DNA from: Oscillospiraceae bacterium
GTDB lineage: Bacteria > Bacillota > Clostridia > Oscillospirales > CAG-272
NCBI GenBank assembly: GCA_015065105.1
Contig: SVQZ01000009.1
Location: 7,134 to 71,133, forward strand
Reading direction: 5' to 3'
DNA length: 64,000 bases
The notes under the pieces were generated by a model, which was given only the letters and a program-made list of their open reading frames with translations, did no database searches and was not told where the DNA came from. The translations under genes were made by a program, and so were the position numbers. Below are positions 1 to 64,000 of the stretch, piece by piece; positions within the stretch are counted from its first letter, which is position 1; each line of letters opens with the position of its first letter.

Positions 1-1
1 A

Positions 2-439
2 TTCGGGGATCCCTTCGGATATATAGCAACTCTTTTCTGCGTTATCGGACACGCCTTCCCTTGCTGGTATAAATTCAAGGGCGGCAAGGGTGTTGCTGTT
101 GCCTGTGCGGCTATCCTCTGTCTTGACCAGCTTCCCTTTGTATGCTTACTTATAGTATTCATACTTATAGTTGCCATAACGAAATACCTTTCCTTAGGCT
201 CTATAATGTCGGTGCTTATGTATCCCCTTTTTCTGGATGCATTTTATTCTCTGCATCCCTATCCCATGTTCTCTAAGCCTGTGGCAACGATCTGCAGTGT
301 GCTTATCACCTGCCTTATACTCTATCTCCACAGAGACAATATGAAGAGACTTCTCAACAAGACAGAGAATAAGTTCACGTTCAAGAAAAAAGGAACACGA
401 TCGGACAAAATAACGGAGGATAAAAATGATGAAAACTAA
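2..439 (+). CDS. plsY: Glycerol-3-phosphate acyltransferase PlsY, C-terminal part (5' end outside the window)
   Basis: The frame is open from the window edge. The translation FGDPFGYIATLFCVIGHAFPCWYKFKGGKGVAVA... carries the PlsY GHxFP/FKGGKGVA signature followed by hydrophobic helices. Listed ORF 206..439 is only the tail of this gene. Confidence 0.85.
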   Translation, partial: FGDPFGYIATLFCVIGHAFPCWYKFKGGKGVAVACAAILCLDQLPFVCLLIVFILIVAITKYLSLGSIMSVLMYPLFLDAFYSLHPYPMFSKPVATICSVLITCLILYLHRDNMKRLLNKTENKFTFKKKGTRSDKITEDKNDEN

Positions 440-1247
440 GTTATTTATCATGATAATTACCCTTACCCTCATATCAGCTATGCTTCTTTCCTGCGGAACA
501 GAAAAATCTTCAATATCCAAGAAAAATAAATCCGAAAACTCCCTTGAAAAGGAAACGGGTATCTCCCTTGACACCCTTCCCCTGAATAACGTTTCACCCG
601 ACCTTATCAACGAAGACGAAGCCGAAGAAAAAGAAACAAAGGACGAGCAAACACAAGAGTCCGGGGAAACCGATGAAGAGACCCGGGAGGAAGAGGATCC
701 CGGCGAGCCCGCAGTCGAAGTAGGTGCTGACGGGATCACCCGTGTAAACGGCATTCTTGTTGCAAACAAGACCTATTCCCTTCCCGAGGATTATGCTCCG
801 GGTGTTGATCCCACCGCAAATGCAGCTCTTGAAAAGATGTTCGATGCAGCAGCGGATGACGGTATAAGCCTGTGGGTGGTAAGCGGTTACCGCTCCTATG
901 ACCATCAGTACAATACCTATTACGGCTACGTTGCAAGAAGCGGACAGGCAGAGGCGGACAGATATTCTGCGCGTCCCGGTCATTCAGAGCATCAGACAGG
1001 ACTCGCCTTCGATTTAAACTCCCTTGAGCAGTCCTTCGGTGAGACTGCCGCAGGTAAATGGTTAAAGGCGCATTGCCATGAATACGGCTTTATAATCAGA
1101 TATCCCGAGGACAAAGAATCGGTAACAGGCTATATGTACGAGCCCTGGCACGTAAGATATCTCGGTGAAGACATTGCTGCAGATGTTTTTGAAAGCGGAC
1201 TTTGTCTCGAAGAATACCTTGGAATCACTTCGGCATATAACGATTAA
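426..1247 (+). CDS. M15B (VanY-like) D-alanyl-D-alanine carboxypeptidase, lipoprotein
   Basis: Lipobox-type signal (LISAMLLSCG), an acidic linker, then SGYRSY, SEHQTGLAFD and EPWHVRY motifs typical of VanY/M15 zinc peptidases. GGAGGA lies upstream of the ATG at 426/429. Confidence 0.85.
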   Translation: MMKTKLFIMIITLTLISAMLLSCGTEKSSISKKNKSENSLEKETGISLDTLPLNNVSPDLINEDEAEEKETKDEQTQESGETDEETREEEDPGEPAVEVGADGITRVNGILVANKTYSLPEDYAPGVDPTANAALEKMFDAAADDGISLWVVSGYRSYDHQYNTYYGYVARSGQAEADRYSARPGHSEHQTGLAFDLNSLEQSFGETAAGKWLKAHCHEYGFIIRYPEDKESVTGYMYEPWHVRYLGEDIAADVFESGLCLEEYLGITSAYND

Positions 1248-1355
1248 AAATTCAAAATTTATACATAAATAAATTCAAAAAACTATTGCATTTTAGAAGT
1301 TATTGTGTTATAATAACTTTCACATGATTAAAAGTATCCGTTTGGAGGTGTAGAT

Positions 1356-1541
1356 ATGGCAAAGTGTTCAGTATGCGGAAAGGGCGTTACATTCGGTCAC
1401 AACGTGTCCCACTCAAATCGTAAGACCAACAGAATGTGGAAGCCCAATATCAGAAAGGTAAAGGCTAACATTGACGGTACTGTTAAAACAGTAAGCGTTT
1501 GTTCTCGTTGCCTTCGTTCCGGTAAGGTATCCAGAGCGTAA
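1356..1541 (+). CDS. rpmB: 50S ribosomal protein L28
   Basis: 61 aa, MAKCSVCGKG..NVSHSNRKTNR..PNIRKV pattern of L28. GGAGGTG lies 6 nt upstream. Confidence 0.95.
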   Translation: MAKCSVCGKGVTFGHNVSHSNRKTNRMWKPNIRKVKANIDGTVKTVSVCSRCLRSGKVSRA

Positions 1542-1562
1542 TCAACTAAATACGTACTCATT

Positions 1563-1586
1563 CGGACGGTTTTTACCGTCCGTTTT
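1563..1586 (+). terminator. Intrinsic terminator after rpmB
   Basis: Stem cggacggt/accgtccg with a tttt loop, followed by TTTT. Confidence 0.7.
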
Positions 1587-1604
1587 GCCTTTATGGAGAA
1601 ATAT

Positions 1605-2297
1605 ATGAAAAAATTGTTTATTTCTGAGGATATTCCGAAAAGCACTGAGGAATTACTTACAAAGGAAGGCTTCTTTGCAGTAAGGCTAAAAAAAGAGAAG
1701 GACCTTCCCCTTCCCGTTTCCTCTCATGCAGATATGCTTATATTCTCGGACGCAAAAAAGCTTATTACAACAAAAAAATATTTTGATTCCAATAAAACCG
1801 TCTTTGACACATCAAACGTCTTAACGGTAAATGCAGAATTCGGGAATATATATCCAAAGGACGTCATCTTTAATGCATTTACGGTCAACGGCACTCTGTT
1901 CGGCAAAACAGATTCGCTTTGCGAAGAGCTGACAAGCCTCTATGACAAAAAGATACACCTTTCTCAAGGCTATGCAAAATGCTCCGTTCTTATATTCGGA
2001 AGCAATGCAATAATGGCTGATAAGGGTATATATAAGGCTCTTGACGACTTCGGAATTAGATGTCTGCTTACAGAGCCCGGTCATATCCTTCTTCCGGGCT
2101 ACAGCTACGGATTTATAGGAGGAGCCTCCTTTAGCTATGATGATAAGGTGTTCTTTTTCGGAGATATTACGTCACATCCCGATTCAGAAAGAATACTCGG
2201 ATTCATAAAAGAGGCAGGATACACGGTGCTTTTCGATAAATCGATACCTTTGACAGATTTCGGCGGCGCCGTTATTGACAAAAGTCTCAGTTTATGA
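1605..2297 (+). CDS. Conserved hypothetical protein
   Basis: ORF 1593..2297. The ATG at 1605 has GGAG 6 nt upstream, so I prefer it. I cannot name a family with confidence. Confidence 0.6.
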   Translation: MKKLFISEDIPKSTEELLTKEGFFAVRLKKEKDLPLPVSSHADMLIFSDAKKLITTKKYFDSNKTVFDTSNVLTVNAEFGNIYPKDVIFNAFTVNGTLFGKTDSLCEELTSLYDKKIHLSQGYAKCSVLIFGSNAIMADKGIYKALDDFGIRCLLTEPGHILLPGYSYGFIGGASFSYDDKVFFFGDITSHPDSERILGFIKEAGYTVLFDKSIPLTDFGGAVIDKSLSL

Positions 2298-2340
2298 TAC
2301 TATAAATACGAAAAAGTTTAATTAATATAGGAGTTATATT

Positions 2341-3393
2341 ATGACACCAAGAGAGAATTTATTAGCGGCGCTTCGCCGTCAAAACCCCGAGAGAGTTCCC
2401 TTCTATTTTGACCTTTGCCCTTCCTTAAAGGATGAATTCAAGGCAAAGACAGGCAAAGATGATTACGAAGAATATTATGGCTTTGACTGCAGAACCTTTA
2501 CATACACACCTACAAAGAATCAGAACGATTATTCCGAATATTTCGGAAGATTAAAGGAAGGCACCACCATCGACGAATGGGGCGTTGCCTTTGAGCCCGG
2601 CTCTGTTGCTCACTTTACAAAATTCCTTCATGCAATGGAGGATTTTGACGATCCCGATGAAGTATGGGATTTCCCCATGCCCGATATCCTTGAGGACTAT
2701 CGTTGGGAAGGCATGAAGGAAGCCGTAGATAAGGTACATGAGCAGGGTCTTGCGGCTGTTTTTACCGCTATCCAGATCTTTGAGCCCGCATGGTATCTTC
2801 GCGGTCTTGATAACCTTCTCTGCGATATGATGACAGACGAGGATATGGCCGAAGCTTGTCTCAAGAGAATGGCAGACCATCAGGTAGAGGTTGCAAAGAA
2901 GGTTGCAGCCTGCGGATTCGACCTTATCATGTTCGGTGATGACGTTGGAAGCCAGAAGGACCTTATGATGAGCCGCGACCTTTGGTGCAAGTGGCTTAAG
3001 CCTGATATGAAGCGCGCTATTGCAGCTGCAAAAGAAGTAAACCCCGACGTTCTTGCCTTCTATCATTCCGACGGTGTTATCTATGATATCATAGAAGATC
3101 TTATCGAGATCGGTGTTGACGTTCTCAACCCCGTTCAGCCCGAATGTATCGATCCCGCAAAGGTCAAGGAAATGTACGGAGACCGTCTTTCCTTCTGGGG
3201 TACTATCGGTACACAGACTACAATGCCCTTCGGTACGGCCGATGAGGTTGACGCAAAGGTCAAGGAGATAATCGAAAGCGTAGGTAAGAACGGCGGTCTC
3301 TGTATCGCTCCTACACATATGCTTGAGCCCGATGTTCCCTATGCAAACATTGAAGCTTTCGTTGAAGCGGTTAAAAAATACGGTAAGTATTAA
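2341..3393 (+). CDS. Uroporphyrinogen-decarboxylase (URO-D) family protein, MtaA/CmuA-like methyltransferase fold
   Basis: 350-aa ORF with a good SD (AGGAG). Overall resemblance to URO-D family proteins, for example the C-terminal GGLCIAPTHMLEPDVP. Substrate unknown. Confidence 0.6.
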   Translation: MTPRENLLAALRRQNPERVPFYFDLCPSLKDEFKAKTGKDDYEEYYGFDCRTFTYTPTKNQNDYSEYFGRLKEGTTIDEWGVAFEPGSVAHFTKFLHAMEDFDDPDEVWDFPMPDILEDYRWEGMKEAVDKVHEQGLAAVFTAIQIFEPAWYLRGLDNLLCDMMTDEDMAEACLKRMADHQVEVAKKVAACGFDLIMFGDDVGSQKDLMMSRDLWCKWLKPDMKRAIAAAKEVNPDVLAFYHSDGVIYDIIEDLIEIGVDVLNPVQPECIDPAKVKEMYGDRLSFWGTIGTQTTMPFGTADEVDAKVKEIIESVGKNGGLCIAPTHMLEPDVPYANIEAFVEAVKKYGKY

Positions 3394-3430
3394 TTTCTTG
3401 CGATTTTTTTGATAAATTATTAAAAAACTA

Positions 3431-3459
3431 TTGACAAACACACTTTAGTGTGCTAAAAT
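3431..3459 (+). promoter_or_regulatory. Sigma-A type promoter of the aromatic operon
   Basis: TTGACA (3431-3436), 17-nt spacer, TAAAAT (3454-3459). The spacer contains the dyad CACAC-N4-GTGTG. Confidence 0.6.
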
Positions 3460-3491
3460 CTATTCAAATCTTGTGAAAGGATATAAAACTA

Positions 3492-3557
3492 ATGAAGTTC
3501 GTAAATTACTTTAGCAACTTTTATTACTTTACTAAGTTTCTTGGTAAGGTCATTTAG
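3492..3557 (+). CDS. Candidate leader peptide MKFVNYFSNFYYFTKFLGKVI (8 of 21 residues are Phe or Tyr)
   Basis: ATG at 3492 with AAAGGA about 11 nt upstream, 21 sense codons, stop TAG at 3555-3557. It lies between the promoter and a terminator, upstream of the aro/tyrA/pheA genes. Confidence 0.5.
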   Translation: MKFVNYFSNFYYFTKFLGKVI

Positions 3558-3602
3558 TGTTGCCGTGATTTATAGAACTTTTTAGGGATATAAAGTATAT
3601 TT

Positions 3603-3637
3603 ACCTCGGTGATACTAAATCACCGAGGTTATTTTTT
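3603..3637 (+). terminator. Attenuator-type intrinsic terminator in the aro operon leader
   Basis: 11-bp perfect stem acctcggtgat/atcaccgaggt, 5-nt loop, then TTATTTTTT. It sits 25 nt upstream of the aroF start. Confidence 0.75.
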
Positions 3638-3661
3638 AATCATTTAAAAGGAGATATTAAA

Positions 3662-4672
3662 ATGATCATCGTTTTGAAGGAGCAGCCCGAACAGCAACAG
3701 CTTCACAATCTCACAGAATGGCTTCACGGTATGGGCCTTGAAATACATACCTCAGAAGGTAAGCATTCAACTATTTTAGGTCTTGTAGGAGATACCTCAA
3801 GAGTAGATATAGACCTTATCCAAGCTCTTGACATCGTTGCAAGCGTTAAACGTATTCAGGAGCCTTATAAGTCCGCAAACAGAAAATTTCATCCGCTCGA
3901 CACTGTGATCAAAGTCGGTGATACCTCGATAGGAGGCGACGTATTTGCAAAGATCGCAGGTCCCTGCTCTGTAGAGAATGAAGACCAGATAATCGCTATT
4001 GCCGCAGAAGTAAAGGAAGCGGGTGCTACAATGCTCCGCGGAGGCGCTTTCAAGCCAAGAACCTCCCCTTACGCATTCCAGGGTATGGGCGGTGAAGGTA
4101 TAGATCTTCTTTTAAAGGCGAAGAAGGCGACGGGACTTCCCATAGTTTCGGAGGTCATGGATCTTTCACAGCTCGATCTTTTCGCTGACGTTGACGTAAT
4201 TCAGGTAGGCGCCCGTAATATGCAGAACTTCCAGCTTTTAAAAGAACTTGGAAAATCCAACAAGCCCATACTTTTAAAAAGAGGTCTTTCGGCAACCATT
4301 TCCGAGCTCTTAATGAGCGCAGAGTACATTATGGCAGGCGGTAACGAAAACGTTATCCTTTGCGAAAGAGGTATAAGAACCTTTGAGACCGCCACAAGAA
4401 ACACTCTTGATATTTCTGCGATCCCGGTGCTTAAGGAGCTTTCCCACCTCCCCATCGTTATCGACCCCAGCCACTCCGCAGGTATTGCAAGATTCGTTCC
4501 TACTCTTACCATGGCGGCAGTTGCGGCAGGTGCTGACGGTATCATGATAGAGGTACACAACGACCCCTCAAAGGCACTTTGCGACGGTCCTCAATCGATC
4601 AAGCCTGGTGCATTCAAGGTCATTTCAAAGAATATAGACACCTTGAGAGAAACCCTAAAAACATTAGATTAA
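3662..4672 (+). CDS. aroF: 3-deoxy-7-phosphoheptulonate (DAHP) synthase, class I-beta, with an N-terminal ferredoxin-like regulatory domain
   Basis: 336 aa. A roughly 65-aa N-terminal extension is followed by the GPCSVE, MLRGGAFKPRTSPY.FQG and IDPSHS motifs of the KDO8P/DAHP synthase family. Confidence 0.9.
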   Translation: MIIVLKEQPEQQQLHNLTEWLHGMGLEIHTSEGKHSTILGLVGDTSRVDIDLIQALDIVASVKRIQEPYKSANRKFHPLDTVIKVGDTSIGGDVFAKIAGPCSVENEDQIIAIAAEVKEAGATMLRGGAFKPRTSPYAFQGMGGEGIDLLLKAKKATGLPIVSEVMDLSQLDLFADVDVIQVGARNMQNFQLLKELGKSNKPILLKRGLSATISELLMSAEYIMAGGNENVILCERGIRTFETATRNTLDISAIPVLKELSHLPIVIDPSHSAGIARFVPTLTMAAVAAGADGIMIEVHNDPSKALCDGPQSIKPGAFKVISKNIDTLRETLKTLD

Positions 4673-4686
4673 AAGAAGGCAGAACA

Positions 4687-5523
4687 ATGAAAAAGAACGT
4701 TGCCGTAATCGGAATGGGCCTTATAGGAGGCTCGATAGCTAAAGCATTCAAAAAGCATACAAACCATACGATATGGGGATACAACCGCACAAGGTCAACT
4801 CTTGAGACCGCTCTTTCCGACGGTGCTATAGACATGATATTGACAGAGGATGACCTTTCAAAATGCGATATGGTTATAATAGCCCTTTATCCCGATGCAA
4901 CTATAGAGTTTGTAAAAAGCTATATTGAGCGTTTCGCCCGCAACACAGTTATCATCGACTGCTCGGGTACAAAAGAGGCAATATGCCGTGAGCTTTCTCC
5001 TTTGGCTCACGAGCACGGACTCTACTTTATAGGAGGTCATCCCATGGCGGGTATCGAACGCTCGGGATATAAGTATTCGTATGCTGAAATGTACGAGGGG
5101 GCAACGATGATCCTCTGCCGTGACGAGCATACAAATCTAATTGCCTTAAAGGCGGCAGAGCTGCTCTTTCTTGAGATAGGCTTCGGAGGGGTAACAGTTA
5201 CCGACTCGCTTACACATGATAAGCAGATAGCCTTTACCTCCCAGCTTGCCCATGTTGTTTCAAATGCGTATATAAAAAGCCCCACCGCAAAGAACCGCGC
5301 AGGATTTTCTGCGGGAAGCTATAAGGATCTTACCCGTGTGGCAAGACTCAACGAAGATATGTGGACAGATCTTTTCTTTGAAAACAAAGAAAACCTTAAA
5401 TACGAAATAGATTATATTATAAAAAGTCTCGGTGACTACCGCGACGCCCTCGAAGAGGGTAACAAAGAAAAAATGCGCCTTTTGTTAAAGGAAGGCAGAG
5501 AGGCAAAGGAAGAGATAGGCTGA
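4687..5523 (+). CDS. tyrA: Prephenate dehydrogenase
   Basis: MKKNVAVIGMGLIGGSIAKAF Rossmann motif and GGHPMAG. I moved the start from 4579 to ATG 4687 (GAAGG upstream) because the longer form overlaps aroF. Confidence 0.85.
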   Translation: MKKNVAVIGMGLIGGSIAKAFKKHTNHTIWGYNRTRSTLETALSDGAIDMILTEDDLSKCDMVIIALYPDATIEFVKSYIERFARNTVIIDCSGTKEAICRELSPLAHEHGLYFIGGHPMAGIERSGYKYSYAEMYEGATMILCRDEHTNLIALKAAELLFLEIGFGGVTVTDSLTHDKQIAFTSQLAHVVSNAYIKSPTAKNRAGFSAGSYKDLTRVARLNEDMWTDLFFENKENLKYEIDYIIKSLGDYRDALEEGNKEKMRLLLKEGREAKEEIG

Positions 5524-5524
5524 T

Positions 5525-6567
5525 ATGTTAAAGCTCAAGGTCAAGGCATCAAAGCCCTATGATGTGGTTATTGCAAAGGGTATTCTGATAATATAGCCAA
5601 TGAGATAACAGAGGTCAAAAGCCCCTGTAAAGCTGTCATAATAAGCGATGATAACGTTTGGGCTCTTTACGGAGACAAGGTCAAACGCTTACTCGCAGAG
5701 GCAGGCTTCGAGGTTGGCGAATTCGTATTCAAGAACGGTGAAGAATCAAAAAATATGGAGACCGCCCTTTCAATTACAGAATGCTGTTTTGAAAATCAAC
5801 TGACAAGATCGGACCTTATGATCGCATTAGGCGGCGGTATCGTCGGGGATATCTGCGGATTTGCCTCATCAATTTATCTTCGCGGAATAGATTTCATTCA
5901 GATACCCACCACACTTTTATCTGCCATTGATTCCTCTGTAGGCGGGAAGACAGGAGTTAACTGCTCTTACGGCAAAAATCTGATCGGTGCTTTTCACCAG
6001 CCGGTAAAGGTAATATGCGATCCTGATACCTTCAATACCCTTCCCTGCGATATCTATACTGCAGGGATATGTGAAGCTCTTAAATACGGTGTTATATGTG
6101 ACAAAAAGCTTTTTGACAGTATCGCAAACAAGAGCTGCGATATCGAAGGACTTATTCACAGATGTCTTGAGATAAAGGCTAAGATAGTTGAAAAGGATGA
6201 ATTCGACCATGGAGAAAGACAGCTGCTCAACTTCGGCCACACCCTTGCACATTCTATTGAAGCATTATCAAATTTTGAGATCTCCCACGGCCACGCAGTA
6301 GGCTTGGGAATGCTCCTTATGGCAAGAGCCTGTGAAAGCAAGGGGCTTTGCGAAAAGGGTGTATCAACGAGCATTAACGACGCTCTTGTGAGCTACTCTG
6401 TAATAAACGAAAGCAGATTTACAGAAAAGGATCTGGCATTAACAGCACTGAATGATAAAAAGCGCAAGGGAGATTCCATAACCCTTGTAATCCCCGAATA
6501 TATCGGTAAATGCTCGCTTCATAAGATAAAAATAAACGAGCTTGAAAACTTTATAACGGCAGGTTGA
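5525..6567 (+). pseudogene. aroB: 3-dehydroquinate synthase interrupted by a 1-nt frameshift near 5587
   Basis: ATG 5525 gives MLKLKVKASKPYDVVIAKGIL, then stop TAG at 5594. The minus-one frame continues with DNIANEITEVKSPCKAVIISDDNVWALYGDKV...GEESKNMETAL..GGGIVGD, a typical AroB N-terminus. That frame has no ATG/GTG/TTG between 5563 and 5755. Confidence 0.8.
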
Positions 6568-6568
6568 T

Positions 6569-7732
6569 ATGAACATTAGAATAACCCCTGCGAAGCTCAG
6601 GGGCAGTATAGAAGCAATTGCTTCAAAATCCTATGCACACAGAATAATAATGGCTTCTGCCCTTTCTGACAAGCCTACTCTGATAAGCTTAAACGGCATA
6701 TCAAAGGATATAGAGGCAACGGTTAACGCGGTAAAAGCACTCGGTGCAAATGCAGTTATAGGCGAAAATGAAATCAGGATCGAACCTATAAAGCTAAAAG
6801 AGGAGTCTCCTGTGATAGCGGTGGGAGAAAGCGGAACGACCGCCAGAATGATACTTCCCATAGCGTCCGCGCTATATCAAGAAGGGACCCTCACAGGCGA
6901 AGGCTCACTGCTTAAAAGACCCTTTGCCCCGCTATGCGATGCTTTAAGCGAGCATGGTATCACCTTTTCATCGGATATGCTCCCCATAAAGTTTAAAGGT
7001 AATATGAATTCGGGAGAATATAAGATATCCGGATCTGAAAGCTCACAGTATATTTCAGCCCTTATGTTTGCCCTTCCGCTTTTAAAGGGAGAAAGCAGGA
7101 TAACACTTACATCCCCTCTTGCATCAAAGGGATACGTTGATATTACAACGGACGTATTACAAAGCTTCGGTGTAAGCGGCGGCTTTGAGACAAAGGGTAA
7201 CGAAAGATTTATCTCACCCGAAAGGATCAAGGTCGAAGGGGATATGTCGAATGCCGCATTTTTCTTGGCGGCAGGTATTGAGGTAACAGGTTTAAATTCC
7301 GATTCAAAGCAAAAGGATAAGTTATTTTTATCGGTAAAGGACAATAACGAAATAGATGCCGACGACATTCCCGATCTTGTGCCGATCCTTGCTGTATATG
7401 CGGCATCAAGGAAGGGTAAAACGAGAATATACAACGCAGAAAGACTGCGTATCAAGGAAAGCAACCGTATCGAAAGTGTTCATGCCATGATAAAAGCCCT
7501 CGGCGGTGAGATCGAGGTCACCGAAAGCGAGCTTCTGATAAACGGAAGGGGCGGACTCCTGGGCGGTACGGTCGATTCATACAACGATCATAGGATCGTA
7601 ATGAGCGCAGCTATTGCTTCATGCTTCTGCGAAAATGAGGTCATGATCAAGGGCGCTGAGGCTGTAAATAAATCATACCCGCAGTTTTTCTTGCATTTCA
7701 ATTCACTGGGAGGAAAAGCATATGTCGAATAA
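6569..7732 (+). CDS. aroA: 3-phosphoshikimate 1-carboxyvinyltransferase (EPSP synthase), short form (387 aa)
   Basis: SKSYAHR, GESGTTARM, LLKRPF, RIKESNRI and NDHRIVM motifs. It is about 40 aa shorter than classical EPSPS. Confidence 0.85.
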   Translation: MNIRITPAKLRGSIEAIASKSYAHRIIMASALSDKPTLISLNGISKDIEATVNAVKALGANAVIGENEIRIEPIKLKEESPVIAVGESGTTARMILPIASALYQEGTLTGEGSLLKRPFAPLCDALSEHGITFSSDMLPIKFKGNMNSGEYKISGSESSQYISALMFALPLLKGESRITLTSPLASKGYVDITTDVLQSFGVSGGFETKGNERFISPERIKVEGDMSNAAFFLAAGIEVTGLNSDSKQKDKLFLSVKDNNEIDADDIPDLVPILAVYAASRKGKTRIYNAERLRIKESNRIESVHAMIKALGGEIEVTESELLINGRGGLLGGTVDSYNDHRIVMSAAIASCFCENEVMIKGAEAVNKSYPQFFLHFNSLGGKAYVE

Positions 7733-8783
7733 AATAGGAAATAAGGTAAGCGTTTCGATATTCGGTCAGTCCCATTCAGCGGCGATAGGCTGTGTTATAG
7801 AAGGACTTCCTGCAGGATTTCGTCCTAATATAGAAAGAATACAAGCGGATCTTGACAGAAGAAGGGGCGGTAAAAACAGATATTCCACACAAAGAAAGGA
7901 ATCTGATATTCCCGAGATCATCTCGGGCTTGGTCGGAGGTTATACCTGCGGAGCACCCTTGTGTGCGATCTTTCCCAACGCAGACACCAAAAGCAATGAT
8001 TACGCAAATCTGCGCGATATTCCCCGCCCGGGACACGCAGACTATACAGCCTACGTTAAAACAAAAGGATATAACGATATAAGAGGCGGCGGAGAATATT
8101 CAGGCAGACTTACCCTCCCCCTTACCTTTGCCGGAGCTCTTATAAAGCAGATACTTGAGGAAAAGGGTATATACATCGGGGCTCATATTGCTTCTATAGG
8201 TCTTATATCCGATTCCCTTTACGACCCTGTATATCTTACAAGACAGGATCTCGAGCCAAACCCCTTCCCCACGATAGACAGTGATTCGGGAATTGCCATG
8301 GAGGAATATATGACGGCTATTGCCGAGGACGGCGACAGCGCAGGCGGTATTATAGAATGTGCCGCCATAGGTGTTCCCGCAGGCTTAGGCTCTCCCATGT
8401 TCGAGGGTATCGAGGGTGAGATAGCAAAAATAATATTCGGCATTCCCGCCATAAAGGGTATCGAATTCGGAGCAGGCTTTGACGTTTCCCGAATGAAGGG
8501 CTCTGAAAACAATGACCCATTTGAATATGACAACGGTAAAGTGGTAACCTCCACCAACAACGCAGGCGGTATTTTAGGCGGTATTACAAACGGTATGCCG
8601 ATCATATTCAGATGTGCGGTAAAGCCCACTCCCTCCATAGCAAAGGAACAGAATTCTGTCAGCCTTTCTGGCGCAGTAAACGTACCGCTTAAAATCACGG
8701 GAAGACATGATCCCTGTATCGTCCCCCGTGCCGTACCTGTAGTAGAAGCGGCTTGTGCAATAGCAATAATAAATCAATTATAA
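7722..8783 (+). CDS. aroC: Chorismate synthase
   Basis: FGQSHS..IGCVIEGLPAG, RPGHADY and GRHDPCIVPRA motifs. Overlaps the aroA end by 11 nt. Confidence 0.9.
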   Translation: MSNKIGNKVSVSIFGQSHSAAIGCVIEGLPAGFRPNIERIQADLDRRRGGKNRYSTQRKESDIPEIISGLVGGYTCGAPLCAIFPNADTKSNDYANLRDIPRPGHADYTAYVKTKGYNDIRGGGEYSGRLTLPLTFAGALIKQILEEKGIYIGAHIASIGLISDSLYDPVYLTRQDLEPNPFPTIDSDSGIAMEEYMTAIAEDGDSAGGIIECAAIGVPAGLGSPMFEGIEGEIAKIIFGIPAIKGIEFGAGFDVSRMKGSENNDPFEYDNGKVVTSTNNAGGILGGITNGMPIIFRCAVKPTPSIAKEQNSVSLSGAVNVPLKITGRHDPCIVPRAVPVVEAACAIAIINQL

Positions 8784-8793
8784 GGAGCAAAAA

Positions 8794-9933
8794 ATGGATC
8801 TCAAGGAAATAAGAAATAGGATAGACGTTATAGACGATGAAATATTAAAGCTTTTCACCGAAAGAATGGAAACTGTAAAGGAGGTTGCGGAATATAAAAG
8901 AGCAAAGAATCTCCCCACCTTAAATTCACAGAGAGAAAGAGATATAATTGCCCGTGTAACCGACGGTATGGATGACGAAATGGCTTCCTACACAAAATCT
9001 CTCTATTCAACCATGTTTGAGGTTTCCCGTTCTTATCAGAACCATGCCAATTTTGACAGTGAAAGCGCAAAGCAAAAGATAAAGAGTGCTTGTCTTCCCG
9101 CTGAAGCTTTATTCCCGAAAAGCGCAGTTGTTGCCTGTCAGGGTGTAGAGGGCTCAAACTCTCAGATAGCCTGTGACAAGCTCTTTGACAGACCTAAGAT
9201 AATGTATCTTTCATCCTTTGATTCTGTATTCACAGCCGTTGATAAGGGCTTGTGCCGTTACGGTATCCTCCCTATAGAAAACTCTCTTCACGGCTCTGTA
9301 ACCCAGGTATATGACCTTATGAAGAAGTACAGCTTCCATATCGTAAGAAGCGCAAGAGTCAAAATAGACCATATGCTCCTTGCTAACCCCGGTGTTAAAG
9401 CAGAAGATATAAAGGAAATATATTCCCATGAGCAGGCATTAGCACAGTGCAGTGAATATTTAAAGGAATTAAAGAACGTTAAGATAATTCCCTGCGAGAA
9501 CACCGCCGTTGCCGCTAAAATGGTGCTTGAATCGGGCAGGAGCGACGTTGCGGCGATCTCCTCAAAGAACTGCGCCGAGCTTTATAATCTCTGTGTTTTA
9601 AATGACAATATCCAGAACAGCGCAAATAACTACACACGCTTCATCTGTATAGCAAAGGAGCTTGAGATCTATCCCGGCGCCAACAAGATCAGTGTAATGC
9701 TCAACCTTCCCCACCGTCCCGGCTCGCTTTACGAAATGATATCAAAGTTTTCTGTTTTGGGAGTCAACCTCACGAAATTAGAAAGCCGTCCCATTCCCGG
9801 AAGAGACTTTGAGTTCACCTTCTACGTTGATTTTGATGCTTCCGTATATTCAGAAGAAATACTTACGCTTGTAGCATCTCTCGAGGAATCCCCCGATTTC
9901 TTCTCATTTTTAGGTAACTATTCGGAGATTTAA
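8794..9933 (+). CDS. pheA: Bifunctional chorismate mutase / prephenate dehydratase with a C-terminal ACT domain
   Basis: N-terminal AroQ-type chorismate mutase (LKEIRNRIDVIDDEILKLFTERM), a prephenate dehydratase core (VACQGVEGSNSQ), and an ACT region (ISVMLNLPHRPGSLYEM..LTKLESRP). Confidence 0.9.
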   Translation: MDLKEIRNRIDVIDDEILKLFTERMETVKEVAEYKRAKNLPTLNSQRERDIIARVTDGMDDEMASYTKSLYSTMFEVSRSYQNHANFDSESAKQKIKSACLPAEALFPKSAVVACQGVEGSNSQIACDKLFDRPKIMYLSSFDSVFTAVDKGLCRYGILPIENSLHGSVTQVYDLMKKYSFHIVRSARVKIDHMLLANPGVKAEDIKEIYSHEQALAQCSEYLKELKNVKIIPCENTAVAAKMVLESGRSDVAAISSKNCAELYNLCVLNDNIQNSANNYTRFICIAKELEIYPGANKISVMLNLPHRPGSLYEMISKFSVLGVNLTKLESRPIPGRDFEFTFYVDFDASVYSEEILTLVASLEESPDFFSFLGNYSEI

Positions 9934-9934
9934 A

Positions 9935-11167
9935 ATGAAATCCTCTTACGGACTGATAGGTAAAAAATTAGGGCACAGCTTTTCTGTGCCAATACACAAT
10001 ATGCTCGGCAACCCCGGCTATACTCTCTGCGAGATAGCACCGAAAGAGCTTGAAGCCTTTATAAAAGCGAAAGAATTCAAAGGAATTAACGTTACTATTC
10101 CCTATAAGACCGACGTTATTCCGTGGCTTGATGAAATTTCGGAAAGGGCAAAAAGAATAGGCTCGGTAAATACCGTAGTTAACAAAAACGGAAAGCTTTA
10201 CGGAGATAATACCGATTATTTCGGCTTTTCCTATATGGCACACCATGCAGGAATAAGCTTTGAGGATAAAAAGGTTGTAATATTCGGTACGGGAGGAACC
10301 AGCCTTACCGCAAGGACCGTTGCTGAAGATGAGGGCGCAAAAGAGATAGTAATTGTGGGAAGACGCTCTGAAAATAATTACGATAATCTCTATCTTCATT
10401 ATGACGCGGATATAATCATCAATACCACTCCCGTTGGTATGTACCCCGACGTTGAAGCCTGTGTTGCCGATCTTGAAAGCTTTGAGAAGTTATGCGGAGT
10501 TATAGACGTTATATATAATCCTATACGTACAGATCTTCTTCTGCAGGCGCAAAAGAGGGGTATTCCCTTTACAAACGGTATGCCGATGCTTGTAGCTCAG
10601 GCAAAGACTGCCCATGAGCTCTTTCTTGATGCAAAAATCGACGATTCGGTAATTGAAGCTATTACAAAAGCTCTTGAAAGGGATAAAAGAAATATTATCT
10701 TTATAGGTATGCCCGGCTGCGGTAAAACAACCTTAAGCAATATCATTGCATCAAAGCTTGACCGTGATATTATAGATACCGATGACATGATAACAGTCTC
10801 TGAAGGTATATCTATTCCCGAAATATTTGATAAATACGGTGAGGAATATTTCAGAGACGCAGAAAGCAGGGCTGTCAAAGAAGCGTGTATTTCAAACGGT
10901 AAGGTAATAGCTACAGGCGGAGGTGCGGTCCTGCGCGAGGAAAACCGTAAAGCAATTATGCGTAATTCTCTCGTTATATGGCTTCGTGCCGATGCAGAAA
11001 AATTAGCTACCTCAGGACGTCCTCTTTCAAAGGATATCGATTCCCTGCGAAAAATGGAAAAGTATCGTTATCCTCTTTACAAAGAGTGCGCCGACGTTGT
11101 TATCGACGTTGACCCTGACAATACAGAATCAAATATAACGGAAATTGAAAAATGGCTGTCGGTCTGA
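9935..11167 (+). CDS. aroE: Fused shikimate dehydrogenase (N-terminal) and shikimate kinase (C-terminal)
   Basis: N-terminal half has NVTIPYK, NTD and GTGG motifs of AroE. C-terminal half has IFIGMPGCGKTT (P-loop) and GGGAVLREENR of AroK. Confidence 0.85.
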   Translation: MKSSYGLIGKKLGHSFSVPIHNMLGNPGYTLCEIAPKELEAFIKAKEFKGINVTIPYKTDVIPWLDEISERAKRIGSVNTVVNKNGKLYGDNTDYFGFSYMAHHAGISFEDKKVVIFGTGGTSLTARTVAEDEGAKEIVIVGRRSENNYDNLYLHYDADIIINTTPVGMYPDVEACVADLESFEKLCGVIDVIYNPIRTDLLLQAQKRGIPFTNGMPMLVAQAKTAHELFLDAKIDDSVIEAITKALERDKRNIIFIGMPGCGKTTLSNIIASKLDRDIIDTDDMITVSEGISIPEIFDKYGEEYFRDAESRAVKEACISNGKVIATGGGAVLREENRKAIMRNSLVIWLRADAEKLATSGRPLSKDIDSLRKMEKYRYPLYKECADVVIDVDPDNTESNITEIEKWLSV

Positions 11168-11179
11168 CAGCCATTTTTC
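11154..11179 (+). terminator. Bidirectional-type terminator at the end of the aro operon
   Basis: Stem ggctgtc/gacagcc (the stop codon is inside the stem), flanked by AAAAA upstream and TTTTT downstream. Confidence 0.7.
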
Positions 11180-11182
11180 TTT

Positions 11183-11283
11183 AAATTTATAGGAAATTGC
11201 TCAACCTCGTGAGATCGAAGAATCGATTGATCACTGATTGTTGGGGCGGAATTGGGTGCAGCAACTTGCCGTTTATTTATTTA
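11183..11283 (+). repeat. Copy A of an approximately 90-nt intergenic element (candidate small RNA)
   Basis: 5' box TTATAGGAAATTG (11187-11199), central stem-loop 11209-11234, 3' hairpin 11258-11272 next to the galT stop, then a T-rich tail. Its reverse complement matches 28314-28406 with 6 substitutions and 1 indel. Confidence 0.7.
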
Positions 11284-12769
11284 TGTAATCAACAAATCTA
11301 AGGAATGCGCTCTGCCCATCGGGATTTCTCTTATAAACACCCGAATCAAGAAGAACCTCGAGATACACCTTGCCTATCTCTTCCTCTATGATCTTACCTG
11401 CATTTTCAGCATTGAATCCGGGATGGTTTCTTCTTATATCGTCTGCCCAGCGTGCATGATGCTCAAGAGCGGGTATAAGGTGGATATCCTCCCCCTGAAG
11501 CATTGCCATTTCAAGCATAGCTATCTCCTTGCATAAACGTCCGGGAAGAACGGCAAGACCCATGACCTCAATAAGACCGATATTTTCCTTTTTGATATTG
11601 TGTAAGGCGGGGTTCGGATGGAATACACCGAGGGGGCGCTTTTCGCTTGTGATATTATTACGCAGCACAAGATCGCATTCATAAGCGTTACCCTTCTTTC
11701 TCATGATCGGAGTAACGGTATTATGAGGGGTATCCTCGGTAAATGCGTAAATACCGACGCTTTCATCAGAATATCCTCTCCACTTTTCAAGAATCAGGTT
11801 AGCGCATTCGCATACCTCCTCCTTGACCTCGCTTGAAAGACGGATGACCGACATAGGCCATTTTACAATACCCGCCGCAACGTCGGAATATTCGTTTATC
11901 TTTATTTTCCTTTCAATGGGTGCAGTTTCCATTGCAAAGGTATATCTGCCACCCTGGAAATGCTCATGGGTAAGAATAGAACCGCCGACAATAGGAAGAT
12001 CGGCATTGGAACCCACGAAATAATGGGGAAGAAAATCAAGTATATCGCAGAGCTTGTAGAATACCGCCCTGTCAATCTTCATAGGTATATGCTTTTCGTT
12101 AAAGAAAATACAATGCTCGTTATAATATCCGTAAGGAGAATATTGAAAAAACCAATTCTCCTTCTGTACCTCAAAGCTTATGGGACGAAGATTCTGTCTT
12201 GCGGGATGATTTGCTCTGCCCGCATATCCCATATTCTCCGGACAAAGCTGACACTTAGGGTATGAAGCGGCCTTTTGTGTCGCGAGCATTGCTATATCCC
12301 TGGGGTCCTTTTCAGGCTTGGAGAGATTGATTGTAACATCAAGCTCACCGTATTCGCAATTATATTTCCATTTAGCATCCTTTGCCATTCTGCCTGCACG
12401 AACGTAGTTAAGATCCTTGCTTTGCTCGTAATAAAAATCGGTTGCCTTTTCGCAGTCTATAAAATAGAAGCCGTAAAACATCTCCATGACCTCACGGGGC
12501 ATGGGGGTCACTACACCCATCAGCTTTGTATCAAACAGATCTCTTGAATTTACGGTATCGTTGATAATGCCCTTTTCAACGGCATGATCAACGAGTACGG
12601 TAAGTATTTCATCTATGCTCTTTTCCTCACGGCCCTCTCCCGGGTCGATCCATTCCTCAACCTTCAAAAGATCCATCAGATAATTGCGGATAACGTAAAC
12701 GTCACAATCAACAATAAGATCCTTTTTTAATGCATAATCAATTAAATCACCTATAGCTTTACAGATCAT
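11273..12769 (-). CDS. galT: Galactose-1-phosphate uridylyltransferase (long type-2 form, about 500 aa, as in Firmicutes)
   Basis: 498 aa with a good SD. Overall resemblance to type-2 GalT, for example CQLCPENMGY, GSILTHEHFQGG. Confidence 0.85.
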   Translation of the reverse strand: MICKAIGDLIDYALKKDLIVDCDVYVIRNYLMDLLKVEEWIDPGEGREEKSIDEILTVLVDHAVEKGIINDTVNSRDLFDTKLMGVVTPMPREVMEMFYGFYFIDCEKATDFYYEQSKDLNYVRAGRMAKDAKWKYNCEYGELDVTINLSKPEKDPRDIAMLATQKAASYPKCQLCPENMGYAGRANHPARQNLRPISFEVQKENWFFQYSPYGYYNEHCIFFNEKHIPMKIDRAVFYKLCDILDFLPHYFVGSNADLPIVGGSILTHEHFQGGRYTFAMETAPIERKIKINEYSDVAAGIVKWPMSVIRLSSEVKEEVCECANLILEKWRGYSDESVGIYAFTEDTPHNTVTPIMRKKGNAYECDLVLRNNITSEKRPLGVFHPNPALHNIKKENIGLIEVMGLAVLPGRLCKEIAMLEMAMLQGEDIHLIPALEHHARWADDIRRNHPGFNAENAGKIIEEEIGKVYLEVLLDSGVYKRNPDGQSAFLRFVDYINK

Positions 12770-12881
12770 TATTCTTCTCCATTGTATAATAATACATTAT
12801 TATATCATATTTTCCCTTTATAATCAACACTTTTTGCAAAAGAATTTATACATCATAAGATGTATTTTTAAAGACAAATTG

Positions 12882-12910
12882 TTGACTTGAAACCGTTAAT
12901 ATGGTAAAAT
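12882..12910 (+). promoter_or_regulatory. Promoter of the glycoside hydrolase gene
   Basis: TTGACT, 17-nt spacer ending in TGG, then TAAAAT (extended -10). Confidence 0.5.
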
Positions 12911-12941
12911 TAAATATATATACTTAAAGGACGGATTTATA

Positions 12942-15833
12942 ATGGATAAGTTTATTAAAGATATTGAAAACAAAAGCGGAGAATACGGAAGTATCCCCTT
13001 CTGGAGCTGGAACGATAAGCTCAATAAGGAAGATCTTATCCGTCAGATCCACGATATGAAGCGCCTTAATATGAAGGGCTTCTTTATGCACGCAAGAAGC
13101 GGTCTTGAGACCGAGTATTTAAGCGAAGAATGGTATGACTGTATCAATGCTTGTATAGCAGAAGCAAAGAAGCTCGGCATGGAGGCATGGGCATATGATG
13201 AAAACGGATGGCCCAGCGGCTTTGCAGGCGGTAAGCTTCTTACCTGCGATGAAAATTATGCTCATTGGCTCGATTACAAGCTTCTTGATCATTTTGACCC
13301 AGATGCTTTTGCGGTATATCAGTTAAAGGATAACAGATCCGTAAGAATAACCGGTGATATGGGTGAAGGTGAATATCACACCCTCTACCGTATGGCTGAC
13401 AACTCATACGTTGATACCATGAATCCCAGGATCACAAAGGAATTCATAGAGCTTACCTATGAGGATTACAGACAAAAATGCGGCGATGAATTCGGCAAGA
13501 CCATGCCCGGATTCTTTACCGACGAGCCCCAATATTATCGTTGGCATACGGTATGGTCGGATATGCTCTTGACAGAGTTTGCTTGTGCTTACGGCTATGA
13601 CGTTATGGACGGACTTTTAGCTCTCTTTGTTGACTATGAGGATTCAGAATGCTTCAGGCACGATTACTATAAGATCTGCCACCGCCTCTTTACCGAAAAT
13701 TTCATAAAGATCGTATATGAATGGTGTGAGGAACACGGCGCACAGATAACAGGTCATGCTATCGAAGAAAAATTCCTTGTTGGTCAGATGTGGTGCTGCG
13801 GCGGCATCATGCCCTTCTATGAATATATGTCCATACCCGGAGTTGACTACCTCGGCAAGGGTGCGGGCAATGACATTTCCCATAAGCAGGTAGGCTCTGT
13901 TGCGGCACAGATGGGCAGAAAAAAGGTTATGTCCGAAATGTTTGCCTGCTGCGGATGGGATATTACCCCTCTGCGCTTAAAGCAGGTTGCAGAGCATCAA
14001 TATTACGGCGGCGTAAATATGATGTGTCAGCATCTCTATCCCCTGTCTATCCGCGGTCAGCGTAAGCGTGACTACCCCTGCTTCTATTCAGAGCATAATC
14101 CCTGGCAGTCTGCCTTAGAAGAATTCAATACGTATTTCAACCGTCTCGGCTATACTACCTCACGAGGTGTCGAAAAGGCTGACATACTTGTGATCCATCC
14201 TATCAGAACAGCTTACCTTGATTATTTCAGAGACGAGGTGACTCCTGCTTTGGCAGAGCTTGAAGCAAACTTTGCAAACTGCACCAACTGTCTCTCCCAG
14301 AATCAGCTCCTTTATCATTACGGTGATGAAACTCTTATGGCAAAGTACGGAAGAGTTGAGGGTAATACAATAATTATAGGCAAATGCAGCTATGATAAGG
14401 TAGTTCTTCCCAAGATGAAAACGATGGATAAAAATACCGCTGATATGTTAAAGCAGTATTTGGCAAACGGCGGTAAGCTTGCGGTTTACGGCGATACTCT
14501 TCCTACATATATCGACGGCAGAAAGGCTGATATGTCCTGGCTTGTACCCAACGCTACCATCGGAGACTACTGCGATGAAAACGAGATAAAGGTTCGTTAT
14601 AACGGTGCTGAGGCTCTTATGATAAGGGTACAGGCAAGAAGACTTGAAAACGGCAAGCGACTCTACTACATTCTCAATCTCTCGCACAAGGAAGAGTATA
14701 AAGACGTAGTATTTGAAATCAAGAATGTTGACTATATGGCGATCATCGACATGGAAACCCTTAAAACACAGGGCATTCCCGCCGAGAAGACCGCCGACGG
14801 TATTAAGTTCACCCTTGATTTTGAAAAGATACAGTCCTATATTCTCATTGAAGAGGATGTACCTAAGGCAGAAAAGAAAGACCTTACTCCTGCCGGTCAC
14901 AGCGAATTCAAGGTTGTAAATAAAATTGAAAACTCGTACACACTTGATTATGCAAGAATATCCTATGACGGCAAAGAGTTCTCCGAGCTCCGTCCTATAG
15001 TACGTATAAAGGACAATCTTCTTTTCGAGCGTTATGAGGGCAAGGTGTGGCTCAAGTTTGAATTCGACCTCGAATCTGTTCCGGAAGACGTAAATGTTGC
15101 AATCGAACGTCTTGCATCTCAAAAAGCTTACGTCAACGGTACCGAAATTGAAATATCCGATACCGAATGGTGGCTCGACCGCCACATATCGGCAAACAAG
15201 ATAACCGGCCTTCTTAAGGAGGGTATCAACGAAATAGTTCTTGAAATTGACTATTTCCAGAGAGATTACGTTTATTACGTTCTCTACGGCGGCGTTTCCG
15301 AATCGCTTCGTAACTGTCTCTGTTTCGATACCGAAATTGAATCCATCTACCTCTTCGGTGATTTTGAGGTAATGACAGAAGCGGATAAATATGAATCACA
15401 TCCCCGTAACTACCTGGCATATACAGGCACCTTCAAGGCAAGAAAGACCCAAGGCTCGATCGATCTTGAAAACATCGTTGAAAGCGGATATCCTTTCTTT
15501 AAGGGCGATATTACCGTTGAATGCGAATATACGGGCGGAGGCAAGGAGTTCTATCTTGACGGTGTTTACAGCTGTGCGGAGGTATATTTGAACTCAGAGC
15601 TTGTAAAAAAGCTTCTCTTTACAAACCATTGTACCCTTGAAAACGTTAAGCCCGGCGACAAGATATCCTGCAAGGTATATCAATCTCCCTTTAACCTTTT
15701 GGGCGTTCACCACCGTAATGATATAGAGGTATATGCCTCACCCGATATGTTCGCTTTTGAAAAGGAATGGGACGGTGCCGACTGTCCCGGTTATACAGAT
15801 AGATACGCGCTTAAAAAATTCTCAATAAAGTAA
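12942..15833 (+). CDS. Large glycoside hydrolase-like protein (GH106-like / jelly-roll domain type; family assignment tentative)
   Basis: 963 aa. The N-terminal PFWSWNDKL..GFFMHARSGL..YLSEEW..AWAYDENGWPSGFAGG pattern is one I associate with this uncharacterised GH-like family. No signal peptide. Confidence 0.55.
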   Translation: MDKFIKDIENKSGEYGSIPFWSWNDKLNKEDLIRQIHDMKRLNMKGFFMHARSGLETEYLSEEWYDCINACIAEAKKLGMEAWAYDENGWPSGFAGGKLLTCDENYAHWLDYKLLDHFDPDAFAVYQLKDNRSVRITGDMGEGEYHTLYRMADNSYVDTMNPRITKEFIELTYEDYRQKCGDEFGKTMPGFFTDEPQYYRWHTVWSDMLLTEFACAYGYDVMDGLLALFVDYEDSECFRHDYYKICHRLFTENFIKIVYEWCEEHGAQITGHAIEEKFLVGQMWCCGGIMPFYEYMSIPGVDYLGKGAGNDISHKQVGSVAAQMGRKKVMSEMFACCGWDITPLRLKQVAEHQYYGGVNMMCQHLYPLSIRGQRKRDYPCFYSEHNPWQSALEEFNTYFNRLGYTTSRGVEKADILVIHPIRTAYLDYFRDEVTPALAELEANFANCTNCLSQNQLLYHYGDETLMAKYGRVEGNTIIIGKCSYDKVVLPKMKTMDKNTADMLKQYLANGGKLAVYGDTLPTYIDGRKADMSWLVPNATIGDYCDENEIKVRYNGAEALMIRVQARRLENGKRLYYILNLSHKEEYKDVVFEIKNVDYMAIIDMETLKTQGIPAEKTADGIKFTLDFEKIQSYILIEEDVPKAEKKDLTPAGHSEFKVVNKIENSYTLDYARISYDGKEFSELRPIVRIKDNLLFERYEGKVWLKFEFDLESVPEDVNVAIERLASQKAYVNGTEIEISDTEWWLDRHISANKITGLLKEGINEIVLEIDYFQRDYVYYVLYGGVSESLRNCLCFDTEIESIYLFGDFEVMTEADKYESHPRNYLAYTGTFKARKTQGSIDLENIVESGYPFFKGDITVECEYTGGGKEFYLDGVYSCAEVYLNSELVKKLLFTNHCTLENVKPGDKISCKVYQSPFNLLGVHHRNDIEVYASPDMFAFEKEWDGADCPGYTDRYALKKFSIK

Positions 15834-15844
15834 GGAAATAATTA

Positions 15845-17212
15845 ATGAAATACGATTTAACATCGGTGATATCCTCGATAATCAAAGCAAAGGGCGAGGA
15901 TATCATCGACAGACCCGATGAATTCATGCGAGTGCTTTTGGCAAGCGCACCCGATACAGAGCCCCTTGCCCCCACGATATATGCGGCACTTGTAAACGGT
16001 GCCGTAATGATAATAGCGCAAGGAAAGAACGACGATGCCGTCGGACAAACCAACTCGGTTAAGATAGCAATTGAGATACTTATAAACGAGGCCGGCGCAG
16101 ACAAAGACAAGGCGATCGAGGTTGCAGTAAGCTTTGCCGCAGCCTTAGGATATGTATTCGGTGAGGAAAAGAGTGATACACAGCTTATCGAGGATGCAAA
16201 GGCTCATATTCAAAAGAAGGAATATGATGAAGCAATAAAGCTTTTAAATGGTCTTGATGCCAAAGGTAATTCTGACGCGGCATTCCTGCTCGCCAATATA
16301 TACTATAACGGAATAGGTGTTCCGGTTTCCTATAAAAAGACCATCAGCTTTCTTGAAAAAGCAAAGACACCCGATTCTATTAATATGCTTGCCCGCTTAT
16401 ATGCAGAGGGCAAGGGATGTACAAAGGATACCAAAAAAGCGGTTTCCCTATGGGAGGAGGCGGCGTCCCTCGGCTCTGCCACAGCAGAATACCAGCTTGG
16501 CGTGATCTATTTGAACGGTATTTTAGGTATAAAAGCCGATATCAAAAAAGCAACAGCTTATATTAAATCATCCGCAAAAAAAGGCTTTGCGCCTGCACAG
16601 AAGGCATTATCCGCTTTACCTAAAGAGCATACCGCCCTTACAGTGGATGAAATATCCGAGCTCGAAGAAGCAAGTAACAAGGGGGATATAAAGGCAGCCT
16701 ATTCCCTTGCCAACGCTTATTTCAAGGGCGACGGAGTTCTTCAGAGTAAAACAAAGGCTATAGAGCTTTATACCAAAGCGGCAAATGACGGACATTTTCC
16801 TTCCATGGTAGCACTTATAACAAGATACACGATAGATGCAAGCATTGTTCCCGTATGGACTGCGGCAAAGTATTGGTATGAAAAGGCGAAGAGCACAAAC
16901 AAAGCGAAATTAAACGTTATACACCCCGATCTAATAACCGGCGAGGAATTATATCTCAAGGTCCCTAAAACCGCAAAAAACAAGCGCGAACGTTACGAGG
17001 AGGCGGCAAAGAAGGGGTACGTAACAGCTTATACCGAAATAGGCAAGATGTATAAGATAGATTCAAAGGCAGTTCCCTATCTTAAATTAGCCGCAGACCG
17101 CGGTGATAAGGAGGCACTCGAGCTTCTCATCCCCAAGCTTACAGATCAGAAAGAAGCCGAAGCTTACCAAAAGCTTTTGGATTACGTAAATACGGTAGTT
17201 AGTACATTATAA
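15845..17212 (+). CDS. Sel1-repeat (TPR-like) protein
   Basis: Multiple Sel1 units, for example AAFLLANIYYNGIGV, LARLYAEGKGCTKD, AEYQLGVIYLNG, YSLANAYFKGDGV. Confidence 0.85.
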   Translation: MKYDLTSVISSIIKAKGEDIIDRPDEFMRVLLASAPDTEPLAPTIYAALVNGAVMIIAQGKNDDAVGQTNSVKIAIEILINEAGADKDKAIEVAVSFAAALGYVFGEEKSDTQLIEDAKAHIQKKEYDEAIKLLNGLDAKGNSDAAFLLANIYYNGIGVPVSYKKTISFLEKAKTPDSINMLARLYAEGKGCTKDTKKAVSLWEEAASLGSATAEYQLGVIYLNGILGIKADIKKATAYIKSSAKKGFAPAQKALSALPKEHTALTVDEISELEEASNKGDIKAAYSLANAYFKGDGVLQSKTKAIELYTKAANDGHFPSMVALITRYTIDASIVPVWTAAKYWYEKAKSTNKAKLNVIHPDLITGEELYLKVPKTAKNKRERYEEAAKKGYVTAYTEIGKMYKIDSKAVPYLKLAADRGDKEALELLIPKLTDQKEAEAYQKLLDYVNTVVSTL

Positions 17213-17240
17213 CAATAATTGAGGCTGTAAAAAAAGCCTG

Positions 17241-17280
17241 AAAAAAAAGGAACCATCGAAAAAGACGGTTCCTTTAAGTT
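17241..17280. terminator. Bidirectional terminator
   Basis: Stem ggaaccatc/gacggttcc (one mismatch) with A8 upstream and a T-rich stretch downstream. It is stronger for the minus strand. Confidence 0.6.
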
Positions 17281-17412
17281 TTGCATCAAAAAACTAAAAT
17301 GTGTGCAAATAAGGGTACACAAACAAAACTGCAGCCAAATACGGTAAAAAACGTTGTGGATGATCTGTATTTAAGGTCTCCGAGCTTTTTTCTCGTTTTG
17401 CCTTGTCAAGAC

Positions 17413-17523
17413 ACATCGAATTCATCAAAGATGAATATATCGAGTTGCTTGCAACATATCGAGTTTGCCTTTGGCAAATATATCGACAGCAGGGGATGAT
17501 CCCCTGCACCCTCCCGTATCGAG
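17413..17523. repeat. Array of 5 direct ATATCGAG-type repeats interleaved with 4 different perfect palindromes
   Basis: acATCGAa | ttcatc-aaa-gatgaa | tATATCGAG | ttgc-tt-gcaa | cATATCGAG | tttgcc-ttt-ggcaaa | tATATCGAC | gcagggga-tga-tcccctgc | ...gTATCGAG. Confidence 0.75.
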
Positions 17524-17599
17524 CGTAGAGTTGGATATAGCTGTTTTTTTAATGTCCGAAATAAAGTACGGTATTTTGTGAACAGAGTTCAAAAGAAAA

Positions 17600-17634
17600 A
17601 CGAACGAGAAAAAACTCGTCCGTTTGTTGTTTTT
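17600..17634. terminator. Bidirectional terminator inside the non-coding gap
   Basis: Stem acgaacgag/ctcgtccgt (one mismatch), A-run upstream and TTGTTGTTTTT downstream. Confidence 0.6.
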
Positions 17635-18009
17635 AAAGGCAATCTTACATTTTTTCATAAGATAAAGAATACTTTCCTGTCTTCTATGGCAATCTTTTCG
17701 TCAACACACAGAACCGTCCCCCTGTGCTACGGCAAATCTTGCTCTGTTTTATCGGTTAGATAATATACTACCCTTTCTTCATTCCAAAAAACTTCTAAAT
17801 AATCATCATAAAATATAAATTTATAATATAAAGTCATTTCCAAAAACATTATGTTTAGAGTAAATTATATTTTCTTGACTTTTGAGTTAATGGTGGAATT
17901 TGTCGAACGATTTTTAGGGGGGGTACCCTACCGAAAGGCAAAATCCTATGTTATAATTAAAATGAAAGCGCCGAAAGGCGTTTTAAAATTAATTATAGAG
18001 AGGTAAGAA

Positions 18010-19179
18010 ATGCCGAGAAGCGCAAAAAAAGGACTTGATTTTTGTCCGTTTGATATTATACTTTCAAAAGAAGAAGAGGCTGTTAAAAAAGAGATAGGCG
18101 GGATCTATGCTTCTGTTCTCCATCCTCTTCTCGTGAGAATATACGGCGGCGAGGGTTATTTTATTAAATGGGACAGAGAACTTGCTGAAGTCTTTTGCAA
18201 GGAGGAAATGCTGTCCCGGGACAAGGTTGACAGAGTTATCGATTCATGTATCAATAACGGTGTATTTGATAAAGAAATCTACGAAAAGTATTCTGTGCTT
18301 ACGTCAAGAAATATTCAATGTAAATACCTTAAATATACTCACAGACGTGTAAATTCATATATAGTAAAGGAATATTCTCTTATCGAAGCAAAGGATATTT
18401 CTGTAACAGAAACGGAAAATATCTGTAACAGAAATGTTATTTCTGCAACAGAAACGGATAATATCTGTAACAGAAACGTTATTTCTGCAGCAGAAACGGA
18501 AAATATCTGTAACAGAAACGTTATTTCTGCAACAGAAACGGATAATATCTGTAACAGAAACGTTATTTCTGCAGCAGAAACGGATAATATCTGTAACAGA
18601 AACGTTATTTCTGCAGCAGAAACGGATAATATCTGTAACAGAAACGTTATTTCTGCAACAGAAACGGATAATATCTGTAACAGAAATGTTATTTCTGCAG
18701 CAGAAACGGATAATATCTGTAACAGAAACGTTATTTCTGCAGCAGAAACAAACGATGATTTATATAATAATAATATTAATAATAATATTAATAATAATAA
18801 TTCTCTCTCTCTTTCTTTTAATTTAATTAATAATAAAAATAATAATAAAAAGAGATACGGAATTTATAAAAACGTAATTCTTACAGACGGTGAATACCGA
18901 GAAATCGAAGAATTATGCGATGACGTTGAATACAGTATCAATTATCTTTCAAAGGGGCTTAAAACATACGGAGAAAACATGAAATACTCATATATCCATT
19001 ACATAAAGAAGTGGATAAGCGAAGGAAAGCTGAAGGGAAAAAATAAAAAGAAAGAGAAGAATGAAATTTTCGATTACAACATTGACAGCCTTGATGCGGC
19101 AGAAAGTGAGTGTGTAAACAAAGCGTTTAACGAGCAGAAGCAAATGATAGCGCGCTATCTTTCAAAGCTTAAAGCTTAG
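18010..19179 (+). CDS. Phage-type replisome organiser / replication initiator-like protein with an internal 14-aa tandem-repeat linker
   Basis: The N-terminus (KKGLDFCPFDI..YFIKWDRELAEVF..VLTSRNIQCKYLKYTHRR) resembles the Lin1244/Lin1753-type (DUF4373) phage replisome-organiser domain. The C-terminus has the YGIYKNVILTDGEYREIEE motif common in phage replication proteins. Both identifications are from memory. The middle consists of ETDNICNRNVISAA repeated 8 times, then a poly-Asn stretch. Confidence 0.7.
   Translation: MPRSAKKGLDFCPFDIILSKEEEAVKKEIGGIYASVLHPLLVRIYGGEGYFIKWDRELAEVFCKEEMLSRDKVDRVIDSCINNGVFDKEIYEKYSVLTSRNIQCKYLKYTHRRVNSYIVKEYSLIEAKDISVTETENICNRNVISATETDNICNRNVISAAETENICNRNVISATETDNICNRNVISAAETDNICNRNVISAAETDNICNRNVISATETDNICNRNVISAAETDNICNRNVISAAETNDDLYNNNINNNINNNNSLSLSFNLINNKNNNKKRYGIYKNVILTDGEYREIEELCDDVEYSINYLSKGLKTYGENMKYSYIHYIKKWISEGKLKGKNKKKEKNEIFDYNIDSLDAAESECVNKAFNEQKQMIARYLSKLKA
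18397..18752. repeat. 8.4 tandem copies of a 42-bp unit (about 17 dyad iterons TTTCTG-N3-CAGAAA), candidate replication origin
   Basis: Units start at 18397, 18439, 18481, 18523, 18565, 18607, 18649 and 18691, with a partial unit at 18733. There are 0-4 substitutions per unit, and dyad centres are spaced 22 and 20 bp alternately. Confidence 0.85.
18753..18850. other. AT-rich tract with a CT run (candidate DNA unwinding element)
   Basis: About 100 nt with roughly a dozen G/C by my count (aataataatattaataataat...ttctctctctctttc...), immediately 3' of the iterons. Confidence 0.6.
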
Positions 19180-19210
19180 ATACGTTGTTTTATGGAACAA
19201 TTTCCTATAA
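19146..19210 (-). repeat. Short copy E of the intergenic element family
   Basis: On the minus strand, TTATAGGAAATTGTTCCA (plus-strand 19193-19210) matches copy B2 at 17 of 18 positions. It is followed by aagctttgaaag and the palindrome gatagcgcgctatc (19146-19159), which lies antisense inside the 3' end of CDS 18010..19179. Confidence 0.5.
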
Positions 19211-19213
19211 CAC

Positions 19214-19239
19214 AAAAAACGAGCCGCGAACGACTCGTT
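19214..19239 (-). terminator. Terminator of the zinc-ribbon membrane protein gene
   Basis: On the minus strand, stem aacgag..ctcgtt (with an internal mismatch) followed by TTTTTT. Confidence 0.6.
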
Positions 19240-19302
19240 CTTTGCTTAGATGGAAGGTGATGGATGATGTATATAATTACGCATAGCGTAGTTATACCTT
19301 TA

Positions 19303-19707
19303 TTATCTGCCTTTGACCTCAAAACGAAAAGAGCAACGGGGACATTTAACTGTGTGTACACCTTTCGCCTTAGGTAATCTGAGGTTTGCATGACATGAGG
19401 GACATTGACGGTAAACGTGGGTTTTTCTGTCCCGGAGCTTGTTTTTCTGAAGCTTGAAAAAACCGCCTATCCTGTTAAAAAATCTCATAAATCTCTCGTT
19501 TTCGTTTCTTCTTTTCCATACGTTCTTTGACATCATTCTGAAAATACAATAACCTATAAGAAAATAATTCAGAAGAGTAAGAATTATCGAACGGATAAAA
19601 ACATTAACAACACTCAGGATAACACCTGTCCATAAAAGGATCAGGGTCATTTTGTCCATACCGTTCCTGCCGTACATAAAGCGTATGAGTTTTTCTTTAA
19701 ATTTCAT
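19303..19707 (-). CDS. Small membrane protein with a C-terminal zinc ribbon
   Basis: Two hydrophobic helices, then CPSC..x17..CPRC. AAGGAG SD upstream. Confidence 0.7.
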   Translation of the reverse strand: MKFKEKLIRFMYGRNGMDKMTLILLWTGVILSVVNVFIRSIILTLLNYFLIGYCIFRMMSKNVWKRRNENERFMRFFNRIGGFFKLQKNKLRDRKTHVYRQCPSCHANLRLPKAKGVHTVKCPRCSFRFEVKGR

Positions 19708-19845
19708 TTACCGATATCTCCTTTTGCTGATATCATTATATTTCCCCATTATCAATTTATCATCAACTTTGGCAAAAAAATATATTGACAATAGGTTGAG
19801 ATTTGTGATTTAATATATATGTAAAATCATTTTCAGGAGTGTTTT

Positions 19846-20517
19846 ATGTTTAAGATCCTTGTTGTTGAAGATAACGCAGAGCTTCGCCGTCTCTTTTGCA
19901 AAGTTTTGGACCGTGAAGGCTATACCCCCTTGGAGGCAAAGGACGGAATAGATGCATTAGATGTTTTGGATAACGAATTTGTCGATCTTATAATATGCGA
20001 TATCATGATGCCCCGAATGGACGGGATAGAATTGGTTCGTGAGCTTCGCGATGCAAGATATACCCTTCCCGTTCTTATGATAACAGCCAAGGAGACGTTT
20101 GCCGACAAGCAGCAAAGCTTTAACGCGGGAGTTGACGATTACATGGTAAAGCCTGTTGACGTGAACGAGATGATGCTGCGCGTAAAGGCTCTTTTAAGGA
20201 GAGCAAAGATAGTTAACGAAAGAAAGCTTACATTCGGTGAAACGGTTCTTGAATACGATACCTTCACTCTCTACACAGGCAAAGGCGCTGAATGTCTTCC
20301 CCAGAAGGAATTCATGCTTTTATATAAGTTAGCGTCCAACCCCAATCATATCTATACCCGTCAGCAGATAATGGATGATATATGGGGCATGACAAGCGAA
20401 ACAGACACCCACACAGTTGACGTTCATATCAACCGTATCCGCGACAAATTGAGAGATAACGAAGATATCGAGATAGTGACGGTACGCGGTCTTGGCTATA
20501 AAGCAGTAAAAAAATGA
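19846..20517 (+). CDS. OmpR-family response regulator
   Basis: Receiver domain (ILVVEDN..DLIICDIMMPRMDG..TAK) plus winged-helix output (LPQKEFMLLYKL..VRGLGYK). Confidence 0.9.
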   Translation: MFKILVVEDNAELRRLFCKVLDREGYTPLEAKDGIDALDVLDNEFVDLIICDIMMPRMDGIELVRELRDARYTLPVLMITAKETFADKQQSFNAGVDDYMVKPVDVNEMMLRVKALLRRAKIVNERKLTFGETVLEYDTFTLYTGKGAECLPQKEFMLLYKLASNPNHIYTRQQIMDDIWGMTSETDTHTVDVHINRIRDKLRDNEDIEIVTVRGLGYKAVKK

Positions 20518-21602
20518 AAAAAGTCAGTAAGAGAGCAAAAAGATATATAACAGAAATACAAACCGATAGCGTCAAGACAGAAGGACATTCGCTGCGCTTT
20601 CATTTCGCCCTTATAATATTTATTATACTTCTTTTCGCCATGTCTTTGACAATAACGGCAACGGTGATTCTTTACCAAATGAGGTTACTTCGTGTAATTC
20701 TGGGCGGCCCTTTTTCGGTTATCATAGGTGTATTTCTGTTAAGTGTGTGCATAGCCTCCGCTCTTGCATATTATGTTAACAACCACATTTTAAGACCTAT
20801 CGTTACATTGAGTAATGCGTCAAAAAAGGTTGCAAAAGGTGACTTTTCAGTAAGGATCGACAAAAAAACGTATATCGAGGAGCTAAACACAACCTTCGAT
20901 AATTTCAACAATATGGTCAGCGAGATATCCTCTATAGAGACCCTTCGCAACGACTTCGTGGCAAACGTATCCCATGAATTCAAAACGCCCCTTTCCGCAA
21001 TCGAGGGATACGCCACACTTTTGCAGGATGAGAGTCTTTGCGCAAGCGAAAGAAATGAATACATAAAAAAGATACATGACAATACAAGGCTTTTATCCGA
21101 TCTTACAGGCAATATACTTCTGATATCAAAGCTTGATAATCAGAGCTTCACCTCCCATAAGAAGATATTCCGCTTGGACGAGCAGATAAGGGAGGCTATA
21201 CTCACCCATGAGGTAACCTGGGAAACTAAGGGTACAGAGCTTGAAATAGATCTGGAAGAAATAAACTATAACGGAGAAGAAAGCCTTTTACTTCAGGTAT
21301 GGATGAATCTTATCGGCAATGCACTCAAATTCACAGAACAGAACGGTAAGATATCGATATCGCTCAAAAGCTTTCAAAATATTGCAGTAATAAAAATAGC
21401 CGATGACGGCATCGGCATGGATAATGCTACAAAAAAGCATATATTTGAAAAATTCTATCAGGGGGATACCTCCCATAAGGGCAAAGGAAACGGTCTCGGT
21501 CTTCCCCTTTGCAAAAGGATAGTAAATCTCCACAGAGGACGAATCGAATGTGAAAGCGAACCGGGAAAAGGAACTGTCTTTACCGTTATTCTTCCATTAT
21601 AA
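20514..21602 (+). CDS. Sensor histidine kinase
   Basis: Two TM helices, a HAMP-like region, H-box SHEFKTPLSAI, and an ATPase domain with N and G boxes (NLIGNALKF, DDGIGM, GNGLGL). Overlaps the regulator gene by 4 nt. Confidence 0.9.
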   Translation: MKKVSKRAKRYITEIQTDSVKTEGHSLRFHFALIIFIILLFAMSLTITATVILYQMRLLRVILGGPFSVIIGVFLLSVCIASALAYYVNNHILRPIVTLSNASKKVAKGDFSVRIDKKTYIEELNTTFDNFNNMVSEISSIETLRNDFVANVSHEFKTPLSAIEGYATLLQDESLCASERNEYIKKIHDNTRLLSDLTGNILLISKLDNQSFTSHKKIFRLDEQIREAILTHEVTWETKGTELEIDLEEINYNGEESLLLQVWMNLIGNALKFTEQNGKISISLKSFQNIAVIKIADDGIGMDNATKKHIFEKFYQGDTSHKGKGNGLGLPLCKRIVNLHRGRIECESEPGKGTVFTVILPL

Positions 21603-21615
21603 AAACGTATATCGT

Positions 21616-21711
21616 CCCGCCTGCAAAAGGGCGGGAAAAGGTGTCCTTTCAGCGAGCTTTCCCGAACAGCTTCTTTGGAGGAACAAGCTTAAAGACCTTA
21701 TATTTCCTTAC
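21616..21711 (-). repeat. Possible degenerate copy C of the intergenic element family
   Basis: Same length and layout: hairpin cccgcc/ggcggg (21616-21635) just after the kinase stop, shared words (cctttca, agctt, cccgaa, ggaaca), and a box-like atatttcctta at 21700-21711. Strongly diverged. Confidence 0.3.
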
Positions 21712-21755
21712 GTCCGGCCTTATCTTTCTACAGTCTGAAGACGGCGAATGCCGTC

Positions 21756-22160
21756 TTATCCTGTTATAAGATCGCCTAAAGTGATCTTATCAAAATAATC
21801 ATTCAATACATCATTCAAACCGCTCCACATCTTAAGTGTGGGGCATTTTTCTGCGTTTTTACATTTCGGCGCACCTTCTTCAAGGCAGGCAACGGGGGCA
21901 AGACTTCCCTCGGTAAGCCGTAAAAGATCACCTATTATATACTCCTCGGGGGCTTTGGTGAGCTTATAGCCACCCCCTCTTCCTTGAAGACCCTCAATAT
22001 AACCGTTTTTTGTTAAAACGGGAAGTATTCTTTCTATATATTTTAATGATATTCCCTGTCTTTTGGCGATCTCTTTCATAGGTATAAAGCCCTTATCCCG
22101 ATTCTCTGCAAGATCACAAAGCACTCTTATAGCATATCTTCCTCTGGTAGATACTATCAT
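21756..22160 (-). CDS. Rrf2-family transcriptional regulator (CymR/IscR-like)
   Basis: MIVSTRGRYAIRVLCDLA...GISLKYIERILPVL..GGGYKL. I trimmed the start to ATG 22160. The longer listed ORF overlaps cysK. Confidence 0.85.
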   Translation of the reverse strand: MIVSTRGRYAIRVLCDLAENRDKGFIPMKEIAKRQGISLKYIERILPVLTKNGYIEGLQGRGGGYKLTKAPEEYIIGDLLRLTEGSLAPVACLEEGAPKCKNAEKCPTLKMWSGLNDVLNDYFDKITLGDLITG

Positions 22161-22161
22161 A

Positions 22162-23088
22162 TTACTCTCCGTAAAGGTCGGTGGAAAGATATCGGTCTCC
22201 CGAATCCGGGAAAAGTACAACAATATTCTTCCCCTTGCTTTCAGGCTTTTTAGCCTCTTCGATCGCGGCATAAAGCGCCGCACCCGAGGATATGCCTGCA
22301 AGAACACCCTCTATCATACCTACCATTCTTGCGCTCGCATAGGCGGCCTCATTCGTAACCCCGACTACCTCGTCTATAACAGAAAGGTCAAGAATATCGG
22401 GAATAAAGCCTGCACCTATACCCTGGATCTTATGAGCACCCGATCTCCCTTTGGTTATAACGGGAGAATCAGAGGGTTCAACGGCTATTATCTTAACGTC
22501 CTTTTTCTTTTCCTTAAGATATTTGCCTACACCGCTTACAGTGCCTCCCGTACCTGCACCCGCAACGAATATATCTACCTCTCCGTTGGTATCGTTATAT
22601 ATTTCGGGGGCTGTGGTATCGTAATGAGCCTTGGGGTTTGCGGGATTTACGAACTGACCCGCGATAAAGCTTCCCTCTATCTGTGCCTCAAGCTCCTTTG
22701 CTTTTTCTATGGCACCCGCCATGCCGAGCTTACCGTCGGTAAGTATAAGCTTTGCTCCGTATGCGCTCATAAGCTTCTTTCTTTCCTCTGACATAGTCTC
22801 GGGCATAACGATAATCACCTTGTAACCTCTTGCGGCCGCAACCGAAGCAATACCTATTCCCGTATTACCGCTTGTAGGTTCGATTATAACAGAATCGCTG
22901 TTAAGCTTTCCTTTGCGCTCTGCATCGTCAAGCATCGCCCTGCCAACTCTGTCCTTTACAGAGCCTGCAGGATTAAAATATTCCAATTTGGCATATATTT
23001 TTGCTTTTAATGCGTATTTTGCTTCTATATTTTTCAGCTCAAGTAAAGGGGTATTCCCTATAAGCTGATCAACTGACGTATATATCAT
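22162..23088 (-). CDS. cysK: Cysteine synthase A (O-acetylserine sulfhydrylase)
   Basis: [16 protein letters not shown]-lysine motif, [13 protein letters not shown]. Confidence 0.92.
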
Positions 23089-24389
23089 ATATTTTCCTTA
23101 CCTATAAGATGATTTATAAGCTGCTGTGCAGTTCTTCCGCTTCTGCCGCCATGCTGCATAGCCCATGCTCTTGCCTTTGCTGTTATCTCATCATCCGTCA
23201 TATTTATATTATTTCTGTGTGCCAATTCTGTAACTATCTTGAAATAGTCCTTCTGGTCGGGCTTTGAATAATTGATGGTACATCCGAAACGGTCGTAAAG
23301 AGAAAGCTTTTCCTCCATTGTGTCCGAATGACGTACGTCATTTGTAACCGAAATGTCCTTTCTGTCGCTCCAGGTCTCCTTAATGAGATGCCAACGGTTA
23401 GAGGTTGCATATATAAGAACGTTTTCAGGTCTTATTTCAAGTCCGCCTTCAATTACTGCCTTGAGATACTTATATTCTATCTCGTTTTCCTCAAAAGAAA
23501 GATCGTCCATATATATTATAAAACGGTAATTACGGTTCTTGATATCTGCAATTATCTTGGGCAAAAACTCAAACTGATGCTTATATATTTCTATTATACG
23601 GAGTCCTCTGTCATAATACTCGTTAAGTATCGCTTTTATGCTTGTGGATTTTCCCGTACCCGCATCACCGTACAAAAGAACATTATTTGCTTTCTGTCCC
23701 TTTACAAACGCCTCTGTGTTTTCTGTAAGCTCCGCCTTTTGAAGCTCGTAACCAACAAGATCGCTCAGGCGTATTACCTCGGTATTGGTTATAGCTTCAA
23801 GCTCACATTCACTTCCGGGTTTTATACGGAAAGCCTTGTTCATGCCGAACATACCGACACCGTAGCAGCGGTAAAAATCCGTTACCGCTTGAAACACTCC
23901 GTTTTCATCCGGGCAGCTCTCTATCTTTGCGCTTAATGCTCTTATCTTTTCGCTTACGTTCTTATTATACATCTGCTCTGCCTTGGGCATCGATATATAA
24001 TTTGAAATAACAGAAAAACAATTTATATCAAGAGTTTTTTCGATCACGGAAAAATCATAATCGAAAAGCGATTTGAATATAGCAAAATCACCCTTTGCAA
24101 AATTATTTACAGAGCCCTCACCCGCACCCTTTTTTTCACAGCACATACTGAAGGGGTTTTCTGTGGTCGCCAAAAGATATGCAAGATAGTTATGCCAAAG
24201 ATTATCGTTAAATCCGTATCTTGTGGCTATATCAAGCAGACGGTGTATCTCGGTATATATTTCCGAAATAAGCTGTTCCTTATTATAATCACCCGCATAA
24301 AAACGGCGGGTAATGTCACTGAGCTTAAAAAGAACCGAATCCTTTTCTATATTACGGTAAACTACTAATTTTGATAAATAACGGTACAT
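23085..24389 (-). CDS. AAA-type ATP-binding protein (DUF815/COG2607-like) with a roughly 200-aa N-terminal extension
   Basis: Walker [13 protein letters not shown] and Walker [11 protein letters not shown]. Overlaps cysK by 4 nt. It has its own TTGACA-17-TATAAT promoter on the minus strand at 24426-24454. Confidence 0.75.
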
Positions 24390-24450
24390 AAAAGAGTCCT
24401 CTTTGCTTATTTAAAATATAATAAAATTATACTTCACTCTGTGAATAATG

Positions 24451-24816
24451 TCAATAATTTAATTTTATATTATCGCAAAGCATCGCAATAAACTCGCTGT
24501 TTGTCGGTTTTCCCTTTTCACAGTTTATCGTAAAACCGAAAAGCTCGGTGAGCAAGATTATATCCCCTCTATCCCAGGCTATTGATATGGCGATCCTCAT
24601 CGCTCTTTCAACGCTGGAGGGGGTAACGTCATATTTTTGCGCCACCCTTGAATATATCTCTTTGGTTACCGAATTCATATACGTTTCGTTTTTGTAAGCC
24701 AACACTATGGCACAACGCAGATATTCATGACCCTTGATATTTGCAGGTACACCGATCCTGTGTAACAAATTAGTGACCTTTATTATTATATCCTTATTTT
24801 CTTCTTGCAGAATCAT
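24451..24816 (-). CDS. Stand-alone Spo0A C-terminal (DNA-binding) domain protein with no receiver domain
   Basis: IKGHEYLRCAIVLA..VTKEIYSRVAQKYDVTPSSVERAMRIAISIAWDRG..FGFT..GKPTNSEFIAML aligns with the Spo0A effector domain. Only 121 aa. Confidence 0.8.
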   Translation of the reverse strand: MILQEENKDIIIKVTNLLHRIGVPANIKGHEYLRCAIVLAYKNETYMNSVTKEIYSRVAQKYDVTPSSVERAMRIAISIAWDRGDIILLTELFGFTINCEKGKPTNSEFIAMLCDNIKLNY

Positions 24817-24928
24817 TTTTTATTATTCCTCCAAAACGAACTTTTGTTCGTTTTTGATTATATCATATATTTTTGCTTATGTCAATGTTTTTTCTAAGAT
24901 AACGGGAAGAAAACATTTGAAAAAACTC

Positions 24929-24984
24929 TTGACAAATCAGAAAAGAGACGATATAATAAGTGTACTATCATACATAGTACACTT
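24929..24984 (+). promoter_or_regulatory. Promoter plus a perfect 10-bp inverted-repeat operator of the GntR/ABC operon
   Basis: TTGACA (24929-24934), 17 nt, TATAAT (24952-24957), then AAGTGTACTA-N7-TAGTACACTT (24958-24984), which has the GT..TA..AC shape of GntR/YtrA operators. Confidence 0.65.
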
Positions 24985-24996
24985 ATGGAGGATCAA

Positions 24997-25380
24997 ATGT
25001 TTTCTATCGACATATTTTCAAGGACCCCCGTATATGAGCAGATAATCTCGCAGATCGAGGAATACGTTTCAAAAGGAATTTTAAAGCCGGGAGATAAGAT
25101 CCCCTCGGTCAGAGCCTTATCTGTAAAGCTTTCGGTAAACCCCAACACCATTCAAAAGGCTTTTTCCGAGCTGGATGCCAAAGGTATAATTTTTTCAGTT
25201 CCCGGAAGAGGCTGCTTTATCGCAGAGGATGCTTTGGAAACGGTAAAATCAAAAAAACGAGAAAAGCTCGGCGATCTTAGAGCTCTTTGCGAAGAATTAA
25301 AAACGGCAGGGGTAACAAAGGACGAAATAATTGAACGAATCAACCTTATATTTAACAATGAAGGAGGAGATAAGAAATGA
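24997..25380 (+). CDS. GntR-family (YtrA-subfamily) transcriptional regulator
   Basis: PVYEQI..G.LKPGDKIPSVRALS..L.VNPNTIQKAF.EL. The start was moved to ATG 24997, downstream of GGAGG at 24987-24991. Confidence 0.85.
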   Translation: MFSIDIFSRTPVYEQIISQIEEYVSKGILKPGDKIPSVRALSVKLSVNPNTIQKAFSELDAKGIIFSVPGRGCFIAEDALETVKSKKREKLGDLRALCEELKTAGVTKDEIIERINLIFNNEGGDKK

Positions 25381-26285
25381 TCTTTGCAAAAGACCTCACC
25401 AAGACCTTTGACGGCTTCACGGCATTAAATTCCCTAACCTGCAAGATACCTGAGGGATGTATCTACGGCATGGTAGGTTCTAACGGAGCGGGCAAGTCAA
25501 CCTTTTTACGCATACTTTCAGGTGTTTATAAAGCTGACAGCGGTATTTGCGAAATAGACGGTGAAAGAGTCTGGGAAAATCCCCGCGCAAAATCAAAGTT
25601 AGCATTTGTACCCGATGACGTCTTTTATCTTCAGGGAGCTTCTATGGACAGAATGGCTTCTTTATATAAAGCGGTATATCCCGATTTTGATGAAAAGACA
25701 TACCTTTCCCTTACCGATACCTTCAAGCTGGACAGAAAAAAGAATCTCAACGCATTTTCAAAGGGTATGCGCCGACAGGCAAGCACGATCCTTGCTCTTT
25801 CGGCAAAGCCCCAATATATATTCTTTGATGAGACCTTTGACGGTCTTGACCCTGTTATGAGAACACTTGTAAAAAAGCTTATATGCAACGACGTAATAGA
25901 AAGAAAGGCTACTGCTATCATAACCTCTCATTCACTGCGTGAATTAGAGGATACCTGTGATCAGCTCGCTCTTCTTCATAAGGGCGGTCTTGTACTTGAA
26001 AGCGACACCGAAAATCTTAAAACAAAGCAGTTCAAGATACAGATAGCCTTTAACGATGATTACGATATCTCCCGGTTTAAGGATATTGATATAAGCAATT
26101 TCACAAAAAACGGCTGTGTTACAAACATGATAGTCAAGGGAGATAAGCAAGAGGTATTAACAAAGCTTTCGATGCTTTCGCCGATCCTTCTTGAAGCCCT
26201 TCCTCTTTCTCTTGAAGAGATCTTCACCTATGAAATGGAGGCATTGGGCTATAGCTTCGACGGACTATTCGAGGAGGTAGAATAA
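25377..26285 (+). CDS. ABC transporter ATP-binding protein
   Basis: Walker A GSNGAGKST, signature-like FSKGMRRQ, Walker B IFFDETFDGLD. Overlaps the regulator gene by 4 nt. Confidence 0.9.
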   Translation: MIFAKDLTKTFDGFTALNSLTCKIPEGCIYGMVGSNGAGKSTFLRILSGVYKADSGICEIDGERVWENPRAKSKLAFVPDDVFYLQGASMDRMASLYKAVYPDFDEKTYLSLTDTFKLDRKKNLNAFSKGMRRQASTILALSAKPQYIFFDETFDGLDPVMRTLVKKLICNDVIERKATAIITSHSLRELEDTCDQLALLHKGGLVLESDTENLKTKQFKIQIAFNDDYDISRFKDIDISNFTKNGCVTNMIVKGDKQEVLTKLSMLSPILLEALPLSLEEIFTYEMEALGYSFDGLFEEVE

Positions 26286-28318
26286 TGAAAAAACATATTT
26301 TCAATAAGTCCTTATATTTAGATGCATTAAAACAGACAAGAATTTTTGCAATACTTTGCATCACTGTATTCCTGTTTATAAACCTCGCTGTTCCGATAGA
26401 TACAATAATCAATTTCTACGATACCCGCGAAGCCGCAGATTTTGCCAACTTCGCTCCTGTTATGATGGTAGTTCCCTATGCTGTTACTCCCGTTTTATGT
26501 CTTATATGCTTCGGCTTTATGAATAAAAGAAAGTCAGCTGATTTCTATCATTCTATAGCAGATACAAGAACATCTCTTTATTTAAGCCTGTTTTTGGCAG
26601 TTATTACCTGCGTTGCGGGAATCATTGTCATAAGCACGGCACCCTCCCTTTTACTCCATTATTTATACAAAAAGGTATTTATCGTAAACCTTAAAAGCAT
26701 TCTTATAAACCTTTTCGGCATTATGGCTTCGTCCATATACTGCGCCGCTATAGTAACTATAGCAATGAGCTTAACAGGAACTCTGCTTACAAACGTTGCG
26801 GTATCCGCTATACTTCTTTTCTTCCCCGATTTTATAACAACGGTATCTGCAAGCACGCTTTGTGAAGTAATTCCCGTTCTTCCGAATATCGACTACTTCG
26901 GAAAGCTGATGCCCTCCGGCTTCAATATTATAAGTCTGTTATTCTTTGGAAATACTCCCTGGACAGAAATATTCGAAGATATTTCAAGAAGCATCACTAC
27001 CCTTATTCTGTCACTTCCCGCAATACTCATCGCCGTTTGGGTATTCAAAAGAAGAAAGAGCGAAACTGCGGGCTATCCTACCCAAAATAAATATCTGCAG
27101 GCAGCATTCCGTATAATCTGTTCGTTTATTGTTTCCTTCTTTGCAACCATACTTGTTTTTGACGGAATATTGTCAGGGGAAAACTATATAGAAAGAATAT
27201 ATTATATAGTCCTTATCTATATTGCATCACTCCTTATATATTTCATCTGTGAGCTTATCACCACAAAGAAGCTTAAAAACCTTGTTCGTATCATTCCGGG
27301 CTTCACCGTTGTTATTCTGTTAAACGTATTATTCATAGCTACTCTCTTCGGTGCATATAATATCTGTCTTTCCTTCACTCCCAAAGCAAACGAGATAGAA
27401 TACGTTCGCTTTATAAGCGGTAATACAAGCGAGGATCTTTCGGGATATTATATCAGGAAAAACGAGGATATAAAGCTTACCGATAAGGACGTAAAGAAGC
27501 TTATATCCGAATCACTCAGAGATGACGTTGAAAAAACAAAAGCAGACACCTATTACAGAGACAGCGCTTCCCCCGACACCTATTATTCAATGAAACGCGT
27601 AATGATCTGTGTAAACGGCAGAGAACGTATAAGAGAAATAAGGTTGAGCGAAGAAGAACACAGCTTCTTATCCGAAAAGCTTAAGCAAAACCCAAAATAC
27701 CAAAGCTCTTATAATTCCCTTCCCCCTTTGGGAAAGGGTACGGATATCCTCTATTACGGTGAATATCTTACTACCGACGATGCAAGACGTATTTATGATA
27801 TCATGAGAAAAGAGGTAGCCTCCATTGATTTTGAAACCTGGTATTCAATGGTCGAAGGGTACGGCGGAAGAAATATCGGAGAAGGATTCTGGCTCTCAAC
27901 CGTTGTTGATATGGAGTCTGTAGAGATATACGTCCCCATCTATCTTGAATTAAAGGAGAGCGCTGAGGAATATTTCAAGATAGTATCAACAAAAGATAAT
28001 AAAAAGGATATACTTTCCGCCATAGATAAGCCCGAAACAGTTGAATATCTCCGCGCAGAAATTTATACGGGGGACAGCACGTATTACCTTGATTTTGATC
28101 CAAATCTTTCAAATGAGAGCGAAGAGGAAATGCTTGATTTTCTTTCGGGTCTTTCTGAGGAAGAAAAACTCAACACTGACAAGCCGGTACTTGCGGTATA
28201 TGCAGATTTCTTCATCGATGATGAATACGGCGGATATTGGAATTCGGTAAAAGCGTATTTCAATTATACGGGAGATCTCGAAAAGCTTATTACCGAAGCA
28301 GGTTATGCATATGAATAA
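26285..28318 (+). CDS. ABC-2-type multi-pass membrane protein with a large C-terminal soluble domain
   Basis: About 10 hydrophobic helices in the first 370 aa, then about 300 aa with no family I recognise. Third gene of the YtrA-like module. Confidence 0.65.
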   Translation: MKKHIFNKSLYLDALKQTRIFAILCITVFLFINLAVPIDTIINFYDTREAADFANFAPVMMVVPYAVTPVLCLICFGFMNKRKSADFYHSIADTRTSLYLSLFLAVITCVAGIIVISTAPSLLLHYLYKKVFIVNLKSILINLFGIMASSIYCAAIVTIAMSLTGTLLTNVAVSAILLFFPDFITTVSASTLCEVIPVLPNIDYFGKLMPSGFNIISLLFFGNTPWTEIFEDISRSITTLILSLPAILIAVWVFKRRKSETAGYPTQNKYLQAAFRIICSFIVSFFATILVFDGILSGENYIERIYYIVLIYIASLLIYFICELITTKKLKNLVRIIPGFTVVILLNVLFIATLFGAYNICLSFTPKANEIEYVRFISGNTSEDLSGYYIRKNEDIKLTDKDVKKLISESLRDDVEKTKADTYYRDSASPDTYYSMKRVMICVNGRERIREIRLSEEEHSFLSEKLKQNPKYQSSYNSLPPLGKGTDILYYGEYLTTDDARRIYDIMRKEVASIDFETWYSMVEGYGGRNIGEGFWLSTVVDMESVEIYVPIYLELKESAEEYFKIVSTKDNKKDILSAIDKPETVEYLRAEIYTGDSTYYLDFDPNLSNESEEEMLDFLSGLSEEEKLNTDKPVLAVYADFFIDDEYGGYWNSVKAYFNYTGDLEKLITEAGYAYE

Positions 28319-28406
28319 GCGGCAAGTTGCCGCACCCAATTCCGCCCCAACAATTAGTGATCAACCGATTCTTCAATCTCACGAGGTGGAGCATTTCCTA
28401 TAAATT
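28314..28406 (-). repeat. Copy B1 of the intergenic element (candidate small RNA)
   Basis: Reverse complement matches 11183-11278 with 6 substitutions and 1 indel. Hairpin gcggca/tgccgc (28319-28333) starts 1 nt after the stop of CDS 26285..28318. Box at 28393-28403. Confidence 0.7.
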
Positions 28407-28503
28407 AAAAAACGGGCGCCGGCCCGCACCGATGATCGGGTGTGAACCTTTCATAAGCTTGTTTCTTCAGCACCCGAAATGGAACAATTTCCCATAAATT
28501 AAA
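28407..28503 (-). repeat. Copy B2 of the intergenic element, in tandem with B1
   Basis: On the minus strand: box TTATGGGAAATTGTTCCA (plus 28480-28497), 7-bp stem tcgggtg/cacccga (28436-28442 with 28471-28477) enclosing GAAGAA, and hairpin cgggc/gcccg (28413-28426) followed by T6. Confidence 0.6.
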
Positions 28504-28506
28504 TAA

Positions 28507-28530
28507 ATATCCACCCATTCGGGTGGATAT
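28507..28530. terminator. Bidirectional terminator after the Nudix gene
   Basis: 10-bp perfect stem atatccaccc/gggtggatat, flanked by AAATAA and TTATTT. Confidence 0.7.
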
Positions 28531-29067
28531 TTATTTATTCAGCAGTATATATGCCTTTAAAATACAAAGCTGGGTTTTTGCATCGGCAAACTCATTGTTC
28601 ATTACCCTTTGGTATGCTTCCTCAAGAGGCATTGTAAACACCTCAAGAAATTCATCCTCATCAAGGTGTGCATCACCTTTGGTAAGCTCGGTAGCAAGGT
28701 ACATTGTAACCCTTTCCTCCAAAAGTGCAGGGGAACCTATGTAATCGCCTATATACTCCATTTTACCGGGAATATACCCTGTTTCCTCGTAAAGCTCCCT
28801 CTTTGCCGCTTCAAGAGGATCCTCGCCTATTTCAAGCTTTCCCGCAGGAATTTCGGTAACCACTCTGCCGATAGGATATCTGTACTGTCTTTCAAGCACG
28901 ATCTCCCCCTCATCTGTTACAGGGATAACGCATACAGCACCGTTATGCTTTATATACTCCCTCGTTGACTTGTTTCCGTTAGGAAGCTCTATCGTGTCAC
29001 GGCGAACGTGCAGAACAACACCGTCAAATATTTTTTCTTCAGATAATTTCTTTTCAGTAAGGTCCAT
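28531..29067 (-). CDS. NUDIX hydrolase (ADP-ribose pyrophosphatase-like)
   Basis: Nudix box GKLEIGEDPLEAAKRELYEETGY. Confidence 0.85.
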   Translation of the reverse strand: MDLTEKKLSEEKIFDGVVLHVRRDTIELPNGNKSTREYIKHNGAVCVIPVTDEGEIVLERQYRYPIGRVVTEIPAGKLEIGEDPLEAAKRELYEETGYIPGKMEYIGDYIGSPALLEERVTMYLATELTKGDAHLDEDEFLEVFTMPLEEAYQRVMNNEFADAKTQLCILKAYILLNK

Positions 29068-29935
29068 TATTCTCTCCGTTAATTATATTCTTTATATTTT
29101 TTCTTGAAATATTGAGTCCTATTATATTTATTCCGTTTTCAGCACTTTCAGGATATATCTCATATCTTCCCTTCACGCAGTTTACAAGATATTCTCCCCA
29201 TATTCCCTTTATTCTTAACACCTCGCCGCATTCAAATGAATTAAATATCCTGTCAATACGGCGCTTTATTTCATCGGCGCTGCAGAAAGGAGGCTTTATA
29301 AGGGTACTTAAATACCTTGCAGAATGGGTGGTTTCAGATCCGAGAGAATTAAAGCCGTGACCGGCTTTATATATCGAATCCATATCGCCGTATTTACACA
29401 CGTCAAACCCGCCCAACGTCAATTTTTCGTCCGCTTTTTTGATATATTCTTCAAGTTCAGCATCGGTCTGCATATCGTTCATTGAGAATACTACCGCGCC
29501 AGAAGCGAATATCTGTTTTTGAAGCATAGATTCAGAAAAACCATCAAGACCGTCAAGCGAAAAAGGATCAACAACACATATAACGTTACCGATATGACAC
29601 TTGCCTTTAAGCTCGGGAGAAGCCATGACCGAATAGAACTGCGAAATATCGTAAACACCCGAGGGCTCTACTATTATACGGTCGAAATGCTCTGATAATT
29701 CAAGAAGCATATCATGAAAGCCCACCTTCAGGGTACAGCATATACAACCGCCGAAAAGCTCGTCTGTATGAATACCTTCGGCTGCCAATATCCTTGAATC
29801 TATACCCTTATTACCGTATTCGTTCTCAATTACCGCAAAGCTCTCTCCTATTCTGCGGAGATACTCTGCATATTTTCTTATAAAAGTAGTCTTACCGGCT
29901 CCAAGGAAGCCGGTAATAAGATCAATATTTGCCAT
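29054..29935 (-). CDS. COG0523 (CobW/ZigA-like) G3E-family GTPase
   Basis: P-loop GFLGAGKTT and the metal-binding GGCICCT motif. 14-nt overlaps with both neighbouring genes. Confidence 0.85.
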   Translation of the reverse strand: MANIDLITGFLGAGKTTFIRKYAEYLRRIGESFAVIENEYGNKGIDSRILAAEGIHTDELFGGCICCTLKVGFHDMLLELSEHFDRIIVEPSGVYDISQFYSVMASPELKGKCHIGNVICVVDPFSLDGLDGFSESMLQKQIFASGAVVFSMNDMQTDAELEEYIKKADEKLTLGGFDVCKYGDMDSIYKAGHGFNSLGSETTHSARYLSTLIKPPFCSADEIKRRIDRIFNSFECGEVLRIKGIWGEYLVNCVKGRYEIYPESAENGINIIGLNISRKNIKNIINGENNGPY

Positions 29936-30959
29936 AGGTCTTTGCTAATTCAACCATTATCTTTGCGCGGTCAAAGCTTGCGTTTGCAGGATATTCGCAG
30001 CCTGTTGCAAGCACAAATCCGCCATCCTTCTTGAAATAGTCGATATTATCCTTACATTCCTTTATCCATTCTTCATCGGTACCGATAGCGGCAGAGGCAG
30101 GTGTAACACAGCCGATAAGAGTGAGCTTATCACCGTACTTTGACTTACATTCCTCAAAGCTTTCACAGCCCTTGGGAGGATAGAGGAAGGAGATAGCACA
30201 AGGATCCATCATCTCGATCTGCTCGTCAAAATAGATATCCTTACCGCAGTTATGGATCATAACAGCAACACCCTTTTCATGAAGCATATCACAGATCTCC
30301 TTGATATACTCACCCTCAAATTCAAGCCACATTGCGGGAGACATGATAGAGCCTGAGGCAAAAAGGGTATCGAACATGACAGCATCAACCCCTGTATCCG
30401 CAATTGCGGCACAGTATTCCTTCAGGGTAGCGGTAACGTTTGCAACAGCATCCTTAACTGCGTCGGGATCGTCATAGAGATCCATATACATTTCCTGCTG
30501 GCTTCTCATCATTGAAAGTACGCCTAAAGGACCGAATACGAAGGCAATAACGGGAACCTCGCCCTTTTTAGCCGCAACAAGCTTCTTGCATACGTCGATA
30601 TGCATCATCATACGCTTTGAATTGCGGTAATCAACCTTTTCAATCTTGGAATATTCATCGATATCATCTATAATAAGATTATTGTAATCGGGGTGTGCTG
30701 CCTCGTTTTCAGGGAAAACAAGCTTCTGTCCCCATGCATCACATTCAACCGAGAGATCGATAAGAGTACAGATACAGTCGAGATCGTATTCATCGGTTGC
30801 CTTCAATAAAGAATTTGCACAAACGTCCGCATTGGTTGACCATTCCTCGTAGCTTGCGCCCACAAGATTTCTCGTTACTCCGCTTAAAATGGGATAAACA
30901 GGCACATAATCCGGTTCCTTATGCGACATTGCTGTCATTACCCTCTCAAAATGTGTCAT
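29922..30959 (-). CDS. URO-D family methyltransferase (MtaA/MtbA-like)
   Basis: MTHFERVMTAMSHKEPDYVPVYP...; GGAGGTG lies 6 nt upstream of ATG 30959, and the listed start at 31004 lacks an SD. MtaA-like overall pattern. Confidence 0.7.
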   Translation of the reverse strand: MTHFERVMTAMSHKEPDYVPVYPILSGVTRNLVGASYEEWSTNADVCANSLLKATDEYDLDCICTLIDLSVECDAWGQKLVFPENEAAHPDYNNLIIDDIDEYSKIEKVDYRNSKRMMMHIDVCKKLVAAKKGEVPVIAFVFGPLGVLSMMRSQQEMYMDLYDDPDAVKDAVANVTATLKEYCAAIADTGVDAVMFDTLFASGSIMSPAMWLEFEGEYIKEICDMLHEKGVAVMIHNCGKDIYFDEQIEMMDPCAISFLYPPKGCESFEECKSKYGDKLTLIGCVTPASAAIGTDEEWIKECKDNIDYFKKDGGFVLATGCEYPANASFDRAKIMVELAKTYGKY

Positions 30960-31095
30960 TCTGACACCTCCGTTTAAATAATCTGATATATAAAGCAATA
31001 GCACAACAGGTAAAATTATTACTCATCGATACCATAAGATTGATATTTACCGTAAGAATTATATCTGTCGTGCTGCTGTTATGTAACCATTAAAT

Positions 31096-31124
31096 ATTAT
31101 ACTCTAAACCCTTGATTTTGTAAA
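31096..31124 (-). promoter_or_regulatory. Promoter of the MtaA-like/COG0523/Nudix operon
   Basis: On the minus strand: TTTACA, 17 nt, TATAAT. This leaves a leader of about 130 nt. Confidence 0.55.
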
Positions 31125-31309
31125 GTGATTTTATATTGATTTTTTCAACAAAAAAAACTCCTAAAATTCTACATATTTGTAAAATCAGTTTATATAGTCA
31201 AAAATCTTTAAAATTACTCTTGACAGGGACGATTTGTTAATATTTATATATTGAATACTTAATAAAAATCTGTTATCATATTTTATATATATTTATAAGG
31301 AGTATATTT

Positions 31310-33283
31310 ATGAAAAAAAGATATTTTACACTTCTGTGTTGTATCTTATTGCCTGTAATATACGAGCTTTTATTAAGACTCTTTACCATAGGAAGTATTA
31401 ATTTCAGATTTATATACATAATTCTATTCTCGGTTCCTGCCGGAGGATTCATATTCATTTTCACTATGGCTTTCGGCAAAAGGGCAAATAAGATCGTTTT
31501 TAACGTAATAAACGGAATTATGACCGCCTATTTTATAGCCCAATTAGTATATTTCGTTATATTCAAAGCATTTTTCAGCATTTCGCAGGTCGCAATGGGC
31601 GGTGAAGCTATCATGACCTTTACCGATCAGACCCTCCATGCACTCTTTGAAGCGGCCATACCCATAGCTATATATATCGCGGTATTCGTTACCGTAATAA
31701 TATTTACCAAAAAGGAAAAGCTTGATTTTTCAAAGGTTGACGTCAAGGAGGTACTAAAGACCTCTGTTGCGGTTCTTGTAACCCATCTGCTCTGCCTTTC
31801 CGTATTGCTTATCGGCGGTACAGGAAGCTATTCCATATATGATACATATCATTCAAACGATACAAAAACAAAGAACAGCGTTCCTAATTTAGGTGTTCTG
31901 GTTACTACAAGACTTGAGCTTCAGCATCTTATTTTTGCACCCTTATATGAGGATTCACCTATTGACGTAACAGCAAAAATCGATTATCCCGAATATTCTC
32001 CGAAGGAGTATAACGTATCCGACGTAGATTTCAATGAGATAGTCAAAAAATCAAACAATGACGAAAACGTTGCGGCTCTTGCTTCTCTTCTCGCAAACCG
32101 CGAGCCCACCAAAAAGAATGAATATACCGGATTTTTTGAAGGTAAGAACCTTATAACCATATGTGCCGAATCCTTCTCTCCCTATCTTATCGACGAGGAA
32201 AGGACCCCCGCTCTTTACAGACTCTCAAAAGGCGGTCTTATATTCAATAATTTCTATAATTCCTACGATGCTGTTACCACTAACGGAGAGTACACCTTCT
32301 GTATGGGTAACTTCCCCGATCTTTCCCGTTCTAAAAAGGATAACAGCTTTATAGAATCGGCAGATAACGCCCTTCCCTATTCTCTTGCCAATCAATTCAA
32401 TTCGGTAAATGCAAAAACCTATGCATACCATAACTTCAATGCTACCTATTACTCAAGATACCTCACCCATCCCAATATGGGCTATAAGGTATTCAAAACC
32501 CCCGATAACGGTCTTGACATAGCACCCACCTGGCCCTCCTCCGATTACGATATGATGCTTAAGAGCGTTGACGACTATATCTATTCGGGAAGCCGCTTCC
32601 ATGCCTACTATATGACCTTCAGCGGTCATTACCAATATAATTGGGAAAACTATATGGATGCAAAAAACAAGAGCCTTGTAAAGGATATAGAATGCTCTGA
32701 GGCGGTACAGTGCTATATAGCGGGAAATATGGAGCTTGAATTTGCTCTTCAGTACCTCCTTGAAAGACTTGAGGAGGCCGGGATCGCAGACGATACTGTA
32801 ATAGTTCTCACTACCGACCATTATCCCTACGGACTTCTTGATAAGGAATATGAAGAGCTGGCTTCACTTTCGGGTCACACCGAGGAGATAGACAAGGATT
32901 TTGAAATGTACAGAAGCAGCTTTATCTGCTGGAGCGGAGATATGGAAGGAGAGGACGCAATAGAGATAGACGACTATTGCTCTACAATAGATATTCTCCC
33001 CACCCTTCTTAATCTTTTCGGTTTTGAATATGATTCCCGTCTTATTATGGGAAGAGATATATTAAGTGACAGTGAGCCTATAGCAATAATTTCAAACGAC
33101 AACTTCATCTGTGAGGACTACCGCTTTAACGCAACGGACAACGAACTCGTTATCACCAATGAAACGGTGAAGGTAACAGAGGAAGAGATCAATTTGAAAA
33201 AGCAGTACGTCAAGGACGTAATGACCGCATCCACCGCAATATTAAATACTGATTTTTATAAATATCTGCCTCAGGAGGAATAA
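31310..33283 (+). CDS. LTA-synthase-family / sulfatase-superfamily membrane protein
   Basis: Five N-terminal TM helices, then an alkaline-phosphatase-superfamily domain (NLITICAESFSP, TTDHYPYG). Confidence 0.75.
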   Translation: MKKRYFTLLCCILLPVIYELLLRLFTIGSINFRFIYIILFSVPAGGFIFIFTMAFGKRANKIVFNVINGIMTAYFIAQLVYFVIFKAFFSISQVAMGGEAIMTFTDQTLHALFEAAIPIAIYIAVFVTVIIFTKKEKLDFSKVDVKEVLKTSVAVLVTHLLCLSVLLIGGTGSYSIYDTYHSNDTKTKNSVPNLGVLVTTRLELQHLIFAPLYEDSPIDVTAKIDYPEYSPKEYNVSDVDFNEIVKKSNNDENVAALASLLANREPTKKNEYTGFFEGKNLITICAESFSPYLIDEERTPALYRLSKGGLIFNNFYNSYDAVTTNGEYTFCMGNFPDLSRSKKDNSFIESADNALPYSLANQFNSVNAKTYAYHNFNATYYSRYLTHPNMGYKVFKTPDNGLDIAPTWPSSDYDMMLKSVDDYIYSGSRFHAYYMTFSGHYQYNWENYMDAKNKSLVKDIECSEAVQCYIAGNMELEFALQYLLERLEEAGIADDTVIVLTTDHYPYGLLDKEYEELASLSGHTEEIDKDFEMYRSSFICWSGDMEGEDAIEIDDYCSTIDILPTLLNLFGFEYDSRLIMGRDILSDSEPIAIISNDNFICEDYRFNATDNELVITNETVKVTEEEINLKKQYVKDVMTASTAILNTDFYKYLPQEE

Positions 33284-33286
33284 CAA

Positions 33287-34120
33287 ATGGAAAAGAATTG
33301 CTTTCTTTTAGACGGTGCAATGGGCACAAGCCTTTGGGCAAAGGCTGAAAAACAGCTCCCTGTATGGAGATACAATACCGAATGTCCCGAAATAGTTTCA
33401 GAGCTTCACCGCGAATATATCGAGGCGGGTTCTGATTACATTTTCACCAACACCTTCAGTGCAAACAGAGATAACGTTGCAAAAAGCGGATACAGCGTTG
33501 CAGAGGTCGTAAAAAAGGGTGTTGAGCTTGCAAAGAAGGCGGCAGAAGGCACCAACACCAAGGTCGTTCTTGATATCGGCCCTCTTTCCGAGCTTTTAGA
33601 GCCCTACGGTGACCTTGAAGAAGAGGATGCCATCGAGATATATGAGGAGCAGATAGGCGCAGGCGCCGAAATGGAACCCGATGTTATTCTCTTTGAAACC
33701 TTTATGGACAAAGAAATGCTCAGAATCGCAGTTTCTGTTGCAGAAAGGTATAACGTTCCGATATGGTGCTCCATGAGCTTTGACCAGCATGGAAGAACAA
33801 TGATGGGTAATTCTGTTAAGGATATGATCGATACCTTATCAGAGTTTAAGGTAGAGGCTGTCGGTCTCAACTGCTCTCTGGGTCCCGACCTTGCAGTTCC
33901 GGTTATCGCACAGTTCAAGGAATACACAGACCTTCCTCTTATATTCAAGCCCAACGCAGGAAAGAACACCATCAAGGACGGTAAGGTAATTACAGAATTC
34001 AGCGTTGAGACCTTTGTGGAGGATGCAGTCGCTTCTCTCGAACACGGTGTAAAGTACCTCGGCGGCTGTTGCGGCTCTTCCCCCGAATATATCAAGGCAA
34101 TGAAGGAAAAGCTGAACTGA
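33287..34120 (+). CDS. Homocysteine S-methyltransferase domain protein
   Basis: LLDGAMGT, FTNTFSAN, GLNCSLGP and GGCCGSSPEYI (zinc-binding Cys motifs). Confidence 0.85.
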   Translation: MEKNCFLLDGAMGTSLWAKAEKQLPVWRYNTECPEIVSELHREYIEAGSDYIFTNTFSANRDNVAKSGYSVAEVVKKGVELAKKAAEGTNTKVVLDIGPLSELLEPYGDLEEEDAIEIYEEQIGAGAEMEPDVILFETFMDKEMLRIAVSVAERYNVPIWCSMSFDQHGRTMMGNSVKDMIDTLSEFKVEAVGLNCSLGPDLAVPVIAQFKEYTDLPLIFKPNAGKNTIKDGKVITEFSVETFVEDAVASLEHGVKYLGGCCGSSPEYIKAMKEKLN

Positions 34121-34124
34121 TATC

Positions 34125-34212
34125 CCGTGAGCAGAGCTTCTGCGGATGATCTGCCATGAAGTATTGAAAAGCACCTCGATTTTTATATACTGTACGAAGT
34201 AATTTCCTATAA
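34125..34212 (-). repeat. Copy D of the intergenic element family (box conserved, body diverged)
   Basis: On the minus strand: terminator, then TTATAGGAAATT (plus 34201-34212), about 60 nt, then hairpin gcaga/tctgc (34131-34143) 10 nt from the stop of CDS 33287..34120. Confidence 0.45.
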
Positions 34213-34246
34213 TAAAAGAGAACGTTGGATAAACGTTCTCTTTTTA
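34213..34246. terminator. Bidirectional terminator
   Basis: 10-bp stem agagaacgtt/aacgttctct, flanked by AAAA and TTTT. Confidence 0.75.
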
Positions 34247-34255
34247 TTATAGTAT

Positions 34256-35239
34256 TTAGCGTTCTTCTCTGAAATAAGGTAAGCCGAGGCTTTCGGGAGG
34301 CTGAAGCTCGCGCTTTTTACGCATACTTGAAATTGTAAGAACCAAAACGGTTACAATATAGGGGAAAAGCTTGAACAACTGCTGTGTAAGAGGGGGGATT
34401 GTTGTTATACTGTTTGAAAGAGCATAAAGTGCACCGAAGGTAGCCGAGCCGATAATACCAAGCACAGGCTTCCATACAACGAATATAACAATGGCAACCG
34501 AAAGCCAACCGAAAGGAAGAATGGCATTCTTGTTCCAACCGCCGTCGGAATACTGCATAAGGAAGTAAAGTCCGCCAAGACCCGAGATCATACCGCCGAT
34601 ACAGGTAGCTAAATATCTGTACTTTGTAACGTTAATACCTGCGGAGTCTGCAGTTGCGGGATTTTCACCAACTGAACGGAGATTAAGTCCGGTACGTGTC
34701 TTTCTGATAACAAAAGCAAGTACGAATACAATAACCAGGCTAAGATAGGTCATAAAGCCCGAAGCAAGGAATGCATCACCGAAGAAGCCGAGCTTGTTTG
34801 CAAAAGGAAGAGTTACCTTATAGTAATCCGCAATTTCGGGGAATGCCATGATACCGCTTTCCGCCTTACTGTTAACCCACGCACCGATAAAGTTACTTAA
34901 GCCTGTACCGAAGGTCGTAACCGCAAGACCCGTAACGTTCTGATTAGCCTTTAAGGATATTGTGAGAAAGGCATATATAAGAGTTACCAAAAGAGAACCT
35001 ATAAGCGTTGCGAGAAGAGTAAGGAATATTGCAGTAAAAGCATTGAGACGAATCGTTCCCTTTGCCGCCATATCGCGAAGGAAATAGCCGCATAACACGC
35101 TGAAGGATCCGCCAACGCACATAATACCGGGGGTTCCGAGATTAAGATTACCCGATTTTTCGGTAAGAAGTTCACCGGTTGAACCGTATATCAATACTGT
35201 AAAATAACCGATTACTGCATTTATAAAGGATACTATCAT
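34256..35239 (-). CDS. ABC transporter permease (BMP/nucleoside-type, YufQ-like)
   Basis: Multi-pass membrane protein. Last gene of a BMP-family importer operon. Confidence 0.85.
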   Translation of the reverse strand: MIVSFINAVIGYFTVLIYGSTGELLTEKSGNLNLGTPGIMCVGGSFSVLCGYFLRDMAAKGTIRLNAFTAIFLTLLATLIGSLLVTLIYAFLTISLKANQNVTGLAVTTFGTGLSNFIGAWVNSKAESGIMAFPEIADYYKVTLPFANKLGFFGDAFLASGFMTYLSLVIVFVLAFVIRKTRTGLNLRSVGENPATADSAGINVTKYRYLATCIGGMISGLGGLYFLMQYSDGGWNKNAILPFGWLSVAIVIFVVWKPVLGIIGSATFGALYALSNSITTIPPLTQQLFKLFPYIVTVLVLTISSMRKKRELQPPESLGLPYFREER

Positions 35240-36390
35240 TTGTTTTCTCCTTTCTTTGTGCCGCGGAAGTTTATCTTATAGCTGATACAGAACTCACAAA
35301 CAATAATAGCAAAAATTATTATACCTGTGAGAACGTCGCCTATACTCGCGTCTATCTTAAGAGCATCGGTCGCCGCCGCTCCGCCGTCACGCATAAATAC
35401 TATAAGGAAGGAAACAAGCACCATGGTAAGGGGATTAAACTTTGCCATCCATGATACGAGGATCGCAGTAAAGCCCTGACCGCCGACAAGATCGGGATTC
35501 ATCGAGGGGGTAGGTGTACCTGCTACAAGAAGAATACCTGTAAGACCGCAGATAGCACCGGAAATAGCCATTGTTCTTATAATTACCTTCTTTACGTTGA
35601 TACCAACGTACTTTGCGGTATTCCGGCTTTCGCCAACAACCGATATTTCATAGCCCTGCTTGCTGTACTTAAGATAGATATAAACTATAACGGTAACAAC
35701 AGCTATTATAATAATATTAAGAATATAGGGCTTACCGAACAGTCTGGGCAGCCAGCCGAATTGTGTTCTTTCGTTGATAATACCGAGATTGTTATGTCCC
35801 GATTTATCTGTAACCATTATAAAGTAACCTACGATAGTGGTTGCAACGTAGTTCATCATAAGAGTATATAAGGTTTCGTTCGTATTCCATATCGCCTTGA
35901 ATATTGCAGGAATAAGACCCCATATCATACCGGCGAGTATTGCCGCGGCAAACATAAGAGCAATAAGCATCGATTCGTAGAGATAGGGACCGAACTTAAG
36001 CATTACGTAGGTTGCGGCAAGAGAGCCCATAAGCACCTGACCCTCAGCACCGATATTCCAGAACTTCATTTTAAATGCGGGAGTTACCGCAAGGGATATA
36101 GCGAGAAGTATTGCAACGGAATGGTAGGATTTGAGCTTTGTTACCTCACCGCCAAACGTTCCCTTGAACATTTCAACATATACCTTTATGGGATCGATAC
36201 CCGAAATTGCGGTAACAAGAAGACCGCAGAACACAAGTGCAACTGCAATAGCAATAAGGGTATAACCCAAATGAGCCATTTTACTTACACTCGTTCTTTT
36301 TGTAATATGAATCAAGGGCTCGTGCTTTGTCTTATATTTTTGTCCGGGATCCGTCTTTGATCCACGCTTTGATTTCAAATAAGAATTCAT
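35236..36390 (-). CDS. ABC transporter permease (YufP-like)
   Basis: Multi-pass membrane protein. Overlaps the next gene by 4 nt. Confidence 0.85.
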   Translation of the reverse strand: MNSYLKSKRGSKTDPGQKYKTKHEPLIHITKRTSVSKMAHLGYTLIAIAVALVFCGLLVTAISGIDPIKVYVEMFKGTFGGEVTKLKSYHSVAILLAISLAVTPAFKMKFWNIGAEGQVLMGSLAATYVMLKFGPYLYESMLIALMFAAAILAGMIWGLIPAIFKAIWNTNETLYTLMMNYVATTIVGYFIMVTDKSGHNNLGIINERTQFGWLPRLFGKPYILNIIIIAVVTVIVYIYLKYSKQGYEISVVGESRNTAKYVGINVKKVIIRTMAISGAICGLTGILLVAGTPTPSMNPDLVGGQGFTAILVSWMAKFNPLTMVLVSFLIVFMRDGGAAATDALKIDASIGDVLTGIIIFAIIVCEFCISYKINFRGTKKGENK

Positions 36391-37928
36391 TATACACCCT
36401 CCCCTGCTGCTTTAGATTTTGTCATTAAGAGACCGATCTCTTCCTTGGTTGTTGTTCTTGCATCAACCACACCTGTGATCGAGCCGGAGCCGATAACAAG
36501 TATTCTGTCGCAAAGCTCGATAAGAACGTCGAGGTCTTCACCGACAAAGATAACGGCGGTGCCGTTTTCCTTCTGCTGGTTAAGAAGATTATATATAAGG
36601 TAAGAAGAATTGATATCAAGTCCGCGTACCGGATATGCCGCCATAAGGACCTTCGGAGATGAAGATATTTCACGTCCGACGAGCACCTTCTGAACGTTAC
36701 CTCCCGAAAGCTGTCTTACGGGAGTGGTCGCATCGGGGGTAACGACCTGAAGGTCGTTGATTATTTTAGCGGCAAGATTTTTAGGACCTGTCCTTTCAAG
36801 GAACAAGCTCTTACCCTTTGAATAGCTTCTAAGCATCATATTATCTATGATATCCATGTTTCCTACCAGACCCATACCGAGTCTGTCCTCGGGAACAAAG
36901 GAAAGTCTTACTCCGAGATCACGTATCTGCAGGGGAGTTTTGTCACGGAGATTATCCTGCTGATTTGTTTTAGGGTTATTATAAAGTATCTCTCCTTCGG
37001 TAAGATGCTGAAGTCCTGCGATAGATTCAAGAAGCTCTCGCTGACCGGAGCCTGCGATACCCGCTATACCGAGTATCTCGCCGCCGTAAGCATCAAAGGA
37101 AATATCATTCAATACCTGAACACCCTCGCGGTTTTTACAGGAAATATGCTTGACCTCAAGACGCTTTACGGGATTTTCAACAGCGGATCTTTCAATATTG
37201 AGAGTTATCTTCTTGCCAACCATCATTTCGGTAAGCTCGGATTCGTTGGTGCCTACCGTTTCAACAGTACCGACGTATTCGCCCTTACGAAGCACCGCAA
37301 CCTTATCCGAGAGAGATAAAACCTCATGCAATTTATGTGTTATGATTATAATTGACTTGCCTTGGTCACGCATCCTGCGTAATACCGAGAAGAGCTTTTC
37401 TGTCTCCTGAGGGGTAAGAACCGCGGTAGGCTCGTCAAGAATAAGTATATCGGCGCCTCTGTACAACACTTTAATTATTTCAACCGTCTGCTTCTCGGAA
37501 ACAGACATATTATATACCTTTTTCTTAGGATCGATATCAAAGCCGTACAAGGAAGATATCTCGGTAACCTTTGCCTCTGCAGTCTTGATATTTGCAAGAG
37601 ACTTATCCTCATTTCCCAGCACGATATTTTCTGTTGCAGAAAAAACATCAACAAGCTTGAAATGCTGATGTATCATACCTATCTTGTATTTGAAGGCATC
37701 CTTGGGAGAGGATATAACCACTTCCTCGCCATTAATTAAAATACTGCCCTCGTCGGGATAATATATTCCCGATATCATATTCATAAGTGTTGTTTTACCA
37801 CTGCCGTTTTCTCCGAGGATCGATAAGATCTCGCCCTTTGATACACTAAGGGAAACGTTATTATTCGCAATTATGCTGCCGAATCTTTTGGTAATATTAC
37901 GTAATTCTATCGCTATGTTAGAACTCAC
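36390..37928 (-). CDS. ABC transporter ATP-binding protein with duplicated ATPase domains
   Basis: GENGSGKTT, LSVSEKQ and ILDEPT in the first half, with a second ATPase domain in the C-terminal half. GTG start with GGGAGG upstream. Confidence 0.9.
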   Translation of the reverse strand: MSSNIAIELRNITKRFGSIIANNNVSLSVSKGEILSILGENGSGKTTLMNMISGIYYPDEGSILINGEEVVISSPKDAFKYKIGMIHQHFKLVDVFSATENIVLGNEDKSLANIKTAEAKVTEISSLYGFDIDPKKKVYNMSVSEKQTVEIIKVLYRGADILILDEPTAVLTPQETEKLFSVLRRMRDQGKSIIIITHKLHEVLSLSDKVAVLRKGEYVGTVETVGTNESELTEMMVGKKITLNIERSAVENPVKRLEVKHISCKNREGVQVLNDISFDAYGGEILGIAGIAGSGQRELLESIAGLQHLTEGEILYNNPKTNQQDNLRDKTPLQIRDLGVRLSFVPEDRLGMGLVGNMDIIDNMMLRSYSKGKSLFLERTGPKNLAAKIINDLQVVTPDATTPVRQLSGGNVQKVLVGREISSSPKVLMAAYPVRGLDINSSYLIYNLLNQQKENGTAVIFVGEDLDVLIELCDRILVIGSGSITGVVDARTTTKEEIGLLMTKSKAAGEGV

Positions 37929-37998
37929 TGTTTGCCTCCCGTAAAAAGATTATAAAGCATTAAGGCGGAGCAATAATGCTCCGCCCTTCATACATAAA

Positions 37999-39243
37999 TT
38001 AAGCTTCAGGAACGGTGATACCGTCGATGATAATATTGAAATAAGGAGCAGAACGATAGGTAGATTCGTTGAAGCAACCGTCGGAAACTGCTTCTGTTTC
38101 GCCTACATAGTCACCTGCGTCAACTACGTCTGCAAGGTAAGTAGTAAGCTCTTCGCCGTTTACGGTGAATGTAGAGGTATCGAATACCTTAAGCTCGCCG
38201 GAGGAGATAAGTCCCTTAACCTCTTCGATCTTTTCAGCAGTACCTTCTGCAGCAACTGCCTCGTTAAGCTTGGTAAGCTGTACGGAATCTGTAGCAAGAG
38301 TACCTGTCCAGTCAGCATCGATAGAACCGCCTTCAAGCATTACACCGATGATGTATGCGAAGTAAGGCTCCCAATTGATCTTGGAGGAGATGATAGCTGT
38401 TGTAGGACCGAGATCGGATGTATCGATATTGTATGCAACGTTGGGAACGCCTGCATCCTCACAAGCTGTAGGAGCGCCGGAGGAGTCAGCGTGCTGGCTG
38501 ATAAGCTTGCATCCGCTTGCGATAAGAGCCTTAGCTGCGTTATTTTCAGCGGTGATATCAAACCAGGAGTTGGTGTACTGAACTTCCATGGTAACGGAAG
38601 GACAAATGTACTTAACACCAAGATAGAAGGAGGTGTAACCGGAGATAACCTCTGCATAGGGGAATGCACCAACGTAACCGATCTTAGCTTCTTCTTCGGT
38701 GAATTCGCCTGCTGCGATCATTTCGTTAAGCTTCATACCTGCAGCAACACCTGCGAGGAATCTGCCTTCGTAAATGGATGCAAATGCGTTGTGGTAGTTG
38801 GAAACGCCTTCAGTATGAGCTCTTGTACCTGTTGCATGGCAGAACTGAACGTCGGGGAATTCCTTAGCCGCCTGAATCATGTAGGGTTCATGGCCGAAGC
38901 TGTCTGCGAAAACGAGATCGCAACCTGCGTTAACGAGTTCCTTGGCTGCTTCGTAGCAGTCTTCACTTTCGGGAATGTTGGTCTTAATAAGAACCTGTTC
39001 ATCGGGAATACCTGCTGCCTTGGTTGCTGCCTTAGCTGCATCAAGGAAGTTCTTATCATAGGTGGAGTTCTCGTCGTGAAGGAAGATAAAGCCGATCATG
39101 AAATCATCCATGCTCATGCCCTCAACTTCATCGGGAACTGTCTTCTCGGGTGCCTTGTCTGCGTCCTTGGTCTTTTCAGGTGAGCAAGCCGCAAAGCTGA
39201 AGATCATAGCAGCCACGAGTAAAAGAGCGAGTAACTTTTTCAT
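37999..39243 (-). CDS. BMP-family ABC substrate-binding lipoprotein (nucleoside-binding type)
   Basis: MKKLLALLLVAAMIFSFAACS lipobox. Start moved to ATG 39243 (AAGGAG upstream). Confidence 0.85.
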   Translation of the reverse strand: MKKLLALLLVAAMIFSFAACSPEKTKDADKAPEKTVPDEVEGMSMDDFMIGFIFLHDENSTYDKNFLDAAKAATKAAGIPDEQVLIKTNIPESEDCYEAAKELVNAGCDLVFADSFGHEPYMIQAAKEFPDVQFCHATGTRAHTEGVSNYHNAFASIYEGRFLAGVAAGMKLNEMIAAGEFTEEEAKIGYVGAFPYAEVISGYTSFYLGVKYICPSVTMEVQYTNSWFDITAENNAAKALIASGCKLISQHADSSGAPTACEDAGVPNVAYNIDTSDLGPTTAIISSKINWEPYFAYIIGVMLEGGSIDADWTGTLATDSVQLTKLNEAVAAEGTAEKIEEVKGLISSGELKVFDTSTFTVNGEELTTYLADVVDAGDYVGETEAVSDGCFNESTYRSAPYFNIIIDGITVPEA

Positions 39244-39312
39244 TTTCTTTCTCCTTTTGAAAAAAATATTAATCATCCCCTACATGGGGAATAATTTCAG
39301 ATAGAATCAGGA

Positions 39313-39888
39313 CTAATCGCAGAATTTGATCCCGTTTTCACAGCTCATAGATTCAATACGGGCAAGGGATTCGACCCTTATACCCCTGCCTCTTATAAGA
39401 GCTCCGCCGGGCTGGAATGCCTTTTCAATAACAATACCGCATCCGACAAGCTCTGCACCGGCATCGTTAACAAGGCTGATAAGTCCGTTCAATGCACTTC
39501 CCTGTGCAAGAAAATCATCAATTATAAGCACACGGTCGCCGGGAAGTAGAAATTCCTTGGAAACTATTATATCGTAGGTCTTTTTATGGGTAAAGGATTC
39601 CACCTTCGAGGTATAAACATCCGAAAAAATATTTACCGTTTTTGTCTTTTTGGCAAATACCATGGGAACGTTGAAATACTGTGCGGTTAGACAAGCAATA
39701 CCGATACCGGATGCTTCGATAGTAAGCACCTTATTAACGTTACAATCCTTATAAAGGCGGTAAAACTCCTCACCGAGCTTGGAAAGAAACGCTACGTCCA
39801 TGCGGTGGTTAAGAAAGCTGTCAACCTTAAGTACGTCGCCTTCTCCTATCTTACCGTCATTTATGATCTTATCTTCCAAAAGCTTCAT
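39313..39888 (-). CDS. xpt: Xanthine phosphoribosyltransferase
   Basis: LKVDSFLNH, VLIIDDFLAQGSA and GIVIEKAFQPG..VESLARI align closely with Bacillus Xpt. Start at ATG 39888 (GGAGG upstream). Confidence 0.9.
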   Translation of the reverse strand: MKLLEDKIINDGKIGEGDVLKVDSFLNHRMDVAFLSKLGEEFYRLYKDCNVNKVLTIEASGIGIACLTAQYFNVPMVFAKKTKTVNIFSDVYTSKVESFTHKKTYDIIVSKEFLLPGDRVLIIDDFLAQGSALNGLISLVNDAGAELVGCGIVIEKAFQPGGALIRGRGIRVESLARIESMSCENGIKFCD

Positions 39889-40010
39889 GAACAGACCTCC
39901 GCATAATAATATATAAATAAACAATTATGAACATATTATATTATATTTTTATCAATTTTGCAATAGATTTTCTCAAAAATATAAAAAAAATTGAGAGTCT
40001 TTTACAACTC

Positions 40011-40886
40011 TCAATCCTTCTTTTTCAGATCCGAAACGTTATACAGTTTAGGAGATTTATCCGCTTCCTTATCAAGGCGCACACGTACCAGCCCTGCCAG
40101 GGGATTTGTTTCAACAACAGTTCCTTCGCCGTCGGGAGTAGTCACCTTGGAATCAAGCTTCGGAGTGCGTTTTATAGCCTCCTCATAAGTCTCATGCTCA
40201 TAACGCAGGCAGCACATCAGCTTTCCGCAAGCACCTGATATCTTTGTGGAGTTAAGCGAAAGGTTCTGCTCCTTTGCCATCTTTATGGATACCTGTGCAA
40301 ATTCGGAAAGAAAGCTCTTACAGCAGAAGGGGCGTCCGCAAACACCGAGACCGCCCATAAGCTTTGTCTCGTCACGGATACCGATCTGTCTCAATTCTAT
40401 ACGGGTCTTGAATATACCCGCAAGATCCTTGACCAGCTCTCGGAAGTCGATTCTTCCTTCGGCGGTAAAGTAAAAGAGAAGCTTATTATTGTCGAAGGTA
40501 TATTCAACATCGACCAGCTTCATTTCAAGCTTGTGCTCGGCTATTTTCTGCTGACATATCTTAAAGGCTTCCTTTTCGCTGTCAACGTTAGCCTCATGCT
40601 GTTGGTCGTCCTGCTTTGTTGCTATACGTACAACAGAGCGAAGGGGGAGCACAAGAGTTGATTTATCAACAACTCTGTTGGCAATGGCGGTAGTACCGTA
40701 TTCAAGACCTCGTGCGGTCTTTACTATAACGTTCTGCCCTACCGAAAGCTTAAGACCATCGGGAAGGAAGTAATATACCTTGCCGTTGTTTTTAAAGCGT
40801 ATGCCGACTATTTCAACTTCATCCGGAAGAGCATCCCTCATTTCGTCAAGCTCCTGCTGGGTAAAGGTTTCATTTAATTCAGCCAT
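40011..40886 (-). CDS. ricT: PSP1-domain protein RicT (YaaT)
   Basis: GRPFCCKSFL and GACGKLMCCLRYE Cys motifs. Located downstream of holB, as in other Firmicutes. Confidence 0.85.
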   Translation of the reverse strand: MAELNETFTQQELDEMRDALPDEVEIVGIRFKNNGKVYYFLPDGLKLSVGQNVIVKTARGLEYGTTAIANRVVDKSTLVLPLRSVVRIATKQDDQQHEANVDSEKEAFKICQQKIAEHKLEMKLVDVEYTFDNNKLLFYFTAEGRIDFRELVKDLAGIFKTRIELRQIGIRDETKLMGGLGVCGRPFCCKSFLSEFAQVSIKMAKEQNLSLNSTKISGACGKLMCCLRYEHETYEEAIKRTPKLDSKVTTPDGEGTVVETNPLAGLVRVRLDKEADKSPKLYNVSDLKKKD

Positions 40887-40900
40887 TTTTCATCCTTTCA

Positions 40901-41929
40901 TTATGAATGGGCTTTTTTCCAGAGCTCACTCATAAAATTTATTTTAAGCAAATTAAGATTTGCATTCGATTCGTTATTTCTCAAGGTCCCGTCACAGTAG
41001 GATATCATATCTGCTATAGCTTCAAGAGTGAGCTGTGAGGAATAGGACAATGCCTTTTCTGTATTGCTCCAGAAAAGAAGCTCTGTGCCCATTGTCTTTT
41101 TCATGCAAAGAAGATCGCGGAGCGCAAGCCTTACGTCGCTTACAAGCTGAGTCATCTCCTCGCGTTTTTTTGAATTAACAGAGTCCTCAAGAGAAATAAA
41201 TGCATATTTATCATTTCCCGTCAATGCTTCAAAGAGCCTGTCTATACGTTCAAAACGCTTTACGGTATTATCGGCACTGCGCTTATCGGTATTTGAAAGC
41301 ACTTTGCCGACAGAGCCGTTTGCCGCTCTGACTATATAACTAAAGCCCTCAGGATCCCTTTCATTATACCTTTTTGCATCGGGATATCTCGTAAGAAGTA
41401 TATCATAAAGCTCCTCGTTTGTAAAGCGTTGCATACGGAACACCGGAGCTCTTGAAACGATAGTAGTCAAAAGACGGGATGCACTTTCGGTAATAAGAAT
41501 AAATACAACGAAGGAGGGAGGCTCCTCAAGCACCTTCAAAAGGGCGTTCTGAGCCTGCACCGTCATTTTTTCGCTGTTTTTTATAATATAAAATTTGCAG
41601 TCGTTTTCCACAGGTACCTTAAGAGCTCCGTTCTTTATCTGCCTTACGGCATCAACGGAAATCGAAGCCTTGCCTTCGTCAGGCTCCACCGTTATAAGGT
41701 CGGGAGAAATATTTTCCTTCAGCTTGCGGCAACTGTTACAGACACCGCAGGGAGACTCTGCAGAGGTACAGCACATAGCCATCGCGATATTAAGCGCAAA
41801 TGTATATCTGCCGCTTCCCTCCTGCCCCTCCAAAATAAGGGCATGGGGCATTGCTCTTCGGTCGATTGCCTCGGAAAAATATGATTTTAAAAGGTCGTTT
41901 CCGTAAATATTATCAAAGCAAACCGACAT
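40901..41929 (-). CDS. holB: DNA polymerase III delta-prime subunit
   Basis: HALILEGQEGSGRYTFA (degenerate P-loop), CGVCNSCRK zinc module, LLKVLEEPP, SR motif. Start chosen at ATG 41929 (GGAG upstream) rather than TTG 41965. Confidence 0.85.
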   Translation of the reverse strand: MSVCFDNIYGNDLLKSYFSEAIDRRAMPHALILEGQEGSGRYTFALNIAMAMCCTSAESPCGVCNSCRKLKENISPDLITVEPDEGKASISVDAVRQIKNGALKVPVENDCKFYIIKNSEKMTVQAQNALLKVLEEPPSFVVFILITESASRLLTTIVSRAPVFRMQRFTNEELYDILLTRYPDAKRYNERDPEGFSYIVRAANGSVGKVLSNTDKRSADNTVKRFERIDRLFEALTGNDKYAFISLEDSVNSKKREEMTQLVSDVRLALRDLLCMKKTMGTELLFWSNTEKALSYSSQLTLEAIADMISYCDGTLRNNESNANLNLLKINFMSELWKKAHS

Positions 41930-41930
41930 C

Positions 41931-42788
41931 TTATACTCCAGAGTATGCGGAAAAACCTCCGTCAACCGGAACTACGACACCGTTTACAAAGCTTGCCGCC
42001 TTTTCGTTAACAAGCCAGAGAAGAGTGCCTACAAGCTCATCGGGTGTACCGAAACGGTTCATAGGTGTGCTTGAAAGGATCTTCTGAGAACGGGGGGTAA
42101 AGCTTCCGTCGGGATTTATAAGAAGAGCACGGTTCTGATCTGTTACGAAGAATCCGGGAGCAATAGCGTTTACTCTGATACCCACGGGAGCAAAATGAAC
42201 CGCAAGCCACTGCGTAAAGTTGGATACCGCAGCCTTTGCACCCGAATATGCAGGGATCTTAGTCAAGGGAGTAAATGCGTTCATGCTTGATACGTTAACA
42301 ACACAGCAGTCCTTCTTTTTAGCCATATCCTCCGCAAACACCTGAGTAGGAAGAAGAGTTCCGAGGAAGTTGAGATTAAATACAAACTCAATACCCTTGG
42401 GGTCTAAATCAAAGAAGGTAACGATATCGGGGTTGTCTCTTGCGAGATCCTCGGGGAAAAGATATTCCTTGGTGGTGGTACCGCGGGGGTTATTACCGCC
42501 TGCACCGTTAAGAAGAATATCGCAACTGCCGAATTCTGCATTGATCTTTTCTCTTGCAGCCACAAGACTTTCTTTGTCAAGAACGTTGCATTCAACTGCC
42601 ATAGCCCGTCCGCCTGCGGCATTGATCTCGTCAACAGTTTTCTGTGCATTTTCGGGACGAAGGTCGCACACCGCCACCTTTGCTCCGCAAGCCGCCAACG
42701 CTCTTGCAAACTCACCGCAAAGCACTCCGCCGCCGCCTGTTACAACGGCTGTTTTATCATTTAAGTCAATTTTGAAAGGAAGTTCCAT
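41931..42788 (-). CDS. SDR-family oxidoreductase
   Basis: VTGGGGVLCGEFA cofactor motif and YSGAK catalytic motif. Confidence 0.85.
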   Translation of the reverse strand: MELPFKIDLNDKTAVVTGGGGVLCGEFARALAACGAKVAVCDLRPENAQKTVDEINAAGGRAMAVECNVLDKESLVAAREKINAEFGSCDILLNGAGGNNPRGTTTKEYLFPEDLARDNPDIVTFFDLDPKGIEFVFNLNFLGTLLPTQVFAEDMAKKKDCCVVNVSSMNAFTPLTKIPAYSGAKAAVSNFTQWLAVHFAPVGIRVNAIAPGFFVTDQNRALLINPDGSFTPRSQKILSSTPMNRFGTPDELVGTLLWLVNEKAASFVNGVVVPVDGGFSAYSGV

Positions 42789-42794
42789 AATAAT

Positions 42795-43181
42795 TCACCT
42801 GTTCTTTATATATTTTTTAATTACCAAAGCTGAATAAGCTGCCATGGTTATACAAGCGGCAACACATATAAGCTGAGTCCCCCACAAGGGTATATTCAGA
42901 TACCCAAGACAGAATATCAACGGGATGCACACAGCATTTGCCGAGCAAAGACATACCTCAGTCTGCCAAAACTCCTTTTTCAGAAATCTTACCGCCAACG
43001 AAAATATCGTCAGCAAAGAAAGAGGGAGCCACAGCATAAGCATCTTTATGAGATAAAGCTCATTTGAATCAAACCACGGCATAAATGAAAACATCGTACT
43101 CGTTATATAAATGAAGTAGATATACAAGGGTATAAGAATACAATGCAAAACAATGTCCGATATTTTTAAGAATTTTTTCAT
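42795..43181 (-). CDS. Small integral membrane protein, hypothetical
   Basis: Four hydrophobic helices. 4-nt overlap with the upstream gene. Confidence 0.55.
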   Translation of the reverse strand: MKKFLKISDIVLHCILIPLYIYFIYITSTMFSFMPWFDSNELYLIKMLMLWLPLSLLTIFSLAVRFLKKEFWQTEVCLCSANAVCIPLIFCLGYLNIPLWGTQLICVAACITMAAYSALVIKKYIKNR

Positions 43182-43804
43182 TGCATATCGAATTCGTCGA
43201 TGATATCGCAGATAGCGTTATAGCAATAATCAGCGATAAGCTTATGTCCCTCTTCTGTGGGATGAACACCGTCTTCAGACCAGAAGGAGGGCTCCTCGGT
43301 TATGCTTGCACTTGCAAAGAGTCCGTCAAGGGGAATATACTCATAGGCATATTCGCGGGCAAGACGGCGGATAATTCTGATCTTCTCATCCATATCGGGA
43401 TGAAAATCCTCATGAAGACCAACGTCTATAACGTAGGGCTCCATAATGATGATCTTTGCATCCGTTCCCTTTTTCATCTGTTCGAGAAGAGAGCGGTAAT
43501 TAGCTTCAAAAAGCTCGTTTGAGATAAAGTCACCCTTCTCCGCATGATGCCACGTATCGTTGATGCCGACAAGAAGAGTCATGATATCAGGAGCAAGATC
43601 GACCGCCTCATCCTGCCAACGGGCAAGAAGATCCTTGGTCTGATGCCCGCCGATACCTTTATTTATAAATTCAAAGCTCTTGTCAAGATATGTTTCACGA
43701 AGAAGCTCAGCTACGTACTTGGGATATCCGTTACCCAAGGACTTAACGTCATCATAGTTTCTTCCTGTGTCGGTTATACTGTCGCCCTGAAACAATATTC
43801 TCAT
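43178..43804 (-). CDS. SGNH/GDSL-family hydrolase
   Basis: ILFQGDSITD block I, GINDTW, and DGVHPT block V. Confidence 0.85.
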   Translation of the reverse strand: MRILFQGDSITDTGRNYDDVKSLGNGYPKYVAELLRETYLDKSFEFINKGIGGHQTKDLLARWQDEAVDLAPDIMTLLVGINDTWHHAEKGDFISNELFEANYRSLLEQMKKGTDAKIIIMEPYVIDVGLHEDFHPDMDEKIRIIRRLAREYAYEYIPLDGLFASASITEEPSFWSEDGVHPTEEGHKLIADYCYNAICDIIDEFDMQ

Positions 43805-43871
43805 TTTATTAACCTCCGATTAAGATACAACTACTATATTATAAAATATAAAAAAAAATATGTCAAGACAC

Positions 43872-43900
43872 TTGACAAAAATAAAAATATTATGTATAAT
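43872..43900 (+). promoter_or_regulatory. Promoter of rpsF-ssb-rpsR
   Basis: TTGACA, 17 nt ending in TG, then TATAAT. It is followed by a roughly 95-nt leader containing hairpin cctgca/tgcagg, a possible S6:S18 autoregulatory leader (unverified). Confidence 0.65.
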
Positions 43901-43998
43901 AGCATAGTTTAGAGGCAGTGTAATATTTTTTCAGCACTGTTTCTCCTTACCTGCAGACAAAGGTGTGCAGGTCATAAGTCCATAGGGAGGTGTAAATA

Positions 43999-44391
43999 AT
44001 GGCAAAGACAAACACAAATTACGAGACCATTTTCGTTTGCGATTGTTCAAAGGGCGAAGATGCGATCAAGGCACTTGTTGAGAAGTTTACCGACCTCATC
44101 AAGGCTAACGGTGAGATCACCGAGGTTAATGAGTGGGGCAAGAGAAGACTTGCATACCCCATTAACGACATGAACGAGGGTTACTACGTTTTCGTAACCT
44201 TTAGTGCTCCTCAGGCGTTTGTTGCAGAGCTTTACCGTATCTTCAACATTACCGACGGTATTTTGCGTTCTATCGTAGTTAAGGCTGACGAGAAGGCTTC
44301 CATGCCCGCAAGAGTTCAGGAAACCGTTGCTGAAGCTGTAGTTGAAGAAGCTCCTGCTGCAGAAGCAGTTGCAGAAGAAGCAGCTGAGTAA
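43999..44391 (+). CDS. rpsF: 30S ribosomal protein S6
   Basis: YETIFV...WGKRRLAYPI pattern with an acidic Ala/Glu tail. Confidence 0.95.
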   Translation: MAKTNTNYETIFVCDCSKGEDAIKALVEKFTDLIKANGEITEVNEWGKRRLAYPINDMNEGYYVFVTFSAPQAFVAELYRIFNITDGILRSIVVKADEKASMPARVQETVAEAVVEEAPAAEAVAEEAAE

Positions 44392-44405
44392 TCAAGGAGT
44401 AAAAG

Positions 44406-44855
44406 ATGGCTAACTTTAATTTTAACAAGGTTATCCTCGGAGGCAGACTTACTGCCGATCCCGAGCTTCGCCAGACCCCCCAGGGTATCGCGGTAACCTC
44501 ATTCAGCATTGCGGTCAACAGACCCTATTCAAGAGGCACCGAGCAGCAGGCTGATTTCATCAACTGTGTTGCATGGCGCTCCACCGCTGAATTTATTACC
44601 CGTTACTTCAGAAAGGGCAGCTCGATCTGCGTAACAGGTTCGTTACAGAACAGAAGCTGGACCGATCAGCAGGGTCAGAAAAGATACGCAACAGACGTTG
44701 TGGTAAGCGAAGCTAATTTCGTAGATAGCCGTAACGAGTCAGGCTTCACACCTGCACCCGCGGCGGATAGCTACACTGCTCCTGCTTATTCTTCTACCGA
44801 AGAAGAAGCGCCTAAATTTGAAGAGTTGTCAAGTGATGACGACCTTCCGTTCTAA
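44406..44855 (+). CDS. ssb: Single-stranded DNA-binding protein
   Basis: NKVILGGRLTADPELR OB-fold start and a DDDLPF C-terminal tip. Confidence 0.95.
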   Translation: MANFNFNKVILGGRLTADPELRQTPQGIAVTSFSIAVNRPYSRGTEQQADFINCVAWRSTAEFITRYFRKGSSICVTGSLQNRSWTDQQGQKRYATDVVVSEANFVDSRNESGFTPAPAADSYTAPAYSSTEEEAPKFEELSSDDDLPF

Positions 44856-44878
44856 TTTTATAAAGGAGGATGCTAATA

Positions 44879-45133
44879 ATGGAAAGAGAAAACAACACCC
44901 AGAAGCCTTTTCGTAACAATATGAAGAGAAAGAAGAAGGTTTGCATATTCTGTCAGGATAAGATCGATCATATCGACTACAAGGATATCGCAAGACTTCG
45001 CAAGTGTACAAGCGAGCGTGCTAAGATTCTTCCCAGAAGAATCACCGGTACCTGTGCATACCATCAGAGACAGCTCACCACAGCTATCAAGAGAGCTCGT
45101 CAGGTTGCAATGCTTCCCTACACTACCGACTAA
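44879..45133 (+). CDS. rpsR: 30S ribosomal protein S18
   Basis: CIFC...IDYKD...[19 protein letters not shown] 44879 sits 9 nt after AAGGAGG, while the listed start at 44870 is directly next to the SD. Confidence 0.92.
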
Positions 45134-45147
45134 TCAAGTCAAAATTA

Positions 45148-45175
45148 AAGCCGTCCGAATCGGACGGCTTTTTAT
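45148..45175 (+). terminator. Terminator after rpsR
   Basis: 10-bp stem aagccgtccg/cggacggctt followed by TTTTT. Confidence 0.8.
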
Positions 45176-45270
45176 TCTGTAAAAACAACAACTCATTTTA
45201 GGTATATATTGACTTTTTTTAAATTTTGTGGTATTAATGATATAAGAACAAGCATAACAAGGAGTAACAT

Positions 45271-46458
45271 ATGAAAACCAAGCTTTTGGCATTGTTAATA
45301 CTGTGTGCACTTTTATTATCCGGCTGTTGCAGCTTTACCCCTTTTAATATAGGAAAAAAAGACAAATCTAAAGAAACAAAAGCCGAGCAAACAACTAAAG
45401 CCGAAGAAATCACAGAAACCGAAGCTTTAGTTGCAGAACCGGACGCATCGGAAACCGAGGATGAGGATATTCCCGTTCCCGTTGATTACGAAACGGTATA
45501 TAATGACGTTATATACGAATGCTGTCAGATTATTTTAAGCGGAGATCCTTCCCTTTCTCCCTTGAACGGTATTGCCGAGAATCTTATGAATGAAGAACCG
45601 GGATTCGCTCTTGAAAATCTCGGTTATGCACTTATCGACGTAAACGGTGATATGATACCCGAGCTTGTTTACGGTGAAGTTTACCAGCCCTATGAATCCT
45701 GCGGCTCATCGATTCTTGCCATGTACTCCATTGTCAACGAAAAACCCGAATTGGTATTTGACGGATGGTCAAGAAGCTCCTATTCTATCGGAAGTAATAA
45801 TAAGATCTATCATAACGGTTCAAACGGAGCGATGTCCGACTGTGTTGCCGAATACACCCTGCCTGTAAATTCAAACGACCTTAAATGTGAAAGATTCTAC
45901 TTTACAGAATACAACATCGCAAGCAATGAACAGGAGTTCTATTATAATTCGCAGGGTGAATGGTCTGTTGATTCGCCATCCTCAAAAAAGATCACCGAAT
46001 ATGAATATAACAACGGACTTTTTTCAATGGATAATCATCCAAAGATAATCGATTTTATATCCTTTTTCAGATATAACTCGGAGCTTGACAACGAAAGCAC
46101 GGTCAAGGTAAGAAGTATAGCGCATTTCTTCAACAATTATGAAAATTATAATATAGTTACCGTTGACAGCGAATACACGGTCAGGGTAGTTCTTACCGTA
46201 AAAGAAAGACTTACCGATTTCGAGCTTTACAGATATACCGAAAAATTCGAGGATGACTCAAGTATTACCCCTGTCAAGGGTGAAACGGTATATACCGATG
46301 ATAGTTTTGAGGAATATGAAGCGTTGGAAATAGAGTTTTCACCCGGTGAGGTGATTCCTACCCTTGCGTTGGACTATACCGACACCAACGGAAATACTGT
46401 CACAAAGATCTTCGTTGAAAGCGGAAAGGACGGAAATATCTATCTTACCGATTCTTAA
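45271..46458 (+). CDS. Hypothetical lipoprotein
   Basis: Signal LLALLILCALLLSGC, an acidic linker, and no family I recognise. Confidence 0.6.
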   Translation: MKTKLLALLILCALLLSGCCSFTPFNIGKKDKSKETKAEQTTKAEEITETEALVAEPDASETEDEDIPVPVDYETVYNDVIYECCQIILSGDPSLSPLNGIAENLMNEEPGFALENLGYALIDVNGDMIPELVYGEVYQPYESCGSSILAMYSIVNEKPELVFDGWSRSSYSIGSNNKIYHNGSNGAMSDCVAEYTLPVNSNDLKCERFYFTEYNIASNEQEFYYNSQGEWSVDSPSSKKITEYEYNNGLFSMDNHPKIIDFISFFRYNSELDNESTVKVRSIAHFFNNYENYNIVTVDSEYTVRVVLTVKERLTDFELYRYTEKFEDDSSITPVKGETVYTDDSFEEYEALEIEFSPGEVIPTLALDYTDTNGNTVTKIFVESGKDGNIYLTDS

Positions 46459-46534
46459 TTCACATTTTATCATTTTGCCAACTATAAAACATAAGCAGGA
46501 AAGGTATAACACCTTCCCTGCTTTTTAATTTCTT

Positions 46535-48655
46535 TTATTCAATTACTACAGTATAATAATTATATGATTCATCATTATACTGCACACAGAAGGTATATGT
46601 TCCGGAATTAAGGTTTATGCTGACCGAATCATTTACGACCTTTGAGGCGGTAACAGTCTTCGAGCCGACTGCATTCTTGATTTGATTGGAGGTTGCATAT
46701 TCACCTTCGGCATATCTTATAACTTTAAGATCGTCAAGGTTAGTAAATGTAACGGTACTTCCCTCCTGTTTCATTTCGGGAGTTTTCTTTTTAACGTTGT
46801 ATTTATACATTACTTCATAACCGTTATTATATACAACCGCTACGGTAACAATACCTTCTTCACGGTACTGAACAGAATAGTTATCCAAGCCTTTAAGCAC
46901 AGTTTTACCCGTAAATGCTCTTGCTCCCTCTGCTCTCTTAACCTCACCGGGGGTATTATACTCACCGTAAGCGGTACGGATAACCTTGATATCGTCAAGA
47001 TTTGCAACGTTGAGCTGTAACCCGTTTTCTGTAAATTCAGGTTCGGTAACGGTAAGCTCAACTGTAATAAACTTATGGGCTCTTGCTGTATCGTCATATC
47101 TTACACATACCGTATATATACCGGGATCGGAAAGAATATAGGTGTAATCATGCTTTGTTCCGATCTTATTCTTTGTTATCTGAACAACGCTGTTTGCTTT
47201 AACATCGGCATAAGTGGTACGTTCACCTTTAGCAATAAAGTAGTCCTTTACACCGTAAAGGTTCTTTACGGTAAGAGTTACACCGTAGGTTTCCACACTT
47301 TGATCCATAACGCTGAGGTCTGCCTTATAAATATATTCAGTACCATCGGTCATTTTTATCCAAAGACTGTAAATTCCGCCGTTTACCATTGTAAGTTTAC
47401 ATATACCTTCTTCGGTATATTCGGAAATTTTTGAAGCGTTAAGGGTTACACAACCTGCAGCGTTCTTGATTTCCGAAGCAGTTGAATACTCACCTAAAGC
47501 ATATCTTATATAACTGATGTTTTCCGCCATAGAAATACTGATATCATAATCAGATACGGTAATTTCAGGTTCACTTACTTCAAGCATGGGAATTTCACGG
47601 CTTTCAAAAGAACCGCATCCTCGTCTGCACTCTCTTCTTTCTACGCCAACCGTTGTAGTTGTAGGTTCTGTTGTCACTACCCACTCAAGCCAGGCATGGC
47701 CAAGCGCCGGTATAGTATCCGTATAACTGTCACCGCAGGAACAGGTATAGGTAATAACACCGTCTTCAGTACATGTAACCAGAGTGGTTATAGCACCGGA
47801 ATAACTATGTTCGTGAGCCGTTAACGTTTTATATGCAATACCGTTTGTTTTACAATAGTTTTCTGCATAAGAGTCTGCATAGCATTCAACGGTTACAGAC
47901 GTAGTATTATTAAATACGTCGGTTTCCATTTTCGTTATACTTTGAGGAAGTGTAATAGTTTTAAGAGATTTACAGTAAGCAAAAGCGGAGCTTCGTATAT
48001 ATGTTACGGTATCGGGAATATTGATTGTTGTAAGTTTTTCACATACTTCAAAAGCACCAAGACCTATTTTCGTTATACCATCCGGCAGACTGATACGCTC
48101 AACAGCTGTACATCCGCTGAATATATAGCCCTCTACTTCAGTAACGGAAGCGGGATAATCAATTTCTTTAAGGGCGGTACATTGAGCAAAAGCCATATTA
48201 CGGATACGAGTTACACTATCGGGTATATATACCCTTTCAAGATTTGGATTATATGCAATAGCAATAAGACCTATAGTTTCAAGTCCTTCGGGCAAGGTTA
48301 AGCTTTTAAGCGCAGTACAGTCTCTTATTGCTTCGTCGCCGATAGACACAAGACCGCTTTTCGGGAAAGTGATCGAAGTAAGAGCGACACATTCGTAAAA
48401 AGCGTAATTACCAAGGGTTGTAACGCCGTCCTTGATTACAACAGACTTTATAGACGTTCTGCTGTCATACCAGGGCGCCTTTTCAAAGTAACTGTAGTTA
48501 TTCATAGCGCCGTTACCGGAAATAGTAAGCGTACCGCCTGAAAGTGACCACGTAAGACCTGCTCCGCAACTACCGGACGCTGCAGAAAGGTTAAGCCACG
48601 TCATCATTGGTATAAGCATTAATACGATTAGTGTAAATGATAAGATCTTTTTCAT
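46535..48655 (-). CDS. Secreted leucine-rich-repeat (BspA-like) protein with C-terminal repeated modules
   Basis: Signal peptide from ATG 48655 (GGAGG upstream). Multiple I..IGD.AF..C..L..I.IP repeats, a Cys-rich segment, then 3-4 modules sharing the (I/V)R.A.GEY.T..EIK.A.G motif. Confidence 0.8.
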   Translation of the reverse strand: MKKILSFTLIVLMLIPMMTWLNLSAASGSCGAGLTWSLSGGTLTISGNGAMNNYSYFEKAPWYDSRTSIKSVVIKDGVTTLGNYAFYECVALTSITFPKSGLVSIGDEAIRDCTALKSLTLPEGLETIGLIAIAYNPNLERVYIPDSVTRIRNMAFAQCTALKEIDYPASVTEVEGYIFSGCTAVERISLPDGITKIGLGAFEVCEKLTTINIPDTVTYIRSSAFAYCKSLKTITLPQSITKMETDVFNNTTSVTVECYADSYAENYCKTNGIAYKTLTAHEHSYSGAITTLVTCTEDGVITYTCSCGDSYTDTIPALGHAWLEWVVTTEPTTTTVGVERRECRRGCGSFESREIPMLEVSEPEITVSDYDISISMAENISYIRYALGEYSTASEIKNAAGCVTLNASKISEYTEEGICKLTMVNGGIYSLWIKMTDGTEYIYKADLSVMDQSVETYGVTLTVKNLYGVKDYFIAKGERTTYADVKANSVVQITKNKIGTKHDYTYILSDPGIYTVCVRYDDTARAHKFITVELTVTEPEFTENGLQLNVANLDDIKVIRTAYGEYNTPGEVKRAEGARAFTGKTVLKGLDNYSVQYREEGIVTVAVVYNNGYEVMYKYNVKKKTPEMKQEGSTVTFTNLDDLKVIRYAEGEYATSNQIKNAVGSKTVTASKVVNDSVSINLNSGTYTFCVQYNDESYNYYTVVIE

Positions 48656-48777
48656 AATTACCTCCTGAATATCTAAAATAATTTTATCACCACAAGCAAA
48701 ATATGTCAATATCATATACTTTTAATTAATAAGTCTATTGGGTAGAAAACGGCCCGCTTTCGCAGACCGTCAATCAT

Positions 48778-49707
48778 TTAATTATAAAATTCATTAACAA
48801 ACCAAATAGAATCGGGATCGATCATATATTCCTTACCGTCAATTATGGTACAGTAAGAGCACAGCGCCTGATATTTATAGCCCTGCTTTTTATCATCTCG
48901 GTTAATACCGTATTTACCGTCACCGAGTAAGGGGTGACCGATATGCGCCATGTGAGCACGTATCTGATGTGTCCTGCCGGTTAAAAGTTCAACCTCTAAA
49001 AGCGATAGTCCGTTTTTGGATTCAAGAACCTTATACTTCGTTTTAATGCTTTTGGCATCACCGTATTTAGGCTCTTTATCAAAAACCTTTACGGTATTGG
49101 TTTTGGAATCCTTAATAAGATAGCCGCTTAAGGTATCTTCCCTTTTCTTTGGAATTCCGTGAACGATGCAAAGATACTTCTTATCAATAAGTCTGTGCTT
49201 GATCTTATGGTTAAGGTCACGAAGAGTCTCGGCATTCTTTGCCGCAATAACAATACCGCAGGTGTTTCTGTCTATACGGTTACATAGAGAGGGTGCAAAG
49301 GAGCTTTCCTCCTCAGGTTTATATTCTCCGCTGCGGTAAAGGTATGCCTTTATATGATTGATAAGGGTATCCCGCTCTTCCCTTTCATCAGGAATACAGC
49401 TCATACCAACCTTTTTGTTTACAAGGATCATATTTTCATCCTCATAAACTATATCTATCTTCGGTATCAGCTTCATGAAATATTCTTCTGTATCACCGCA
49501 AGCAAAAAACTCCTCGGCAATAAACATAAGAACAACGTCACCCTCGCATAGCATCTGATTTGCTTCAGCCCGCTTACGGTTTACCTTTATCTTTTTGGTA
49601 CGTATCGCCTTATAGATAAGGGACTTGGGCATATTGAGTGTTGCTTTTTCAATAAACTTATCAAGCCTTTGTCCCGCATCGTTTTTCTTTATCTGAAATT
49701 CTCTCAC
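48778..49707 (-). CDS. RluA-family pseudouridine synthase with an S4 domain
   Basis: RLDKF (S4 domain), NRIDRNTCG, and GRTHQIRAHMAHIGHPLLGDGKYG. The GTG start directly follows the upp stop. Confidence 0.85.
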   Translation of the reverse strand: MREFQIKKNDAGQRLDKFIEKATLNMPKSLIYKAIRTKKIKVNRKRAEANQMLCEGDVVLMFIAEEFFACGDTEEYFMKLIPKIDIVYEDENMILVNKKVGMSCIPDEREERDTLINHIKAYLYRSGEYKPEEESSFAPSLCNRIDRNTCGIVIAAKNAETLRDLNHKIKHRLIDKKYLCIVHGIPKKREDTLSGYLIKDSKTNTVKVFDKEPKYGDAKSIKTKYKVLESKNGLSLLEVELLTGRTHQIRAHMAHIGHPLLGDGKYGINRDDKKQGYKYQALCSYCTIIDGKEYMIDPDSIWFVNEFYN

Positions 49708-50337
49708 TTACTTTGTTCCGAAAATTCTGTCGCCTGCGTCACCCAAGCCGGGAACGATATATGCATGCTCGTTGAGCTTTTCGTCAAGAGCGGCAGTATA
49801 TATATCAACGTCAGGGTGATCGGCCTGAACCTTTGCAACGCCTTCAGGTGCGGCAACAAGGCACATAAGACGGATATTATTACAGCCTCTTTCCTTGATC
49901 TTTGTAATAGCATCGGATGCAGAGCCGCCTGTTGCAAGCATGGGGTCGGTTATAATAACGAGTCTCTGGTCGATATCGTAAGGAAGCTTGCAGTAATACT
50001 CTACAGGCTCATGGGTATCGGGATCACGGTAAAGACCGATATGGCCTACCTTTGCAACGGGAACAAGAGAAAGAAGACCGTCAACCATTCCAAGGCCTGC
50101 ACGAAGAACGGGAACGATAGCAAGCTTCTTGCCGTCGATGTAATGGCCTGCCATCTTACAGATGGGGGTCTCTATTTCAACGTCGTTCAAGGGAAGATCT
50201 CTTGTAAGCTCATATCCCATAAGTAAAGATATTTCGTTTAAAAGAGTTCTGAATTCTCTTGTACCTGTCTGCTTTTTTCTCATTATAGTAAGCTTATGTG
50301 TAATAAGAGGATGATCAACAACGTGTAAAGTACTCAT
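49708..50337 (-). CDS. upp: Uracil phosphoribosyltransferase
   Basis: VVDHPLI.HKLT..R and [24 protein letters not shown]. Start at ATG 50337 (AAGGAG upstream). Confidence 0.92.
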
Positions 50338-50467
50338 TTTAACGTCTCCTTTATATTTGATACATTCATTATACTCCATTTTCGACATTTTTTCAAGTGG
50401 TTATAAAAAACTATTTACTTTAAGCGAAAATAATGATAAAATATATCTACCGCAAAAGGAGAATGAT

Positions 50468-51730
50468 ATGAACTTCAGTATATACACCCTCGGCTGCCGT
50501 GTTAATCAGTACGAAAGCCGTGTTATTGCACAAGAGCTTTGCGAAAAGGGTTTTTCGGAAAGCTCCTTTAACGAAAAATGCGATATTTATATAATAAACA
50601 CCTGCGCTGTAACTCAGGAAAGCGTTCGTAAATCCCGCCAGATGATACGAAGAGCAAAAAAGCATAATCCAAGCTCCAAAGTAATAGTAACGGGATGCTT
50701 TTCACAGATCTCCCCCGATAAGGTCGAGGAGTTAGGAAACGCCGACTATATTACAGGAAACAATCAAAAGATATCCTCTGTGATCTCTTCGATATTAAAT
50801 GAAAACCCAAAAAAGCTTTTATGGGACGATTTTGAAAATACAGAATACGAGAACTATATCCTCAAAGCACCTACACGCTACCGCGAGTATATTAAGATCC
50901 AGGACGGATGCCGCGGAAAATGCGCGTATTGCGTGATCCCCCGTGCAAGAGGTCCGATTCGCTCCAAGCCCCGCGAATCTGTTATAGAAGAAGTAAAGCT
51001 GCTTGCCTCCAAAGGGGTAAAAGAGCTTATTTTAACAGGTATTGAAATAGCCTCCTATGAATATGACCTTCCTTCCCTGCTCACAGAGCTGAACACAATA
51101 AAGGGAATTGAACGGATATCTCTCGGCTCTCTTGAGCCCACCCTTATAACAGAAGCGTTTGCAAAAACTCTTGCAAACGTGACCAAGCTTACACCTCATT
51201 TCCATATTTCTGTTCAAAGCGGATCCACCACCGTACTAAACAGAATGAGAAGGAAGTACAACGTACAGAGACTTGAAAAAAGCTTAGAATATTTAAGGAA
51301 CGAGTTCCCTTATTTACAGCTTACCTGCGATATCATAGTAGGCTTTCCCGGTGAAACAAAGGAGGAATTTGAAGAAACAAAGGCTTTTTTACAAAGAAAC
51401 AGGTTCCTACATGCACACATATTTCCTTATTCTGTCCGACCCGAAACTGCGGCGGCAGATATGCCCGATCAGATCCCCGAGAAGATAAAAGCTCAAAGAG
51501 CCGCAGAGCTTGACAGCTTACAAAAGGAGATAAAGGCTGAGATTTTAAGCAAGGAGCTTTCCAAAAGAGCTCTCGTTCCCGTACTATTTGAAGCCTTTGA
51601 GAACGGCATTGCTCAAGGGCACAGCGACAATTACATCGAATACCTGGTACACTCGGAAAGGGATCTGACAGGAAAAATAGTTAAAGTTAGACCCATATCG
51701 GTCGAAAATGAGGTAATAACAGCAGAATAA
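50468..51730 (+). CDS. mtaB: tRNA methylthiotransferase, MtaB-like (radical SAM)
   Basis: YTLGCRVNQYES, radical-SAM CRGKCAYCVIP, and a TRAM-like C-terminus. Start at ATG 50468 (AAGGAG upstream). Confidence 0.8.
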   Translation: MNFSIYTLGCRVNQYESRVIAQELCEKGFSESSFNEKCDIYIINTCAVTQESVRKSRQMIRRAKKHNPSSKVIVTGCFSQISPDKVEELGNADYITGNNQKISSVISSILNENPKKLLWDDFENTEYENYILKAPTRYREYIKIQDGCRGKCAYCVIPRARGPIRSKPRESVIEEVKLLASKGVKELILTGIEIASYEYDLPSLLTELNTIKGIERISLGSLEPTLITEAFAKTLANVTKLTPHFHISVQSGSTTVLNRMRRKYNVQRLEKSLEYLRNEFPYLQLTCDIIVGFPGETKEEFEETKAFLQRNRFLHAHIFPYSVRPETAAADMPDQIPEKIKAQRAAELDSLQKEIKAEILSKELSKRALVPVLFEAFENGIAQGHSDNYIEYLVHSERDLTGKIVKVRPISVENEVITAE

Positions 51731-51797
51731 TATCTTCCCCGTTAACCTATATCGGTATAAAGAATATACTGATATTAAAACTAACGGGGAGATTTTT

Positions 51798-52298
51798 ATG
51801 AATATGAATTGCAGATCAGATATACCGTATCCGCCTTTGGCGGTTGAGGGAAAGAACAAAAGGTATGCCGATATATTAATGCCGTTATATATAGGCTCGG
51901 GAGGAGAGCTTACCTCCCTTTCGTCCTATGCCTACCAGGCTCTTATTACAGAACCAAAGGACAAAAGGCTTTCAGACATATTGGAATGTATTTCGCTTAC
52001 GGAGATGACACATTTCAGAATGCTCGGCAAGCTTATAGTCAAATTAGGCGGGGATCCGGTATTATACATACCCTATAACAAAAACAGACGTCAATATTGG
52101 AATTCCTCATTTTGCGATAATATATATGACCAAAGAGCTTTTATTAATTCTAATATCAGTTCGGAAAAAAAGGCTGTAGAAAACTATAAAAGAGCTTATG
52201 AGCTGATAAACGACCGCTTCATCCGTGACGTTATAAAAAGAATTATCATAGACGAAGAACATCATATAAAGATATTCAAGGAACTTTCGGATAATTAA
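51798..52298 (+). CDS. Ferritin-like (Mn-catalase / CotJC-like) di-metal protein
   Basis: GELTSLSSYAYQ, EMTHFRML, EKKAVENY and DEEHHIKIF match the E/ExxH helices of the CotJC/Mn-catalase family. Confidence 0.6.
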   Translation: MNMNCRSDIPYPPLAVEGKNKRYADILMPLYIGSGGELTSLSSYAYQALITEPKDKRLSDILECISLTEMTHFRMLGKLIVKLGGDPVLYIPYNKNRRQYWNSSFCDNIYDQRAFINSNISSEKKAVENYKRAYELINDRFIRDVIKRIIIDEEHHIKIFKELSDN

Positions 52299-52320
52299 AG
52301 GAGGGCAAACGCCCTCCTTT
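52297..52320. terminator. Bidirectional terminator shared by convergent genes
   Basis: 10-bp stem aaaggagggc/gccctccttt overlapping both stop codons. Confidence 0.7.
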
Positions 52321-53938
52321 ATCTTGTCAGGAAATAGGTTTTATCGTTCACAAAACAATAAAGATTCATGGAATCAACACCGGTAAAAGTAATTTTAAAT
52401 ACATCTGCGACCCACTCGGAATTTTCGTTAAGGAAAACCACCGTCTGTTCCTTTACGTCATAATAGCTATGAGCGACCTCCGGAACAGGGAGAGTGTATG
52501 AAATACTTATTCCGCCGTTTTCGTTAATATAGAATCTGATATACTCACTGCCCGAGCTCCATTTACCAAGCATAAAATACTTGATCTTACCATTAGTAAA
52601 TAAAGCCGGTCTTATATTTTCGTATTGCCAAAGAGTACTGAAATCACAGCTTTCATAATCCACGTCTTCTCCCAGAATAGCCAACATTTCCTTTGTTTCG
52701 GGATATTCGAAGGGCAACGCCTCAAGTAATGCTGTATAATAGTAACAGTCCTTATCTACCGAATAATTTTTAAGAAAATCGGCATAGACTCGCTCATATA
52801 TCATATCGGAGATCTCGTTGTCGTTTATTGTATAAGGATATCCGCAGTAATGCTCTGCAGACAGAACGTGGTCGGCCCAATCATAAACCATCCTGCTCTC
52901 GAAATGCTTGATGGTATATTTTTCAAGAGCGTTATATGCATCAACAGCTTCGTAATACTTGTGATCGTTATATAAATAAATAACATGGATCACATCGATC
53001 ATATAGATCTTCTTATTATAATAAGAATCGGGAAGATAACGGACAACGTTGCCGTGATTGTAGGTATATTCAGGAAAATCCTCTTTGGATATCTTCTTTT
53101 TGAGATCCTTTTCAACAACCGAAAAATATGCATCTGCCGCTTCATTGTCATCTTCCAGTATATCGGTAATATTCATCTTTGCAGCCTGCGAAAGATCAGA
53201 TGCGTCATCAAGCATCGATTCTGCCCATTTTTCTATGCATTCGATTCTCTTAGTACTTGAATCCTTAATATCATTTTCAGCAAAATAGTAGTATGCTTCA
53301 TAATATTTACCGCTGCTTATTTTATCTACGTTTTTATTATATTCGCTTATTGCGGCAAAATTGTAGATAAGAATAATACCTGCTATAATAACAACAACAG
53401 CAAGGGAGATAAATACAATTTTGAAAATACGGCTTATTTTTCCTTTTTTTGAGCACTCGAACTCGTATAACTTATTTTTTACGGTAACCTTTAACTCATT
53501 TGAATCTTTATAATCGGGAATTTGTTCAAAATACCTTTGTGCCTGCAAAAGCTTTTGTTTATTCTCTTTTGAAGGCGCATTTGCCGATTCTAAAAGCTGT
53601 ACGCCCCTTTGATATATCTGCTCGATAATATTCCTTCTTATTTCTGTCAATATACTCTGTATCTCGGTTTTTCGCTCATCCTTTGCAAAGCGAAGAAAGT
53701 TCCGATAGTTGAGATTATTTGTAAAATCCACATTCTTTTCCTTAAGTGCGTCAACGCCTGTAACCTTAAGACTCCACATAAGCTTTATCAGGTAACCCTC
53801 TGCCTCCTCGGGGTCATTATTTAAAACGTCCTCGGAAAGCTTAAATGCCTCGTCCCATTGCTTATCGGACAAAGCAATATATGCTCTTTTGATAATATTC
53901 TCCGTTATTACGGAATTCTGTTCACTCATATGCGTCAT
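52319..53938 (-). CDS. Hypothetical single-pass membrane protein with an N-terminal TPR-like region
   Basis: 539-aa ORF with a TM helix IFKIVFISLAVVVIIAGIILIY. The start may be ATG 53929. No family recognised. Confidence 0.55.
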   Translation of the reverse strand: MTHMSEQNSVITENIIKRAYIALSDKQWDEAFKLSEDVLNNDPEEAEGYLIKLMWSLKVTGVDALKEKNVDFTNNLNYRNFLRFAKDERKTEIQSILTEIRRNIIEQIYQRGVQLLESANAPSKENKQKLLQAQRYFEQIPDYKDSNELKVTVKNKLYEFECSKKGKISRIFKIVFISLAVVVIIAGIILIYNFAAISEYNKNVDKISSGKYYEAYYYFAENDIKDSSTKRIECIEKWAESMLDDASDLSQAAKMNITDILEDDNEAADAYFSVVEKDLKKKISKEDFPEYTYNHGNVVRYLPDSYYNKKIYMIDVIHVIYLYNDHKYYEAVDAYNALEKYTIKHFESRMVYDWADHVLSAEHYCGYPYTINDNEISDMIYERVYADFLKNYSVDKDCYYYTALLEALPFEYPETKEMLAILGEDVDYESCDFSTLWQYENIRPALFTNGKIKYFMLGKWSSGSEYIRFYINENGGISISYTLPVPEVAHSYYDVKEQTVVFLNENSEWVADVFKITFTGVDSMNLYCFVNDKTYFLTR

Positions 53939-54048
53939 CCTTTATATTTAATATTTGTTATTATATCATACTTTGACAAATATTGCAACACAGCTTTGAA
54001 TAAAAAAACATTCCCTATCATATAATGTAACAACAAAATTAAGGGTCG

Positions 54049-54312
54049 GTGCATTATATGATAGAATTTGACACACAAAGAAGATGTATTGTTCTTGCGG
54101 AATATATGGTTGAAAATAATGCCACGGTAAGAGGCTGTGCCGCTGTTTTCGGAGTAAGCAAATCTACCGTACATAAGGATATAACCGAAAGGCTTAAATG
54201 CTATGACAGAAAGCTCTATGATGAGGTAAAGCTTCTGCTTGAACGGAACAAGGCCGAACGGCATCTCCGAGGGGGAGAAGCAACACGAAAAAAGTTTCTT
54301 TTATCAAACTGA
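54049..54312 (+). CDS. spoIIID: Sporulation transcriptional regulator SpoIIID
   Basis: ATVRGCAAVFGVSKSTVHKDITERL...ERHLRGGEATRKKF aligns with Bacillus SpoIIID. GTG 54049 or ATG 54058 could be the start. Confidence 0.9.
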   Translation: MHYMIEFDTQRRCIVLAEYMVENNATVRGCAAVFGVSKSTVHKDITERLKCYDRKLYDEVKLLLERNKAERHLRGGEATRKKFLLSN

Positions 54313-54342
54313 CTGTTACTTTTATGTAACAGTCAGTTTTCT
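54307..54342 (+). terminator. Terminator after spoIIID
   Basis: 13-bp stem aactgactgttac/gtaacagtcagtt (the stop codon is inside the stem), then TTTT. Confidence 0.75.
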
Positions 54343-54435
54343 CTCTTTTTCGCATATAACGGGCTGTATAATAGCTTATGCATAGGGTACTTACTCCCTC
54401 TCTGCATAGAAATTAATTATTAAGGAATATTTAAA

Positions 54436-55821
54436 ATGGATATAACAATAGTTTCCGATTCACTTTTTTCTACCTCCCCCTCTGCCCTTGCCAAGGCTCT
54501 GCACTCCAACGGCCATAACGTTAACATGGTACTTCCCTTTTACGAATATGAGCTTCAGAAGCAAAGATCAAAGCTTAATTCTTTAGGCAGCTTTAACATG
54601 AATATGCCCTTCGGCTGTATCAGGATAACGCTTTTACATTCCTATATCGAAGGTATCTCCTGCTTCTTTATTGCCAACACCTATTATTTTGAAAAATTGC
54701 AAAAACGTTCGGCTTACGATGAAGCCGAGGCAATATCGGTATTCTGTCATGCAGTACTTGAACTGTTTAACTATACACAGTATTTCCCGCAGTATATTTT
54801 TACAGATTCCCATAAGACTGCCTTTATACCGGCACTGCTGAAGCTGAAATACAGATATATTGACGGATATGAATCTATAAAGACGTTTCATTATATAAAC
54901 GAAAACAAATACGGTATATACAACCGAGCCTTTTCCTACAGCGTTTTCGGGATAGACAAGGATGCCGCCCATATTCTTACCTCCTCAAATGAAATAAATC
55001 TTACCCGCGCCGCCATAATATGCTCCTCAAGGATATTTCTCGGTGAGAATGCCGCATCTATTCTATACGATAAGAATTCAAGCATACACCATGCCGCGCT
55101 CCAATTCGGCTTCAAGCTCCGAAAGCTGAGAATGGGGATAGACTATTCACTTTTTGATCCTGAAAGAGATCCCGAAATACAAAAGAACTATTCCTCGGCC
55201 GCACTTTGTGATAAGCTACAGAATAAGCTTCTGATCCAGCGTCATTACGGATTAAAGCAGGACGAAAATATTCCTCTTATCACGGTATATCCCTGCCGTG
55301 TAAAGGAGATATCACAAAGAATCATCAAGGAGATCTCAAGAGGAGACGTACAAATGATAATTCTGAATCTTAACTCTCCTCAAAGCCGTATCTCCAAGCC
55401 CGAGCATTCCTGTATCTCACAAAAGACCGTATTTGAAGAAACGCTTGATATATTAAGCTTAAAAAACCTGTTTTCCGCATCTGACATTGCAGTTTTCGGC
55501 GGTTTTGAATCCCCGTACGGAAACCCATCCTTTATAGCATCTGCCTACGGATGTGTTCCCGTTATACCCACACAGAGGTATTTTGATCTCGGCATATCCT
55601 ATTTTAACAAAATAACCCTTGAAGGAAACGGCTATACCTATGATATGCATATACCCAAGGATATCATATATACCCTCTGGGATGCTTTAGGGGTTTACCG
55701 TCATGACAAAAAGACATTTAATAAGCTTATGCAGATCTGTATGAAAAAGGACTTTTCGGTCAATTCCGCTCTTAAAGCAATAGAGCAGGAAACCGAAAAG
55801 TCCCCGTATTATCAAAATTAG
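54436..55821 (+). CDS. Glycogen/starch-synthase-like (GT5) protein lacking the canonical active-site motifs
   Basis: GlgA-like layout (GHNVNMVLPFY, MGIDYSLFDPERDP, FESPYG..YGCVPVI), but STSPSA replaces KTGGL and no GGL.DTV motif is present. Confidence 0.6.
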   Translation: MDITIVSDSLFSTSPSALAKALHSNGHNVNMVLPFYEYELQKQRSKLNSLGSFNMNMPFGCIRITLLHSYIEGISCFFIANTYYFEKLQKRSAYDEAEAISVFCHAVLELFNYTQYFPQYIFTDSHKTAFIPALLKLKYRYIDGYESIKTFHYINENKYGIYNRAFSYSVFGIDKDAAHILTSSNEINLTRAAIICSSRIFLGENAASILYDKNSSIHHAALQFGFKLRKLRMGIDYSLFDPERDPEIQKNYSSAALCDKLQNKLLIQRHYGLKQDENIPLITVYPCRVKEISQRIIKEISRGDVQMIILNLNSPQSRISKPEHSCISQKTVFEETLDILSLKNLFSASDIAVFGGFESPYGNPSFIASAYGCVPVIPTQRYFDLGISYFNKITLEGNGYTYDMHIPKDIIYTLWDALGVYRHDKKTFNKLMQICMKKDFSVNSALKAIEQETEKSPYYQN

Positions 55822-57416
55822 TTTTCCTTAATTATCAGGGCTTGGTATGGTTCAAGCTCTGATATTTTTTCTTTAGTCTCATAATTTGAAAGAACTACGG
55901 AATCGGGAATCACCTCAAATCCCAAAGCTGTTTTCTTTTCAGAGAAATTACAAATCACCTTGAAGCTTCCTTCCTCACCGTATCTTCTGTAAACAGAAAG
56001 GGCGTCCTTGTTGTATAAAAGCTCAAAATCTCCGTAAAGCATGGTGCTGTTTTCAAGATGAAGCTTAATGAGTTTTTTATAATAGTTATATACAGATCTT
56101 TCAGAGGCCAAGTCCGCTTTTGCATTCACTTCCTTATATCTGTCGTGAATCTTCAGCCAGGGTGTACCTGAGGTAAAGCCTCCGTTTTCGGAATCATCCC
56201 AAGGGATCGGCGCTCTTGCACAGTCGCGGCTGTCCTTTGAGAAAAGTTCAAGAACGGTCTTTTCATCAAATTCCTTTAAAAGCACGGGATATGCATTAAG
56301 AGCTTCTATATCACGGCATTCGTCAAGAGAATGAAATACAGGATTAATAAGACCGAGCTCCTGTCCCTGGAATATATAAGGAGTTCCCTGCATTGCATAT
56401 ACCAAGGTTGCTATCATTGTTGCCGACTCATAACGATAGTCTTCGGTATTTCCTATTCGGTTAAGACATCTTGACTGGTCGTGGTTTTCAACGCATATGG
56501 CATTCCAACCCTTACCGTTTAAGCCGTCCTGCCATTTTGCAAGTACGGAAACGTACTTTTCGGGATCAAACTCACCAAGATAAAAACGTCCGCCGGTTCT
56601 GCCAACACTCATATGCTCAAACTGAAAAACCATTGAAAGCTCTTCTCTTTCGGGATGTGTAAGCATCAACGATTCTTCGGGTGAAAGCCCCCATACCTCG
56701 CCTACCGTCATGGCTTCATGAGGAGCAAGCGCCTCGCGGTTAAGAAGATGTATATATTCATGCAAACGGGGTCCGTCGCCCGATATTCCCTTTTCTATAT
56801 CCTTTGAAATAAGATTTATCACGTCGCAACGGAAGCCATCTACGCCCATTTCAAGCCAATATTTCATCATATCGATTATTTCCTGCCTTACCTTAGGGTT
56901 CTCCCAGTTAAGGTCAGGCTGTTTCTTGGAAAAAAGGTGCAGATAATACTGTCCCGTTACCTCATCATATTCCCAAGCACTGCCGCCGAAATTCGATTGC
57001 CAATTGTTAGGCTCACATCCGTTTACCGGATCTCGCCATATATAATAATCGCGGTAAGGGTTATCCTTCGATTTACGGCTCTCACAGAACCATTCGTGCT
57101 CATCGGATGTATGATTTACCACAAGATCCATTAAAAGACGAATATTCCTCTTTTTCATTTCGACAAGCATATTTTTAAAATCGTCCATGCTCCCGTAAAC
57201 AGGATCTATGGTTCTGTAATCGGCTATATCGTATCCGTTATCGTCTCCGGGGGAAACGTAGCAGGGAGAAAGCCAAATTGTATTTATTCCAAGCTCCTTT
57301 AAATAATCGAGCTTCGATATAATACCCGGTATATCACCTATACCGTCACCGTTTGTATCACAAAAGCTTTTTGGGTATATCTGATATACCACAGCTTCCT
57401 TGTACCAATCCTTCAT
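55818..57416 (-). CDS. GH13 alpha-glucosidase / oligo-1,6-glucosidase
   Basis: DLVVNHTSDEH, GFRCDVINL, GEVWG and ENHDQSR conserved regions. Start at ATG 57416 (GGAGGTG upstream). Confidence 0.9.
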   Translation of the reverse strand: MKDWYKEAVVYQIYPKSFCDTNGDGIGDIPGIISKLDYLKELGINTIWLSPCYVSPGDDNGYDIADYRTIDPVYGSMDDFKNMLVEMKKRNIRLLMDLVVNHTSDEHEWFCESRKSKDNPYRDYYIWRDPVNGCEPNNWQSNFGGSAWEYDEVTGQYYLHLFSKKQPDLNWENPKVRQEIIDMMKYWLEMGVDGFRCDVINLISKDIEKGISGDGPRLHEYIHLLNREALAPHEAMTVGEVWGLSPEESLMLTHPEREELSMVFQFEHMSVGRTGGRFYLGEFDPEKYVSVLAKWQDGLNGKGWNAICVENHDQSRCLNRIGNTEDYRYESATMIATLVYAMQGTPYIFQGQELGLINPVFHSLDECRDIEALNAYPVLLKEFDEKTVLELFSKDSRDCARAPIPWDDSENGGFTSGTPWLKIHDRYKEVNAKADLASERSVYNYYKKLIKLHLENSTMLYGDFELLYNKDALSVYRRYGEEGSFKVICNFSEKKTALGFEVIPDSVVLSNYETKEKISELEPYQALIIKEN

Positions 57417-57529
57417 TTTATCACCTCCGTGATATAATATCACAATTTCAAATATATATCAAGTAAATTTCAAAAAACCTCTTTTAAAACGTTGTATTAT
57501 ATTGTATAATAGTATCAAAGGAGGATGTT

Positions 57530-58306
57530 ATGAAAAAGACAATACTGATCGTTATACTTGTTTTAGCCGTCATAGGCTTTACCTTTTCTGCTTATAAGCT
57601 GATATCCTCCATGAAGGAATACAAGGAGGGTGAAGAGACCTATGAACGCATCTCGAATGATTTCGTTACACTTTCAGCAGATTTCACCCTTCCCGAAATA
57701 CAAAATACAGCACCGGAGGAGCTTGAAGTAAACGAACCTCTGAGCGTTGATTTTGAATCCTTATCAGCGCTCAATCCCGACATTATCGGCTGGATATACT
57801 GTCCCGATACGACCATCAATTATCCTGTTTTAAAAGCCTCGGATAACGATTACTATCTTCGCCGCATGGCAGACCGAAAATACAATATTGCAGGCTCGAT
57901 CTTCATGGATTACCGTAACAAGGGAGATTTTTCTGATATAAACACCCTGATATACGGTCATAATATGAAAAATTCAACCATGTTCAGCGATATAGTTAAT
58001 TACGACTCAAGCGATCCCGAATACTATAATTCGCACCCGTACATTTATTATTTCACAAAGGAGAAAAATTACATCCTGCAGGTCATTGGCGAAAAGACCG
58101 CCGAAACCTCGGACAGAATTTTCAAGGATTTTGAGAACAAGGAAGAAATGCAGGAATATCTTGCGGGATGTACCCCAAAGATATTATTTAGTACTGAATA
58201 CGATATTTCAAGTATAGATAACCTTGTAACGCTTTCCACCTGCTCAAAGAACTCAAGCGCAAAAAGACAGGTATTATTCTGTAAGCCGATAATAATAAAC
58301 AAATAG
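57530..58306 (+). CDS. srtB: Class B sortase
   Basis: N-terminal TM anchor, IGWIY.PDT.INYPV, LIYGHNM, and TLSTC active site. Confidence 0.85.
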   Translation: MKKTILIVILVLAVIGFTFSAYKLISSMKEYKEGEETYERISNDFVTLSADFTLPEIQNTAPEELEVNEPLSVDFESLSALNPDIIGWIYCPDTTINYPVLKASDNDYYLRRMADRKYNIAGSIFMDYRNKGDFSDINTLIYGHNMKNSTMFSDIVNYDSSDPEYYNSHPYIYYFTKEKNYILQVIGEKTAETSDRIFKDFENKEEMQEYLAGCTPKILFSTEYDISSIDNLVTLSTCSKNSSAKRQVLFCKPIIINK

Positions 58307-58330
58307 AAAAAACCGCATCAGCGGTTTTTT
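58307..58330. terminator. Bidirectional terminator
   Basis: Stem aaccgc/gcggtt flanked by A6 and T6. Confidence 0.7.
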
Positions 58331-58333
58331 CTA

Positions 58334-59494
58334 TTACAGCTCGCTTAATTTCATGCCGTCGCGGGGGATAAACTGACGCCAATAAGCAACCGTTTCGCGA
58401 AGTCTCTGCAATGCGGCGCGGTTGATATCCGCAGTTCCCGTGAACATTTCAAGGGTAAGTACTATCTCATCGCATTTTTCGGGCATATCATGATCATCCT
58501 TTGAATATGCGGCCTTCAATGCCTCGATAACCTTTTCACCTGTAATTATTCCCTTTTCGTTGCATTCCTTTGTAAAGGGCTGATGACCCGAGGAGCTGCC
58601 GTTGGTCTGCTGAAGATGTACTATGGGAGAATAACCGCCGAGTTCACGGAGCCACTCATAAGGATCGCCGTCCTTATAGGGAGCAAACATATAGCTGTGA
58701 GAATCCATTTCCGATTCAATTGCATCAAGCATTTCCCCGGTGGTTTCTTTTGCATCTTCAAATATCTCAAATGCCTTTACGGTACCGAGCCAGAGGGACG
58801 GAAGAAAATCACCCGCAAGATATTTCTTATGCGCCTCGGCTATCTCCTCACGGCTGAGACGTACAAACTTACGCTGACCGCTCTGATGTCCCACGTCAAC
58901 AGTAATATACATGGGAGCGCCGCTTCTCTTATATATCTCCCGTATCATTTCTCTCGCACCTTCAACGGTCCAGGGTATCTGGTGGGGGGAATACATCTGC
59001 TCTACACCGAGATAACCGCAGCCCTTTTCCTTTGCGTATGCGGCAAGAGCACCAAGGTCGTTTATAAGGTTATCCTTAAACTCAGCATATCTTTTTGCAT
59101 CCTGAAGAACGCTGTCCGAAAAGGCATGGCAGAAGAAACCAAAGCCCGAGCCGATAGACTTTGCGGTATCGACCATGGGCATAAGCCATTCCTTTAAGAA
59201 CCTTTCTCTCACTCTTATGTCTGTATGGGCAAGGCCGAGAGTTGCATAGGTGCCGTGACCGGAATAGATATTTGCAACCTTTACTCCTGTTTTATCGCTG
59301 CCCTCGTTTACCTTATCTGCCCAGTCCTTCATATAGGCATCACCCATATAGAGGGGATCGCATTCGGTATCTGCACTGGACTCAACGTAATAAAGTCCAA
59401 GCTCCTTTATGGTATTCATCCATTCAATAGGCTCTGTCCATCTTTTGGAACCAAAGCAGTTGTCTATAGCTAAATAGATTTTGGGGTCTTTCAT
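58334..59494 (-). CDS. Sugar isomerase/epimerase-like TIM-barrel protein
   Basis: 386 aa with a good SD. General xylose-isomerase-like TIM-barrel resemblance only. Confidence 0.5.
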   Translation of the reverse strand: MKDPKIYLAIDNCFGSKRWTEPIEWMNTIKELGLYYVESSADTECDPLYMGDAYMKDWADKVNEGSDKTGVKVANIYSGHGTYATLGLAHTDIRVRERFLKEWLMPMVDTAKSIGSGFGFFCHAFSDSVLQDAKRYAEFKDNLINDLGALAAYAKEKGCGYLGVEQMYSPHQIPWTVEGAREMIREIYKRSGAPMYITVDVGHQSGQRKFVRLSREEIAEAHKKYLAGDFLPSLWLGTVKAFEIFEDAKETTGEMLDAIESEMDSHSYMFAPYKDGDPYEWLRELGGYSPIVHLQQTNGSSSGHQPFTKECNEKGIITGEKVIEALKAAYSKDDHDMPEKCDEIVLTLEMFTGTADINRAALQRLRETVAYWRQFIPRDGMKLSEL

Positions 59495-59510
59495 TTTTCT
59501 ATCCTTTCAG

Positions 59511-61475
59511 TTAATCGTCAAATCCTAATCGCTTCATTGCAAAGTAGAGGGCAAAATCCTGATCGTTTGCATATGCATCAAAGAGCTTACCCTTCTTTTT
59601 GCCTATGCGGAAGGGGTAAAGATAAGCACAATAGCTTCTGCCCTCGGGGGTAAAGAGGCAAAGACAGTTACGGATATTCTGTTCCGCCATATCGTCGTAT
59701 TTATACGCATAATCGGCACGTGCCATAAGATCGTAAGCCCAACCGGAAAGCACGCTCCAATAATGAGGGAAGGTGTCACAGAAGGTCTGCTCCTTGCCGA
59801 ACCAATAGTCATCCCAATGACGTATAGGTGTTGCAAAAAGATGATAGTCGGGAGCCATTGAATCAAAACGCTCAAGGTTTTCCATATGAAGCATAGCGTT
59901 TTCAAGATATCTTTCGTCATCCGTTAAACGGTAGAGCGAAAGCATAAAGGTTACCGCAGGAGTAACAATAGTCTGCTCGTAATCAACCTCGTGCTTGGGA
60001 TAAGAAACACCGTATTCCATCATATTTTCGCAATGCTTTATTGCATATTTCAAAAGAGCATCAGCCTCTTCATACATTTCAGCCATATTCAAAAGCTCTA
60101 TAGGCTCGTAGATGGTAATACCGTTGGGATAGAATTTGTCACCGCCGTTTTCATAATAATGCTTCATTACGCGGAACATTATTTCAAGGTATTCCTTGTC
60201 CTCGGTAAGAGTATAAAGCTCACAGCAGAATACACATACCCAGGGAGCGTTATAAAGCCTTACCTGAGTTGCATCCTTGCCTATGGTGTCGAAAACCTCA
60301 CCCGTTTCCTTATCGCAGAATTCACGGAACACAAAGTCCTTGTATTCCATCAAAGAATCATAGAATTTCTGATTCGGGAAGCTCTGAAGGTATTTTGCGA
60401 TAACGATACCCATACCAAGCCTTTCACGACTTGCGTTATGGTCGCTTACCATATTGTTGAAATAGATACTGTCGGTTTCATTATCATAAAGAAGATAAGC
60501 ACCGTCAAGCGCACTTCCCTTCTTATGATATTGCTGTTTTTCAACTATAAAATCGATTCTCTTTTCAATAAGCTCGTCAAGGGGAGGTGAAACGTATGCC
60601 AGAGCATGGGTCATAATACCGTTTATACAAAGATCGACACGCAATTCACCAAGCTCATTACATTTACATTCACCCCAAACACCGTACTCTGTACGCATTG
60701 CGGGGATCTCTTTACCGTTGACTTTAATACTGAAGCTTTTTGCTTCATTTTTGGTATAGCAGTCAACGATAAGTCTTTCTCCCTTAAAGAGAGTATAATT
60801 ATTAAGTCTTATATGTACAAAATTATCATATTCGTATGCTTTATTGTAGAAATCCGATTTATCTTCAAATACAAACATTTCATGAGAAAAGGTATAGCTT
60901 TCACCGGGAAGCAATGAAAAAGGAGAAAAATCAAATCGGAAATCACCTCTGTCATTCTTCGCATAGGGCGGTGTAGTCTGAGTATAACCGCCTATATTTC
61001 CCTTTGTTACTACAAGACCGCAGTTAAGCTTACTTGCACCCATACGAAGAGCCATAACATAGGAGGATTCCTCACCGCACCAGATATGGGTATTACACCG
61101 TCCTGTAAGGCAGGTCTCTGCATCCTCGTAATTATCGTTAAAGGGGATATCAATGCCTATTTCTCCCATCGGGAAGAAAAGCTCGTTTACAGATGTATTG
61201 GTAATTATATACTCTTCGCGGTATTTACCGTTGTTTTCTCGCTTAACCTCCACCTTAACGAAGGGGTTGGAATATACAGCCTTACAGCTATCGCCGTTTA
61301 TATCAATGCTTTCAACTTCAAAACCCATAAAACGGTTAAATGCGATCTGAAGATTTATATAAGGAATACCAAAGGTAGCAGTTTGAGATTCTACCCAGTT
61401 CATCCCGTATTTATCGCCTTTGATAACAAGGGATTCAAGACCGCCGTTTTCTGCGTTATACTTAATATTAAACAT
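59511..61475 (-). CDS. Hypothetical 654-aa protein, possibly a glycoside-hydrolase-like enzyme
   Basis: Long ORF with GGAGG SD, co-directional and 16 nt from the TIM-barrel gene. I cannot name a family. Confidence 0.5.
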   Translation of the reverse strand: MFNIKYNAENGGLESLVIKGDKYGMNWVESQTATFGIPYINLQIAFNRFMGFEVESIDINGDSCKAVYSNPFVKVEVKRENNGKYREEYIITNTSVNELFFPMGEIGIDIPFNDNYEDAETCLTGRCNTHIWCGEESSYVMALRMGASKLNCGLVVTKGNIGGYTQTTPPYAKNDRGDFRFDFSPFSLLPGESYTFSHEMFVFEDKSDFYNKAYEYDNFVHIRLNNYTLFKGERLIVDCYTKNEAKSFSIKVNGKEIPAMRTEYGVWGECKCNELGELRVDLCINGIMTHALAYVSPPLDELIEKRIDFIVEKQQYHKKGSALDGAYLLYDNETDSIYFNNMVSDHNASRERLGMGIVIAKYLQSFPNQKFYDSLMEYKDFVFREFCDKETGEVFDTIGKDATQVRLYNAPWVCVFCCELYTLTEDKEYLEIMFRVMKHYYENGGDKFYPNGITIYEPIELLNMAEMYEEADALLKYAIKHCENMMEYGVSYPKHEVDYEQTIVTPAVTFMLSLYRLTDDERYLENAMLHMENLERFDSMAPDYHLFATPIRHWDDYWFGKEQTFCDTFPHYWSVLSGWAYDLMARADYAYKYDDMAEQNIRNCLCLFTPEGRSYCAYLYPFRIGKKKGKLFDAYANDQDFALYFAMKRLGFDD

Positions 61476-61609
61476 AATTCCTCCGAATTTCAGTTATTAA
61501 TAACATTGTACACTATTTTTAATAATATTTCAATATAATTATTGATTTAATAACCGTAATATGGTAAAATAATTCAGAAAACGAAAATAATGATCAGCGG
61601 ATAACGAAA

Positions 61610-62107
61610 ATGAAAATTTACTTAAAAAGGATCGAAGAAGGACAAAATCTTCACGCAGAGGCACACAGATTGCTTTCGTGGGTTTACCAAAAGCCCTTTA
61701 CCCTGGAATACAATAACAGATCAAAGCCCTATATCAAAGGGGACAGCAGTTTTTTCTTTAATATATCCCATTCAGACGAGTGGGTGTGTCTCGGAGTATC
61801 AGATAAGGAAATAGGAGTTGATATCGAAAAGCACAACCCCTCAAAAACAAGGTTAGCGAAGCGATTCTTTTCTCAAAAGGAACAACAGCATTGCAAAACC
61901 GTAAAAGACTTTTTTGATATCTGGACTCAAAAGGAGGCTTTTATAAAAGCGGTCGGTATAGGACTCTCCTACGGAATAAATACCTTCTGCTGTTTTGAAA
62001 AGCAGGACGGTTACTGCATCCGAAACATAGAAGCACCCGAAGGCTATTCACTTTCAGTTTGTGAAAAGACAGAAGAAATCAGTGAAATTGAAATAATATA
62101 TATATAA
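61610..62107 (+). CDS. Sfp-type 4'-phosphopantetheinyl transferase
   Basis: GVDIEK, FFSQKEQ and WTQKEAFIKAVG motifs. Confidence 0.8.
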   Translation: MKIYLKRIEEGQNLHAEAHRLLSWVYQKPFTLEYNNRSKPYIKGDSSFFFNISHSDEWVCLGVSDKEIGVDIEKHNPSKTRLAKRFFSQKEQQHCKTVKDFFDIWTQKEAFIKAVGIGLSYGINTFCCFEKQDGYCIRNIEAPEGYSLSVCEKTEEISEIEIIYI

Positions 62108-62109
62108 GT

Positions 62110-62136
62110 AAAAGCAGGTCAAATGACCTGCTTTTA
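62110..62136. terminator. Bidirectional terminator
   Basis: 8-bp stem agcaggtc/gacctgct flanked by AAA and TTTT. Confidence 0.7.
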
Positions 62137-63549
62137 TCATTCTTTACCGTTCCAGCAGTAAGTACAGAGCTTATCTGCAGGAAGACCCGTTGCCTCGATA
62201 ACGTCATCGACCGTGGGATAGCGAAGGGAGGTAAAATGCATCATTTCACATATCTTATCCACCATTCTCTGATACTTTTCTGTTGCGGGATCAGCGTATT
62301 CGTCAACGGTTTCGCGGTTCGGGGTCTCACCCTCAAGCTCCGCTATTACCTTACGGGTAATAAGGTCCATATCAGAATTAGAACGGGAGAAGTTAAGATA
62401 CTTGCAAACGTACATAAGAGGAGGACATCCGAGACGGATATGAACCTCCTTTGCACCGCTTTCGTAAAGAAAATCGGTAGTTTCACGAAGCTGTGTGCCG
62501 CGTACGATAGAATCATCAATAAGCAAAAGCTTTTTATCCTCAATAAGATCGTGAATAGCAAGAAGCTTCATCTTTGCAATAAGATTACGCTTGGTCTGGT
62601 TGGGGGGCATAAAGGAACGGGGCCATGTAGGTGTATATTTTACAAAGGGTCTTGCATAGGGTATTCCCGACTCGTTTGCATATCCTATTGCATGAGCAAT
62701 ACCCGAATCGGGCACACCTGCAACAAGATCGGGGAATATCCTTCCCTTATCCTTTTGTGCGAGTATCTTACCGCAGTTATATCTCATTTTCTCAACGCTT
62801 ATGCCTTCGTATGAAGAAGAGGGATAGCCGTAATATACCCACATAAACGCGCATATCTTCATTTCATTTCCGGGAGCAACAAGAGTCCTTACACCGTCTG
62901 CCGTCATAACAACGATCTCTCCGGGACCAAGCTCCTTATAGTTCTTATACCCGAGATTCTGATGAACAAAGCTTTCAAAGCTTGCGCAATAACCGTCATC
63001 CTTTTTTCCTATAGCAATAGGTGTTCTGCCTAAACGGTCACGCGCACAATATACACCGATAGGGGTGAGAATAAGAATACTCAGCGATCCCTCGATTATC
63101 TCCTGTGCATACCTGATGCCCTCAATGAAATTATCCTTTTGGTTGATTATTGCCGCAGTTAATTCGGTGGGGTTGATATCACCGTTTCTCATAATAAAGA
63201 AATGAGCTTTATTCTTAAGTATTTCATTTACTATTTTTTCGGAATTATTAATTTTACCGGTCGTGGTAATGGCAAAGGTGCCGTGATGAGAGTGAATGAG
63301 CATGGGCTGTGCCTCGTAATCTGAAATACAACCTATACCCATAGTTCCGTGCATAGAGGTGGATTCGGAGGTGAACTTTGTTCTGAATGGAGAGTTTTCT
63401 ATATTATGCAATGCTTTATCAAAGCCTGACTCGGGATCGTAAACCACCATACCCGCTCTGCGTGTACCGAGATGGGAATGATAGTCTGTTCCGTAAAACA
63501 GATCAAATACACAATCTTCCTTTGATACTACACCAAAAAAACCGCTCAT
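62137..63549 (-). CDS. Amidophosphoribosyltransferase-like protein with Ser in place of the N-terminal nucleophile Cys
   Basis: Starts MSGFFGV where PurF has (M)CG(I/V)FG. PRPP loop LLLIDDSIVRGTQL is present. Cys residues at the Fe-S positions are retained (CAFMW, CPPL, CTYC). Confidence 0.7.
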   Translation of the reverse strand: MSGFFGVVSKEDCVFDLFYGTDYHSHLGTRRAGMVVYDPESGFDKALHNIENSPFRTKFTSESTSMHGTMGIGCISDYEAQPMLIHSHHGTFAITTTGKINNSEKIVNEILKNKAHFFIMRNGDINPTELTAAIINQKDNFIEGIRYAQEIIEGSLSILILTPIGVYCARDRLGRTPIAIGKKDDGYCASFESFVHQNLGYKNYKELGPGEIVVMTADGVRTLVAPGNEMKICAFMWVYYGYPSSSYEGISVEKMRYNCGKILAQKDKGRIFPDLVAGVPDSGIAHAIGYANESGIPYARPFVKYTPTWPRSFMPPNQTKRNLIAKMKLLAIHDLIEDKKLLLIDDSIVRGTQLRETTDFLYESGAKEVHIRLGCPPLMYVCKYLNFSRSNSDMDLITRKVIAELEGETPNRETVDEYADPATEKYQRMVDKICEMMHFTSLRYPTVDDVIEATGLPADKLCTYCWNGKE

Positions 63550-63637
63550 AAAAAGACCTCGCTAAAAAAATTGATAAAACATTATAACATATAATAAAAA
63601 AAATTAAAAGAGTTATTCTGTAATTTTCTTGAAAAAT

Positions 63638-64000
63638 TCACGAAATTATTTTCATGTCATTGTCGGTTATTTCACATTGAAGCATCATGACCTCAACGCC
63701 CTTGCTTCTTGCATGATCAAGGGCGTCTCCGAATTCCTTATGTGTTGCAATATTGGCTCTCACCTCTGTTATCTGCGGCATTTGAATAACAAAGGCTACT
63801 GCAGATCTATACCCCTGCTCCGAAGCCTTTACAAGCTCGTATAAATGCTTTACGCCTCTCTCTGTAGGAGCATCGGGAAAATAACCTATGCCGTCAATTT
63901 CAAGGGTACAGCCCTTGACCTCTATAAAATATTTGTCATTTCCCTTTTCAAGATAAAAATCGAAGCGGGAATTTCCGTATCTATATTCAGGCTTTATCAG
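63638..64000 (-). CDS. sfsA: Sugar fermentation stimulation protein SfsA, C-terminal part (5' end outside the window)
   Basis: Minus-strand frame is open from the window edge: ...RFDFYLEKGNDKYFIEVKGCTL..FPDAPTERGVKHLYEL..VAFVIQM..GVEVMMLQC.., with stop TGA (plus-strand tca at 63638-63640). Not in the ORF track because the start lies outside the window. Confidence 0.8.
   Translation of the reverse strand: MIKPEYRYGNSRFDFYLEKGNDKYFIEVKGCTLEIDGIGYFPDAPTERGVKHLYELVKASEQGYRSAVAFVIQMPQITEVRANIATHKEFGDALDHARSKGVEVMMLQCEITDNDMKIIS

Follow-up and report, generated by a model that had tools for sequence, protein, structure and literature searches.

The window, a 64-kb stretch of DNA from a Clostridia chromosome, probably contains a candidate in-gene origin, part of a phage- or plasmid-type rep-ori module that has been stranded there and is most likely a cryptic, non-firing remnant. 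A gene encoding a phage-type replication initiator carries, within its own reading frame, an array of phased dyads followed by an AT-rich tract. The in-gene layout itself is already known and is the usual one in the family of this initiator. What stands out here is the unusually high number of repeats (17) and its variation between strains; the solitary position of the gene and its (AAT)n microsatellite are also unusual. The overall interpretation offered in an earlier note on this DNA is supported; what we infer are the origin activity and the binding by the protein. The features of the locus, in window coordinates, are listed below.

17213–18009, no strand: non-coding leader of the islet, 35% GC
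18010–19179, plus strand: phage-type replication initiator (replisome organizer) gene, 389 aa, assigned from its ORF and its Pfam and PHROG matches
18010–18396, plus strand: N-terminal Lin1244_N (DUF4373) domain, presumed iteron-binding module (PF14297, 9.9e-16)
18397–18749, no strand: candidate iteron array, 8.4 x 42 bp, 17 dyads
18750–18850, no strand: AT-rich tract, candidate DNA-unwinding element, 8.9% GC, with an (AAT)n microsatellite and a CT run
18851–19179, plus strand: C-terminal domain, presumed partner-recruiting module, motif YGxYxNVxLTDxEY followed by helices
19221–19250, plus strand: terminator-like hairpin 3' of the gene; the Zn-ribbon gene lies beyond the end of the islet

An initiator gene with an internal repeat array

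The gene is preceded by a ribosome-binding site, GAGAGG, 6 nt upstream of its ATG. Its product matches Lin1244_N (PF14297/DUF4373) with 56.2 bits over the whole protein and 58.7 bits over residues 1–129, compared to a Pfam gathering cut-off of 25 bits. It also matches PHROG replication-initiation and replisome-organizer families (phrog_20437, 5e-26; phrog_2562, 9e-24; together with phrog_16706, a range of 1e-17 to 5e-26). The comparison with DUF4373 and replisome-organizer models suggested in the earlier note is therefore positive for the N-terminal domain. This domain is confidently predicted by AlphaFold (pLDDT>90 at residues 20–110). A sequence-profile search of the PDB with the initiator gave nothing significant, and a Foldseek search of the PDB returned only matches with E≥0.9, the top ones being winged-helix proteins, which is weak and suggestive at most. 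A lambda O-type Pfam domain was not found in the protein.

The C-terminal region (residues 281–389) has no match in Pfam, PHROG or NCBIfam, including DnaD, DnaB_2 and Rep_Org_C, so the comparison of this part with DnaD-type models that had been proposed is negative. It is nevertheless a confidently folded domain in the AlphaFold model (pLDDT ∼93–96 at residues 280–320). Its motif, YGxYxNVxLTDxEY, is common to 8 of 155 relatives and to a Monoglobus protein in L187. A scan of genome contigs yielded four relatives, with 31–36% identity. A weak match of the initiator to the Pfam Galaxin_repeat model, below threshold, was also recorded.

The first dyad of the array is located at codon 130, directly after the N-terminal domain. 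Tandem Repeats Finder (TRF) defines the array at 18396–18749 as a 42-bp unit present 8.4 times, with 96% matches, 0 indels and a score of 645. Aligned in register, the units number eight plus a partial ninth, in agreement with the earlier reading. Substitutions between units are confined to three kinds of position: the center of dyad A (TAA/CAA/CAG), GGAA/GGAT, and AAAC/AAAT. The array contains 17 dyads of the form T[T/A]TCTG-N3-CAGAAA, nine with TTTCTG-N3-CAGAAA and eight with TATCTG-N3-CAGAAA. Their spacing alternates between 22 and 20 bp, measured start-to-start as well as between centers, with a mean of 21 bp, or two helical turns; both the count and the phasing had been anticipated correctly. 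The core TCTGNNNCAGAAA has 30 matches in the window, counting both strands, against 0.12 expected from shuffled sequences. The two dyad types occupy different codon phases and are translated as ISAAET and NICNRN, respectively. The constraint falls on the DNA, since the dyad is translated in two codon phases and AlphaFold predicts a disordered peptide for the linker.

The array is followed immediately by a 101-bp tract (18750–18850) that contains the lowest-GC 100-bp segment of the entire 64 kb. The array and the tract are entirely in frame within the ORF 18010–19179. The tract is open solely in the frame of the gene, where it reads NDDLYNNNINNNINNNNSLSLSFNLINNKNNNK, while the remaining frames are interrupted by 1 and 15 stop codons. 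An AT-rich, in-frame tract translated as a poly-Asn linker, as had been described, is thus confirmed. The composition of the tract departs from that of the family. A purine-rich (AAAGTAAAG)n tract, translated as SKVKESK, lies directly after the repeats in 57 of 64 distinct phage genes; it is absent from the window gene, which has (AAT)n and the CT tract at this position. This departure could reflect decay or an alternative unwinding element.

Related phage genes and known in-gene origins

Lin1244_N is a large family, with 4576 clusters (at 50% identity) below E = 1e-3 in an exhaustive HMMER search. We collected 88 phage loci from IMG/VR by DNA pattern alone, and in at least 62 of them the same dyad, with 21-bp spacing, lies inside a Lin1244_N ORF. 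In these 62 loci, the dyads are located ∼430–600 nt from the upstream in-frame stop (phage ORFs being measured stop to stop), that is, just after the N-terminal domain. The pattern-found loci have 2–4 copies of the dyad, with up to 10–11 in L027, and the window array is 4–8 times larger than the phage arrays. Phased in-gene dyads after the N-terminal domain are also present in bIL286, L004 and L187; L004, whose protein is 35% identical, has four 21-bp repeats of GTTTC(C/T)GCA(G/A)CAGAAAC. The earlier note had considered that homologs might keep the protein while their repeat DNA drifted freely; instead, L004 and the 62 loci retain a dyad. Phage genes keep the dyad, the 21-bp phasing and the position even where their hosts differ widely in GC content. 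When phage loci are selected by similarity of the protein, the rule is three 21-bp dyads of another sequence class, AATGTnnACATT, followed by a purine-rich tract. Taken together, the sequences indicate a general family arrangement of 2–4 dyads, phased at 21 bp and followed by an A- or purine-rich tract, between the N- and C-terminal domains.

The N-terminal domains group by dyad class, scoring 148 and 206 bits within a class compared to 47 between classes. The N-terminal domain of the window protein is nearer to the phage proteins with AATGTnnACATT dyads (∼90 bits) than to those with TTTCTG-N3-CAGAAA, to which it is distantly related (mean 33, maximum 68 bits), a comparison in which the selection of the two sets introduces a bias. 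Since this domain is closer to the AATGTnnACATT class, the putative binding of the window protein to its own dyads rests on position and architecture.

Among the initiators of uncultured phages, those of L071, L009 and L027 share the dyad core, the 21-bp phasing and the position of the array with the window gene, and copy number varies even between near-identical phage genes (2, 3 and 4 in L090, L009 and L051, respectively). These phage genes contain 2–4 dyads in a single codon phase (ISATET) followed by CCACAAAGTAAAG, whereas the window gene has two dyad types, spaced at 22 and 20 bp and read in two phases. The phage genes lie in replication modules: a DnaC-like loader comes after both bIL286 orf16 and gp38 of Bacillus phage Pavlov, L095 adjoins RecE/RecT/SSB, L096 a DnaB-like helicase, and L071 RecT and RusA. 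Some family members are plasmid-borne. In contrast, the window gene is outside any phage or plasmid replication module.

Experimentally characterized counterparts are found in the lactococcal P335 group, where Tuc2009 Rep2009 (orf16), TP901-1 ORF13 and r1t ORF11 likewise have in-gene repeats and an A/T-rich tract between their N- and C-terminal parts. For Rep2009 and ORF13, the origin consists of direct repeats within the initiator gene, to which the protein binds (PMC8965321); the sequence record of Tuc2009 is annotated "contains origin of replication". The tested proteins of Tuc2009, TP901-1 and r1t lack Lin1244_N and instead have Rep_Org_C, HTH_36 plus DnaB_2, and Phg_2220_C, respectively. 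The P335-group relative bIL286 orf16, itself untested, has the same Lin1244_N domain and three 21-bp dyads (CATTAAC-N3-GTTAATG), followed by an A-rich AAAGTAAAG tract. Compared to this group, the window gene has 17 dyads instead of 3–4, a different C-terminal domain, and (AAT)n in place of AAAGTAAAG. The P335 genes are within replication modules, with a DnaC-like loader directly after both bIL286 orf16 and r1t ORF11, whereas the window gene is solitary.

The origin of phage lambda is located inside gene O, with phased repeats beside an AT-rich unwinding element. SPP1 oriL is located inside gene 38, with repeats and an AT-rich unwinding element (PMC6316719). Both follow the same logic as the window gene, an initiator gene carrying phased repeats next to an AT-rich element, but gene 38 and O are followed by dedicated loaders (gp39 and P) and the window gene is not. 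The likeness to these two origins drawn in the earlier note holds for the layout. Homology of the proteins was not detected, as neither SPP1 nor lambda is among the 33 phage records with a tblastn match; by sequence comparison, lambda O and SPP1 G38P are analogs and not detectable homologs.

Genomic context of the orphan gene

The gene sits alone in a low-GC islet of ∼2.1 kb (17213–19302), in which GC content is 34–37% compared to ∼43–44% in the flanks. The leader contains terminator-like hairpins at 17246–17275 and 17598–17625, and AATATATCGA repeats at 17434, 17453 and 17477. A 21-nt inverted repeat (17952–17972/17977–17997) spans a TATAAT together with the 5' UTR and ends shortly before the ribosome-binding site. 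The small ORFs of this 0.8-kb gap have no Pfam, PHROG or NCBIfam match. A known RNA in the gap was rejected, as all Rfam matches are below threshold.

The nearest neighbors are a Sel1 protein, the 0.8-kb gap, a Zn-ribbon protein (minus strand), and a response regulator with a histidine kinase, as previously listed. The 10 kb on either side encode shikimate-pathway enzymes, GalT, GH106, the Sel1 and Zn-ribbon proteins, the two-component system, Rrf2, CysK, DUF815 and Spo0A_C. A helicase loader, helicase, integrase, partition gene or other phage gene was not found within these 10 kb on either side, confirming the orphan context that had been described (no integrase, helicase or loader, terminase or structural gene nearby). 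No direct or inverted repeats of at least 11 nt, as would resemble att sites, flank the islet. An intact integrated element was therefore rejected, given also the absence of an integrase or phage gene and of family matches for the gap ORFs. The low GC content, the lack of phage and defense genes nearby, and the lack of att-like repeats together suggest that the islet is an orphan of foreign origin.

The Zn-ribbon gene was rejected as a part of the islet because distant relatives without a rep gene also have the trio of Zn-ribbon protein, response regulator and histidine kinase. These metagenome relatives, found via the response regulator, are at most 69% identical, and synteny is limited to the trio. 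An exact-protein look-up of the Zn-ribbon protein gave no contig lacking the rep gene, and thus no empty site. A megablast search with 24 kb gave no match to plasmids, and the islet DNA has no similarity to phage records. PADLOC models do not match the initiator, and neighboring genes have only weak, generic ATPase matches; a known anti-phage defense system was rejected accordingly. Cumulative GC skew peaks at ∼20 kb, but gene orientation accounts for this peak, as same-strand genes on both sides of the locus have equal GC3 skew. DnaA boxes do not cluster, with just three one-mismatch boxes in 3.5 kb; on these grounds, a chromosomal oriC or terminus was rejected.

Strain variation and functional implications

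Alleles with 5, 9 and 17 dyads, encoding products of 305, 333 and 389 aa, were found in strains sharing 99.95% identity across 21 kb. The variation in repeat number between related genomes that the earlier note had proposed to look for is thus present. The gene is found in 23 of 23 contigs examined from the same species, and the largest allele is the commonest (16 of ∼21 contigs), although the sampled strains are nearly clonal, so that selection is not measurable and allele frequencies say little. The 42-bp unit preserves the reading frame upon expansion or contraction. The array has probably grown by whole-unit slippage or unequal recombination, with repeats expanding and contracting. The earlier argument that the near-identity of the units speaks against a decayed relic does not follow, as recent slippage in a stranded module explains it equally well.

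It is exceedingly improbable that the copy number, or its strain variation, is a short-read assembly artifact. All assemblies are indeed short-read metagenome assemblies and several contigs end inside the array, but it contains no repeated 99-, 127- or 140-mers; without repeated 99-mers, it is resolvable by short-read assembly. The identical 389-aa product was recovered on 16 contigs from two assembly sources with separate pipelines (ENA and JGI), and the short alleles are probably real because they depend on junction k-mers absent from the long one. We also find it very hard to credit a purely protein-level tandem repeat, in which (ISAAETDNICNRNV)n and the poly-Asn linker expanded by slippage and the DNA symmetry is functionless. 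The repeats are in frame and translated, a disordered linker would tolerate changes in length, and the below-threshold Galaxin_repeat match points the same way. However, the same DNA dyad yields unrelated peptides in its two codon phases, the conservation of dyad, phasing and position across phage hosts is seen at the DNA level, and the linker peptide motif occurs in 0 of the 150 best protein relatives.

Two further readings assign the array a present function. In iteron replicons, an excess of iterons is usually inhibitory via titration and handcuffing, and handcuffing of plasmid iterons restrains the replication of elements with the same initiator. Extra origin binding sites likewise restrain elements that share an initiator, and cloned in-gene origins give copy-number-dependent phage resistance, termed Per (PMC8965321, PMC6356513). 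An array of 17 sites would be suited to restraining replication in this manner. It could be a domesticated anti-phage decoy that the host maintains, equivalent to a natural, single-copy form of Per or of plasmid incompatibility, in which the array, with or without its initiator, titrates or handcuffs the initiators and origins of incoming TTTCTG-N3-CAGAAA phages; repeat number would tune its strength and selection would favor more copies. The abundance of phages with the same dyad in gut viromes, the size of the array relative to those of phages, the predominance of the largest allele and the presence of the gene in every contig examined are consistent with such a role. As an extension of this reading, by analogy with the proposal for G38P at SPP1 oriR, the protein-bound array might act as a replication-fork barrier. 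Nonetheless we consider the decoy reading unlikely: known defense genes or PADLOC matches are lacking nearby, Per was demonstrated with cloned multicopy origins and not with a single chromosomal copy, no cognate phage of the host is known, and slippage without selection accounts for the same data in near-clonal strains. A still more doubtful reading is a live secondary or autonomous origin, whether an extra chromosomal origin or the replicon of an excisable element, at which the expressed initiator would occupy the 17 dyads, open the AT tract and bring in the helicase loader of the host via its C-terminal domain. The locus has all the formal components of an iteron origin; the gene, ribosome-binding site, promoter-like TATAAT and terminator are all intact; the C-terminal domain is folded and conserved; and the family has plasmid-borne members. 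Against this stand the lack of replication or partition partners within 10 kb, the lack of flanking direct repeats permitting excision, the missing AAAGTAAAG tract, the inhibitory effect of excess iterons, and a GC3 skew that shows no local change of replication direction, with no DnaA-box cluster.

We therefore favor a stranded module. Judging from how the family is built, Lin1244_N domains would bind the dyads as dimers, all on one face of the helix, and the resulting nucleoprotein complex would strain the adjacent AT-rich tract. In the normal course, a helicase loader and helicase would then take over from the C-terminal domain. Because loader, helicase and phage genes are absent and AAAGTAAAG is replaced by an (AAT)n microsatellite, the module most likely no longer fires as an autonomous origin, while the protein may still be made and bind. 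The intact ORF and ribosome-binding site, both folded domains and the presence of the gene in all 23 contigs would also fit a retained function.

The locus provides a clear sequence-level example of an origin inside an initiator gene for the very large, experimentally unstudied Lin1244_N/DUF4373 family. With the general arrangement of the dyads and the grouping of N-terminal domains by dyad class, origins predicted in many gut phages can be tested in a straightforward way. The locus is also a predictable break point for short-read assemblies. If the module is debris only, it still offers a lesson for annotation, that a "protein tandem repeat" can be a DNA-level element. The orphan copy, with 5, 9 and 17 sites, is a natural allele series for asking what becomes of stranded origin modules: whether they are debris without effect, hinder related phages, or perturb replication of the chromosome.

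An initiator gene with an internal repeat array

The open reading frame at 18010–19179 encodes a product of 389 residues. Residues 1–129 match Lin1244_N (formerly DUF4373; PF14297) with 58.7 bits (cut-off 25), as well as PHROG families annotated as DNA replication initiation, replication initiation protein and replisome organizer (1e-17 to 5e-26). Residues 281–389 have no match among Pfam, PHROG or NCBIfam models, so that the relationship to phage replication proteins proposed in the earlier note was recovered by profile searches for the N-terminal domain and not for the C-terminal one. A C-terminal motif, YGxYxNVxLTDxEY, and the helices following it are shared by 8 of 155 fetched relatives and by one Monoglobus pectinilyticus protein, which argues that this part is a real, though unnamed, module of the Lin1244_N family. 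Both end domains are confident in the AlphaFold model (pLDDT above 90; input alignment of 36 sequences), and disorder is predicted for residues 135–276, which span the repeats and the poly-Asn stretch (pLDDT 35–45). A Foldseek search against the PDB gave no significant match (best E = 0.9); its weak, non-significant top matches are winged-helix DNA-binding proteins (such as MarR, TubR and ArsR-type repressors), a resemblance that is only suggestive. The nearest relative outside the species shares 41% identity over the N-terminal domain, indicating an isolated protein lineage.

At 18396–18749, Tandem Repeats Finder detects 8.4 tandem copies of a 42-bp unit (96% matches, no indels, score 645). 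With the units in register from 18397, variation is confined to three kinds of position: the first dyad at its three central bases (TAA, CAA or CAG), GGAA/GGAT and AAAC/AAAT. Each unit carries two dyads, TTTCTG-N3-CAGAAA and TATCTG-N3-CAGAAA, giving 17 in the array. Their start-to-start distances are 22 and 20 bp by turns, and the mean spacing is thus 21 bp, or two helical turns. The core TCTGNNNCAGAAA has 30 matches in the window on both strands, compared to 0.12 expected from dinucleotide-preserving shuffles. An AT-rich tract (18750–18850; 8.9% GC) abuts the array and contains the lowest-GC 100-bp window of the 64 kb. It is open only in the frame of the gene, where it encodes poly-Asn; the remaining frames contain 1 and 15 stop codons. 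The array and the in-frame tract directly following it are therefore as the earlier note described them.

Solitary perfect dyads, TTTCTGTTGCAGAAA, were also observed in two unrelated genes:

33287–34120, plus strand, gene with a solitary dyad at 33732–33746, encoding VSVAE
36390–37928, minus strand, gene with a solitary dyad at 37628–37642, encoding FSATE

These could be coincidental or additional candidate binding sites (chance expectation of the core pattern, 0.12 per window).

The dyads as a DNA element of the Lin1244_N family

Within the array, the dyad is read in two different codon phases (A/TT TCT GCA GCA GAA A, giving ISAAET, and AA/T ATC TGT AAC AGA AA, giving NICNRN); what is conserved is thus the nucleotide motif. 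A 35% identical protein (P0006) from a higher-GC host is encoded at locus L004, where four GTTTC(C/T)GCA(G/A)CAGAAAC dyads, exactly 21 bp apart, occupy the same position in the gene as the window array and are followed by CCACAAAGTAAAGTAAAG. A scan of IMG/VR with the bare DNA pattern TCTGNNNCAGAAA-N4-9-TCTGNNNCAGAAA returned 88 loci, 62 of which have the dyads within a Lin1244_N open reading frame, just past the N-terminal domain (offset ∼430–600 nt, counted from the upstream in-frame stop). The spacing in these 62 is nearly always 21 bp and the number of dyads usually 2–4; some of the other 26 loci are truncated or divergent family members (e.g. L028 and L034). Copy number varies among near-identical phage genes (2 in L090, 3 in L009 and 4 in L051). 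The ISAAET-type peptide is absent from all of the 150 top-ranking relatives found by HMMER with the N-terminal domain and, thus, is not a conserved trait of the protein family. These four lines of sequence evidence (codon phases, L004, the IMG/VR scan and the missing peptide) point to a DNA element, and they make a purely protein-level repeat very unlikely.

A second set of 64 distinct phage genes was selected by protein similarity to the window (IMG/VR loci L190–L269; the survey also covered L099 and L187). In 57 of them, a purine-rich (AAAGTAAAGTAAAGG)n tract that reads SKVKESK in translation occurs ∼445–475 nt after the aligned N-terminal domain begins. In most of the set, three AATGTnnACATT dyads with 21-bp spacing lie immediately 5' of this tract; AATGTnnACATT is the commonest dyad class among the Lin1244_N genes surveyed. 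The cultured Lactococcus prophage bIL286 has three CATTAAC-N3-GTTAATG dyads and then AAAGTAAAG, and the Monoglobus gene has three copies of GAAAATGTATACAT, likewise followed by AAAGTAAAG. Taken together, these genes define a family rule: N-terminal domain, 2–4 phased dyads, A-rich tract and C-terminal domain. In the window gene, an (AAT)n microsatellite and a CT run stand where the conserved AAAGTAAAG tract would be. We found no description of this family-wide signature (dyads, purine-rich tract and grouping by dyad class) in the literature searched.

In one phage locus (L027, 7570–8110), the whole module of 2–4 GTTTCTGAAGCAGAAAC dyads and a AAAGTAAAG A-rich tract is present in triplicate, giving 10–11 dyads in a 444-aa open reading frame.

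N-terminal domains cluster by dyad class in BLAST comparisons (mean 148 and 206 bits within classes versus 47 between), which fits a role of this domain as dyad reader, with the comparison confounded by shared ancestry and by the choice of the two sets. The window domain scores ∼90 bits against proteins with AATGTnnACATT dyads and at most 68 bits against the TTTCTG-N3-CAGAAA set, a comparison biased by the selection of the former set for similarity to the window. This apparently closer kinship to AATGTnnACATT-class proteins counts against simple self-recognition, in which the window initiator would bind the dyads of its own gene.

Origins within initiator genes are known. TP901-1 ORF13 and Tuc2009 Rep2009 each bind direct repeats located in the gene that encodes them. 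These repeat regions serve as origins and, upon cloning, confer phage-encoded resistance (PMC8965321); the Tuc2009 database record places the origin inside orf16. SPP1 oriL, within gene 38, combines direct repeats bound by gp38 with an AT-rich unwinding element (PMC6316719). Unlike the window protein, the experimentally tested proteins lack Lin1244_N: Rep2009 has Rep_Org_C, TP901-1 ORF13 has HTH_36 and DnaB_2, and r1t ORF11 has Phg_2220_C. However, bIL286 orf16 pairs Lin1244_N with Rep_Org_C, the domain of Rep2009, and thereby ties the family to the Rep2009 class of initiators via domain shuffling. The lambda-ori-like arrangement suggested in the earlier note is supported as regards the identity of the gene and its layout.

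Alleles and genomic surroundings

The gene is present in 23/23 contigs examined from this species. The identical 389-aa product occurs on 16 contigs (ENA and JGI assemblies), and shorter products of 333 and 305 aa (the latter in two variants) are encoded on contigs 99.95% identical over 21 kb. The three lengths correspond to 8.4, 4.4 and 2.4 units, so repeat number does vary between strains, and whole-unit deletion from the longest allele suffices to give each shorter one. Several contigs terminate within the array. An assembly artefact as the source of the copy number is nevertheless very unlikely, given the 16 identical products: no 99-, 127- or 140-mer is repeated in the array, which is thus resolvable by a de Bruijn assembler, and the short alleles are probably real since they require junction k-mers missing from the long allele. 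The argument that near-identical units speak against a decayed relic is not established.

Two further observations concern the assemblies. For the neighboring Zn-ribbon protein, 10 of the 32 index blocks listing it have a longest contig below 5 kb (L275 is among the short contigs); at least one contig ends within the repeats, which makes the array a site where short-read assemblies break. In L104 (JGI 3300022661, 5505–6592), the histidine kinase gene is split into open reading frames of 183 and 142 aa, while the window and the other contigs have it intact at 362 aa; the split reflects frameshift variation or misassembly.

Within 10 kb on either side are genes for shikimate-pathway enzymes, GalT, a GH106 glycosidase, Sel1, a Zn-ribbon membrane protein, a two-component system, Rrf2, CysK, DUF815, a Spo0A_C protein, GntR and an ABC transporter. 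Genes of phages, plasmids or defence systems and integrase genes are all absent from this range, in agreement with the orphan context noted earlier. In cultured phages, a DnaC-like helicase loader directly follows the Lin1244_N gene and recombinase or SSB genes precede it; relatives in bacterial genomes adjoin RecE/RecT/SSB or DnaB-like genes. The window case is not unique, as two other solitary Lin1244_N genes lie in ordinary chromosomal surroundings in Clostridia:

L006, 10001–10759, solitary Lin1244_N gene in GCA_052835605.1
L187, 5479–6333, solitary Lin1244_N gene on Monoglobus pectinilyticus 'plasmid 12' (517 kb), which is probably part of a chromosome

The Monoglobus and window proteins share one type of C-terminal domain.

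The gene lies in a small foreign islet (17213–19302) of 34–37% GC, compared to 43–44% in adjacent genes; its borders carry no flanking repeats of the kind that would delimit an element. The following features were observed in and near the islet:

17246–17275 and 17598–17625, bidirectional terminator-like hairpins in the 0.8-kb gap
17434, 17453 and 17477, three copies of AATATATCGA(G) in the 17213–17700 part of the gap, which also has several short palindromes
17952–17997, 21-nt inverted repeat (TATAATTAAAATGAAAGCGCC / GGCGTTTTAAAATTAATTATA) spanning TATAAT and the 5' UTR, just 5' of the ribosome-binding site of the initiator gene
19303–21602, Zn-ribbon membrane protein gene (minus strand), divergent from response regulator and histidine kinase genes
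24451–24816, minus strand, 121-aa protein consisting of a Spo0A C-terminal DNA-binding domain alone (PF08769, 1.8e-38), without receiver domain; adjoins the DUF815 AAA ATPase gene

The inverted repeat could be an autoregulation operator or an attenuator hairpin. The repeats, palindromes and hairpins of the gap hint at a gene or RNA that was lost or is small and unannotated. All Rfam matches there are below threshold, and the small open reading frames have no family match. The Zn-ribbon gene was rejected as part of the islet, since its trio with the two-component system recurs in distant relatives without the initiator gene (L107, L108, L149 and L172). The cumulative GC skew has its maximum at ∼20 kb, at the switch from mostly plus-strand to mostly minus-strand genes; a replication terminus was rejected here, as GC3 skew shows a gene-strand effect.

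A probable stranded replication module

The best-supported reading is a stranded replication initiator–origin module of phage or plasmid ancestry, in which slippage or unequal recombination of the 42-bp unit would have inflated the in-gene origin region with the reading frame kept, leaving 17 dyads compared to 2–4 in phages. By analogy with known systems, initiator dimers would occupy dyads aligned along one helical face, the resulting complex would stress the AT-rich tract, and the C-terminal domain would recruit loader and helicase; we infer this whole mechanism. Autonomous firing of the locus is quite unlikely, because the locus lacks the partner genes and another sequence has taken the place of the conserved tract.

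A decoy or incompatibility role against phages using the same dyad is plausible in principle, by analogy with published systems (PMC8965321, PMC6356513). It would be consistent with the size of the array and with the finding of the gene in every contig examined from this species; we consider such a role unlikely.

The locus is a further example of the known in-gene origin layout, with unusual copy number and context. Its significance would grow if a decoy or fork-barrier function proved real.
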